Assembly (NCBI RefSeq): GCF_035084215.1
Contig: NC_090329.1
Span: 35,526,001 to 35,590,000, forward strand
Source: Heptranchias perlo
Taxonomy: Eukaryota
Direction: 5' to 3'
Length of the DNA stretch: 64,000 nt
The stretch's first letter is position 1; every line of letters starts with the position of its first letter. Of the stretch, positions 1 through 64,000 are shown piece by piece. A program made the position numbers and the translations under genes. The notes beneath the pieces were generated by a model. That model saw nothing but the letters and a program-made list of their open reading frames with translations. It was not told the origin of the DNA and did not search any database.

Positions 1-1512
1 GGGTGCGAATTTGGTCCCCATGGCTGTTCCGTGTGTTTGGGTAAAGAACTGGTTATCGAAGGTGAAGACATTGTGATCCAGGATGAAGCGGATGAGTTGT
101 AGGATGGCTTCCGGAGATTGGCTGTTGTTGGTGTTGAGTATTGATGCTGTCGCAGCGATGCCGTCATCGTGGGGGATACTGGTGTATAGTGCCGAGACGT
201 CCATTGTGGTGAGAAGTGTTCCTGGTTCAACTGGTCCGTGGGTACTGAGTTTTTGTAGGAAGTCTGTAGTGTCACGACAGAAGCTGGGGGTTCCCTGTAC
301 GATGGGTTTCAGGATGCCCTCGATGTATCCAGAGAGGTTCTCACACAGGGTTCCGTTGCCTGATACGATGGGACGTCCGGGTGTGTTGGCTTTGTGTATC
401 TTTGGGAGGCAGTAGAAGTCTCCCACGCGGGGATTACGTGGGATGAGAATGCGTAGGATGCTTTGAAGGTCTGGATCGAAGGTCTTGATCAGTTTGTTGA
501 GCTGGTGGGTGTGTTCTTTGGTCGGATCTGCGGGTAACCGTCTGTAGTGTTCCTGGTTGTCCAGTTGTCGGTATGCTTCTTTGCAATAGTCTGTTCTGTT
601 CTGTATGACTATGGCTCCTCCTTTGTCCGCTGGTTTGATGACGATGTTGCGGTTGGTCTTGAGAGCGTTGATGGCGTTGCGTTGTGCTCGGGTGACATTC
701 TGGACTGTCTTCTGAGTGCGGCTGATGAATCTGGCATTGACGCATTTCCTGACAGCTTGAGCATACATGTCCAGCTGAGGGCAGCGACCCTCCGGAGGAG
801 TCCAGTTTGACTCTTTCCTCTTCGGTTGCTGTACCGCGGATCCCTCTGTCTGCTGTTCCGGATCGTCGATTGTCTCATTGGGTTCGCTGCTGAAATCTTG
901 GGGTTTGTGGTAGAATTCCCGGAGCCTCATTCTCCTGATGAATTCCTCTGTGTCCGCCGCGAGACTAGTGGGGTCCATTTTGGTAGTGGGGCAGAAATTG
1001 AGCCCTCGGCTGAGAACTTCGATTTCGTCTGGTTGAAGGGTGTGGTCGGATAAATTGACAATAGACTTCCCTGTGGTTGCAACCGTGGTACCAGGGGAAG
1101 CTTGGTCGTTGCTGGTGGTGATGCCGAGTTTCTCAAGCTTCCTGCTCTTGGTTTTCATGTAGGCAGCGTAGTTCCGTTGCCTCGTCTGTTTGGCGGTATA
1201 ACGTAGCTGGTCTGCTGTGTCCTGAGTACAGGTTGAGAGTATGGACTCTATCTTGGTTTCGAGGTTGTGGCGTCTGCTGTAGAGTTGGTGTATGAGATGG
1301 TTGCGGAGTGTGCGAGAGGTACGGCGGCAGAGTCTCTCAGCGTAATCCGAGTTGTATGTGGACTTGAGTGGGTTCGTGATCTGGAGTCCTTTCGGGATCT
1401 TGTCTGCTTTCTTGCAGCTCTGTAAAAACTTGATGTCTGTGTCTAAATGCGCGATCTTCTTGGATATCCTTTCCACTGTGAGCCGGCAGTTTGTGGTGTC
1501 GATGGTAGTCAT
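1..1512 (-). CDS. N-terminal 504 codons of the full-length PLE ORF (N-terminal domain plus RT), open to the window edge
   Basis: Manual translation from ATG 1512 gives MTTIDTTNCRLTVERISKK...IVNLSDHTLQPDEIEVLSRGLNFCPT...KESNWTPPEGR with no stop, in frame with the second copy. The ORF track misses it because it has no stop inside the window. Confidence 0.92.
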   Translation of the reverse strand, partial: MTTIDTTNCRLTVERISKKIAHLDTDIKFLQSCKKADKIPKGLQITNPLKSTYNSDYAERLCRRTSRTLRNHLIHQLYSRRHNLETKIESILSTCTQDTADQLRYTAKQTRQRNYAAYMKTKSRKLEKLGITTSNDQASPGTTVATTGKSIVNLSDHTLQPDEIEVLSRGLNFCPTTKMDPTSLAADTEEFIRRMRLREFYHKPQDFSSEPNETIDDPEQQTEGSAVQQPKRKESNWTPPEGRCPQLDMYAQAVRKCVNARFISRTQKTVQNVTRAQRNAINALKTNRNIVIKPADKGGAIVIQNRTDYCKEAYRQLDNQEHYRRLPADPTKEHTHQLNKLIKTFDPDLQSILRILIPRNPRVGDFYCLPKIHKANTPGRPIVSGNGTLCENLSGYIEGILKPIVQGTPSFCRDTTDFLQKLSTHGPVEPGTLLTTMDVSALYTSIPHDDGIAATASILNTNNSQSPEAILQLIRFILDHNVFTFDNQFFTQTHGTAMGTKFAP

Positions 1513-1889
1513 GATGTGGAGATGCCGGTGATGGACTGGGGTTGACAATTGTAAACAATTTTACAACACCAAGTTATAGTCCAGCAATTTTATTTTAAAT
1601 TCACAAGCTTTCGGAGATTTTCTCCTTCCTCAGGCAAATGTTTCAAGATCTCCTTGAAGCCTACGCATTTATACATATTGAACAATAATACATGGTGTTT
1701 ACAGACTGCCCCTGCAACTGCCCGTTGCCAAGGCAATCACCGTGTTCAGACAGAGAGGTGTTACCTGCAGAACCTCCGAATACACATTCAACAAAAAAAC
1801 AAACAGGGAAAAAAAACAGAGAAAAAAAAAACACAGAGAGAGGCAGAAACATCCGGAAGGCAGAGAGAGCCAGCAAATGACCCATTATA
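1513..1889 (-). promoter_or_regulatory. PLE pseudo-LTR (3'UTR, promoter and 5'UTR)
   Basis: Lies between the stop of one copy and the ATG of the next. Contains X-box-like GTTGCCAAGGCAAT (1724-1737), minus-strand TATAAAT (about 1667-1673), a hammerhead, and AATAAA (1589-1594, minus). Confidence 0.8.
1599..1639 (-). ncRNA. Minimal type I hammerhead ribozyme in the pLTR
   Basis: Minus strand reads AUUUGC-CUGAGGA-A-GGAGA-AAA-UCUCC-GAAA-GC-UU-GUGAAU: conserved core, stem II, palindromic AGCU stem III, and stem I with G.U pairs. Confidence 0.85.
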
Positions 1890-3903
1890 TTAAAAACAGA
1901 TAACATTTGTTCGCTGGTGGGGTAACGTGTAGCGTGACATGAACCCAAGATCCCGGTTGAGGCCGTCCTCATGGGTGCGGAACTTGGCTATCAATTTCTG
2001 CTCGACGATTTTGCGTTGTCGTGTGTCTCGAAGGCCGCCTTGGAGTACGCTTACCCGAAGGTCGGTGGATGAATGTCCATGACTGCTGAAGTGTTCCCCG
2101 ACTGGGAGGGAACCCTCCTGTTTGGCGATTGTTGCACGGTGTCCGTTCATCCGTTGTCGCAGCGTCTGCATGGTCTCGCCAATGTACCATGCTCTGGGGC
2201 ATCCTTTCCTGCAACGTATGAGGTAGACAACGTTGGCTGAGTCACAGGAGTATGAACCATGCACCTGGTGGGTGGTGTCATCTCGTGTGATGGTGGTATC
2301 TGTGTCGATGATCTGGCATGTCTTGCAGAGGTTACCGTGGCAGGGTTGTGTGGCGTCGTGGACGCTGTTCTCTTGAAAGCTAGGTAGTTTGCTGCGAACG
2401 ATGGTCTGTTTGAGGTTGGGTGGCTGTTTAAAGGCGAGTAGTGGAGGTGTGGGGATGGCCATAGCGAGGTGTTTGTCCTCATTGATGACATGTTGAAGGC
2501 TGCGGAGAACATGGCGTAGTTTCTCCGCTCCGGGGAAGTACTGGACGACAAAGGGTACTCTGTTGGTTGCGTCCCGTGTTAGTCTCCTGAGGAGGTCTAT
2601 GCGATTTTTTGCTGTGGCCCGTCGGAACTGTCGATCGATGAGTCGAGCGTCATATCCCGTTCTTACTAGGGCGTCTTTCAGCGTCTGTAGGTGTCCATCG
2701 CGTTCCTCCTCGTCTGAGCAGACCCTGTGTATTCGCAGGGCCTGTCCATAGGGGATGGCCTCTTTGACGTGGTTAGGGTGGAAGCTGGAAAAGTGGAGCA
2801 TCGTGAGGTTGTCCGTGGGCTTGCGGTAGAGTGAGGTGCTGAGGTGCCCGTCTTTGATGGAGATTCGTGTGTCCAAGAAAGAAACTGATTCTGAGGAGTA
2901 GTCCATGGTGAGCTTGATGGTGGGATGGAACTTGTTGATGTTATCGTGTAGTCTCTTTAGTGATTCCTTGCCGTGGGTCCATAGAAAGAAAATGTCGTCG
3001 ATGTATCTGGTGTATAGTGTTGGTTGGAGGTCTTGTGCAGTGAAGAAGTCCTGCTCGAACTTGTGCATGAAAATGTTGGCGTATTGGGGTGCGAATTTGG
3101 TCCCCATGGCTGTTCCGTGTGTTTGGGTAAAGAACTGGTTATCGAAGGTGAAGACATTGTGATCCAGGATGAAGCGGATGAGTTGTAGGATGGCTTCCGG
3201 AGATTGGCTGTTGTTGGTGTTGAGTATTGATGCTGTCGCAGCGATGCCGTCATCGTGGGGGATACTGGTGTATAGTGCCGAGACGTCCATTGTGGTGAGA
3301 AGTGTTCCTGGTTCAACTGGTCCGTGGGTACTGAGTTTTTGTAGGAAGTCTGTAGTGTCACGACAGAAGCTGGGGGTTCCCTGTACGATGGGTTTCAGGA
3401 TGCCCTCGATGTATCCAGAGAGGTTCTCACACAGGGTTCCGTTGCCTGATACGATGGGACGTCCGGGTGTGTTGGCTTTGTGTATCTTTGGGAGGCAGTA
3501 GAAGTCTCCCACGCGGGGATTACGTGGGATGAGAATGCGTAGGATGCTTTGAAGGTCTGGATCGAAGGTCTTGATCAGTTTGTTGAGCTGGTGGGTGTGT
3601 TCTTTGGTCGGATCTGCGGGTAACCGTCTGTAGTGTTCCTGGTTGTCCAGTTGTCGGTATGCTTCTTTGCAATAGTCTGTTCTGTTCTGTATGACTATGG
3701 CTCCTCCTTTGTCCGCTGGTTTGATGACGATGTTGCGGTTGGTCTTGAGAGCGTTGATGGCGTTGCGTTGTGCTCGGGTGACATTCTGGACTGTCTTCTG
3801 AGTGCGGCTGATGAATCTGGCATTGACGCATTTCCTGACAGCTTGAGCATACATGTCCAGCTGAGGGCAGCGACCCTCCGGAGGAGTCCAGTTTGACTCT
3901 TTC
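1890..3903 (-). CDS. PLE reverse transcriptase plus Cys-rich linker plus GIY-YIG endonuclease (5'-truncated copy)
   Basis: RT motifs IKPADKGG, YCLPKIHK, GRPIVS, TMDVSALYT, GTAMG, YIDD, FLD. Linker PCHGNLCKTC and VVYLIRCRKGC..WYIGET..R..EH..E..GLN match the Neptune-type GIY-YIG domain. Confidence 0.95.
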
Positions 3904-4135
3904 AGGAAGGCAAACAGGCTCTCAATTAACCGATTGGATGATGCTTGACTGTCAGTCAAACAGAACTTTTTATCCCGTCTCCAATATTTTATAACTAATA
4001 AATTAAAGTGTTCAAGGGAAATGAAAAAAAATCACACGCCTTTTTTTTTCTCCCGGGTTGCTGGTAGAAGTGTCCTGGAGATTAATCTCTAATTCCTGGA
4101 GACTCCGGGACAATCCTGGAGGGTTGGCAACCCTA
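3904..4135. mobile_element. Right part of a hAT-like MITE (TIR TAGGGTTGCCAAC) interrupted by the PLE
   Basis: Ends GGTTGGCAACCCTA; internal sequence matches the copy at 25803-26070. Confidence 0.75.
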
Positions 4136-5029
4136 CATCAAACATCACATGTTGCCAGTGCCTACCTTCAAAGGGCTTTATAAATATAAAAATACCACAC
4201 AATTCATGTATCAGCTTTTCAGTTTTGTCTGGTCATGAGGCACAGGGACAAAACACAGCTCTATGAGCATGCACAGATTTAAGTCTTGCAAAGGCTGTAT
4301 TATGTTGATTTGCTAAGGATTCAGACTGCCACCTTTCCCTGAAAAGTATTTGTTTAATCCCAAATTCTGCAAGGAAGTTTTCAAGGCATTTTTTCTGACT
4401 GCTTTGCCAGTTTCACGAACTGGCACCGAACGTCTATTTTTGGACAGATTTCAATGTCTTGCTTCTGTAAGTAACTCTGTTTAATACTGTAGTCTGTTAT
4501 TAAAATGTTTGGTGTGACTGATATTATCTTTCTGAAGTGACGTAAGACATAGTGGAATTCCTACATGCTATCTGGTAACCTGAGCTGCCCTAACTTCAGG
4601 TTATAAAATGTGCTGGGATGTAAGGCTCCTCTCCCTGCTGGCCACGGCATACTGACTGTTGGAAGTGGAAAATTGTCACACTGGTGGACTATGGTAGGTT
4701 CTTCTTAGGTTGGGCCTTTGGCACGTTGTTAGAGCACGGAGTAGAAGAAACATTTTGCTGCCTCAAAAGAAGCTATGCCTGACCTGGAAGTGATTGATGT
4801 TGACAGCGCATGGTTGAAATAGAAAAAAAGAAGTTGTATTTATATAGCGTTATCTCTCTCAGGATATCTCACAGCATCTCACATAAAACAGATTACTTTG
4901 AAATGCAATCACTGTTGATAGGTGGTTGAACACAGAAACTGTTTTGTGCACAGCAATGTCCCACAGACAGCAATAGGATGGGTTACTCTGTCGTTAGTGG
5001 TGTTGGTTGAGGGAAGAATGACCAAAATG

Positions 5030-5765
5030 CAACAACAACAATAACTTGCATTTATATAGTGCCTTTAACGTAGCTGACACTGAGCCACATAAGGAGGTAT
5101 TCGGACAGGTGACCAAAAGCTTGGTCAAAGAGGTAGGTTTTAAGGTGGGTCTTAATGGAGGAGAGAGAGTTAGAGAGGAGGAGAAGTTTAGGGAGGGAAT
5201 TTCAGAGCTTAGGGCCTAGGCAGCTGAAGGCACGGCCGCCAATGGTGGAGCAAATAAAATCAGGGATGTGCAAAAGGCCAGAATTGGAGCAGCGCAGAAA
5301 TCTTGGAGGGTTGTAGGGCTGGAGGAGGTTACAGAGATAGAGAGGGGCGAGGCCATGGAGGGATTTGAAAACAAGGATGAGAATTTTAAAACTGAGGCGT
5401 TGCCTGACCGGGAGCCAATGTAGGTTAGCGAGGACAGGGGTGATGGGTGAACGGAACTTGGTGCGAGTTAGGATACAGGCAGTAGAGTTTTAAATGAGTT
5501 CAAGTTTATAGAGGGTGGAAGATGGGAGGCCGTTTAGGAGAGCATTGGAATAGTCAAGCCGAGAGATAACAAAGGTATGGATGAGGGTTTCAGCAGCAGA
5601 TGAGCTGAGGCAGGGACGGAGACGGGCGATGTTACGGAGGTGGAAGTAGGCGGTCTTGGTGATGGAGCAGATATGTGGTCGGAAGCTCATCTCAGGGTCA
5701 AATAGAACATCAAGGTTGAGAACAGTGTGATTCAGCCTCAGGCTATGGCCAGGGAGAGGGCTGGA
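5030..5765 (-). mobile_element. L2 LINE 3' fragment
   Basis: ORF 5490-5852 has L2 ORF2 C-terminal motifs (AYFHLRNIARLRP, LIHTFVISRLDYSNALL). Tail (CAA)n-CTTGCATTTATATAG. Confidence 0.9.
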
Positions 5766-5897
5766 GAGAACTTCCTGCTCTGAGTAGTGCGATGGGATCT
5801 TTAATGTCCACCTAAACAGCCAGACAGGGCTAAAGGATGGGGCTTTCAACAATGCAGCACTCCCTCAGTAATACAATGGAGAGTCAACCCACATTAC

Positions 5898-6089
5898 AGA
5901 TGCAATTTTAATATGCCGGCAGGAAGAGTCCGGGGTGGGGGGTGATTTGCGGGTGCCAAACCCGGAAGGGAAGTAGGCGGGTTGCATTAATGAGGCCATT
6001 TAAAGCCTCTTCCGGGTTTTGCGCCCAGCTGCCAGCCTGATTGACGGGCTGGCTGCTGACAGGAGCTTCACATATGAGGTGGGGGGGTG

Positions 6090-6123
<34 letters not shown>

Positions 6124-7203
6124 CCTCATCGGCCGTTGGGAGAGAGATAATCTGATTATGGATTGTTTCCAAAGCACCTGGACCTGGCTCTCTTCCTCAT
6201 GCATTATTTTCCTCGAACCATTATCATCCTGGCACAAGAAACTTGCATGAAATTGTTCTGAAACAAAACTAGTGTCCAGGTTACACATGCTTTTCTGTTG
6301 GGATTTTGTACTTTAGTGCTGGGAGTTGATTCTTGGTCAGAAAGAAAGAAAGAACTTGTGTTTAGGATTTCATAAATACTTGGCCATAGTCATATAATGT
6401 GGTTAATGGGCAGTTTATTAACTTTTCATAAAATATGACAAATGTGTGTAGATATTGCAATGTGTGTTTTTTCGAGAAGTACTAGTTCAAGTTTAAAAAT
6501 CTTCTGGTTAACATATATGCTGTAATCTGTCAGTCTTGTAATATTTCCACTCCCCATATCCCCAGTGTATTAATTTGATGCTATGTTTTCCATCATTGGG
6601 AGAGAGATTGGTGGCGGGGAGGGAGTCAAAGTTCAGAGGGTGGGGGGAGACATCGGAGGGGGGAGACATCGGACATCGGAGGGGGGGGGTGACGTCGGAC
6701 ATCGGAGGGGGGGGGTGACGTCAGACATTGGAGGGGGGGAGACATCGGAGTGGTGGGGGTGCAGGTGACATTGTTTTTAAGGTATGTTTATTTGTTTTTA
6801 CAATAGGAAATGTAATTTAATTTAATTTATTTACTTTATTTTTCACTGATCCGGCTCTTCACTCCTGGTTTAACCAGGCGTGAATCAGAAGCTGTGGGAA
6901 AGCCTCCCAGGTACAGTCAAAATCTTTTTAACTGTCCAATATGCAAAAAATAAACGACCTTAAGTACCTCAACGAGTTACATTTGCTCCTTTAATTATCA
7001 GCCCGCCGGCTTTAATTGACGACGGGACTTCGGGGTTCTCAAATGGCTCTGGGTTGTGCGTGTTCTTCAGCGGGTTGGAGCCGGGTACCCTGCTTGCTCC
7101 AAAAAAAATCACAATTTTCTTTACCGCCGCCCCCCCACCCCCCCCCCCCCCCACCCCACCCCGGCCCCCAAAGCACCCGGACTTTCATTTTAAAATTGAG
7201 CCT
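5898..7203. mobile_element. Harbinger-type MITE with internal G-rich repeats and a 447-bp foreign insert
   Basis: Imperfect TIRs AGATGCAATTTTAA / TTAAAATTGAGCCT; inserted in the DeuSINE; GACATCGGAGGGGGG repeats at 6640-6750. Confidence 0.7.
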
Positions 7204-7534
7204 TATGTGCTCAAATTCTGGAGTGGAGCTTGAAACCATTGCTTCTGACTCAGAGGTGAGAGTGCAACCAGCTGAGCAAAGCTTGTTTCCCAGCACTAAT
7301 AACCCCTGTCTTGATAAGCACAAAATTCATGAGAAACAATAAATAAAAAAACTGCCATCTACAGAGGCTAAGCTATCTTTCAGCGTACTCACAATATTGT
7401 ACCCAGACCTTGTTACAGAATTCCCCTGCCGTTGTGACATTTATCAGAGGGAGTCTGTGACTAGAAGCTTTTTATTTTAAATTTATCTTTTAGAACATTT
7501 CCAAGGGTTCCCCTGAGGGATCAAATGGTCAAAT

Positions 7535-7940
7535 TCACCCACTGGTACAGTACTGATCCATACAGACTAGGATGATCCCAGGTTCAATTCTTTGTCTGTG
7601 ATAAGTTAGCTGATCTCAGGCGTGACAGCACTAAGGGTGCTACAATTGACCTCAGTATCTCTGGGCTGAGGAAGGAGGAAAAAAATAATCTCGGGTTCAG
7701 ATTCCTGATCAATGTCAAGTGACCCTGATGGAACGAGCTCATGTGTGGACTTTGGACGAGGAATCAAACTCGACTGTGATACTCTCCCATGGTTCAGTAA
7801 CCTCCTCACCTTGACTACCCAGGCTCAAACATGAAGAATGATCAATCAGGAGAGGGACTACTGGGCTGTCAACACTTGTGAAACCATCCTCCAGCACAGC
7901 TCAATGTTTTCAGAAAAAGAGGAAAGGAAATTGGAAGAAA
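7535..7940 (+). mobile_element. AmnSINE2-like ancient SINE
   Basis: CCCAGGTTCAAT..GTTAGCTGATCTCAG..CTACAATTGACCTCAG..ACATGAAGAATG matches the recalled consensus. Related copies at about 10.8-11.25, 49.5, 50.2-50.47 and 57.0-57.36 kb. Confidence 0.65.
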
Positions 7941-8210
7941 AGTATTTTTGTAATTGGTAGTTTGGCGTGTGGCACTCAATTCCTGACAGTTTAAGTGAAG
8001 GCCACCTGATCTTTGATTATCCGATGACAGATCATGGTTACCACTTGTCCATCGGGGGAAGCTAAGTGGGGGTTGATGTGTCTGAGTACCTCAGTGATGT
8101 ATGTGCCTATTGCCTTGATGATACCAAAGGAGTTATGTCTCTGATATCTGGCCATCTATTCTTCATTCAGGGAAGATAAGATTGTGCACACACTTACCAA
8201 ACATAGCAAT

Positions 8211-8539
8211 GGGGGTTATTTTAACTATACCCTGGTGGAAACCAGGCGGATAGGCAGTTAAAATTCCCCAGTTCTCTCACCCGCGCTGAGAGGGTGGCAA
8301 AGATACCCGCTCAAAGCCAGCAGGGTCCTTCTTAGCATATGTATGCCGGGTCCTGATGATGTTATTTGGACTCAACTGCAATTTTTACTTTAAGGCCTGA
8401 GCAGGAAATGGCAGTGCTTCATTTTAATCACCAGACAATTATGAGCATCACAAATGGGGCAGACTGACTTCCATCCCTGATTGTCCTATTTGCATCTAGT
8501 CAAGCAAGGCCAGAATCAAAGCCTCACAAAATTGACCCC
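8211..8539. mobile_element. Harbinger-type MITE
   Basis: TIRs GGGGTTATTTT / AAAATTGACCCC with A/T-rich 3-bp flanks. Confidence 0.6.
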
Positions 8540-10168
8540 ATAAAGCATTAAATGGTATAGATAGGACAAACCAAGACTATTAATTCAAAGTAAATCAGGA
8601 AAGTGGGACCAGAAGACATAACTTTAAAGAGTAAAAATCAATGCTAAACTCAGTTTGCATCGATAATAAAATATTACATCAAATAATTTTTTGGGAGGGA
8701 TGTAAATGATAAAATGGATGAATATTTGTGCAAGCAGAAGTAAATCCTTTGTATGCATTAGAAAATTGAGTTGGAATCAATTGTATGTAAGGTCTGACAC
8801 TTTGCACTCCCACATGAGGAAACATTACTGCAATAAAAAAGCAGTAAGTTTTGTAAGATAATTTACTGAGATTCAATTGTTCCAGAATGGTGAAAAATTG
8901 TCTCTTCATTATGGTTTATAGATGTCAACACAAACCTATAGAAGTCCCAGGTGAAGTGGGAGACACAAAAACACTTCAGCATTACTTTAATGTGCTGTTT
9001 GGCATCAGAACTGAAGGACAACTATTTTTTGCCTTAAAGAATATCTTGATTTAAGTTGAACTTTCCAAAAGTAGGAAGTAAACACAAACTTGCATGCAAG
9101 GATGTGAACAATTATAAATGAGGTTATGCTGGGCCATTGCAATACGCTGGTCAGACTACAATTGGAGAACTGTGTTCAGTTCTGATCACCACACCACAAA
9201 AAGACAAATCCCTACATTCATGACGCTACAGAGAAGTGAAACAAAACTGAACCCAAGTGCAATAAGGTTGGGCTATGAGTGATATGTATGGTACTGATAT
9301 TGAATAATATAGGTATGGTAAACACAGTAAATTACTTTAAATCTAGCTAGTGAAACAGGATATAAATCTGAATTGGTGTAATGCAGATATTCGGAAGAAT
9401 TTCGATACTCAAAAAAGTGCTAAATGTCGGGAATAGTCTGAGGGTGTGGTCATAGAGACATGAACATTGGAAATTTCCAATGCAGCTGATTCTACAATGG
9501 GAGAGTGAAGGTGCTTTTATATAACGCTCTCGGGCTACGTTAGTGCAATTGTTTCCCAATTGGCTCCCAAAATCAAGTTACTGGATTTGCTGAGATCAGC
9601 TGCTGGGAAGATCCAGTGAAAATGGGGCTTCCCAACTTTAGTGATCCCTGCAGATTTACTTTGGGGGTATCACTCGATGCTTGAGACCAGTGCATCAGGA
9701 ACCAGCGGCACCTAACCCAACATACAACCAACTTTAGGTAACTGCATGACTGAGTTTTGTTATTCTTGACTTTTCTTAGGCTCCTTCAGATTAGTTTTGG
9801 TTCAAGTTTTGTGCTTCTAAATGTGACACTGTTCACTCAGATCTTCCTGTCAGACAGGGTGAGATGGAAGGTGACAGAATCACACTTCAGTTTGGATGAA
9901 ATTAAAGTAAGGTGCGTAGCCTTTCTGCAGGTTCAAATTGGGGTTACACAGTGCCGAATAAAGCTTCAGCCCTTACACCTGGAAACATTTATGGAGTTTC
10001 CTTTGCTGAGATGTTATTTTTAAAACTATTTTGTTACAATTGAGGCTTAAACGTGTGGCATTACATCTAAACAGTGAGAGCAGATGATGGGTTGGTGAAG
10101 TGAAACGATGAGCTGTCTGAAATTGTTAGCAGTTTGTTCTCTAAACAAAACTTTCTACAGAGTCAAAT

Positions 10169-10721
10169 GGCCCCGATATTAATGGGGAGGCGGGGAGGGA
10201 ACGCAGTAGCGCAGGGAAAACACGGCAAGGCCTTATTTAAATAATCTGTTGCGGTCTCCCACCCAACAGGTGGCCAAATTGACAGCCTGGCCGGCGGGTG
10301 AGAGCGCAAGCAAGCGACAGGAGGGTGCTGCCAGGGACCCGTGGGGACAGTCCCCGGCAAGGTTGTGGGGGGTCTGGCCATGATTGTGAGGCCAGGAGGA
10401 GCACCCTCCTGGGCCTCTTGTCCAGGATCCGGCTCCCGGCAGGTTTTGCCTGATGGGGAAGTCGACACTCCCCACTGACCCCTGACCTCTGCCTCCTCGC
10501 TCAGGCCTCAGCTTGAAATTGTCGATCAGGACCCGATCTGCATATTTAAAGTAGGACCCCGCTTCCTTCCTGCGGGGATCCTGCTCGCCTGCTCAAAAGA
10601 GCAGGTTAATATCGGGACAAGGTGGGAACGAAGTGGGATCGGTGGGGATAACTGACACCCATTATTTTAACTGCCTCCTCCAGTCAGTTTCCGCCAGGTG
10701 GGGGCAGTTAAAATCGGGGCC
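10169..10721. mobile_element. Harbinger-type MITE
   Basis: TIRs GGCCCCGATATTAA / TTAAAATCGGGGCC; flanks AAT/ATT. Confidence 0.8.
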
Positions 10722-10794
10722 ATTTATTCTACCAAAAATAGGAGGACATTTTTTTAATAATGGGTTTCACTTAAGAAATTAGAAATGGATATCG

Positions 10795-11250
10795 TCAATC
10801 CCTGATCTGCACTGAGCTAGCTTGTCTCAGATGGAGCAGCAGTAGGGGGAGGTTCAATGCCTCTGGGCGAGCAAGCAGAAAAAGAAGCCTCGATTTTTTG
10901 TGATGCCCTCACAGTTGAATAGTTTCCCAACATTCATACTTTTTTTTTGCTCATCAATTTTCTTCTCTCCTCACCACTCCTGAAGACTCCTTGCTGAGAT
11001 AAAAATTCCACCAGTAACCCTGTCCTCACCCGATTTCTATATGAACGCACTAAGAGTTTGCACGCTCAAAATCAGAAGTGGGAATCCTGGCTGATTCCCC
11101 CCTCCCTATCTCTGGAATGCTGAGGTCAATTGGCACACCTTAACTACTGCCCCGATTGAAATCAGCTAACACAGCCTGGATGGGAAAAATGAACTAGAAA
11201 TATTCTGATCTGTATAATCTAATACTGCAACAGATCGTGCCTTTAAACAC
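10795..11250. mobile_element. Two degraded AmnSINE2-like copies in opposite orientation
   Basis: Plus copy (TCAATCCCTGATCTGCACTGAGCTAGC) then minus copy (GAGGTCAATTG...ATCAGCTAAC). Confidence 0.55.
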
Positions 11251-11700
11251 TAGAATGTGATAACTGGCCACCAGGGTGAGGCACCAACAATGAGTTGGCC
11301 CCTTCAAACAGGAGAGGAGTAAAATGGAAGGCAAAAGATTGAAGAATAATGGATAGATTACTGGAAAATAACACCGTTAGTATCTGCAATATTTTCTGAA
11401 AAACAACTGCAGATTATCACAACTAATTTGCAGTGATTATGTTGTAATTATTTGTTCTTTAGTGATGTTACTATGTAATGAAAACATCAGGGGGTATACT
11501 GGCTGTTGGTGTGCACAATGACACTCACTACTGGCAAAACAGAGTGAAAACGGAATAAAATGTACCCTAACAATTGCACTGTGCGCACTGCATTATTAAA
11601 AGAAGCTACATATGTGAGTAATTTCCAGGCAGTAGTTTCATCTTCGAGTTCAGATGATGATTATAAATTGGTTGAAATTTGCTCTCTCAGGATTAATCTT

Positions 11701-11956
11701 GCAGGGTGTCGAATTTACTGCATACAGTCAGTGTACCTGTCAGGTAGGGCACCTCATTTGCAGCACATGGTCCAGTCTACTCATCAGGCAGGGTGTTTAA
11801 TCTAATTCATACAGTCTACCTGAATGACAGGGTGCCTAATCTATTGTTTATGGCCAGACTACCAGACAGGCAGACTACCTAACCTGCTAAATATAGTTAG
11901 TCCACTTGTCAGACTGGGCACCTAATCTACTGTGTACGGTCAGTCAACTTGTCAGT
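11701..11956. repeat. Degenerate minisatellite, about 43-bp unit, 6 copies
   Basis: Approximate consensus GCAGGGYRCCTAATCTACTGYATAYRGTCAGTCTACYTGTCAG recurring at about 43-bp spacing. Confidence 0.75.
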
Positions 11957-12575
11957 CATGCATTTTCACTCCTCCAGTGCTTGTAGTTCTCTGTTGCCTG
12001 GGGAACCACTGAACAATGCTGCTGGTAACTGAGGGATGGCTTCAGGTTGTCCGGTACTGGAATTGATCAATGTGAATAGACACCATTCGCTGCAATTGCT
12101 CAGGAGGGTGAAAGGATAACAAAAGCTCCAGTAAACGTATTGAGAGCATAACTGAAGGAATCTACTGCTTAAATGTACATGTGGAAGACATGAAATCCAA
12201 GGGAAAACCTGCAGCTAAAGTCCACTTGGAAAAGTTAACAGTTTTATGTCTCTCTGGGAAGTGTTAAAAATATTTGTGCCAATAATTCATTTAGCATCTC
12301 CAAATCAGACTTTCACGATCTTTGTTTTTGCTGTGCAAATACCTCGACAAATAAATAGTAACATAGGCCTCGAAACTGCTGGGGCTGGATCTCCGCTCCA
12401 CTCAACACGACCCCTCCCCACCTCAGGAGGGCAGACGAAAGATCCACCCAGTTCTCCCCATTGGAGCCAGGACCCATCCCATTTTTATCCCCTCCCTCCT
12501 CCACACCCCGCCCCCCACCCCCCACCACCCCTCCCACCCAGCCCCCTCAACCCCAGGTGTAACTGCTATTTACAT

Positions 12576-13240
12576 CGCTGCAGGAGTTCCTCAAGGTATC
12601 ATCCTAGGCCGAACTATCTTTAGCTGCTTCACCGATGACTTCCCCTCCATCATAAGGTCAGAAATGGGGCTGTTTGCTGATGATTTCACAATGTTCATCT
12701 CGATTTGCAATTCCTCAGATAATACCCGCAAAAAGATCTGAACAACATTCCGGCTTGGGCTGATAAATGGCAACAACATAAATTCCATCCATTGACCATC
12801 TCCAACAAGAGAGAGCCTCATCATCTCAAGAAGGACAAAGCAGGTCCACTTGATCAGCACCTCACCCGCTAGCCTAAACATCCACCTCCTCCACCACCGG
12901 TGTACTGCGGCTGCAGCAAGTCACCAAAGCTTCTTCAGCAGCACCTCCCGAACAGATGACCTCCACCCCCTAGAAGGCCAAGGACAGCAGGTGCATGGTG
13001 ACACCATCACCTCCAACGTTCCCCTCCAAGTCACACACGGTGCTGATTTGGAGATATATCGCCGTTCCTTCATTGTCACTGAGTCAAAATCCTGGAATCC
13101 CCAACCTAATAGCATTGTGGGAGCACCTTCACCACATGGATTGCGGTGGTTCAAGAAGGAGGCTCACTGCCACCTTCTCCAGGGCAACTAGGAGTGGGGG
13201 TGCTGGCGATACCGACATCCCAAGAATGAATTTTTAAAAA
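12576..13240 (+). mobile_element. CR1/Zenon-like LINE 3' fragment, degraded
   Basis: LFADD-like RT remnant and C-terminal EIYRRSFIV..KSWN motif; 3' end homologous to 15688-16310. Confidence 0.8.
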
Positions 13241-15687
13241 TTAGTTGATTTCCATCTATTATTGTTTTTATGCTGTGTGTAAAACCTCCAGGACATAGAA
13301 TCATAGAATGGTTACAGCACAGAAGGAGGCCATTCGGACCGTCGGGTCCGTGCCGTCTCTCTGCATGAGCAGTCCAGCTAGTCCCACTCCCCCGACCTTT
13401 CCCTGAAGCCCTGTAAATTGTTTTCTTTCAAATACTTATCCAATTCCCTTTTGAAAGCCATGATTGAATCTGTTTCCACCACCCTTTCAGGCAGCGCATT
13501 CCAGATCATAACTAAAAAAGTTTTTCCTCATGTCGCCTTTGGTTCTTTTGCCAATCACCTTAAATCTGTGCCCTCTGGTTCTGAACCCTTCCGCCAATGG
13601 GAACAGTTTCTCTCTATCTACTCTGTCTAGACCCCTCGTGATTTTGAAAACCTCTATCAAATCTTCTCTCAGCCTTCTCTGCCCTGAGGAGAACATCTCC
13701 AGCTTCTCCAGTGTATCCACGTAACTGAAGTCCCTCATCCCTGGAACCATTCTAGTAAGACTTTTCTGCACCCTCTCTAAGGCCTTTACATCCTTCCTAA
13801 AGTGTGGTGCCCAGAAATGGACATAATACACCAGTTGTGGCTGAACCAATGTTTTATAAAGGTTCATCATAACCTCTTAGCTTTTGTACTCTATGCTTCT
13901 ATTTATTAAAGCCCAGGATCCCGTATGCTTTTATAACCGCTTTCTCAACCTGTGCCACCTTCAACGACCTGTGCACATATACCCCCAGGTGTCTCTGTTC
14001 CTGCACCCCCTTTAGAATTGTACCCTTTAGTTTATATTGCCTCTCCTCATTCTTCCTACCAAAATGTATCACTTCGCACTTCTCTGCGTTAAATTTCATC
14101 TGTCACATGTCTGCCCATTCCACTGACCTGCCTATGTCCTCTTGAAGTCCATTATTATCCTCCTCACTGTTCACTACACTTCCAAGTTTTGCATCATCTG
14201 CAAATTTGGAAATTGTGCCCTGTGCATCCAAGTCCAGGTCATTAATATATATCAAGAAAAGCAGTGGTCCTAGTATCGATCCCTGGGGAACACCACTATA
14301 TACCTTCCTCCAGTCCGAAAAACAACCATTCACCACTACTATCTGTTTCCTGTCACTTGGCTAATTTTGTATCATGCCGCCACTGCCCCTTTTATTCCAT
14401 GGGCTTCAACTTTGCTGACAAGCCTATCAGGTGGCACTTTATCAAACGCCTTTTGGAAGTCCAAATACACCACATCAACCGCATTGCCCTCATCAACCCT
14501 TTCCGTTACCTCATCAAAAAACTCAATCAGGTTAGTTAAACGCGATTTACCTTTAACAAATCCATGCTGGCTTTCCTTAATTAATTCACACTTGCCCAAG
14601 TGACTGTTAATTTTGTCCCGGATTATTGTTTCTAAAAGCTTTCCCACCATCGAGGTTACACTGACCGGTCTGTAGTTGCTGGGTTTATCCTTACACCCTT
14701 TTTTGAACAAGGTTCTCCAGTCCTCTGGCACCACCCCCAGATCTAAAGATGATTGGAAGATTATGGCCAGTATCTCTGCAATTTCCACCCTTACTTCCTT
14801 CAGCAACCTAGGATGCATCCCATCCGGATCTGGTGACTTATCTACTTTAAGTACAGCCAGCTTTTCTAGTACCTCTTCTTTATCAATTTTTCGCCCTTCA
14901 GAATCTCAACTACCTCCTCTTTTACTGTGACTTTGGCAGCATCTTCTTCCTTGGTAAAGACAGCTGCAAAGTACTCATTTAGTACCTCAGCCATGCCCTC
15001 TATTTCTATGAGTAGATCTCCTTTTTGGTCCCTAATCAGTCCCACCCCTCCTCTATTACCCGGTTACATGCCCAAAGAAGACTTTTGAATTCCCTTTTAT
15101 GTTGGCTGCCAGTCTATTCTCATTCTCTCTCTTTGCCCCTCTTATTTCCTTTTTCACTTCTCCTCTGAACTTTCCATATTCAGCCTGGTTCTCACTTGTA
15201 TTATCAACATAACATCTGTCATATGTCCCCTTTTTCTGCTTCATTTTACTCTCTATCTCTTTCGTCATACAGGGAGCTCTGGCTTTTGTTGCCCTGCCTT
15301 TCCCCCTGGTGGGAATGTACCTAGACAGTACCAGAACCATCTCCTCTTTAAAGGCTGCCCATTGTTCGATTACAGTTTTGCCTGCCAACCTTTGATTCCA
15401 ATTTACCCGGGCCAGACCCGTTCTCAACCCACTGAAATTGGCCCTCCCCCAATTAAGTATTTTTACTCTAAATACCTTCTTGTCCTTTTCCATAGCTAAT
15501 CTAAACCTTTTCATACTATGATCGCTGTTCCCTAAATGTTCCCCCATTGACACTTGCTCCACTTAACCCACCTAATTCCTCAGAACCAGATCCAGCAATG
15601 CCTCCTTCTCGTTGGGCCGGAAAAATACTAATCAAAAAAGTTCTCCTGAACACACTTCACAAATCTCTCCCCCTCTCTGCCCTTTTC

Positions 15688-16310
15688 ACTGTGGCTACAA
15701 GAGCAGTCAGAGGCTGGGTATTCCCCTCCGAGTGACTCATCTCCTGACTCCCCAAAGCCTTTCCACCCATCTACAAGGCACAAGTCAGGAGTGTGATGGA
15801 ATATTCTCCACTTGCATGGATGAGTGCAGCTCCAACAACACTCAAGAACCTCGACACCATCCAGGACAAAGCAGCCTGCTTGATTGGCACCCCATCCACC
15901 ACCCTAAACATTCACTCCCTTCACCACCGGCGCACCGTGGCTGCAGTGTGTACCATCTACAGGATGCACTGCAGCAACTCCCCAAGGCTTCTTCAACAGC
16001 ATCTCCCAAACCTGCGACCTCTACCACCTAGAAGGACAAGGGCAGTAAGCACTTGGGAACAACACCACCTGCACATTCCCCTCCAAGTCACACACCATTC
16101 CGACTTGGAAATATATCACCGTTCATTCATCGTCGCTGGGTCAAAATCCTGGAACTCCCTTCCTAACAGCACTGTGGGAGAACCTTCGCCTCACAGACTG
16201 CAGCGGTTTAAGAAGGCGGCTCACCACCACCTTCTCGAGGGCAATTAGGGATGGGCAATAAATGCTGGCCTTGACAGTGATGCCCACATTCCATGAACGA
16301 ATAAAAAAAA
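15688..16310 (+). mobile_element. CR1/Zenon-like LINE 3' fragment nested in CR1
   Basis: EYSPLAWMSAAPTTLKNLDTIQDKAA...HSLHHRRTVAAVC; ends GGGCAATAAATGCTGGCC...AATAAAAAAAAA. Confidence 0.88.
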
Positions 16311-16338
16311 ATATTACTATCCCAGTCTATATTAGGAT

Positions 16339-16467
16339 AGATGTGGAGATGCCGGTGATGGACTGGGGTTGACAAATGTAAACAATCTTACAACACCAAG
16401 TTATAGTCCAACAATTTTATTTGAAAATCACAAGCTTTCGGAGGCTTCCTCCTTCCTCAGGTGAATG
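16339..16467 (-). mobile_element. Solo PLE pLTR fragment containing a hammerhead (about 16427-16466)
   Basis: Homologous to 1513-1640; minus strand UCAC-CUGAGGA-A-GGAGG-AAG-CCUCC-GAAA-GC-UU-GUGA. Confidence 0.88.
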
Positions 16468-16825
16468 ACATGACCTGTATTGTTTCTTAACTCTAACCAA
16501 ATAGATTCTGTCCTTGACCCCTCCAGGACATTCTTTCTCTCCAGCACTGTTATATTCTCCTTAATCAATACTGCCACCGCCCCCCTCCTTTCTTTCCTTC
16601 CCTACCTTTCCTGAACACTTTGTATCCAGGAATATTTAGAACCCAATCCTGCCATTTTTTGAGCCAGGTCTCTGATATTGCCATGACATCATATTCCCAT
16701 GTGGCTATTTGCGCCTGTAGCTCACTAACCTTATTTGTCACGCCTTGTGGGTTTACACACATGCACTGTAGACCTATCTTAGACCTTCTTGTATTCACTC
16801 ACTGCAGTCTTTTTCTGCATTGTAT

Positions 16826-17095
16826 GTGGGTGAAATTGGTCATTGGCGGTATCGTAAAACGGGCGAAGTTATTAGATATGCCCGTTGTACTTCCTGCTCG
16901 ATATTCAGTTCCACTGACTTCAATAGAATTGATTATCAAATGGGGCATATAACAGGTGGTCAACAATACCATCCGGTCAGCGATACCATCCGGTCAACAA
17001 TACCATCCGGTCAGCGATACCATTCGGTTAGCAATACCATCCGGTCAGCGATACCATCCGGTCAGCACCACCAGCCAAGGTGAATTATTACCCCC
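16826..17095. mobile_element. MITE with an internal 17-bp tandem array (16961-17062, 6 units)
   Basis: Ends GTGGGTGAAATT / AATTATTACCCCC; unit CARCRATACCATCCGGT. Confidence 0.65.
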
Positions 17096-17171
17096 ATGTG
17101 TTTCAAAGATACCATTTGATTCATATGGCCATTCAATAGTCGACTTCACTTTATCATCCTCTATGATCATA

Positions 17172-18085
17172 GTATCATAGTAGGTATAGCACAGGAGGAG
17201 GCCATTCGGCCCATCGTGCCTGTGTCATCTCTTTGAAAGAGTTATTCAATTAGTCCCATTCCCCTGCTCTCTCCCCATAGCCCTGCAAATTTTTTCTCTT
17301 CAAGTATTTATCCATTTGGCTTTTGAAAGTTACTATTGAATCTGCTTTCACCCCCCTTTCAGGCAGTGCATTCCAGATCATAACAACTTGTGCGTAAAAA
17401 TCTGTTTCCTCATGTTGCCTCTGGCTCTTCTGCCGATCAGCTTAAATCTGTGTCCTCTGGTTACTGACCCTTCTGCCACAGGAAACAGTTTCTCCTTATT
17501 TACTCTGTCAAAACCCTGCATGATCTTGAACACCTCGATCAAATCTCCCCTTCACCTTCTCTGTTCTAAGGCGAACAACCCCAGCTTCTCCAGTCTACCC
17601 GTTCTTGGGGATCAAAATGTATCTCTATGCCACCATTAATAAAGCCCAGGATCCCAAATGCTTTTTTAACAGCCTTCTCAACTTATTTTGCCACCTTCAA
17701 AGATTTTTGTATATGCACCCCCAGGTCTAACAGTTCCTGCACCCCCTTTAAAATTGTACCATTTAGTTTATATTGTTTCTCCTCATTCTTCCTACCAAAA
17801 TGCATCACTTCACACTTCTCTGCATTAAATTTCATCTGCCATGTATCTGCCCATTTCACCAGTCTCTCTATGTCCTTCTGAAGTATGTTACTATTCTTCA
17901 CATTGTTTACTACATTCCCGAGTTGCGTGTCATCTGCAAACTTTGAAATTATACCCTCTCTACCCAAGTCCAGGTCATTAATATATATCAAAAAGAGCAA
18001 TTGTCCTAATACTGACCCCTGGGGAACACCACTGTATACTTCCCTCCAGTCTGAAAAACATGCGTTCACCACTACTTACTGCTTT
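17172..18085 (-). mobile_element. CR1 LINE 3' fragment, internally deleted
   Basis: SGVPQGSVLG, KFADDT and WQMKFNAEKCEV in ORF 17683-18072; CR1 tail at left. Confidence 0.9.
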
Positions 18086-20803
18086 CAAATGGAGATATAC
18101 TGCAACTTTCATCATCAAAAAGTAACAACAATTTTGTGTCATTTCTTTTGTAGAACTAAAATATTCAGCGGATTTATTTTGCGTTTTTTTATTTGGAACT
18201 TAACTTTTTCTGTCCTAAAAGTAGCATTTGGTTGAGACCAACTGTGGATATTAAAAGGCTATAGATTGTAGAACAAAGAAGTGACTAAGGTTTATAAGGA
18301 TTTTCACAGTTTGAAGGTCATTTTATTTACTTTTATTGAGCAACAATCAAGGCCCTATGGATGGGATTCCCTTCTTTGTAGCAGTATCATGGTAGGATGG
18401 GATTTTCACCCATTGCCCTGGAACAATTCAGGCCTAACCCATTTCCCTATGTCAGAGGTCATTTTCTATGCAGGTGGACTGCTGGCAGGGTTCCTGTCAC
18501 CAAGAGGGAGTCCGCCACTGTGAGGGAGCAAAATCCCTATGGTGTTGCAACGAAACTGGGGCTGCAACACCAAAAGAAGCAGCTGCGGATTAAAAGGGGG
18601 CAGAAGAGCCCCAAAATGGACTCTAAACCTTTTTTTTTGGGCTTCTACTGAGACTGGGGCCGAAAATAGCAAATGCATTGGGTCATTCTGGAGGGAGAGG
18701 AGGCCAAGCCCTTGGAAGCCATACAAATTGTGTGACCTCGGCCTGACCCTGCAAACTTTGGTAGGGCCAGCAACAGAGGTCAGGGTGGTAAATCTAGGCA
18801 CTTACACCAAGATACATTGCCCCTAGACTTTTGGCCCCTGTATAATGAGCCTTGATTTCAACATTATGAGGGTGGAGGAACAGTGTGCATCATGTGAGGT
18901 TTGGTACCTGCAGAATGCTTCCAGTAATCAGGTCGACACAGCATATCCGTACCTTAATGTCATCCAGGTTTGGGTGGAGTAAGAGATAGAGCAAGGGCCT
19001 GATTTCAACAAGGTCAGGATGCAAGGAGCAGGAATAATTGCAGTATTCCATATTTGGAGCGTTGGAGGAGCAAGCGAGGGAAGTTTGGAAAAAAGGGTTT
19101 ATTCCTACGAACCAAAGACAGTTGAAGTCAGCCTCCTCTGCACAAAGTGTTCAATGTAATTCTCAAACATTACATTAGTTATGTGAAATGAAAGACTACA
19201 CCCCATTCTTTAGCACAGGTCAGACAAATAGCAGAAAACAGTGTGGAAAAGGCATGGAAATCAACGCCAATTAATAGTTTGATTTCTCTGTCAATATTCT
19301 ATCATATTCCATCATTACTCTTTCACAAAATGGCATTAATACTAAATTTAAGTGCTCACTGCATTTCCTGTAATGAAATTGAATTTGCTGTCATATCCAA
19401 CATATTTGCAATCCCCCATTAATCCATTTAGTAGACCGAGAGATTGACTCGGCTGGGGGGGACGTTCCCGAGAGGAGTCAATTAAAATTTACATATATTT
19501 TATTTTATTGCTTGCAAACAAGAAAGTTGACGAGGTGCACAAGAGACCCTGAGGGAAAAACTCTCTTTGGGGGAGGGAAAGTGCATCCCAGCATAGGTGC
19601 TGGGCTGTGTCCTCTGGAGACCTCCGCCGCTGATCCTGCCACAGTTCACGGGGTCACGGGTGCCCATGCAACTAGAGGCATATTTTGTCCCTGCCCCAGA
19701 TGGCCAGGAATTCAGGGTGGGGGGTGGGTGTGCGGGTGGGATTCTAGCTCCTTCGAAAAACAAAATATTTGCTGTCTTTGTAAGGGGTTGAAAAATATTG
19801 AAAAATTTTGGAGATCTTCAAGAGTCCAGGCCACATCCTGGAGCTGGACCTCCCAGTGGAACCCGTGTACCCTCAGTCCTCAAAGGATACCTGGTCTCAG
19901 CGGGAATACTGCTGTTGATGCAAAGCCTTTCTGAAGGGCAGGGATATGGAAACTCCTGGCATTGGGAGTCCCCACTCCCAGCCCTGCTTCCTTCTGCATC
20001 ATGGCTTTGTTAGAATGGGTGGAGGCTCCACCCCTGAGAAGACCTCAGGGAAAAATGGATATAACGCCTGGATCCAGTGTATCCAGGCCCTGGCATAATT
20101 TCCACCCCTTCCAGCATACTCTTTTCAGCCCACTGGCTATATAGCAACATACTTTATCACCTTTGGAGGTGGATGAATTTAAAGATTATTTGACTTTTCT
20201 CGGTGGATGAATCTTCAAATAAAGTTGATGTGATGAACACTGTACAACTGAGATGATCAATCAAGCAGCCTTGATCTTTACCATCATTAGTCAGGCTGAT
20301 ATTTAGAAGTGAGGGTCTCTTCAAAGGAGTTTCTTGCTTCTACCAAGGAATTCTGAAATAGGGGTTTTGAGTAGCTGAGATATTGAATCAGTGATCTGTT
20401 TTCACAGGGAAACAAAGGGCATTTAAACTAAACTGCCTTCTGCAACAATTCTTATTATTATTCTGTCACAGTTTGCATGCTCTCTTTATGCACCAAGTGA
20501 CAATCATGGAATCAAAGGTATCAATCTCAGGGTGATTCTCTTCACTATTTACATGAATGTCTGGAAGTGGGACTTGTGAGGACGCAACGATCATTCAAGT
20601 TGGCCATTTCACTCGCTGCCAGATGTCCGATCCACTCAAAATGTTGCTGGTGGCCTACAGGGGCTGTCCGTCCAAAGGGCTTGCTTCACCTAATGTCCTA
20701 GGGGTATGCCCAAGGTGAACTGAAAAGTTTGTACTTGAGAGTGCCTGACAATCCAGAGAGACTTTCCCCTCATCACCCATCACAAATTACATAGAATTAC
20801 TTA

Positions 20804-21487
20804 GGCCTCGATTTTAAGTCAGGGTGGGATCGGTGCGAGGGGGGTGGTGGAGGGGGAGGCTCGACCAGCTGGCATGTCGAGGCCCGGAGAGATTTTAGCT
20901 CCCGGGCCTCATTTACACATGCAAGATCGTACTCCCGCTTGAACCCAGCAGGAGTCACTGCCTGGCTGCCGGGTGGGAGCAGGAATTCGGGTGGCAGGAG
21001 TGTGCTGCCAGGTCCTGAGGCACAGTTCCCGGTACAAGGTAAATCCATTGGAGGGAAATCCCCATCAAAAGAGGTGGGGGCTGGGGGTTAGGCGGGGGTG
21101 GTGGGGGGAAGCCCAGTGCAGTTTCCTTTAGGGGCTTGGAGGAGCACAAGGAAACTATATATAAAAAAATTAAATTCATCTCACTGGGCTTTCACTGACC
21201 CTGGCTCCTTGTCCCAGTAGGGGTGGCCTGGCACGGGGAGCCACTACTGCTCCTCCACTCAGGCCTCAGGTTAAAATGGCAGATCAGATTGCGATGAGGT
21301 CATCAGTGTCCCACCTGCATATTTAAAGAGAACCCCCATCGGCTTGGGGCGAGTGTCATTACTGTTTTAAAATTACAGTTGGCCAGAATGGAGCGGAAAC
21401 AGAACGGGTATGTCCCCGCTCCATTTTAACTGCCCCAACCCCCACTGCCTGATTTCCACCAAGTGGGAGGGAGTTAAAATCGAGTCC
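20804..21487. mobile_element. Harbinger-type MITE inserted in a CR1 tail
   Basis: TIRs GGCCTCGATTTTAA / TTAAAATCGAGTCC. Confidence 0.8.
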
Positions 21488-22160
21488 ACATAATCTATAG
21501 CACAGAAACAGGCCATTCAGCTTAAGTAGTCTATGCTGCTGTTTATGCTCCACAGGAGCCTCCTCCCTCCCTACTTCATCCAATCCTATCATCATATCCT
21601 TCTATTCCTTTTCCTTTCTATTCTATTCTATTCTATTCACTTCAACTACTCCTTGTGGTAGCGAGTTCCACATTCTAACCACTCTCTGGGTGAAGAAGTT
21701 TCTCCAGAATTCCCGATAATTATGGCCCCTAGTTCTGGTCTTCCCTGCAAGTGGAAACATCTTCTGTACATCTACATTATCAAACTCTTTCATAATCTTA
21801 AAGACCTCTATCAGGTCATGCCTCAGTCTTTTTTCGAGAGAAAAGAGCCCCAGCCTGCTTAATCTTTCCTGATAGGTATAACCTCTTAGTTCTGGTATCA
21901 TCCTAGTAAAACTTTTTTGTACCTTCTCCAGTGCCTCTATTCCCTTTTTATAATGTGGAGACCAGAACTGTTCACTGTACTCCAAGTGTGATCTAACCAA
22001 GGTTCTATACAAGTTTAACATGATTTCTCTGCTTTTCAATTCTATCCCTCTGGAAATGAACCCCAGTGCTTGATTTGCTTTTTCGATGGCGTCACTACTT
22101 TTAATGATTTGTGTATTTGTACCCCCAGATCCCTTTGCTCCACTACCCCATTTAGACACT
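21488..22160 (-). mobile_element. CR1 LINE 3' fragment
   Basis: LYRTLVRSHLEY..FWSP, LGLFSLEKR, FFTQRVVRMWNSLP. Confidence 0.9.
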
Positions 22161-22162
22161 TA

Positions 22163-23077
22163 GGGCTCAATTTTATGGGGAAATTGCGGGTGCGTTGGGG
22201 GCAGGGGGGCTCTGAAAATCGTGGAAATCCCGTTCGGGTTCGGAAGCCGGCTCCAACCTGTCGACTTCCGAGTTCCCCACGGACGCACCTGTTCGCGCGC
22301 GGGCGTCCTGAATCCAGAAGTCCCGCTGGCTTTATGATAGTTAAAGAGCCAAATGTGCCTCATTGAGATACTTAAGGCACTTTACTTGTGACAGATTACG
22401 TGGTTAGAACGATTTTTAACTTACCTGGACGGCTTGCCCACCGCTTCTGATTCATGCCTGGTGAAACCAGACATAAAGGGCCGGATCAGGGAAAAAGCAA
22501 CAAAATAAAATACATCAAATACCATTGCAGGAAGTTAAAACACAAAATCAAACTACCTTTCCACCCTGCCCCGATGTCCGATGTCTCCCTTTCCAATCTC
22601 CCCCTCTTCACCCACCCCCCCCGCCCCAATGTCCTGGTCTTCCCCTCTCCCCCTGATCTTCCTCTCTCCCCCCAATCTTCACCCCCGTGATGCCCCCCCC
22701 GATATCCCCCTCTTTACCTCCCCGATGTCCCCCCGATCTCCCCCTCTACACCCCCCCTCGACGTCCTACCGATCTCCCCCTCTTCACCTCTCCGATGTCC
22801 CGATCTTCCTCACTGTCCCGATCTTCCACTCCCCCGCCTCGATCTTCCAGTCCCCCCCCGATCCTCCTTTCCCCCCCGATCCTCCTTTCCCCCCCGATCC
22901 TCCTCTCCCCCCCGATCTTCCTCACTGCCTCCATCTTCCACTCCCCTGCCCCGATCTTCCACTCCCCCCGATCTTCCTCTCTTCCCCCCCTAGCTTCTAC
23001 TCTCCCCCCTAGCTTCTACTCTCCCCCCGATCTTCAACTCTCCACCCCCGATCTTCCACTCTCTCCCCTCCGATCTT
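22163..23077. mobile_element. Left part of a Harbinger-type MITE with a long C-rich degenerate tandem tract (22570-23077)
   Basis: Starts GGGCTCAATTTTA; many CCCCCGATCTTCC-type units. Confidence 0.65.
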
Positions 23078-23390
23078 CCCACCTCCCAAACCTGCGACCT
23101 CTACCACCTAGAAGGACAAGTACAGCAGGTGCATCGAACACCACCACCTGCACGTTCCCCTCCAAGTCACACACCATCCTGACTTGGAAATATATCGCCG
23201 TTCCTTCATCGTCGCTGGGTCAAAATCCTGGAACTCCCTACTTAACAGCACTATGGGAGACCCTTCACCTCACGGACTGCAGCGGTTCAAGAAGGCGGCT
23301 CACCACCACCTTCTCAAGGGCAATTAGAGATAGGCAATAAATGCTGGCCTTGCCAGCAACGCCCACACCCCATGCATGAATTAAATAAAA
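23078..23390 (+). mobile_element. CR1/Zenon-like LINE 3' end
   Basis: Near-identical to 16000-16310. Confidence 0.88.
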
Positions 23391-24560
23391 AGCTAACTGG
23401 TCTATAGTTCCCTGGACTGGTTCTATCTCCCCTTTTAAATATAGGAATCACATTAGCTGTCTGCCAGTCCTCTGGCACTATTCCCTTTTTTAATGATCTT
23501 TTATATACATGTAATAGTGCCTCTGCTATCTCATCCCTGACTTCTTTTAATATGCCTGGATGCAATCCATCCAGACCCGCCAAGTTTGAATAGTTTATCA
23601 ATTATCTCCCCCCTTTCGATCTTAAATGTCTTTATATCTTTTTTGATCTCTTCTTCTAATGTCATACCCACCATATTAGTCTCCATGGTAAATAGTGAGG
23701 CAAAGTAATTATTTAATATTTCTGTCATTTTCGTGTCATTACCTGTGAGCTCATCTTGTCTATCCCTTTGTGGCCCTATCCCTATCCTGATTTTTCTTTT
23801 GTTATTTATGTGTCTGTAGAACACTTTACTATTTCTTTTTATATTCCTTGATAATTTAATTTTGTTGTTTCTCTTTGCCTTTCTAATTTTTTTTTTAAAC
23901 TTCTTTCCTCATCTTTTCGAAATTCCCTTTTGTCACCTTCTCCTTTGTTGTCTGTATACTTAGTGAATGCCTTTTTCTTTAGTTTTAATTTTGCCCTTAT
24001 TTCTTTATTCATCCATGTTGTGTCATTACTGGCTGGTTTTTTAGTGGATATATTTCTCCTGGACTCTATTGATCACCGTTTTAAATGTTTCCCACTGCTG
24101 TTCTATTTCTTTATTTGTCAGTAAATTTTTTCAGTTTATTTTCCCTAGTTCCATTCTCATCCCTGAAAATCTGTTTTTTTTTCCCCAATTTACTACTTTG
24201 GTCTTTGTCTTACTTATGTCCTTCTCAATCTTTATCTTAAACCTTATTACATTGTGATCACTGTTGCCTAGATGTATACATCAATCCTCCCCTTAAATGT
24301 ATCAATGCTATCTGCTTCAATCACTCCATGTGGGCAGCAAGTTCCATATTCTTATGACTCTCTGTGTGAAGAAATTCCTCCTAAATTATTTCCTTGTTGG
24401 TGGTGAGCTTATATTTATGTCCCGTTCTTCTGGACTCACCATAAGTGGCCACAATTTCTCCACATCCACCTTATCGAACCTCTTAATGATTTTAATGACA
24501 TCTATCAGTTCTCCTCAGTCTTCTCTTAACCAGAGAAAACAGCTCCAATTTGCTCAATCT
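23391..24560 (-). mobile_element. CR1 LINE fragments
   Basis: DGLHPGILKE, VPEDWQTANVIPIFKRG, NYRPVS, LNNYFASLFT; a separate degraded 3' piece at about 24290-24560. Confidence 0.82.
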
Positions 24561-24686
24561 ACACGAATCTGCAGAGGCCGATTGTAACTCTGGCGGATAA
24601 GTAGTGGTGTGACTTCGAAACTGACCCGCTGCTCCAGAAATGAGGCCCGAGGTATTTTAACTCCGAGGCCTCACTTAAATTTCACT

Positions 24687-25308
24687 TGTAAACAATTTTA
24701 CAACACCAAGTTATAGTCCAACAAATTTATTTTAAATTCCACAAGCTTTCGGAGGCTTCCTCCTTCGTCAGGTGAACGGTATGGAAATGACATTTTCGAA
24801 TCCTTCGCATTTGAAAATCACAGAACAATGCCTGGTGATTACTGCCCGTTGCCAAGGCAATCACAGTGAGCAGACAGAAAGGTGTCACCTAAAAGGCCAC
24901 CGAATATACAAACCCCCCAAAAAAAAAGAGAGAAGGAAGACAGTCAATGACCCGTTATATTAAAAACAGATGACATTTGTTCGCTGGTGGGGTTACGTGT
25001 AGTGTGACATGAACCCAAGATCCCGGTTGAGGCCATCCTCGTGGGTGCGGAACTTGGCTATCAATTTCTGTTCGACGATTTTGCGTTGTCGTGTGTCTCG
25101 AAGGCCGCCTTGGAGTATGCTTACCCGAAGGTTGGTGGCTGAATGTCCATGACTGCTGAAGTGTTCCCCGCAGCGTCTGCATGGTCTCGCCAATGTACCA
25201 TGCTCTGGGGCATCCTTTCCTGCAACGTATGAGGTAGACAACGTTGGCCGAGTCATAGGAGTATGAACCGTGCACCTGGTGGGTGGTGTCCTCTCGTGTG
25301 ATGGTGGT
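24687..25308 (-). mobile_element. Truncated Neptune PLE (GIY-YIG 3' end plus pLTR with hammerhead at 24737-24776) inside a Harbinger-type MITE
   Basis: ANVVYLIRCRKGCPRAWYIGET; about 59-bp internal deletion relative to 2101-2159; TCACT duplicated at 24682-24686 and 25308-25312; core CUGACGA...GAAA. Confidence 0.9.
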
Positions 25309-25802
25309 CACTGGTCAACCTTCCACCCATTCCTGGCCACCTGCCAACAACAGGTAGCGAGATCAGCTTTGGGGTACCGTTCCACGGAGCACTCGTGATT
25401 GGAAAGGGAGGGCGTAAGTCTACAGCAAGGGAGGCCAAAGCTTCACTCCTCCTAGCCCTACAAGGAAAGTAAATAAACCCTCACCTGTTTGGGCCTCATC
25501 TGGCCCCGGATCCTCTTTACCATTTTCTTTACCACTTGGGCTTCCTGCTCAGGCTGCCGAGTTAAAATTGCAGACGTGTCCTGGTGACATCATATGGCTT
25601 TGGGCAGGAGTCCATGTCTCCTCCCACTGGCTTTAGGACGGGTAAGTAACCATGACGATTTTAGCTGCTCACCCTCTCGGTTTCTGCTGGCTTCTGTACC
25701 GGAATACAGACCATCAAGATTTCATAGCATAGGGTAAGTGATGGAATCTGTACAGCAAAAAAAAATGAAGCCTGAAAAGATTGGAAATACACCGCAGTTC
25801 AA

Positions 25803-26070
25803 TAGGGTTGCCAACTCTCTTTGTAGGTATTCCTGGAGGATTCATCACATGACCTCCCACCTCCAACTGCCCCACCCAGTCAAACAGCCTTCCCCCATCG
25901 TCAATATTTTTATAACTAATAAACAAAAGTGATCAAAGAAAATGAAAAAAATACACAATTCTTTTTTAATGCCTTTATGATTCTTCTCCCAGGTTTTGCT
26001 CGCAGCAGTGTCCAGGAGATTAATCTTTAATTCCTGGAGACTCCGGGAAAATCCTGGAGGATTGGCAACC
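25803..26070. mobile_element. hAT-like MITE
   Basis: Starts TAGGGTTGCCAAC, ends ATTGGCAACC; homologous to 3904-4135. Confidence 0.75.
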
Positions 26071-28566
26071 GGTCATTTTCTCTTTTCATTTCAGATTTCC
26101 AGGAGGTGAGGCTTTTCTTTTCATCATAACTAAAAAATACTTATTCATACTCTGGGCAAACCAAGGGATAGGACAGTGATTGAAATTTGAGCAATCAAAT
26201 TCAAATTATTCATGAGGTCATCCATTAGTTCAACAGCTTTTTGTCTGTGCATTCCTACGTTTCTGATCTTTTCTTTCCCGACACAGGCCCGTGAATGTGG
26301 GCACATCCAAACCTCAATTTTCAGCCTGATTCCCATTTGGACAAGACGCACTGGAATTGTACAAAAGCAAATTTTCAAAGAGCACAGTCTTACTCCATGC
26401 AGCTAATTTTCCTGTGCTTTTGGTGTGTACGTCCAGTTAATGTCCTCCCAAACTGCCTATTTCCCTGTGGCAGGGATGCTGCTCTCAGTCCATGGGATCT
26501 ATTCGATGGAGAAGGGGGCATTTTAGTTTGCTGTGTATATAGATTGTGAAAAGGAAGGTGCACCTAAAATCCCCAATACTCCATTGTTCTAAATTTGGGT
26601 ATTCATGAATGAACCCCATTTAGTCAAATTTATTTGTAATTTGCAATTTACAGTATCTGATAAAAATGTACTATTTATCGTTCCCCTTTCATGGGGAAAC
26701 TATATAAAACGTGTCTTGCTTTATAATGTGCCCTTTGTAAGGCTGCCAAAAATGGTTTTATAGAGAGGGTTTATTGCATTAACATGTCATAAGTACTAAG
26801 TAAACCTGATAGCACTGATATTGTGACAATGGGCACACATGGTTATTATTCATTAACCCTCCCAAAAAATTATTGTTCCTTTGAAAGGTCCATTTTAAGC
26901 ACCTTTGAACCTTGACCTTAAAAAACAAAAAAAGAACTAACATTCTAGACACGAAGGAAAGTTGTTAGGAGATATGACCAATATCTGCAAAACATTTTTT
27001 TCAATGAAAGATAAATGTTTAATGTTGCACAGCCCTCTGGTCTATGGTCTTTTAGAGAATAGAAATCTCGAGCAGTTTTTAAGACACTGAATTAATCAGG
27101 CCAAGATTTATTAGCTTTATGTAACAGTCTTGTGAAACACTAAGAGCTTCAGTCAAGCTTGTCACCTGCCCCCAGAGTATAATCAAACACCACAAGTGAA
27201 TCAATAGCCCAAGGAGAGTTTTTACGGCTGGAGTTTAACAGCAACCTCTAAGTGCTCCAGGTGGCAGGGTCATTTGTTCATTATACTGACTTATCACAAT
27301 AAACAAATGTGGTCCCGGGTGGCAATGATAGTAATTAAACAAAAAAGCAGGAGGGAACAGAGGCCTTAAGCAAGTCTTCAACTCTCCAGCCAACAGCATG
27401 AAAAACAAACACGTCTTTACCTCACAAATGATAACAAATGGGCTTTCAATACCCACGGATCTACAATTTAGTGGATTCTTTATTTAAAATTTAAAAAAAA
27501 TACAGTGTAACAAACTAAAGCGGAAGATAAGTTAAATTGTAATGTGTCATGTGGGCATCTTGTTATTTTGTTCTTAAACCACACCACACCTTAATTAATA
27601 TAAACATGCCCATTAGTGATAATAAATGGGACATCATAATCTACACATGGTATAACTTGATAGATTCTGAAATACTAAGTATAACAAAGCACAATTGTGG
27701 TAATGATTTGAATTATTTTATGCTGAAATTGCCACTGCAATTTTAATTGCACGGAAATGGGTTAGTGAATAGAAAAGAATATGAAAGAAACAGTTTTGAT
27801 TGGACTTTTGTGTTGCCTAAACCCTTACAAAAGGGAGATATATCACATATTATACATGCATTTTGGAGCAATTTGCAGGTTACACACTTACCAAGTTTCC
27901 ATATAGTCCTACTGCACAACATAGAACAGACATTTTGGGCAATTTAACTGGTATCATGCTTGAATGTAATTAACAATCAATTAATACAATAAGCTACATG
28001 ACATGCATATTATATAGTTCATACCTTGAGAGATTATATTGCTTTTCTAAATAACATTCATAGCAATATCTAAACAATGATTGCAACAAAAGACGAAGGA
28101 AGGCAGCAAAAGTTTTCTGGCTATAAGACTTCCTCACTGAGGGACTTCTTTTAGAAAAAATGCTTAGAACATTCATGTAGCAACCTTGGCCTGTCATGCC
28201 TTTAAACTTGGGTAGAAATACCCCACAGAATTAATGGCACCTTTTCAATTAAACGGAAAGGGTAAAGTATGGAAAGCACTTCTCCTTTATGTCTTCAAAG
28301 TGTAACCTTGAAATCCTAATTAAAGCACTGCCCCACACCAATTAGGATACCCAACATTTTAGTTTGAAAGGTAGTCATGTAGGCTTGAGCTACACTCAGC
28401 TTATATCAGCCACAGGTTTAGTCAGCGAGCTCCAGTGATGACAGAATGGGGAGGCACCTTTACCATAACTGGATGCTTAATAAAAGCTGCCTTTCATTCG
28501 CTGCCCTAGTTTTAATGGGGAAGAGGCAGACTGATGTGAAAGAAAAGGCAAAGGATAGAACACTTT

Positions 28567-29515
28567 GGGGGAAAAATTGGATGAGGGCCGTTTTCGCACT
28601 GGAGTAGCGTGATGCGCTATTACCTCGCGCCCGATGGCCCCTACGCAGGCAGCACGTGAACTTTGTGCTGCCTGCTAATTATCATGATATCTCCGTGCAG
28701 CCAGCGCTACCCGCACTGTACGGAGAATGAGGAATTGGAAATGGGGCGTGCTCAGCGCACGTCATCAGCAGCCTGCACCTCTTAAAGGTGCAGGTGCACA
28801 TTTCAAATGACAGGTACACAGTCTACTAGGAGGAGGGAAAGATGGCCGTGAGGATAGCAGGACTGGCGTGAGAGAGGGCTCCACGCTTCTCCGACGACGC
28901 ACTAGAGGCCCTGGTGGGAGGGGTGGATGAAAGGAGGGACAGCATGTACCCGCAGAGTGGCAGGAGACCCTCCAGACTGTAGCTCCGCAGGCATTGACAG
29001 GCTGTGGTGCAGGAAGTCAACGCCAGGAGCATGGCACCACGCACGTGGGTGCAGTGCCAAAAGAAGTTCAATGATTTGACACGAGTGGTCAAGGTGAGTG
29101 AATGCAAGTGTCAAGTGGCACATCCTACCAACTGCACCACTGCTCCATGCACCACACCCCCTGTCACCCACCCACCAACAGACACTGCCCATCCATACAC
29201 AATGCTGCACTCGGCATGCTGTATCTCACCCGCACATAGTACTACGCTTCCAGGCCACACAACCACCACTCACAGGTCACACACACTGACAGCTATTCGA
29301 CTACGACAGGCACAACACCCACACACCTTGCCAGACACTCATTGACAAACTGTCCTCTGTCTTGCAGGAGAAGGTGGTGCATAACAGTCAGCAGCAGGAG
29401 AGATCTGAGGGTGGACGGGGATGTTTACACGTCCTAACCCCCCGAGAGGAGACAGTGCTTGAGATCATGGGTGGGCCGTTGGTGCAGCCGTGATAACATG
29501 CCGAGCTGGAAGATG
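28567..29515 (+). pseudogene. Harbinger left end with Myb/SANT-like gene remnant (exon 28842-29093, intron, exon from 29368)
   Basis: RERAPRFSDDALEALV...EVNARSMAPRTWVQCQKKFNDLTRVVK with two in-frame stops; AAG|GTGAGT donor and TTGCAG|GAG acceptor. Confidence 0.85.
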
Positions 29516-29534
29516 GGTTAAGGAACGAAAATAA

Positions 29535-31333
29535 GGGTAGAAGGAGTAGATGCGATAGACGGAGTAAAAAGCGCTGGACAGATTAGAAACACTAGAGAAG
29601 TGATTGGCCTTTCCCCAGTTGAGAACTTTAACTCCTGTTCTGTCTTTGTCCTTTTCATAACTATGCTAAAACTAACTGTATTATGATCATTACCACCAAA
29701 CTGCTCTCCCACTGATACTCCTTCCACCTGTCCCTCTTCATTTCCTAGAACTAATTCCAGAACTGCCCCCCTCCTCCCCCCCCTCTTGTTGGGCTTGCTA
29801 TATACTGGCTAAAAACATTCTCCTGTATGCAATCTCATCTGGTATCATTCTAGTAAATCTTTTTTGTACCTTCTCCAGTGCAAGACCTGGACAACATCCA
29901 GGCTTGGGCTGATAAGTGGCAAGTAACATTCGCGCCAGACAAGTGCCAGGCAATGACCATCTCCAACAAGAGAGAGTCTAACCACCTCCCCTTGACATTC
30001 AACGGCATTACCATCACCGAATCCCCCACCATGAACATCCTGGGGGTCACCATTGACCAGAAACTTAACTGGACCAGCCATATAAATACAGTGGCTACAA
30101 GAGCAGGTCAGAGGCTGGGTATTCTGCGGCGAGTGACTCATCTCCTGACTCCCAAAAGCCTTTCCACCATCTTCAAGGCACAAGTCAGGAGTGTGTTGGA
30201 ATACTCTCCACTTGCCTGGATGAGTGTAGCTCCAACAACACTCAAGAAGCTCGACACCATCCAGGACAAAGCAGCCCGCTTGATTGGCACCCCATCCACC
30301 ACCCTAAACATTCACTCCCTTTACCACCGGCACACTATGGCTGCAGTGTGTACCATTGACAGGATGCACTGCAGCAACTCGCCAAGGCTTCTTCGACAGC
30401 ACCTCCCAAACCCGCGACCTCTACCACCTAGAAGGACGAGCAGCAGCCACATGGGATCAACACCACCTGCACGTTCCCCTCCAAGTCACACACCATCCCA
30501 AATTGGAAATATATCGCTGTTCCTTCATCGTCACTGGGTCAAAATCCTGGAGCTCCCTTCCTCACAGCACTGTGGGAGAACCTTCACCACACAGACTGCA
30601 GCAGTTCAAGAAGGCGGCTCACCACCATCTTCTCGAGGGCAATTAGGGATGGGCAATAAATGCCGGCCTCGCCAGTGATGCCCACATCCCATGAACGAAT
30701 AAAAACTCCTCTAAGCTTTCCGTAGTATTGAGTTCTCGGTGTCTATTATAAGCTTTCTTTTTCTGCCTTATCTTACCCTGAATGCTTCTTGACACCGAGG
30801 GGGCTCTCGATTTGGCAGCCCCTCCCTTTTTCTTTGTGGGAACATGTTAACCCTGAACCCCTTGAATCACCCCTTTGAATATCTCCCACTGCTCTGACAT
30901 TGATTTACCTTCAAGTAGCTGTTTCCAGTTTACTTCTGCTAAATCACTTCTCAGGAATAGACGTACTAGAAGGATTAGACGCACTAGAGGGAGTAGACAC
31001 ACTAGGGGGAGTAGACATACTAGAGGATGCAGACACGGTAGAGGGAGTAGATGCACTGGAGGGAGTGGACGCACTGGAGGGAGTGGACGCACTGGAGGGA
31101 GTGGACGCAGTAGAGCGAGTAAATGCGATAGAGAGATTAGACACGATAGAGGTAGCAGATGCGGTCGAGGGAGCAGACGTGATAGAGGGAGTAGATGCAC
31201 TAGAGGCAGCAGACGCACTAGAGGGAGTAGACGCACTAGAGGGAGTAGACGCACTAGAGGGAGTAGACGCGATAGAGGAAGCAGTCATGGTAGAGGAAGC
31301 AGATGCCGTAGAGGGAGTAGATGCAGTAGAGGG
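29535..31333. repeat. 21-bp minisatellite (GAGGGAGTAGACGCACTAGAG-like) in two parts, 29535-29601 and 30954-31333, separated by a LINE block
   Basis: About 18 units in the right part and about 3 degenerate units in the left part. Confidence 0.85.
29602..30953. mobile_element. Composite block: CR1 pieces (minus; 29602-29878 and 30706-30953) around a CR1/Zenon-like LINE (plus; 29879-30705)
   Basis: CR1 motifs GGNDHN..NWGKAN and LRSDLAEVNW; Zenon-like ORF 29878-30678 (WADKWQVTFAPDKC, ILGVTIDQKLNW, VRSVLEYSP). Confidence 0.88.
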
Positions 31334-31719
31334 GACCAAGAAAAATATGCACAAAATCCATACAAAAAGTCATCAAATATACAAATGGAATGAAGAATTG
31401 GGGGGTAGACTTTGTTAATGCTGAAGTGAGACTATGCCCCCATCTCTCCAGCAAAGTCTAAATGATGGAAATGTGTCCTTATGGTCCAAGTGCACATTTT
31501 ATTATAGTAATTTACTTTGGTGAGGTTGGTTATGCTGCTGTTTTTCTAAAATATTTGGATTTGACACTGGTGGCCTGAAAGAGGACTTCAAGTTACAATC
31601 CCAGTAACCTATGAAATAAACAAAATGCAAAACAGAACACAGAATGCACCAGATAAATCTCCTTTCCAATTTCCTGCTAAGAGACAATTGACAAAGTATG
31701 AAGAACACGTGACACCCAC

Positions 31720-32130
31720 AACCATAATGATATTACAGACATTACTTGCCCCCTGGACATTCAGTAAGTCAAACCTTTTTTCTCTTTCTGAAATTACTTC
31801 ATTTAGTGAAGCTGCCTGGAGGGCCACACGGGTACAGTCAATGGCTCCAAAGATGTTGGGAAATTCTGGCCTGTCAAAAAAACTTCTGTTCTATATTCAG
31901 CAGCTGCTATGGGGTCAATGGGAAGCAGATGTAGTGGTCAGCTCTCCTCAGCATGGCAGCAGTGACCTGTGAAATGCACCTTGACATTACTGTCAAGTGG
32001 CACCAGCTGGGGCCTGAAGGATACCAGTGCACAGAGTAGGAATACGGCGGTCACCTTCACTGGCACCAGCAGGGGCATAATTCACAGGGGCATGACACTT
32101 CAGATCCTTTTCAACTCTTCATGCAGATCA
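31720..32130 (-). pseudogene. Old Harbinger (HARBI1-like) transposase fragment
   Basis: VPVKVTAV, FPNIFGAIDCTRVAL and KRFDLLNVQ resemble the family motifs GAIDCTH and KGFHSLNVQ. Confidence 0.75.
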
Positions 32131-33799
32131 GACAGCATCTGCTTGTTTTAATGCCAAATCTATGGTAACAGTGACAGTCACCGGTCCATAAAATTAATGT
32201 GCTGTCTATAAATCCCTTGTGACTGTTTTCTTAATGTGCTGGGCCTTCTGATCAGGAAACCTGCCATTTTGTTGCCTTTTTTGCTGACTACAGGCAGAGT
32301 GATTTGTTTATTAACTGATTTTAGCAGCTTACTTTGAGTTGTCGTTTAAAGACTCGAGACAGCATAAACTTTATGTTTTGGCTTTTCATGAAGCAGCATT
32401 ATGATGCAGTCACATGACAGTTGGTTAGTTCAGCATGGACTGGCTGTTTTGCACATTGTAGTGTGTTAAAAAGTGCCAGACAAATCTTTCATTTCTTTAT
32501 TATTATTATCGCAATTATCAAGGAATTGATTTCAAAGCAAAGATTAAATCATAGCAACTGGTAGAAAGCACTGTGGGGGAGGGGTGTTGGCACTTTAGAT
32601 GGCTGCCTTTATAACATGTGTGTATCTGTGCCTCATGTGCTAGTTATCACTTCTTACTTAACCTTGGCAGATTAAGAGAAATTCCTGCCTTCCTGGGCCA
32701 ATCAGTTTTGTTTGCATTGTGATATGGAAATATTTTTTTTATATAGTAATAAAACTGAAGGGGTCATTATTAACCTAACCTGCCCAGTGGGAATCTGACG
32801 GGATCTAATCGGCAGCCCATTTTACACCCCGCCCAATTTTTCTTTCTATTGACTTCCATATTGACTTTCCAAATAAATTCAGCCAATCTTAATCCAGTTC
32901 ATAGTAGCCATGAATCCACAACACTAAACTGTCTGCAGTTTGGAACAAATTGGCCTGGAAAGTGGATTGTGCAGCACCCGTTTTTCAGGCGAAAATTTGA
33001 CGTCCTTAACAATATGGTGTGTGCCAGGAATGAGCCGCCACCATATTGGTTCGGGCACCCTGTAGTCGTCCGGGATGCCTGCCTGAAACAGGCGATAGGC
33101 CCACTGCCAATGCAGATCGGGCAGTCTAACACCTATTTCAGGCCCATTCCCAAAATTGGTCTAGAAAGGTGTTTCCCGATAATGCAAGAGGGCCAATTTT
33201 GTGTAGTCCTCTTGCTCATCAGTTTTGGCGTGGCAGTTCGTGTTTACCGCTGGGTTTGCATCAGAAGTTGAGGATGATCTAATTTCCAGGCCATCGGCAT
33301 TAAGCTAGCAATCTCAATCTGTGAAACTGGAAGGATGACTGTTGAAAGAAATAGTGCATGATGGTGAGTATTCTATCAGAGAGTGCCCTTCTGAGGTTGC
33401 AGTTAAGTCATTGTTGGGTAGAGTAGACTTAGCTTTGCACTGCAGAATATTCGGCTGGCGGGATCACTTTCACTGGGACGATTCAGTAATGTGGGGCTTG
33501 GGAAACTGAGGGCTTCAGTTAAATGGTAAATTTAATGTTAATTAGATTAAAATAAGCGCTCGTGGGATTTCCTAATTCTCTCACTGGGAATACCCTGTGT
33601 ATTCAGCTCACACATATTATGTAGGCAATAAAGGCTCGCGATCTTCCAGCTTTTCAGAAAGTGAGTTCTTAAAGCTGCATTTTGGATTGTTACAATTGAA
33701 ATTCTGAAGACGGGAAGTGCAATTGGTGTTCTTCTGTGGTTGAGTTTATTTGGAAGTCAGAAGAAGAGGACTCGAGGCAGATTAGTTTACATCAGTGAC

Positions 33800-34040
33800 A
33801 GATTGTCCTCACCTACTCTTATCCAAGAAGCCCTGTTTACCTCCCTGTGACTGTCCTGGGACAACTGCTTACACAAGGTCTGCTTCACTAAGGAAGCAAT
33901 GACAGAGTTCGGCTGTCTGGTAAAACCAAACCTACAGACAACATTGACCAGAGGGACAGTACTGCTGGTGGCAGTGAAAGTCACCACAGCACTGTCATTT
34001 GCTGTCTCTAGCTTCTTCTAAGCTACTGCAACACCAGTTA
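33800..34040 (+). pseudogene. Old Harbinger transposase N-terminal fragment
   Basis: QLLTQGLLH / FTKEAMTEF..VKPNLQ..TVLLVAVKVTTAL, paralleling the transposases at 36.8 and 45.7 kb. Confidence 0.65.
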
Positions 34041-34242
34041 ATCCACAATACACAGATGCATCAAGCATTGTTCACCAGAGGAAGCACCTTCAGCGCTTTC
34101 CCCATGCAAAGCCAACAACACAATGAAAGAGCACTGCAAGTTTTCAACCTTATATGATTCCCAAAAGCCAGAGCATCATTGAATTTACCTATGTGGAACT
34201 ATGTACAATGCTATGGCATTCATGAAACACAAAGGTTTCTAC

Positions 34243-34410
34243 TCCTCTTGACATTCAGTGGCATGCCATTACTGAGTCCCCCATTATCAACATCCTGGGC
34301 GTCACCATTGACCAGAAACTCAACTGGACCAGCCAAATAAATGCCATGGCTACTAGAGCAGGTCAGAGACTGGGTATTCTGCGGTGAATGGTTCACCTCT
34401 TGATTCCCCA
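34243..34410 (+). mobile_element. CR1/Zenon-like LINE internal fragment
   Basis: Homologous to 29985-30155. Confidence 0.8.
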
Positions 34411-35351
34411 AGTAATAGGGGGGTGATCAGGTCAAGAAGGGGGGCAGTTGGGTTTGGAGGTAGCAGTAGCTGGGAGGGAGGTAGCGGTGGCCGGAGTAAG
34501 GAGCGGTGGCTGATGAGGGAGCAGTGGCAATTGGGGAGGGGAGCATGAGCGATTGAGGGGGGTCGGGTGCGGCTGCGATCTGGTGGGGGGGGGGGTAACG
34601 GTGGCGATCAGGGGGAGTACGGTGGAGATCGGAGGGAGGAGGGTCTGGCAGTGGCTTCTGTTCTTTTAATATGGGGTTGGGAGAAGCAGTCCTGTTCCTC
34701 CAGAGGCCACATTCAGGAAAGTATATTTTAAAAACTTGCATTATTGGTTGTGACCTAACTGCCGATCCCTTTAGGGGCTGCTTGTTAGGCCACATGTAGG
34801 CCTGGTTTTCTTCATTGCAGCCGTTGTCAGCACCAGTGCTGCCTCAAGGCAAAGTAATCTTGCTGTGAGGGTCTTAAACAGGTATTAGGTACCTTTTTTG
34901 CATATGCAAGGGGGCCAACGCCTGTTTCGGGCATGGGCACTGCACGTCGAGTTTTTGACCTTTACCAATATGGCCGGAGGCACACTTCTGGCTCGCAATG
35001 AGCGTGCACTTCCTATCTGCCATTCTGGAGGCTTAGGAAGCTGAATTTCTCAACCCATCTATTTAGATTTCCCATAGCTTTGTTTCTCAACTACAACCTT
35101 TCTGTTTGAATTTCCCTCAGGCAGATTTCATCAGTTATTGCTCTTCTGAGCCGGATTACTTTAGCCAGGTTTCCCACAGTCAAGCTCTGCAGAACAACAC
35201 CCAATTATAGTACCTTTCTAACTTAGCCTTTCCAACTTCATTACCATTATTTTCTTTTGTTTAAAGCTGAGCGAGAACAAGCTGAAAATCCCTCCAATTT
35301 CCGTCTTTTTTAAAAAATAGAAACAATACTCTCCTCTTCAATGAGCTCAAT

Positions 35352-35456
35352 CTTTCTGATGAAAGGTCATCGATCTGAAACATTAACTCTGTTTCTTTCT
35401 CCACAGATACTGCCTGACTTGCTGAGTATTTCCAGCATTTTCTGTTTTTATTTCAG
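35352..35456 (+). mobile_element. Short PLE-derived repeat (second family) with a degenerate hammerhead
   Basis: CTGATGA-AAGGTC-ATC-GATCT-GAAA-CATT-AACT followed by CCACAGATACTGCCTGACTTGCTGAGTATTTCCAGCATTTT. Confidence 0.7.
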
Positions 35457-35874
35457 TATTTCTCTCTCTCCCCCTCTCTTTCTAGTGAAGGAATGTATAA
35501 TTGCTAACAGATGCATTGACATGGTGCTGTGAAAAAGTATTCCAGCAATTGAAAATGTTATAGTGTGAATGACATCGTATATATCTAATCAGAGCAGCTT
35601 TGTTTGGCTTAAGTTGTACTCCGCAAAGTGAAGTCTGCTGTATTGTTTTGCTAACTTTCTGTGTTGTGGTAAACTTTTGTCCTCAGAAAAATAAAGGGGA
35701 CCACATGATGGTGAGTTATCGCTCTGTACGTTGACTTCTGGGATCTTGATTTGAATGTGTGGTACTAAATCAGGATCAGGGTTGATTGAGATCTCTTCTT
35801 TAGATCTAAAGGGTGGTGAGTGTCTGGAACGAGCTGCCAGAGGCAGTAGTAGAGGCGGGTACAATTTTGTCTTT

Positions 35875-36038
35875 TAAAAAGCATTTGGACAGTTACATGG
35901 GTAAGATGGGTATAGAGGGATATGGGCCAAGTGCAGGCAATTGGGACTAGCTTAGTGGTATAAACTGGGCGACATGGATATGTTGGGCCGAAGGGCCTGT
36001 TTCCATGTTGTAAACTTCTATGATTCTATGATTCTATG
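35875..36038 (+). mobile_element. CR1 3' tail
   Basis: TGTTGGGCCGAAGGGCCTGTTTCCATGTTG followed by (CTATGATT)n. Confidence 0.8.
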
Positions 36039-36614
36039 ACTAGCCGGGAGACATTCATACATGAGAACTGGCAATTTGGGTAAAGTACCAATGCCTATGA
36101 AACTGTACCTTAGCAAATATCAATGTCCTAGAAATTCGGCCACACTGCACCCATTTCACAGGTGGTAACTAACCTACTAAGGTCCCAGTATGGCGGGCAG
36201 GAATCACGCGCACATTTCCGGCCAGAAGTGTGCCGCTCACCATATTGCACATCATGGATACTGCTGGCGTCAGAAGTGCGTGTCTGGATCATTTCACCGG
36301 AAGAATGATTTATTTAAATTCGGGTCCCGCGTTTCTTGCAGGACGCATTTTCAATATTCGAATGCTCCAGTGCTGAACTCGCACAGCACAGCGTAGTGCT
36401 GCCTGGCAGGAAGGCCCCCTCACCAGTGATATTTAAAGGGACCGTGCAGTACTTACACTTTAGTTGCTGGTTTCTGATTTTAGGCTGTTGGTTAACTTCG
36501 GGACGTTTTTTGATGTGTTTTATCACTCTGGAAAGTTCTCGTTATCCAGACAGAGCAAGATTGTGCTGGCCTTGCACTTTTTTAGGCTACCTCACAGATC
36601 GCTTCGCTGCAGCC

Positions 36615-38190
36615 ATGGGTGGTCTGGTAGGGCTGCCTTTAGGGCTGGAGGATGAGGGGGAGCAGCAAGGAAGACACCAGAGCAGGAGCAGCTGCCATAA
36701 GAGGGAGGAGGAGGAGGACACTGGGAAGGAGGCCATATCCACAGCGGGTATTCAGAGAGCATTTCTACTTCAACGCTGCTCAGGAGCAATGTATGAGGCT
36801 TCACCGAGGAAGTTGTCACCAAGATATGTCACCTGCTGCAGCCACAACTCGAGCCTCGCACCAGGGCAAGGACAGCACTGCCTGTGGCTGTCAAGGTCAC
36901 CATGACCCTCAACTTTAATTCCACTGGCTCCTTTTAGGCTGCAACAGGTGACATCAGTGACATCTCCCAGTTCGCAGTCCATCGATATATCAAGGAGGTC
37001 ACCAAGGCTCTCTACACCAGGAGAAACACCTACATCTCCTTCCCTATGGACAGAGTGAAGCAGGACAAGAGAGCATTAGGGTTTGCCCACATGGCAGGTT
37101 TCCCCGAGGCGCTGTAGACTGCACATACATTGCCTTGTGTGCTCCCTATCACCAGCCTGGCATCATTATCAATAGAAAGGGATTCCACTCCCTCAACGTA
37201 CAACTGGTTTGCAACCACAGGCAGCGCATCATTCAGGTCTGTGCCTGCTATCCAAGAAGCAGTCATAAGAAATGGAGCAGGAGTAGGCCATACGGCCCCT
37301 CGAGCCTCCTCTGCCATTCAATCAGATCATGGCTGATCCTCAACTTTAACTCCACTTTCCTGCCCGATCCCCATATCGCTTGATTCCCCTGGAGTCCAAA
37401 AATCTATCTATCTCAGCCTTGAATATACTCAACGACTCAGCATCCACTGCCCTCTGGGGTAGAGAATCTCAAAGATTCTGAGTGAAGAAATTCCTCCTCA
37501 TCTCTATCTTAAATGGCCGACCCCTTATCCTGCGACTATGCCCTCTAGTTCTAGACTCTCCAGCCAGGAGAAACAAACTCTTGGCATCGACCCTGTCAAG
37601 CCCTCTCAGAATCTTATATGTTTCAATCAGATCACCTCTCATTCATCTAAACTCCAGAGAGTTTGGGCCCATTCTACTCAAAGTCCTGGCCAGACTACCC
37701 AGTCATGGCTCTTTCATCCTGCGCCAGTCCTCTGTACCGCCTTTATTCCAACCAGGCCACCAAGTTACAGGCTGGCTATTGGGTGACAAGTGCTATCCAC
37801 TCTGGACATGGCTCATGACTCCTGTCAGAAAACCACGCACAGCTTCAAAGCACGCCTACAATGAGAGCCATGTCACCACAAGAAACATCATTGAGCAAGC
37901 AGTAGGCACGCTCAAGCAATGCTTCCGCTGCCTGAGCCGTTCCGGAGGAGCTTTGCAGTGTATTGCTGAGAAGGTATCCAGATCTGTGGTTATCTGTTGC
38001 AAGCTGCACCACTTCGCCATCATGAGGGACGAGCCTTTAACACCACCTGGGCAGCAACAACAGGAGGAGCAGGAGCAGGAAGAGGGGCAGAAGGAGGAGT
38101 GGGAAGAGGAAGAGGAGCAGGAGGTGGAGAGGCATCGACCATCAGTGCCCCTCCGTGCCAAATCTCTGAGACCAGCTCATCGAGGGGTGC
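36615..38190 (+). pseudogene. Harbinger DDE transposase (HARBI1-like), frameshifted and interrupted
   Basis: [74 protein letters not shown], acidic tail. Confidence 0.9.
37267..37699 (-). mobile_element. CR1 3' tail inserted in the transposase
   Basis: CAGTCAT duplicated at 37260-37266 and 37700-37706; removing the insert restores YPRSSH-GSFILRQS. Confidence 0.88.
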
Positions 38191-38413
38191 TTCACCTAAG
38201 CCAGCCCTCCCATCCCCAATACACCAATATTCCCTCAATCCTTACCATTGCCCTAACCACCACTATCCGATTGCCTTCCTTATGTTCAGATTTATCGTTC
38301 TTGCCCTTACTGCACAACAAAGATAAACACCAAATCCAGAACACAAAGCAAATTTCTCAATCAACTCAGTTACATCTCTATCAAAAAGTTAACAGAAAGT
38401 ATATCCTCAGTGG

Positions 38414-40053
38414 CTACAGCTCAGGAGGTAGAAGGCTGCTGAGCTTCCATTGAGGACACTTCAGAAGGCCTCGGAGAATAACCTCAAGCAGCTCTGGGCC
38501 TAGACAGCACTGGCGGAGTGTCCAGTGGGAGTGTAGCAGGTGCCTCTCCCATGGAGCCAAGGCCACTTTCCTGGGACACGCAGCACGCTGCGCAAGAACA
38601 GAGCGCAGGACTGCTGTGAAGCTTTGGAGGCCCCTATCAACGTTGGCCCACAGAGTCAAGATGGCAGCTGCCTGAGATTGCATGGCGGCAGTATGAGCTT
38701 CCAAATTGGCAGTCCGAGCTTCCATAGCAGTAATCTGAGCTTCCAAGGCAGCCGTCTGTGCTGCCGTGGAAGCTGCCAGAGCTGTTAGCAGAGGCCCCAT
38801 CATGGTGGGTGCCACTGTGTTGTTAGTGCAGCTGATCACTCGGTCCATGTTGAACAGAATGGTGTCAATGCTGTGCGCAAAGCCTTGAGATAAGTTGGAG
38901 CTGGACTCCGCCATGTTCTGCGACATTGTGCGTAAGCTCTCCGGGAGGCTGCCCAGTGCACCTGGCATTTCCCAACGTATGTCCATGAGCCTTCTTCATT
39001 CGGCTGGGTCTTCGAAGTCAGCATCTGCATCCTCTGTAGCAGAACTAATATAACGGCCTGGCTCCGGCGAGCTGGCACCTGTGGCGTCCAATCCCCCTGC
39101 CATAGCTCCTGCACATTTGTACCCGATGAGTCTCCACATGTAGACCTCTCCTCTAACCTAGCCTCTAAGGTCCGTGTAGTGCCAGTGTCTGAGCTGGTGC
39201 TTGTGAGGGTCAGATCAGGTGACGTGCATCTTCCTGAAGTCTCGCCTCCACTGGCACAGGAGCTTCCCCGTCACAGCACCTGAAATGAAAGAGAGGGACA
39301 AGGGTTAGCTTGTGGTGTAAAGGGAGAGCAGAGAGAGAGAAGTGGTGATGAAAGCATCTGCAGCTTGTTATGCAGAGTGTGCCGGGTGAGATAGAAGTCA
39401 GAAGGGTCAAAGAGGATTAGATATGAAGAAACCCTGCGTGATGTCTCCTCCAACATTGTCAGTCACCACGGCCTCGACTCTGCCTCTGCCCAGGATGGCA
39501 AGCACGCTTTCCTCGGGGTCGTAAAGGCTGTGCAGGCGGGCTCTTCCTCCTCCGTGCCAGCCTGCTACCTGGAGTTGTGTGCGGCCTTCTCTGGCAAGAA
39601 AGAAGGGAGTGTGTTAGTGAGAGTCTTGTGAGATGTTTAGAGAATATGCCTGTCATGGTTGAATAGCTGATAGTCTGTGTGTAAGGTGTGTGTTGTGGGG
39701 AAGTGAAGGTTGTAATAGTGGTGAGTGTGTGAATATGAGGAGAAGGTGAGTAGCGAGGCTGTAAGTAGTGGAGCTGTGAGCAGAAAGTAAGAGAGCAGTA
39801 TTCCTAACTTAACAACTCGAGTGAGTTCATTGAATTTCTTTCAGCATGGCAGCCATATCTTGAGTTCGAGGCTCCTGGCAATCAAATACTCTGCTATTTC
39901 TTCCCAATGACAGCAGAGTTGATGTCTGGAGGGCTTCCTTGCCCCGTGGTGGGCGGGGGAGTGGATGTCCCTCCTCCTGTCCACTGTCTGCTCCAGGGCC
40001 TCAAAGGCAGTATTGGAACATCTTGTTGCCCTGTCTGTACTTGCTTCAGCCAT
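38414..40053 (-). pseudogene. Harbinger Myb/SANT-like gene, spliced, degraded
   Basis: MAEAS..FEALEQTVDRRRD..WEEIAE..W.PC*KKFNELTRVVK; later exons near 39590-39433 and 39280-38414 with a coiled-coil-like segment. Confidence 0.8.
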
Positions 40054-41378
40054 ATGTCTCCTTCCAGATGTGTTTCCCTGGTGTCTGCAGCCAGAATGCA
40101 CCTCCCCTTTAAGAGGTGCTGGCTGCCTTTAAGTGGCGCTACAGTCGCCCGCTATCCGGCCCTCCTGCAGGCGTGCAGCCAATGAGCAACGCGGGTAGCG
40201 CTGGCTGCACGTCCGATTGATGATAACGATCAGGCAGCACGAATATGACCTGCTGCTGGAGTCAATTGTAACAGGCGCGTGCAGTGCGCGCCACGCCCCT
40301 CCCCCCTTGCCCTGCGCGCCCGATTTTGGGCGCAATTGGATTCCCAGGACATTGTCTTCTGTAGAGGAGGGGAGAGGGAAAAATGGAAATAAATAAATGC
40401 TGATTAAATAATAAATTAGTCAACAAACTAAGTTGTGGTGCAGTCAGCAGTGAAAGCAATTGAAGTTTTCAAAATGCCTTCCTGTTGATGTATATTTTAT
40501 GTATCCAGCACTCCGCTCCCCGTTTTCTATGACCCTGGTTATAAAACCGTGCAGTGTTAATGGAGATTTGATGTATCTGACCTCCCCCTTCAGAATGGAT
40601 TCATTGACTCAGAATCAGGTGCACAGGGCAAACTGACCCATACTTTCCTCATATCTAAGAGAAGCTCCTAAGTAATTATATTTGGTACATGAAGCATAAC
40701 ATGTACACAGGCCTGGCATTATACAAAGATGTCCATTGCTATTCTGGAGAGAAACCAGCTTAAAGTGAATACTTGCCATTCATTGGATTCAGGAATAGAT
40801 GCTGGCTTTGTTTCAGCCGAAGTTACTGTTGATTCCCAGGTAACTGTTCTTGGAGCGTTTCCAGCTTTCCGATGTAAATAAGGTCACAGTGCAGCAGTTA
40901 TGGACAGATTTAATGACTCGATCCACCATGCCAGCGTGTCTTTCATTTCGAGTACATCTTTATATTAAAATGCCTTTCTGAAGCAAATATAAAATAAGCA
41001 AATGATTAACAGCAATATTGTTATCAGTAAATGTTGAAAGACCTTTTGTACTTAATGATTCATGATGGCTATCAGTATGAACTTAAAAGGAGTCTTTGAA
41101 GTTTAGAAAATGCTTCAGTGTGTCAAATATACAGATTTGATTATTTTCTGCAGCCAAAAATATTTCTTAACTATAGGTAATTTACAGTAACATGCAGCAT
41201 TGCTTTCAATACCATTGATGTCAATCATTATAAAGTCTTACCACAGTCCTGAGTGTTGTATGCATGTTTTTTATAAAGCAGGTAGAATCTTGTTCAGATT
41301 ATGGATGTAATAATGTGTCCAGATTAAAATTCCACAAGGTTTGGTGCCACTTATTAATTTAGAGATATTCCTTTGCCA

Positions 41379-41760
41379 GGGGACTGGGTGGTACAGTAAC
41401 TTAGAAAATTATCCTTTCATCACTGGGACCCGGCATTTGAATCTAGTGTGGACAGATGGGATGAAAGTCTCTTTGACAGCTAAGAGCCCTTAAGTTAAAT
41501 TAATTCAGGCAGTCTGAATCCATTTCCCTGGGGGACACAGGTTCACCGTGCAAAATTGCCCATAATTTAGCACATATCAGCCAATCTCAGTTAGAGAAAC
41601 CATCAAGTATCGGAAATAGAAACGGCAGCGGTAGAGTGGGGTGAGGTACTTTCCTGAGGTGTGGAATAAGGGACACTTTTGGAAGAAAAAGCTGCTCTAA
41701 CTGATCACATCAGTGAGTGCTGATACTGGGTTTAAAGATGGAAAAATATTCCATCCCTTA
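41379..41760 (+). mobile_element. LF-SINE-like ancient SINE
   Basis: GGGGACTGGGTGG..CCTTTCATCACTGGGACC..TGAATCTAG..GAAAGTC..CAAAATTGCCCATAATTTAGCAC follows the recalled LF-SINE consensus. Confidence 0.65.
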
Positions 41761-42062
41761 GCATCATCGTCTATCAACTTAATGAGCACAAAAAAGCATC
41801 TGGAAGAAAAGAAAATAAATACTCATTCGACAGATCCTTTATTTACAAGACACGGAGATAAATTTTGGTTTCAGTTTGCTTCAGCTCATTGTGCAGGTGC
41901 AAAAATATTATTGAATGGTATCATTAATGAACCTTAGCACTGCTAATGACACTGAACACATTTAAAACTCAAAATGTTGTGCTATGGATATATAAAAGAT
42001 GTACGATCAATGATCACTGCAACTGTAATAAACTAATTAATGAACTGCTACCTGTTCTATAC

Positions 42063-43010
42063 AATCATAGAATTTTACAGCACAATTCATTTTATAATTC
42101 ATCCCCTCACGCCTTTGCTGGCTCTCTGAAAGAGTTATACACTTAGTCCTTTTCCCCTGCCCTTTCTCCATACCCTTTTTTTCCTTTTTCAAATATTTAA
42201 CCACTTCCTTTTTAACAACAACAATAACTAGCATTTATAAAGTGCCTTTAATGTAGAAAAATGTCCCATGACGCTTCACAGGAGCGTAATCAAACAAAAT
42301 TTGACATCGAGAAAGCTATTATGGATTTTGCTTTAACCATTTCTGGTAAGGCATTCCATGTCCTATTAACTCTCAGTATAAAAACATTTCTCTTAAACTT
42401 TCCCCTCCTTCTCTTGCTGATGATTGTAAATTCATGCCCTCTAGTTACCAATTCGCCAACCAGTGGTAATATTTTTTCCTATTTACCTCATAAAAAAACC
42501 CTCATAATTTTGAATACCTCTGTCAAATCTCCTCTTAGACTTCCCTGTTCTAGTGAAAAGACCTCTAGTTTTCCTAACACACGTTGTCAGCGAGCGCAGC
42601 TCTGTGTCAGGAGCATCAGCCTTTTACAGATCCTGCTGGCTGTCTTTAATTAAGCCATAACTTTCTAAGTCAGTGTTAATTTTGTCCTGTATAATAGATT
42701 CTAGATGCTTATCCACTACCAATGTTAGACTGACTGTTCTAATGTTACCAGGTTTATCCCTTTCTCCCTTCTGGAACAATGGTGGTACTCTGGCATCCCT
42801 CCAGTCATCTGACAGAACTTCTATATCCAGGAATGTTTGAAAGGTTGTGGTCAAAGCCTCTGCTATTTCCTTTCCAACTTCCATCAGCATACTTGGATGC
42901 TATTCATCTGGGCCCAGTGTCTTTCATTTAGAGTTCCATCAATTTTTTTCAATGCTACTTCTTTATCTATAATTATCCGATTTAATTGTTCCACTCCCAC
43001 TATCACACTG
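42063..43010 (-). mobile_element. Degraded CR1 fragments with a short L2-type tail inserted (about 42215-42310)
   Basis: CR1 tail ATCATAGAATTTTACAGCAC; DWRDARVPPLFQKG..PGNIRTVSLT. Confidence 0.75.
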
Positions 43011-43034
43011 TTCTGTGAAAGGAAAAGCACTCAT

Positions 43035-43872
43035 TTAGTATCTCCATCATTTTCTCTCTAATCCATTGTCTTCAGCCCCCACCACAAACTCCGTCCCCTA
43101 GCCACTGACTCCATCCCTCTCCCTGACCACTGTCTGAGGCTGAACCAGACCGTTCGCAACCTTGGCGTCCTATTTGACCCTGAGATGAGCTTCCGACCAT
43201 ATATCTGCTCCATCACCAAGACCGCCTATTTCCATCTCCGTAGCATCGTCCGTCTCTGCCGCGTCTCAGCTCATCTGCTGCTGAAACCCTCATCCATGCC
43301 TTTGTTACCTTTTGACGTAACTATTCCAATGCTCTCCCAGCCTTCTGTCTTCCACCCTCCATAAACTTAAGCTCATCCAAAACTCTGCTGCCCGTATCCA
43401 AATTGCACCAAGTACCGTTCACCCGTCACCCCTGTTTTCGGTGACCTACAGTAGCTCCCAGACCAGGAATGCCTCGATTTTAAAATTCTTATCCTTGTTT
43501 TCAAATCCCTCCATGGCCTCGCCCTTCCCTATCTCCATAACCTTCTCCAGCCCTACAATCCTCTGAAATCTCTGCGCTCCTCCAATTCTTGCCTCTTGAG
43601 CATTGCCAATTTTAATCGGTCAACCATAGGCAGCCGTGCCTTCAGCTGCCTAGGCCCTAAGCTCTGGAATTCCCTCCCTAAACCCCTCCGCGCCTCTACC
43701 TCTCTCTCCTCCTTTAAGATGTACTTTAAAACCTACCTCCTTGACCAAGGTTCTCATCACCTGTCCTAATATCTCATGTGGCTCGGTGTCAAATTTTGTT
43801 TGACGATCGTTCCTGTGAAGCACCTTGGGACATTTTACTGCATGAAAGGCGCTATATAAATGCAAGTTGTTG
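43035..43872 (+). mobile_element. L2 LINE 3' fragment
   Basis: Reverse-complement homologue of 5030-5765; ends CTATATAAATGCAAGTTGTTGT. Confidence 0.9.
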
Positions 43873-43874
43873 TA

Positions 43875-44940
43875 ATCCACCCTTTCTTCAATAATGCGTT
43901 TGCTTCTTATGTGCTCATACAATCTGATACTATTCTCCTTTATGTTGCTTGCCAGTCTTTCTTTGGCTTCCCTTCTATACACTGCTTGATTTTCTTTTGT
44001 GTTATTAGTCCTAGATCTGCCTTCTTTTTAAATCTTTTTTTAATCTTAATTTGCAAGGGTTGGTAGATGTTGCTGCACCTCCTGTACTTTTGCTGGGAAC
44101 ATATCTAGTTTGTAACTTAATCATCTCCCATTTGCATACTTTGTCCGCTGTCTTTTCCACTATTTTTTTCTTTCCATTTTACCTTCACCACCGGCGGGTG
44201 CACTGCAGCAACTCGCCAAGGCTTCTTCAACAGCATCTCCCAAACCCGCAACCTCTACCACCTAGAAGGACAAGGGCAGCAGGCACATGGGAACAACACC
44301 ACCTGCATGTTCCCCTTCAAGTCACACACCATCCCGACTTGGAAATATATCGCCGTTCCTTCATCGTCGCTGGGTCAAAATCCTGGAACTCCCTTCCTAA
44401 CAGCACTGTGGGAGAACCGTCATCACACAGACTGCAGCGGTTCAAGAAGGCAGCTCACCACCACCTTCTCAAGGGCAATTAGGGATGGGCAATAAATGCT
44501 GGCCTTGCCAGCGACGCCCACATCACATGAACGAATAAAAAAAACCTGACCTAGTTTCCTTTGCATCACATTGAAATTGGCTTTTTTCCCAGTCAAGTAC
44601 TTTTATCTTTGACCTTTCTCTCTCCTTTTCACTTTTTATATGCCCAATCATTTTTTTTTGGACACTAAGGGAATCAGGGGATATGGGAAAAGGATAGGAA
44701 ATTGGAGTTGAGGTCGAAGATCAGCCATGATCTTATTGAATGGCAGAGCAGGTGCAAGGGGCCATATGGCCTACTCCTGCTCCAATTTCTTACATTCTTA
44801 TAGCCACTGTTTCCTACATGACCCCTACTTTTACATTATCTATTTGTCCTAGTTCATTTCCTCAAACTATATTCAGCATTGCCTGCTTATATGTATCCAC
44901 CTCTGTTTAAATATGAACAAGATTACAAACAATGATTTTG
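43875..44940 (-). mobile_element. Old CR1 fragment with nested Zenon-like 3' end (plus, about 44184-44544) and CR1 tail (plus, about 44651-44800)
   Basis: LASNIKEN remnant; ACCT on both sides of the Zenon-like insert. Confidence 0.75.
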
Positions 44941-45457
44941 CATTTAATACAATGGGCATGATTTTAACTTTGGTGGGTTGGGGGCAAACAAAATCGGGCA
45001 TTTCCAGAGTGGGAAGGAATCCCGGCTCCAACCCGCCGAGAAACGCACACGACCCAGACCCATCTGGGTGCCCACGGTTCAGGAACCCGGAGGTCCTGCC
45101 GGCTTTCGATATTTAAACCACGAATTGAACTACTTAAAGTACTTGAAATCTTCATTGATATAGTTAATCATGCTGGGAAATGATTTCAACGCTGCCTCAT
45201 CATCTTTCCCATGCTGTGTGAAGCACGCCATGGGAAACTAGGCGGATTGCAGCCGGCAGCCATTTGGACATTTAAATCCCTGTTTGACAGATGAGGATAA
45301 AAGGTGAGTAATTGCAGCAAGACACTCAATTCTCTCAGACAAGCTTTTGGCTGGGAGTTCTTTGTATTAGGACTGAAAATTCTTGGTTCACACAAGAATT
45401 GTTCTGTTTACACATATTTACCTACTTTTTGGATCCCCTCAAACTGACAACATCAGG

Positions 45458-46580
45458 ATGGCAGGTGCCAGGCACAGCGTGCACTTCCGCCACTTGCAGC
45501 TCCACAGCATAGAGGATCTACATAAGAGCAGAGAGGGGATAACAAAGTGACCGATGTCGCAGGAGGCACTACTCTTGTAAGAGGGTCTCCAGCCCGAGGC
45601 TCAGCTTCCTGGACCTCTCTGAGGAGCAGTGCATACAGAGGCTGAGAGTGAGTCACCAGGTGGTCGCAGACATCTACAGCCTCCTTCATACTGAACTGTT
45701 CCCGGCTGGGTCTGGTGGCATCGCATTGCCCGTGGCAGTTAAAGTCACCACTGCTCTCAACTTCTTTGCCTCCGGAGCATTCCAGGGTGCCACTAGGGAC
45801 ATCGCCGGGGTCTCTCAGTCGTCTGCCCACAAGTGCGTGAGACAGGTTACCGATGGATTGTTTTGCAGGGCGTCCCACTACATCAACTTCCCCATGGACG
45901 ACCTCAGCCAGATGGAGAGGGCAGTGGGATTCCACTCTGTGGCTGGCTTCCCACGGGTACAAGGTGCAATTGTTTGTGACCACCGCAAAAGATTTCTTCA
46001 CGTGTGTGCCTGATTCCCTGGCAGTTGCCACGATTCCTTCATTCTGAGGGCACCCAACATCCCGCCCCTCATCCACGCACCAAACACCCTCAAGGGCTCG
46101 CTCCTCAGAGACAAGGGATACCCCCTGCATTTCACTTTTTACATGCCTAGTCATTTTTTTTGGACACTAAGGGAATCAAGGGATATGGGGAAAGGATAGG
46201 AAATTGGAGTTGAGGTCGAAGATCAGCCATGATATTATTGAATGGCAGAGCAGGTTCGAGGGGCCGTAAGGGATGCCCCCAGGCTCATGACACCTGTGAG
46301 AAACCCCATCAGCGAGGCACAGCATTGATACAACGATAGTTACATCGCCACCAGGTCTGTCATTGAACATGAGATAGGACTGCTGAAGATGCGATTTCAG
46401 TGCCTGGATCGGTCTCGGGGAGTGCTTCAATACACATCAGCGAGAGTGGGTAGGATTACAGTCGTCTGTTATGTCCTGCACAACATGGCACAACAGAGAC
46501 GGTTATCGATTGATGAGGCCTCACATCCTCATCTAGCATCCACATCTGCCATCAACATTGAGGAGGATTCTCATAAGGAC
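45458..46580 (+). pseudogene. Harbinger transposase, deleted and interrupted
   Basis: ALPVAVKVTTALNFFASGAFQ, GFPRVQGAI (then a deletion to VCDH), DKGYP, LLKMRFQCL, VLHNMA. Confidence 0.9.
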
Positions 46581-46773
46581 ATCTGCAAAGTGAGGATAGT
46601 CCAGTCTTCAGACCACCTGGAAAGAGCAGCGCCAATACCAGTGCCCCTCCCTGCCCCCCGCGCAAAACAGTCCTTCAACTACACACATACCCTCTGTGAA
46701 CGCACCCACTGGGTGGCATCAAGTCTCGCTGTTCATGATGAAGCACATGAAAGGGCCCTATCACAAAAGGCAG

Positions 46774-48770
46774 TCAAGATTGGCAAGATGTGGCAGTAGT
46801 GGTGAGAATGCTAACATTTAATGTGAATTTAACAAAAACCAAATATAAATGAAAAACATGACAGTCTGTCAGACACCCTTGTGCACACCCTTCGTGATCA
46901 CAAAACCTTGGCCTTTTGCTTCCTACTACTTCTACGTGGTGCATACCTTGAGGCTGTAGCAGAGGTCGTGGCAGGTTGCTCATGTTCATGCCCTGACTGT
47001 TGAGATGCTTTTGGCCTACGCCCTCTGGGTTTTGGAGCCCGTGAGGGCCCCTCCAAAGACTGCTCCACCTGCACCTGTGCTGGGGCTGACTTGGCCACCT
47101 GGAGAGGAGGCAGCATTGCGGGTACTGGTTGCGGGTAGCGGGCAACGGGTGAGACATGGGAGTGCTTTGAGTGGTGTCCTCACTTCCATGTCCCCTTTCG
47201 CCATCATCCATCTCCTGGGCCAAGCCCATATCACTCCAACCACCCTGCGGGGCAACAGTTTGGAGGACATGTGTGATGCTTTGGAAGCCCATTTGTAAAG
47301 TTTCTGTCTGCCTGTTTAAGGCGACAGAATGTTGTAAACCCTGAGTGCGAACGGCCATTGTCAGGGCCTGAGTGGACTCATTAGTGAGGCATGCTTGAAG
47401 CTCAATGAAGGCTAGCCTTCTCTCCATCGCAGACACTTCCGCAATTATCTGCAACACTCTCTCAGGCATTCCCGCACATACCTGTGCCACCAGTCCACTA
47501 ATGCAGGAGATGGACTCCTCCATCCTCTGCACGATTGTGGAGAGTGTGCGTGGCACCTGTTCCAGTACCTTGCAAACGTGCTGCTGTCCCTCGATCATTC
47601 TCCTTTTAAAGGATGGCCCCCAGGGTTCAGCATCTGTGTCCAGCTGATCAGAGCCTGGAGAGAAGTGCTCCCACCGACGTAGACTCTCCACAGCTGCCCC
47701 TACCACCAGTGTCTGCTCGTGCCCACTTGTGTGTGGTGACTCACAAGGTACCAACCCAACTAATTCACTACTGGGACCCACCGAGGTGTGAGTATCTGCG
47801 CTGGTGGATGGCTCACCAAGATGTGACGGTGCACCCTCACTGGCCGGGAGCTCCTCTGAGGAATTGCCCTCTGCCTTCACTGCAGTCGCTGAAGGGCCTG
47901 GAATAGAACAGAAGGCAATATTAAGCATCATCACAGATGTGTCATGTTGCGATGAGCATACTGAGGTGTTCAACATGCCAATCATTGTTAACATCAATTC
48001 ATGTTGTGTGTGATGAATGTTAAAGTTGTGTCACTGGACGTTTGTGGGGTGCCAGTCTCAGCGTCCCCGACGGACAAGCACTCGAGTGGACGGCTGATCT
48101 GCAGGGTCTCCTCCTCCGCCTCTGTGAGGACCACTATTTGTTGTGGCCCCCCTCCAGTCCTCGCCCTCTCCCATGCCTTTCGCGCTCTCTTCTCCTACAA
48201 GGAGAGAAAGTACAAACGTATGAGTGAGTAAGGGTGAAGTGGCCAGCCGATGAACGCATTGCTTTGGGTGAGGCTGACCGTGAAAGAGGTACATTAGAGG
48301 GTGAGTATCAGACAGAGACATCACATTGGATCAGGATTGGGGTGAGTGATAGCGGTGGGTTCACAAATGGGGAGGTGAGGAAGTGCTCAGGAAGGGAAAG
48401 TAAGTTGAGGATGAGCCTTAAATGGGTGTGAGCAGTGATGTGATAGAGTAGTCTTGGCAGTGCAGAATGATGTGGGGGGGAGGGGGTGATGTGCAACACG
48501 GAATGTGGAAGAATCAGTAAGTGTACTCACTTTTGCTGACCTGGTTAGATCATTGAGGCGCTTCCTACACTGGATCCGGGTGCGGGAGATGTTGCTGCTG
48601 CTGGTCACCTCCTCTGCCACCTCAAGCCAGGCCTTCTTGGTGGCAGAGGCAGGGCGCCTCCTCCTGTCGGCCGGGTAAAATAGTTCCCTCCTCCTCTTCA
48701 TCCTGACCAGCAGCACCTCAAGTGAGGCGTCGCTGAATCTTGGAGCTGGCTTGCCCCTGTGCTGCTCCAT
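46774..48770 (-). CDS. Harbinger Myb/SANT-like gene, 3 exons (48770-48531, 48194-48035, 47897-46774)
   Basis: MEQHRGKPAPRFSDASLEVLL..KKAWLEVAEEV..RTRIQCRKRLNDLTRSAK; GT-AG introns in compatible phases (0, then 1). The spliced frame is open for 507 aa by manual count, probably with a late frameshift near 47140. Confidence 0.75.
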
Positions 48771-50019
48771 TCTGCGTGCTTGCTCCTTGGTCCAGCAAAA
48801 GCCATTGGTGCAACGGTCTTTTAAGTACAGACACTCCAGCTGACAGCCTGTCTTGTGGGAGTGCAGTCCGCCCGCTGCGCAGCTTTTGTACGGCAAACCC
48901 GGAAACAACATTAAGGGCCATCAATTAAGTCGTGATCGCCTGGGGAACAGTAAGATTTTTTTTTCGGGTTACCCGCGCGCCCCTTGACCCCCCCCGCTGC
49001 CATCCCGCCAGCGTTTTAAAATCGTGCCCAATGTATTTTATTTAATCTTTTTTAACTTGTGGAATGAGAACAAAGTGAGGAAAGAAAAGAAAGACTTGCA
49101 TTTTTTTGCATTTTTCACAACTTCAGGACGTTCCAAAGCGCTTTACAGCCAGCGGAGTACTTTTGAAGTGTAGTCACTGCTGTAAAGTAACCAGTTTCCA
49201 TAGTGATGATGAGGCTGCAGGGCTTGACTACTGGTATTCACTTATCCTTGGGACATCAGTGAAAAGTGCTTCAAATCATGGGAACATACACAATGTTATT
49301 TTCATTTCACACCTCTGAGATATTATTGGTAAATGCTATGAAAACAACTGTAAGGAAAGTTTAATGCTTTTTTAAAGTTTGTATTAAATCAAACTCTTTA
49401 TTATGTTTTATTAATATAAAATAAAATAAGAAATAAAGGCATCTTCCCGGAAGGCTCAGCAAGAGCTTGATCTCGGCTGCGGTGGTGGTAGGGACAATGC
49501 AGCTGGCTTTAGCAACTAAGGATGAAGAAAATCAAGCAGAGTTCCTACTGGAAAGTGCATGTGTGGGTGCCAGGTGTCGAGTAAGGACAGGCTCAAATAT
49601 GATGCCTTCCTTAGCAAATAGCCAGCTGCCACTCACTGTCAATAATAATAACCACTGGACGTGCCCCTGGAACACAAGGGGCGATTTTCAACTGCTGGCT
49701 GCCTGTTTCTCACGGCCACCCCATTGATGCCCAAGGCCTGTATGATGCAATTTTCACGCGAGTGGGTGACCAGCACGCCTGCCTGCTTAAATATGCAAAT
49801 TGTGGTCCTACACTCCGTTATAGGATCCCGTTTGCAATTATCAGGCACAATAGATGGAGATTGGGTCGTGCACGCTAACGCTTATTTGTACCAGGTGTTG
49901 AGCGACCTAACCAGCGGTCCTTAAAGGTGGTCATTCAAGAAAAGGCCTCAAACTTTTGTCTTGGTTATTTAGGTGGGACCCGGAGGAGCGATCCGTTATG
50001 AGTCCATGCTCAAATCCCT

Positions 50020-50200
50020 GGCCTATAGGTGACTCCAGTCCCACACCAATATGATTGACTCGAAACATCCCCCTGAAGTGGCCTAGCAAGCCACTCAGTT
50101 GTATCAAAATGCTACTGCAGCGTTTCAAGAATAAGGCCCCCCACCACCTTCTCAGGAAGTGCAATAAACGTGGGCCTTGCCAACGTTGCCCATATATAAA
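50020..50200 (+). mobile_element. SINE fragment with Zenon-like tail
   Basis: GTGGCCTAGCAAGCCACTCAGTTGTATCAAA followed by a CACCACCTTCTCA..GCAATAAA tail. Confidence 0.6.
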
Positions 50201-50204
50201 AAAT

Positions 50205-50470
50205 TAGTGAGTGTTTTCTATGGGGATATCACAGCCTGATCCTGTCCTCACCGACATCCATATACGTGCACTTTCCAGCATGCATCTCATTGATCGTTTC
50301 CCTCTACTTAAACATTTGACTTAAAGAACAATTACACAAAAGTGCAGTGTCGTAATCCCCAGCTGAGGCCAAGTAACTTAGCACAGACCAGTTGATCACA
50401 CCTTCCTGGTTTGTATGGCTCAATTTCACACCAGGCGATTCATTTACCAACTGAGCCATCTGAGCCACTC
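50205..50470 (-). mobile_element. AmnSINE2-like SINE
   Basis: Reverse complement of the motifs at 7535-7940, including head ...CTGAGCCATCTGAGCC. Confidence 0.6.
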
Positions 50471-51728
50471 TTAATTGGTATCTATGAGCATTAATATTAA
50501 CAGGCAAAATAAAAATGCCACTGTACCAGGGAAATCATTACCTACTGTAAACAGAACTGCACTGATGTCCAAGGAGAAATCTGGAGCCATTGTACAGTAC
50601 ATGAGGACTCACTCATCCACCCTGAGATCTGCAAGATGCTTTAGTTTAATCACTTATAGTCAAAGTCCAAAAATTGAATTTAAAAAATATTATCACACTG
50701 ATCGTGATAGTTACTAAACTCTGTTAATTTAGTTGTATCCGTGACACTCGTGGTCTATGGATCACAACCAGGAAGTAGTCCCGTAATACTCCGGTACCAA
50801 AGCAATATATTTTATTTACTCTATGAATTATGTTAAAAGTGAAAAAATATCCTGTCAAAATATATATTTACAAGTTCGAAGTGGATGGAAGGAGAGGGTT
50901 AGGAAAACTTTAGTAAAAGCTTTTACCACACAGAGATTCAAATATTTTTATTAAGAAAAATAAAAGCAACCCCTCCTCATCTTTGCTCCTTATGCATACA
51001 CCTATTAAATAAAAAGTTAATGCTGCAGCTCTAATCCTGGATGGAGTTTTTAATTCAAAAAAGGATACATTATAATTTCTGATCTTTTTTCACTCTTTCA
51101 TACTGTCCTTGGAAGCTAATGTAGGTGTTCCAGCATAGATTTTATAAGGTGAAAAGGAAATGGCTCTCAATCATTTTTGTGGCATCCTTTAATCCAGTCT
51201 TAAGTGTGATCAATAAATGTACATGGAGCTCCGCAGGAAGCAGGCAGTATGTTAACATTCGGACATGCAGCTCTAAAGCAGCCTGCCAAGAAGGGAGGCA
51301 GTTTCTTTACATTTAAGTACCTTTGGCTGTGACCGCTGGCACTGCTGGAGCCTGTCTCCATCACAAGCAGTTAGCATGGTCCAAACAGGACATTTGGGAA
51401 ATCTGACGTGACTCCCAGAAAGATGATATTTTCCAGTCAAGAGGGTTATGGAAACTGTGATGAGCCTGAGTCAAATTGAAATTGTCATTAAATTGTGGTA
51501 ATATGTTATTTTGATTCGCACTTTCCTGTGAAGCCAATTTGGTCTATGGCCAATTTTGTTTTAAAGCCATGACAACAAAACAACAAGCTTCATAGCATCT
51601 CTTTCCTAATGACTCCTTGATTGACAGCTCTGGGCTCAGAGCTCCACATGAAACTTTACCCTGCAACGACCTGCAGTGCCAGTACTACCTCCGCCCTTGA
51701 GCTTCCCATTGGGATTTCTGAACCAAGG

Positions 51729-52597
51729 TGGGTCATTTTAACCCCATGATATGCGGGAGAGGGTCGGGTGGGGGATGGGGGGGGCCTTAAATCAGTAATT
51801 ATGTGAAACCTGACCCCAATGGGCCGTGAACGCGCCTATTTCCAGGTTTAACCGCGGCTGGTGTCGGGGCATCTGAGTAACCCGCTCTGGAGAGGTGGGT
51901 CCATGATTATAATATTTAAATGAGGCTCCGTTCCTCAGATTTTAGGAGCCATTTGAATTTAACAGCTGAGGGCCAGGTTTCCCAGGGCTCGAGAAACCCA
52001 GCAGCTAAAGGGAGATGGGTGATGCCAGCCCTAGCAGGTAAGTGCTTTTCCAGCACTACTTGTGGGCCGTGAGGAGCAGGAGCTTCCCACCGGCCCCTCA
52101 AGCGATCTGCTGACCTCCCCCCCCCCCCCCCCCCGCCAGGCGATCTTCCGACCCCACCCCCACGCGATCTGTCGCCCCCCCCCCCCCTCCATTATTTGCT
52201 CCCTCCCCACCATCTGCCGCTCCCCGCTGTCTGCCTCCCTCCCCGCGATCATTTGACCCCCCCCCCCACTTGGTAATCTGCCTACCCCCATCCCCATGCC
52301 CCGATCTTTCCCTCCCTGCCGCGCTCCAAGCCCCCCCACCATTACCCAGTGTTTTCCAATTGCCGGGGACCATTCCAAGGGGTCCTCGGCTGCGGCCTTG
52401 TACTGCAGACTTTCTCTCCCGGCAGCCGGCCAGCTTCTCAATCTGGCTGACTGACGGGTGGGAAACGGAGTAAAAAAATGCTAATGAGGTCCAGCCGTTA
52501 ATTTCGGCAGGAATTCCGCGTTGCCAGTATTTCCGGGTTTTCCAGCTGCAAACATGCACCCCTGCTTCCTCCCCGCCTCCCTGTAAATATCAGGGTC
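51729..52597. mobile_element. Harbinger-type MITE with C-rich centre
   Basis: Left GTGGGTCATTTTAAC, right TAAATATCAGGGTC; poorly matched ends but same internal style as the other MITEs. Confidence 0.5.
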
Positions 52598-52769
52598 AAG
52601 GACATCCTACAACTCTGGCTGCATAAATGCATCAGCCATAGAGAGCTCTGTGTAAGGTATATCATTCCTCCATGGTATAGTGACCACAGCTTGTAATTTA
52701 ATCCCCTCTTTTCACTTTCCCTTTGAATTAAAATATCCACCTTACACAGTCATTTTTCAAATGTATATC

Positions 52770-53130
52770 GGGCTTCTTTGGGCAAGTGAGTGGGCGAAAT
52801 TGTGACAAATGGAGTTCAATGTGGGGAAGAGTGAGGTCATCCACTTTGGATCCAAGAAAGACAAATCGAAGTATTTTTGAAATGGTGAGAAACTTTCAAG
52901 AGTGAAATCAGGAAGCATTTTTTCACACAAAGGGCAGTGGGAGTGTGTAACTCTCTCCCCAAAAGGCTGTGGATGCTGGGTCAATTCAAATTTTCAAGAC
53001 TGAGATTGATAGATTTTTGCTAGGTAAAGGTATCAAGGAATATGGATCAAAAAGTGGGTAAATGTATGATCTAATTAAATGGCGGAACAGGCTCGAGGGG
53101 CTGAATGGCCTACTCTTGTTCGTATGTTCT
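52770..53130 (+). mobile_element. CR1 3' fragment
   Basis: QMEFNVGKSEVIHFG remnant and tail GGCGGAACAGGCTCGAGGGGCTGAATGGCCTACTC. Confidence 0.8.
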
Positions 53131-55020
53131 TTGATGTGAGAAGAAATTATCCTCTTGGAAGAGATTTGTTCAGACCTGGACCAGGACATTTTGATCATGC
53201 TAATATTTCTAGACTGGTGCTAGGTTACGGCTCTGTGGATATACTGTTGTTCCATTTTCAAATCTGCAGCTTAAACTGTGCAATGTGCCTTATTAAAGCA
53301 TAAAAATATTTTAATCACTTTTATTGCATGTTCCAAAGTAATCATCCAATACAATCTGGATGTCATCTCCCAATCTAAGTTAAATAACCTACATGTGTCT
53401 ACTTTATTCATCCATTCCCCTCAACATTTCAAAAGGCTGGATCACAATCTTCTACTTTGTAAACAAATTCAGTTCTGTGCCTATCTTCCTGTTAGTCACA
53501 GTATTCTGTGTAATGAAGATTCTAAAGAAATGTAAAAAAAATCAGAAATAGAGGATATTAATATAAATATAAATATACTTACAAACTTCCTCTCTGATGG
53601 TTATGGAGCAGCAGAAGTTGTCAAATAGTCGATTACTGATTACTTCATCATGCTCAGAGCCACTTTAACATGAGATGCTCCCATACAGAAATTAAAACAA
53701 AAATTGGGGAAGGGGGAAATTAAAGTTAAAAACCATTTGAACATTACCACAGTACTTAAACATGTAAAACAGGTGAGTCTGTTTTGTCAAAATTATAACC
53801 TATAATTTTGCTTCAAAAGTACCTATAATTAACTACATCTGACAAAGTTAAATTATTTTTGTCTTCTAAACGTTTATCATTATTTGAACTCAAGCTTTGA
53901 AATACACCAACAAGGTGCAAGATTCAATTGGCCTTAATCCATCCTCAGTAGGTGGGCTAACGATGTCAAAAATGCAATTTTAAATGTTTCATATCTTCCC
54001 AAAAAGCTGTAGGTAAACTGGCTAAAGCTACAACTGTTTTGCCATTTTACATTGCTCAGTAATTTGCACATTTTTTCCACACAGTTCCTTAACCTTTGAG
54101 TATTCTAAAAAAAAAATGTCTTGCGGGTGTTGAATATTATTTTTGGAATGAACAAAATCACAAAAATTTGGTGACCTCAAATGTTGTTACCGTTTCTTTA
54201 ATTCAGTTTATAGGTCACAACTGCATTGAGGCACACGGAGGAATGAATCCATTCAAGAATGAACAAGGCATTAGCTTTCTCTAGCCATGACATTAATCCA
54301 CCTAGTCCTAATTTCATTGTTTCATTCAATTCCTTAATATATAACCAGAATCATTCTACCAAAATACTTCTTGTGAGATCTTCTTTGCTGCATTCCTCTG
54401 CTCATGAGACAAGATTCATTATGGATTTGACTTGGTTACGGTTACAACTTTGAATGTTAAGATTGAGCTCGAGTAGAAATGAGCTTAGGACTTAATTTCA
54501 AATGCAATCAGCCAATTCTGATTGGACCTGAAAATTACCATTTTGGGTACAAGTTGAATATTTTTGATCATGACGTGCCTGTTGCTTTAAAGAGATGGTA
54601 CAATGCATGGCCAGTGGAATATTCCAAGATTTGCTGCAATCACAACAAAGATATTGGCAATAAAAAGTCCATGTTTTGCATGATTTTAGTATTAACAACA
54701 TATTCACTCATTTCCATGATGAATTTGTTGCTCTGTATTTGAGGTATTTATTTGTCTAACCATCCACTTCCTTGTTGATGTAGGTTGACTACTCTTTCAA
54801 GGTTTTATTTTACTTGTGCTTCAGTGAGACTTTTCCACTAACGTCCAGGTGTCATTATTGTTTACATTCCAGACTTCGGATTTGAATTTCAAGGAGACAG
54901 AAATATTCAAAATCTAAAACTAATCTGAACACTCATTCCGACTCTTGTGTTTGATTTATTATCACCAGCCATGTTTCTAGACAATCTCAGATGAACTAAA
55001 AAGTGCAGGATTAAGCATGA

Positions 55021-55216
55021 GGGGTCATTTTTATGAGTACGTGCTACTGGCAGTGAGCCTTGCCAGCTTACAGAGCTTCTCAGATTTTTAGGTGTGCGCT
55101 GCTCATGATTTTTCAACCATGGTTAGAAAGGCATGGGCAGTGCATGCCTGAATTACCATACATACTCATGGCAGATGAAGCTCTGTGCTGGCAGCACAGA
55201 CTCATAAAAGTACCCC
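55021..55216. mobile_element. Short MITE
   Basis: TIRs GGGGTCATTTTTATGAGT / ACTCATAAAAGTACCCC. Confidence 0.7.
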
Positions 55217-55374
55217 TATAATCTCTGGTAACCTAGTTATACGCTATATATCCCATTTGCCATCTACAATTCAACTTATAAAAAAGTCCCACTGATCAGA
55301 GAAGCCTCTTTGGCTACTGATACTCAGCTCTTCACATCTAGTCGAGCTGAGAGCTCAGTACACTTGTTGTAAAT

Positions 55375-55542
55375 GGGGATTATTTTAACTTTAAACGACA
55401 GTGTAAAATGGATGATATCGAACTAACCCATGCATTATACAACCCGCCTGAGGTCAATGGAAGGGAAAATTGGCGGTGTATATTGGGCGGTCAATTCAAT
55501 ATTGCTCATTAAACACCATCACCAAAAGTTAAAATCATCGCC
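55375..55542. mobile_element. Short Harbinger-type MITE (168 bp)
   Basis: TIRs GGGGATTATTTTAACTTT / AAAGTTAAAATCATCGCC; perfect AAT duplication. Confidence 0.85.
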
Positions 55543-56959
55543 AATGTGTTATAAATTTGGATTTGGCATAGATACCTTATTGGCTTCAGTGGTGTCAGTC
55601 ACTCGCTTAAGTGCTCTGAACATCTTTCACGGGAGTTTACACACACTGCCCTGAATCTACTTGTATGATAGCATAACCCAGGGGATGTAGCAATAATACC
55701 GTCTTGTGACCTGAACTGGATTTTCGTGTCTCTCGCACAGGCACTTCTCCAATCTCTCCGAAGATGGACCGAGCATTGCTTGGTGAGATGGGGTTTAATA
55801 TGTATTATTAAGCTACCTTTTATTTTTGCAGCAAGCAAACATACTGGGCAACAGTTATGATTAGATTCAATTACTTCAATCAGTACAACTTATCTTATGC
55901 GTAATGATACAAAGCAAAGAACATATCATGCTTCAGCAGGTCACCTAGCTTAACTTAAACTAGAGGTCTAATAACTAGTCTTCCGCATTTCTAACCTTTT
56001 CACCTCAGCAAAAGCGCTCACTGCTTTCCCTTTAACAAACCGGATTTTCTTCACAGCTTTCCTGTTTCAAAATGTCTTCTAGTGTCCCCGTGTCTCTCTT
56101 TTTTTAATCCCCTTTTTCACACACATAGAGGAATCAAAGCCTTTCCAAAATAATGGGTGTGAGGTGTTTCCAATTACTTAGATAAAGTAACGAATTGCTT
56201 CTTGCTTAGTCTCTGGGGAAAACAACTTCCATTTAGCATATTGACCACCTTTCATCTAGGTGCCTTTTTAAACCTATGAGAATATATATTGCTTTTTTAA
56301 AAACCCAACATTAAAAGTAATGCTTCTTCCAAATCCTTTCTGTGGAAAAATGATCAAAAGAGCCTGAAGTATGATAGAACGTACATGGGGAGAAGAATGC
56401 CTCTGGTCACCATGCGTAGCAACATCATGTTCAAAAAGAATGTTTTTATGATTTCGCATGGCAACCAAAGCAATTTATCCCCCATGATTGAATCCATTGG
56501 TAATCAGTGTAGTCATTTCCCTATTAATTGCTTGCCACAGCTCTTTATAACTCAATGGCATATTCACGGTGGCACCTTCATCTATTTAATTCCATTCCAC
56601 CTCTATAATCTGCTGAAAATCTAGTGAGATGTTATAAATTATATAGATAAACGTGTTCTTGGCTGTGATGTGAGCATTCAACCAGAATGTGTGCTAATTC
56701 AGTGGGTCAATGGTTATGCCTTTAAACTATTTTCCAAGCAATCTGTCTACAAGACACCTGGACCAGCTGGATTATACCCTAGAGTCTTCAAGAAAATGCT
56801 TGAGCAAATAACTAAGGCCCAGATAAGTATATTTAGGAACTCCGTGAATACAGGACTTTAGCTGAGGGTTGAATGGCAGCTCATGCAGCCCCCATATTCA
56901 AATTTTATTTAAAAAGTCATAGACCTACTTCTTTAATGTCTGTAGTGGAGAATACTTCC

Positions 56960-57365
56960 TTCCTGCCTCTCCTGAAGGCCCCGACTTATGGTGGAGTAAA
57001 TTCTATCGATGTTGGCCACCCTCTGGCACCTTTCCCACTTGGTGGTTCTTCATCTGTGTGGATAGATCAGTGAGGCTCAGCAGGTTACTTAGCTACATAC
57101 TTGTCAGAACAAATCCCAGTCTTGTCCTCACCTAAGCAAACTTACGAGCAGGGATCACTGGATATTGATCAGGAATGGCTGATTTATAGAAGGAAAAATC
57201 AACCAGAGTTCCTGGTCTTCAGTTGCTGCCCAGTGACCACTGCTGGGGTGTTGCATGAAGACAGGATAGGGTTGGTTGTGACACATTTCATGGTCAAATA
57301 CCTTCCAAAACTCACTGTCCAGTCAGTCTCACATATAAGGAATGGCTACTTGTGCGAGGTACTGG
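56960..57365. mobile_element. Two AmnSINE2-like 3' halves in inverted arrangement
   Basis: Minus copy at about 56960-57180 and plus copy at about 57190-57365. Confidence 0.55.
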
Positions 57366-57367
57366 CA

Positions 57368-59220
57368 TCATAGAATCGCAGAAAGGTTGCAGCACGGAAG
57401 GAGACCATTTGGCCCATCGAGTCCATGCCGGCTGTATGCAAGAGCAATCCAGCTAGTCCCACTCCCCCATCCTATCCGCGTAGCCCTGCAATTTTTTTCC
57501 TTTCAAGCACTTATTCAGTTCCCTTTTGATTGAATCTGCCTCCACCATCACCCCCCCCACCCCACCACAAGGCAGTGAATTCCAGATCCTATCCACTCGC
57601 TGGGTAAAAAAGTATTTCCTCATGCCGCCGTTGGTTCTTTTGCCAATCATCTTAAACCTATGTGCTCTGGTTCTTGACTCTTCCGCCAATGGGAACAGTT
57701 TCTCTTCATCTATTCTGTCTAGACCCTTCATGATTTTAAATATCTCTATCAAATCTCTTCTCAACCTTCTCTGTTCCAAGGAGAACAACCCCAGCTTCTC
57801 CAGTCTATCCATAAAGTCCTTCATCCCTCGAATCATTCCAGTAAATCTTTTCTGCACCCTCTCTAAGGCCTTCACATCTTTCCTAAAGTGAGGTGCACAG
57901 AACTGGACACAATACTCCAGTTGTGGTCAAACCAGTATTTTATAAAGGTTCATCATGACTTCCATACTTTTGTACTCTGTCCCTCTATTTATAAAGCCCA
58001 GGATCCTGTATGCTTTGTTAACTGCTTTCTCAACCTGCCCTGCCACTTTCAACGATTTGTGCACATCTCTCTGTTCCTATACCCTTTTGGAATTGCGCCC
58101 TCTAGTTTATATTGCATCTCCTCGTTCTTCCTACCGAAATGTATCACTTTGCATTCTTCTGCGTTAAGTTTTATCTGCCATTTATCTACCCATTCCACCA
58201 GCCTGTCGATATACTCTTGAAGTCTATGACTATCCTCCTCACAGTTCACTACAATTCCAAGTTTTGTGTCATCTGCAAATTTGGAAATTGTGCCCTGTAC
58301 ACCCAAGTCCAAGTCATTTATATATATCAAGTAAAGCAGTGGTCCTAGTAGCGACCTCTGGGAAACAACACTGTACACCTCCCTCCAGTCTGAAAAGCAA
58401 CCGTTCATCACAACTCTCTGCTTCCTGTTACTTAGCCAATTTTGTATCCATGCTGCTGCTGCCCCCTTTATTCCCTGGGCTTCAATCTTGATGACATGCC
58501 GATTGTGCGGTACTTTATCAAACACCTTTTGAAAGTCCATATATACCACATCAACTGCATTGCCCTCATCGACTTTCTCCATTACCTCATCAAAAAACTC
58601 AATCAAATTAGCTGAACAGGATTTGCCTTTAACAATTCTGTGCTGGCTTTCCCTAATCAATCCACACTTGTCCAAGTGATTGCTAATTCTATCCCGGATT
58701 ATTGTTTCTAAAAGTTTCCCCACCACCGAGGTTAAACTGACTGGCTTGTAGTTGCTTGGTTTATCCTTACACCCTTTTTTGAACAAGGATTTGCAATTCT
58801 CCAGTCCTCTGGCACCACCCCTGTATCTAAAGATGATTGGAAGATTATGGCCTGTACCGCTGCAATTTCCGCCCTGACTTCCCTCAGCAACCTAGGATGC
58901 ATCCCATCTGGACTGGGTGACTTATCTACTTTAAGTACAGCTAGTCTTTCTAGTACCTCCTTTTTATCAATTTTTAGCCCATCCAGTATCTCGACTACAC
59001 CTTCCTTTAATGAGACTCTGGCAGCATCTTCTTCCTTGGCAAAGACAAATGCAAAGTGCTCATTTAGTACCTCAGCCATGCCCTCTGCCTCCATGAGTAG
59101 ATTTCCTTTTTGGTCCCTGATCGGCCCCACCCTTCCACTTACTACCCATTTACTGTTTACATGTCTGTAGAAGACTTTTGGATTCCCTTTTATGTTTGCT
59201 GCCAGTCTATTCTCATACAC
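57368..59220 (-). mobile_element. CR1 LINE ORF2 remnant (RT to 3' tail)
   Basis: DGMHPRLLRE, NYKPVSLTS, YMDFQKVFDKVPH, KFADDTKL, FFTQRVDRIWNSLP; same family as 13294-15130. Confidence 0.93.
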
Positions 59221-60581
59221 ATTGGAGAGTGACCAAGGCCTCAAATATCATCAGAAGTCAACAATGGAGAAAAGAAGGGGAAAAAGTGACCAGAAAAATT
59301 AGCCAAATGGGTGATAAAGGCTCGTCAACATTGTTTCAGAAAAAAAACCCAGAAGATGTAGGAAATACACAGCAAGTCAGTCAGTATCTGTAAAGACAAA
59401 AGACAGATTATGATCATATTTGGAGTGTGTAATGCCTGAAGCATTCAGCTCTCTTTTCTCTTTACAGTTTTTGTGCATTTCCAGCATTTTTTTCTTTTTC
59501 TTTTATTGTTCTAGAACAATTAGGTTGTATGTTATGAAACTGCAGGAATTCTGTGAGAATGTAATTAAAGGGGAGATTCTCCACTTTAGTGCTCCCAGTG
59601 CCTGTGGGGAGCACGTATCAGGAAATTGCACATCCCATTCCATGATTTCCCAACCGTTATATTAATCGCATGGACTATCCAATGGATGTAGTACAATGGA
59701 TTTTCGAAAGGCATTTGACAGAGTTTTTATCTGAGGCTTTCAGAGGAATATAAATGCAATGTGGAATAAATGACAAATTGACTGGGAAACTGACTTGACA
59801 ACAGAAAGCAGAAAGGAGGTGATAAATGAACAAGGCTCTGTTGGGCAGTGACTATTGGAGTTCTGTAGTGATCTATGCTGGATACTCGGCTGCCTATGAC
59901 ATTTATAAATGATATGGAGACAGATACTTCTGACAATAACGGGGAAGATTTCCTCTGTTCTTTATTTGTAATGAGATTATAAATACAAGAATAAGGAACA
60001 TGTTTAAAATTTCATTACAAATAGCAAACTGAAGAAAACTCCCCCCTCCCCCTCCCGGAATAACTGGAACCATCCTCCTCCATAGCATTTATAAACACAG
60101 TAGGCAGCGGAGAATCCATTTTGTGTTTGCTAATGACACCAAACAATGTGGCCAGTTGATCAGGCATAAAGATTGATAGCATGCAAAAGAATCTGAGCAA
60201 GTTAAGTGGATGAGCTAAGGAATAATGGATGGATATTAATATGGAAGATTAGATGAAATTTGGCACACCCAGAGCAGTCTGGCCTCCATTGTCAAAGGTG
60301 AAAAGGAAAACAATTTTGCTGTAATTATTAACTATTCACTGAAAGCATCCAGTTAATGCAAGACTGTTATCACAAGTCACGTACTTCTGTGCATCTCAAA
60401 TGCATACAAGTAGAAATGAAAATGTATGTTGTACCAACTTTAATTCATTTATAAGGTTACATTTGGAATATTTTGTGCAATTTTGGGTATGTTGTCATTG
60501 ATAGAACATTGGATGAAAAGAAAAGTTGCAAATAAAGCAAAAAGTGCAGGCCTTCAGCATCTGAAAAAAAAGAAAAGGCAA

Positions 60582-60862
60582 GGTAATGTTTTAGGTTGAG
60601 ATCCTTCATTAAAACTGAAAAGGGAAGGAAGGTGAGCCCTTTATATGACTGACCAAAACACAGAGGGGAGGGGGAGCAACCATTAAAGGTCACAAGTCAA
60701 AACATTTAAATCATCTGCTTTTTTACTACTATTTAGCGTATTTGACCCATGACCTTTACCTGCTGTTCTCCCCTTCCCTCTTTGTTTTGGTCAGTCCTAT
60801 ACAGAGCCGGTCTGTATTCCTTGTTCAGTTCTGATGAAAGGTTCCATCTGAAATATTAACTG
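60582..60862. repeat. Old inverted repeat (arms about 115 bp) with hammerhead motifs at both outer ends
   Basis: TATATGACTGACCAAAACACAGAGGGGAGGGGGAGC..TAAAGGTCA..GTCAAA versus TTTGAC..TGACCTTTA..TTCTCCCCTTCCCTCTTTGTTTTGGTCAGTCCTATA. Confidence 0.8.
60826..60862 (+). ncRNA. Minimal type I hammerhead (second PLE family)
   Basis: CAGUU-CUGAUGA-A-AGGU-UCC-AUCU-GAAA-UA-UU-AACUG: stem I CAGUU/AACUG, palindromic AUAU stem III. Confidence 0.65.
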
Positions 60863-60960
60863 ACAAATTGAAAGAGTTAAGAAAAGACTGACAAGAATGA
60901 TACTGAGACTGAAAACATTAAGTTCTGGGGATAGAATTAAAGCTGTTCATAATGGAGAGA

Positions 60961-61170
60961 AGCCATGATGTGGAGATGCCGGTGATGGACTGAGGTGGAC
61001 AAATGTAAGGAGTCTTACAACACCAGGTTATAGTCCAACAGTTTTATTTGAAATCACAAGCTTTCGGAGGCTTCCTCCTTTGTCAGGTGACGAAGGAGGA
61101 AGCCTCTGAAAGCTTGTGATTTCAAATAAAACTGTTGGACTATAACCTGGTGTTGTAAGACTCCTTACAT
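60961..61170. mobile_element. PLE pLTR fold-back insertion with 10-13-bp target duplication
   Basis: 83-bp arms (61003-61085 and 61088-61170) with a 2-nt loop; (CAT)AATGGAGAGA at 60948-60960 and 61168-61180; lies within an old plus-strand CR1 remnant. Confidence 0.92.
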
Positions 61171-61814
61171 AATGGAGAGAGAGAGGGGAGTAAGATCCAC
61201 ATCGGACAATGTGGGTGTAAACAGGTATTTAATTAAACCTTGATTGTAGCTCTAGAGGAAATGAGTACAAAGTTGGCAAGGGTCAAGTGATCAGAGGAAT
61301 TCTTTTCCCCCATCCAGAAGAGTGGATATGCGGAATAGACTGTCATCAATAATACTTAACAGTATGTTCATTGATTCCTGTAAGAAGTAACATTTTATGG
61401 TTAAGAAAGTGATCAGAAGCTGCTGGGAACAGGGCACACTTAGCCAATAGTCTACAGAACATTATGTGGAGAGTTTCTGGTGGAGGTTCTCCCGCTCATC
61501 CACCATTAACGCAGTGGAGAAGCCATGGAAACCCTGGAAAAATGGCATGAACAATGCTGTTCTTCCTCCGAAGGGATGGAGGATGAGCTGGAGAACCCCT
61601 ATGTAAATTTACCCCTTATGTATCGAGTCCTGGTGCAATACTGTACTGTGTGATGATGGATTGGTACTCTGGAGTTTATGCTTCATCACTTTTGGGGGTC
61701 AGGGAAAAAATGTCACAACTTTTTATCTTTTTAAAAGTTAACCCGTCATTTTTCAGTTCTCGCAAGAAATTAAGTCCCTGATTTGATATAGTCAGTTGAT
61801 TTGAAATGCAATTT

Positions 61815-62340
61815 GATATGGTCAGTTGATGACACTCTTGGATCAGAAAGTTGTCACTCGAGGATTTGAGCACATAAACCAGGTTGACTCTTCAATGCTG
61901 TGCCTAGTGAGTGCTGCATTGTTGGAGGTGTCGTCTTTCGATATGGGGAACAGGCAGGAAAGTGGAGTTGAGGCCAGAATCAGATCAGCCATGATCTGAT
62001 TGAATGGCGGAGCAGGCTCGAAGGGACCAAATGGCCTACTCCTGCTTGTGTTCTTATGTTCTTATGAATGAGACATTAATGTGATGGTCTGTTCAAGTGG
62101 ACGTAAAAGATCCCATGGCATTATTTGAAGAAGAGCAGGGAGTTCTCCAAGTATCCTGCCCAATATTCATCTCTCAAAACAGAAAAACTGATTACGTATC
62201 TCATGTTTGTGAGATCTTGCTGTGTGCAATTGACCTGCAGTGCTTGCCTACAAATCAAGAATGATTACACTTTAAAAAGTAACTGTTGTCTGTGAAGTGG
62301 TTTGGGATGCCCCAAAGATGAAAAAGGGACTATATAAGTT
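61815..62340 (+). mobile_element. DeuSINE/SacSINE1-like SINE with a nested CR1 tail (about 61941-62066)
   Basis: GAGTGCTGCATTGTTGGAGGTGTCGTCTTTC..GTGGACGTAAAAGATCCCATGGCATTATTTGAAGAAGAGCAGGG. Confidence 0.8.
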
Positions 62341-62721
62341 CTTTATCTGAAGGAGTGGACCTGATGTGTCAAATGCCCTTTTTTATTCCATAATTTCTTA
62401 TGTTCTAATCTAGGTTTCTTTGATAAAGGAGGTGCCTCAGTGAGTTCACAAAGCTTAGGTTTGGTCACAAAATGGAGTCCATTAGTGTTGTCTCTGATGA
62501 AGATCTCCAACTCCAAGCTCTGAGGTGCTTAAAGCCAAGTTTCAACCATTGTTGCATTATAGACAAGACTTGAAAATATATATTTTGGGAGACATATAAC
62601 ATTTCTTCTTCTTTTACTTTTATTTGAATGGCAACCTTGTTATATTTTTATTGCAGTGCATATTGCCACCAAGATACTCGGGCAACATATAATATAATTT
62701 AACAGAATGTCACTCTTGTTT

Positions 62722-64000
62722 GGGGGTGAATTTCCTTACCATTTCCAGTGCATTAGCTGCGCTGTGATGGTGTAAGAAATTTTTCCAGTGGGGAACTTGC
62801 GTGGAAGCTGTTTGTGGTGCTTGTGCGCCTCTAATAAGCTTTCCCCGAGTTTCTTCAGGCTTCTGAAGCCATTTTGCGTCGTGCCTGTGAGTCACCACTG
62901 GTCTCGTTTACACGTGGCAGCCTGTCAGCCAGGGGCACTGTTGACGAATGTTTCTTGCATTAACCCCATTATTGCACTCAGGGTAAGTTACACTTTATTG
63001 CCGGAGGTGCAGTGACTGCCAAGATCAGCTGATACAGATGGCAGTGATGGGCTCCTGACACACAAAGTCCTCAGATCCTCTTTTGAAGAATTCTGAAGGT
63101 AGGAATGTTTTATAAAGTGTTTTTTTCCCATTCTGCCCGCAGAAACTACACTTGCTTCTGACTGCTTCTCAGAGGGTCAGTCCAATGGCAGATTTTCAGA
63201 TCCCCACTCCCCCCTCACCCCTTACCCACAGTCAGGGCTTCTCATGAGCATATACAGCGTTCCCCATGAGCATACTCTTGTATGTCATAATCATAGTCCA
63301 GCAACGGCACCACAGAGTGGAACAAAGGAGAGTCAGGCAACGATTACTGCAAGCTGCTTCACATCACGTCTCACCACTGAAGTCTTCTCAGCCACTGAAA
63401 AAAGTCTACTTTTGACACAACAGCCTCATCTCCTTCTACTCCACCGCACCCCCCCCCCCAACCCTTGCGACGAAAGGGATATTTACTAAAACGATTACCC
63501 ATCCCACCACTTGACAACATAGCAGACCTCTTTGCCCCTACATGACCGTGCCAATCATCACTACATTAGTGAAGACATCAGCATCACATAAGTGCACTCT
63601 AACCTCCATCAGGAGCAAATTGCTATGTCAGTGCACATTTTACTTTCTTTCAGTAAATTCCTGAGTGCATCCAATCAACCTACTCTTTCGTCACACCATT
63701 CTTCCCCTGGGTGTCTACACATTCCCTCTTGTGCTTTTTTTTGGTGCCACCTGAAGGCCAGGATCATGGGAGGTGGTTGGCCGCAGATGCTCTACAAAAG
63801 GTTCATGGGATTGAGATGGCCCTCCTCTCATGGCAACTTGCTTCTTGGCAGCTTGATATTACCTCCCATCGTTCTATTGGTGTAATGTTATGGAGGTGGG
63901 GGGGTGGAGGGTTTGGCATGTGCTGCTGTCCTGAGAGACAGCAGTATCATTCAGTTGTGAATGCTGGATGGCTTGGTCCTCATCATCCTCGTCACCATTA
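62722..64000. mobile_element. Probable old Harbinger remnant
   Basis: TIR-like GGGGGTGAATTTCC, C-rich intron-like tracts and a minus-strand acidic-tail-like end; no clean motif. Confidence 0.35.

What the first reader, a model, noticed from the sequence alone, without database searches (positions are those of the whole stretch)
1599..1639. Minimal hammerhead ribozyme in the pLTR, supported by covariation among four copies
Seen: copies at 1599-1639, 16427-16466, 24737-24776 and 61053-61090 keep the CUGANGA...GAAA core (one G8>A in the last) while N7 varies (G or C). Stem II swaps a pair in compensatory fashion (GGAGA/UCUCC versus GGAGG/CCUCC), and stem I changes to G.U pairs (UUGC/GUGA versus UCAC/GUGA). 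Stem III is only the palindrome AGCU. Established: PLE minimal hammerheads with palindromic stem III cleave as dimers. Inference: cleavage after CUU (1605/1604) at successive pLTRs of a tandem transcript would release a unit-length 3086-nt RNA that could circularise.
Basis: partly seen in the sequence, partly recalled or inferred. Interest (0 to 1): 0.7.

Follow-up and report, generated by a model that had tools for sequence, protein, structure and literature searches.

The report
Penelope hammerhead: cut versus uncut templates
This is a known kind of tiny, predicted self-cutting RNA motif in the end repeat of a young, very abundant Penelope-like jumping gene; short copies stop just in front of the motif and longer-than-unit copies were not seen to stop there, which suggests that short copies likely come from uncut RNA and long ones likely from an RNA circle.

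Summary
The four hammerhead copies are real; a fifth, damaged one lies on the + strand at 61088-61119. The motif is a minimal type I hammerhead of the kind published for Penelope-like elements, in a young, intact element with 67,093 exact motif matches genome-wide (control 0). The 3086-nt spacing is confirmed; the partner hammerhead lies just left of the window. Copy ends test the circle idea. None of 136 copies starts exactly at the cut. Instead, 27 of 59 young insertions stop just upstream of the hammerhead (peak 1643, 30 nt behind a TATA box), against 0 of 28 that reach the same place after a full unit. A single pool of linear RNA does not fit this. Best reading (0.5): one-hammerhead RNAs stay uncut; two-hammerhead RNAs are cut and circularised. 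Strand transfer or long linear donors remain open; no cleavage or RNA was shown. The circle idea is published (PMC4209133), and this scan noted both it and the start-site pile-up before on other pieces of this genome.

The parts
1599..1639 (-). Minimal type I hammerhead, copy 1 (young subfamily); stem I 1639-1634 with 1604-1599, core 1633-1627, extra A 1626, stem II 1625-1613, palindrome 1610-1605
   Evidence: sequence; folding; 9,199 exact genome matches of its 32-nt core
1604..1605 (-). Predicted scissile bond after CUU (U17/G1.1); not shown to be cut
   Evidence: hammerhead numbering on the sequence; 0 of 136 copies start exactly here
1667..1673 (-). TATA-like box TATAAAT
   Evidence: sequence; an AT-rich box followed by ATGCG at a similar place in other subfamilies
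1643..1643 (-). Inferred transcription start, 30 nt behind the first T of the TATA box and 10 nt in front of C3
   Evidence: 12 of 84 terminal young arms end exactly here, 29 of 84 in 1633-1644; modal ends track the box across subfamilies
1509..1551 (-). PLE tail: two fixed 3' ends (about 1547 and about 1511), inferred reverse-transcription start sites
   Evidence: 45 short and 38 long ends among 84 arms; 24 of 25 two-armed insertions have one of each; analogy to PMC11167929
1513..1889 (-). Non-coding pseudo-LTR between stop codon and ATG (377 nt)
   Evidence: ORF limits, tandem repeat
1..1512 (-). 5' part of the complete ORF (ATG 1512-1510); it continues left of the window; 902 aa in a sister copy
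   Evidence: RVT_1 E 3.3e-10
1890..3903 (-). 5'-truncated upstream ORF copy (RT, CX4CX2C linker, GIY-YIG-like endonuclease read by eye)
   Evidence: RVT_1 E 2.1e-10
3904..3913 (-). One copy of the 10-bp target-site duplication around the 5444-bp (1.76-unit) insertion; the other copy lies left of the window
16340..16467 (-). 128-bp stub of an older subfamily: starts 7 nt in front of C3, ends at the long tail; hammerhead 16427-16466
24683..25308 (-). 5'-truncated copy of an older subfamily with short tail; hammerhead 24737-24776
60961..61170 (.). Two-armed head-to-head stub: minus-strand hammerhead 61053-61090 (G8>A) with long tail, plus-strand hammerhead 61088-61119 (no C3, C11.1>U) with short tail
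   Evidence: (I6)

Best explanation
This is a minimal type I hammerhead motif in the pseudo-LTR of a young, intact Penelope-like retrotransposon, and it likely works as a two-copy switch: an RNA with one hammerhead would stay uncut, while an RNA with two would be cut at both and closed into a 3086-nt circle. Steps. Inferred: 1643 is the transcription start of a TATA promoter, so the hammerhead sits at the very front of the RNA; the two 3' ends are reverse-transcriptase start sites. Inferred: RNAs from solo or 3' pLTRs carry one hammerhead, cannot build stem III, and are copied to their 5' end, giving 95-135-bp stubs with an intact hammerhead. Predicted, untested: in a pLTR-ORF-pLTR transcript the two AGCU palindromes pair, probably with help from the element's protein, both sites are cut, the capped leader is lost and the ORF-bearing monomer keeps a tail only near its 5' end, so only a ligated circle can template long copies; copying round it gives partial tandems and 2-3-unit arrays with no stop at the start site.
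For: Motif: 67,093 exact matches, control 0; core columns near invariant while N7 and loop II vary; 90.7% of cells paired against 27-51% for slid partners; extra nucleotide at 9/10.1, G10.1-C11.1 and palindromic 15.2-16.2 as in PMC4209133. Uncut class: 56 of 136 copies end 27-49 nt upstream of the cut, none at it; the modal end is 24-25 nt behind the ATGCG after the box in subfamilies whose box-to-C3 distance is 32, 35 or 41 nt, so it follows the promoter, not the ribozyme; short-tail (11) and long-tail (7) arms stop at the same place. Arrays of about 2.8 and 3.2 units with 5'-truncated starts exist and their units share haplotype markers.
Against: No cleavage, ligation or RNA was observed. 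A hammerhead-made junction is seamless, so the genome cannot tell it from strand transfer. Naiad PLEs form the same partial tandems without canonical hammerheads (PMC8557442 passages). In the anole element, hammerhead mutants did not change insertion in vitro and no RNA-seq reads began or ended at the cut (PMC11167929). Dimer activity is low (PMC4209133; 1 of 9 in bioRxiv 2026.07.22.740005). Nearest-neighbour energies do not favour the active dimer (-14.9 against -17.4 kcal/mol for two monomers and -17.5 for a 6-bp palindrome duplex that ties up A14 and U17). The two samples are not age-matched: second-pass loci were picked for 100% identity over 251 nt, first-pass loci for 32 nt. In the 404-nt array two adjacent units share one substitution, which points to DNA-level duplication, not pure rolling-circle copying.
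Confidence: 0.5

Rival explanations
1. The hammerhead is not used to make the template. Long copies come from the uncut linear pLTR-ORF-pLTR RNA: on reaching the RNA's 5' end the cDNA jumps to the identical stretch (start site to tail) at the 3' end, as LTR elements do, and goes on; stubs are cDNAs from RNAs that offer no second repeat.
For: Explains 0 of 28 second-pass stops and the first-pass pile-up equally; the transcript would be terminally redundant over 1643-1511; hammerhead-less Naiads make tandems (PMC8557442); uncut RNA was the main substrate in vitro (PMC11167929).
Against: Needs seamless transfer in at least about 88% of cases by an enzyme in which no RNase H family matched (absence in PLEs recalled); leaves the conservation of the catalytic core across subfamilies unexplained.
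Confidence: 0.25
2. Long copies come from long linear RNAs read through multi-unit master arrays or from upstream host promoters, so no 5' end lies one unit upstream of the tail; the hammerhead plays no part.
For: Arrays with 3-4 hammerheads exist; PLE transcription from an upstream partner's pLTR is described (PMC6765202 passage).
Against: With priming spread over the tails of an N-unit RNA begun at a pLTR, second-pass stops should be at least as frequent as first-pass stops; observed 0 of 28 against 27 of 59. Each linear product is shorter than its donor, so arrays would shrink unless rebuilt (inference). The arrays seen look like products (5'-truncated, tail-ended).
Confidence: 0.15
3. The hammerhead does something else: it removes the short capped leader to control translation or decay, or its AAGCUU palindrome serves to pair two RNAs in the two-armed insertion complex, with little cutting.
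For: It lies 10 nt from the inferred start and 92 nt before the ATG; the 6-nt palindrome is invariant or nearly so and its duplex is predicted at -4.3 kcal/mol; 24 of 25 two-armed insertions use both tail sites; 6 of 136 ends lie within 2 nt of the cut, above the 1.5 expected from neighbours (Poisson p 0.005-0.02).
Against: Does not by itself explain the missing second-pass stops; both arms of young insertions carry the same haplotype, so two different RNAs are not shown; the small excess near the cut could be an AT-rich endonuclease site.
Confidence: 0.1

Closest known systems
Minimal hammerheads (min-HHR) in pLTRs of metazoan PLEs (Cervera and De la Pena 2014, PMC4209133; main text parts 1-2 of 4 read)
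   Same: Type I, short stem I, extra nucleotide between 9 and 10.1, G10.1-C11.1, palindromic 15.2-16.2, one per pLTR about 3 kb apart, many solo and opposite-strand copies; the paper proposes the same cleavage-circle-multimer model.
   Different: Stem II here is 4-5 bp, not 7-8 as in the Schistosoma families; copy number (67,093 exact) is above the 4,000-9,000 quoted for coelacanth and Xenopus; the paper has no analysis of copy ends.
PAc, Poseidon element of Anolis carolinensis (Frangieh et al. 2024, PMC11167929; main text parts 1-2 of 4 read)
   Same: Two RT start sites bounding a tail, AT-rich targets, hammerhead near the ORF start, uncut RNA used as template.
   Different: There the cut is 26 nt inside the ORF and RT starts 111-118 nt into it; here the cut is 92 nt before the ATG and both tail ends lie at or before the ATG. 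The linker motif here is Neptune/Nematis-like.
EN+ PLE insertion architecture, Neptune/Nematis type (PMC8557442 and PMC3846280, passages)
   Same: Partial tandem, inverted 5'-truncated arm, 30-40-bp tail on one end, 9-10-bp TSD, TATA-plus-initiator in the pLTR, CX2-5CxxC linker.
   Different: No difference in kind. Drosophila Penelope has a TATA-less internal promoter (PMC2377424, abstract only); here the inferred promoter lies upstream of the start.
Animal non-LTR retrozymes (bioRxiv 10.64898/2026.07.22.740005; parts 1-3 of 5 read)
   Same: A 404-nt, 9.5-unit hammerhead array derived from this very element exists at one locus (L036).
   Different: The finding itself is part of an autonomous, protein-coding element; the array's junction was found at one locus only, so it is not a spreading family.

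Membership tests
PLE minimal type I hammerhead (min-HHR) | Core CUGANGA ... GAAA ... UH with stems I and II able to pair | tested here: met
   stem II pair probability 0.95-0.97 and stem I 0.87 for copy 1 alone
PLE minimal type I hammerhead (min-HHR) | [quoted passage not shown] | tested here: met
   A at 1626; column 16 at least 90% A; pair 17:29 G-C in 51, G-U in 6 of 57; feature from PMC4209133
PLE minimal type I hammerhead (min-HHR) | Stem III reduced to a palindrome | tested here: met
   AGCU kept in 55 of 57 distinct copies
PLE minimal type I hammerhead (min-HHR) | Compensatory changes among families | tested here: inconclusive
R-scape not available.
PLE minimal type I hammerhead (min-HHR) | Self-cleavage as a dimer, not as a monomer | not testable with these tools
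   needs bench assay; energies do not favour the active dimer
Rfam hammerhead families | Score at or above a curated hammerhead model | tested here: not met
   no hit in the window at gathering score; no hammerhead family at E up to 10 in 1400-1900
Endonuclease-bearing Penelope-like element | Single ORF with RT and C-terminal GIY-YIG endonuclease | tested here: met
   902-aa ORF, RVT_1; the GIY-YIG and CCHH motifs were read by eye from the translation and Pfam gave no hit for them
Endonuclease-bearing Penelope-like element | Partial tandem with pLTRs, optional inverted arm, 30-40-bp tail, TSD | tested here: met
Neptune/Nematis clade | CX2-5CxxC motif between RT and endonuclease | tested here: met
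   CX4CX2C in the translation; definition from PMC8557442 passages
Neptune/Nematis clade | Placement in an RT phylogeny | not tested
   no reference RT set was on hand
Non-LTR retrozyme | Non-coding tandem units with a hammerhead each, spreading as a family | tested here: not met
   the finding is in a coding element; the 404-nt array's junction matched at full length only at its own locus among 40 scored of 448 candidates

The most novel reading that the evidence does not exclude
The genome's copies record two RNA templates sorted by the hammerhead: one-hammerhead RNAs are copied uncut to their capped start, while two-hammerhead RNAs are cut and circularised in vivo, and only those circles rebuild the promoter-bearing tandems that keep the element alive. 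This would be the first evidence that a vertebrate Penelope-like element replicates through a ribozyme-made RNA circle, readable from copy ends alone.
Probability: 0.4. Interest if true: 0.65.

Novelty: new member of a known kind. Interest (0 to 1): 0.33.

Why it matters
The motif itself is ordinary: such hammerheads are described for Penelope-like elements across animals. What is still open is what they do: one paper proposes cleavage and circles, another finds the ribozyme dispensable in vitro. A young family with about 9,200 identical motifs and a sharp first-pass against second-pass difference in where copies end turns that question into a countable test and names exact RNA ends (1643, 1605/1604, 1547, 1511) to look for.

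Tried and rejected
Rfam scans found no hammerhead. The bare core pattern is not above chance in the window. Linear cleaved monomer as main template: rejected, 0 of 136 copies start at G1.1 and 122 read through. Pile-up as a structural stall at the ribozyme or as early low processivity: rejected, since it tracks the TATA-like box across subfamilies, is the same for both tail types and is absent on the second pass. Two arms from two different RNA variants: suggested by a few older pairs but not supported, 12 young two-armed insertions share haplotype markers between arms (the pooled per-kb figures there include nested older copies and were not used). The 404-nt array as proof of rolling-circle copying: not accepted, single locus and one substitution shared by two adjacent units; its junction is not a splice junction. 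Expression: no RNA holder listed; four contig sets of uncertain type (X1-X4, one sample) were laid twice and cannot show starts, ends or strand. Two short DNA searches of the genome returned nothing because such words are too common. No solved-structure relative at useful E-value. Lunse et al. 2016 (PMC5785218) is not held; only its title was seen in a reference list. No covariance model was built and R-scape could not be run.

Full report
1. Observation. The four copies stand at the stated places on the minus strand. A fifth, damaged copy lies on the + strand at 61088-61119 as the second arm of an 83-nt inverted repeat. The bare core pattern is not above chance in the window (12 against 7.47 expected) and no Rfam hammerhead model scores, but the full motif has 67,093 exact matches in the 3.25-Gb genome with 0 for the reversed control; the 32-nt form of copy 1 has 9,199 and a downstream 21-nt anchor 105,204.

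2. The element. Copy 1 lies in the 377-nt non-coding stretch between a stop codon (1890-1892) and an ATG (1512) of a reverse-transcriptase ORF. DNA left of the window completes it: a 5444-bp, 1.76-unit partial tandem, units 100% identical, a second hammerhead 3086 nt downstream and a 10-bp target-site duplication. A sister copy gives the ORF as 902 aa. Pfam finds only RVT_1; the GIY-YIG-like motif and a CX4CX2C linker, which PMC8557442 (passages) assigns to Neptune and Nematis, were read by eye. No phylogeny was run. Earlier scan notes call the host a shark; I did not test that.

3. Covariation. From 136 anchor-bearing copies, 93 span stem I and give 58 distinct segments; one with an insertion in loop II was dropped, leaving 57. 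Pairs are kept in 90.7% of cells against 27-51% when partners are slid. Two-sided changes occur at 3 of 13 pairs, no more than shuffles give (410 of 500). The cleaner changes are stem II pair 3 (A-U to G-C, 4 sequences, with 5 G-U) and one stem I pair (4 sequences), all in one subfamily. The structure is well supported by conservation and wobble tolerance, weakly by covariation.

4. Where copies end. 3' ends fall at two places, about 1547 (45 of 84 young terminal arms) and about 1511 (38 of 84); 24 of 25 two-armed insertions have one of each. This is the PLE tail, which PMC11167929 (main text) ties to two RT start sites; both lie downstream of the predicted cut. For 5' ends I used an anchor downstream of the cut. 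The 136 copies come from the window, its neighbour, 400 kb of contiguous blocks and regions around the first 100 anchor matches on contig C1; a few regions were chosen from the hammerhead list, a slight bias to intact motifs. Ends: 8 downstream of the cut, 6 within 2 nt (none exactly at it), 5 at 3-26 nt upstream, 56 at 27-49 nt upstream, 61 further. The modal end sits 24-25 nt behind the ATGCG that follows a TATA-like box whether C3 is 32, 35 or 41 nt away. In the young subfamily 12 of 84 arms end exactly at 1643, 30 nt behind the first T of TATAAAT (90 of the first 100 listed places fetched, 3 identical contexts collapsed). About 30 nt is the usual TATA-to-start distance (recalled); a TATA box with initiator in a pLTR is described in PMC3846280 (passages). 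I infer that 1643 is the transcription start and that these stubs were copied from RNA with an uncut hammerhead.

5. First pass against second pass. Copies that carry the ORF start behind the hammerhead were primed one unit further downstream and meet the same sequence a second time. Of 30 such loci (top 30 of 40 scored among 1272 candidates) none ends in 1633-1655; the nearest ends are 1672, 1676 and 1702. A linear RNA running from one pLTR's start through the next would end every completed copy at 1643. So long copies come from templates with no end there: a circle, a seamless strand transfer, or long read-through RNA. Arrays of about 2.8 and 3.2 units exist, and their units share haplotype markers. 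Caveat: the two samples are not age-matched.

6. Mechanism. One hammerhead cannot form stem III, so RNAs from solo or 3' pLTRs stay whole and give stubs. Two hammerheads can pair through AGCU; cutting both removes the capped leader and separates the downstream tail from the ORF, so only a ligated 3086-nt circle templates long copies. None of the chemistry is shown. Against it: low dimer activity (PMC4209133, parts 1-2 of 4), protein-dependent cleavage that was not needed for insertion in vitro (PMC11167929), 1 of 9 active dimers (bioRxiv 2026.07.22.740005, parts 1-3 of 5), tandems in hammerhead-less Naiads (PMC8557442), a CUU site where GUC is reported best (PMC2238771 passages), and energies that do not favour the active dimer. 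Folding predicts stem I at 0.87 for the isolated motif, 0.30 in the start-to-tail RNA and 0.10 when 57 upstream bases are present, so the downstream copy is predicted to be misfolded on its own; in a dimer its cut site could still be cut by the upstream core (inference). I put the circle at 0.5, strand transfer at 0.25, long linear donors at 0.15, other roles at 0.1.

7. Related array. At C2:21.27 Mb a 404-nt piece (1788 to 1385) of this subfamily is repeated 9.5 times inside one short target-site duplication, ending at the long tail. The junction matched only there. It looks like a retrozyme in the making, but two adjacent units share a substitution, so DNA-level duplication took part.

8. 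Novelty. The motif, its dimer logic and the circle hypothesis are in print (PMC4209133; review passages PMC6765202). Three searches listed no paper that uses first- and second-pass copy ends as a test; the library lacks most subscription papers, Lunse et al. 2016 could not be read, and no supplements or figures were seen, which may bear on this. Earlier AI notes of this scan on other pieces of the same genome report the start-site pile-up and the circle reading; my note of the pile-up and the second-pass data predate those look-ups, and the notes are not independent support. Verdict: real, a new member of a known kind, interest 0.33, with a testable handle on an open mechanism.

Noticed in passing
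L036:4856-8682 (G000:C2:21272856-21276682): 404-nt pLTR-plus-ORF-start unit with an intact hammerhead, 9.5 copies head to tail inside a 9-12-bp target-site duplication; blunt non-splice junction; single locus; the two 3'-most units share a substitution in the TATA box.
   Followed up: partly
L039, L041, L227, L233, L234, L236, L245, L248, L249, L260: The two arms of young inverted insertions have similar lengths (for example 1967/1941, 936/960, 476/508, 737/707) and share private variants, so both arms come from one template type or one is copied from the other; L231 (218/1941) is an exception.
   Followed up: partly
window 1633-1663, minus strand: Upstream bases near 1658-1663 are predicted to pair with stem I and the start of the core, lowering stem I probability to 0.10 in read-through RNA: a possible built-in off state for the downstream hammerhead; not checked in other subfamilies.
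   Followed up: partly
window 1601-1606 equivalents in L067, L069, L133, L111, L153: Six of 136 copies end within 2 nt of the predicted cut (three at +2, three at -2), about four times the neighbouring rate; may be a minor cleaved class or an AT-rich endonuclease site.
   Followed up: partly
L031:6570-7215 (left of the window): An older two-armed copy of a related subfamily lies about 250 bp from the 3' end of the window's element.
   Followed up: no
window 1765-1870, minus strand: Long pyrimidine tract followed by CAG/GTAACA in the pLTR, resembling splice signals; no spliced joint was seen in the laid contigs.
   Followed up: partly
window 30919-31386 and 16932-17093: Degenerate 18-nt and 17-nt tandem repeats.
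   Followed up: no
window 16467-16620: The stub at 16340-16467 appears to interrupt a CR1-like LINE fragment (label recalled, not tested).
   Followed up: no
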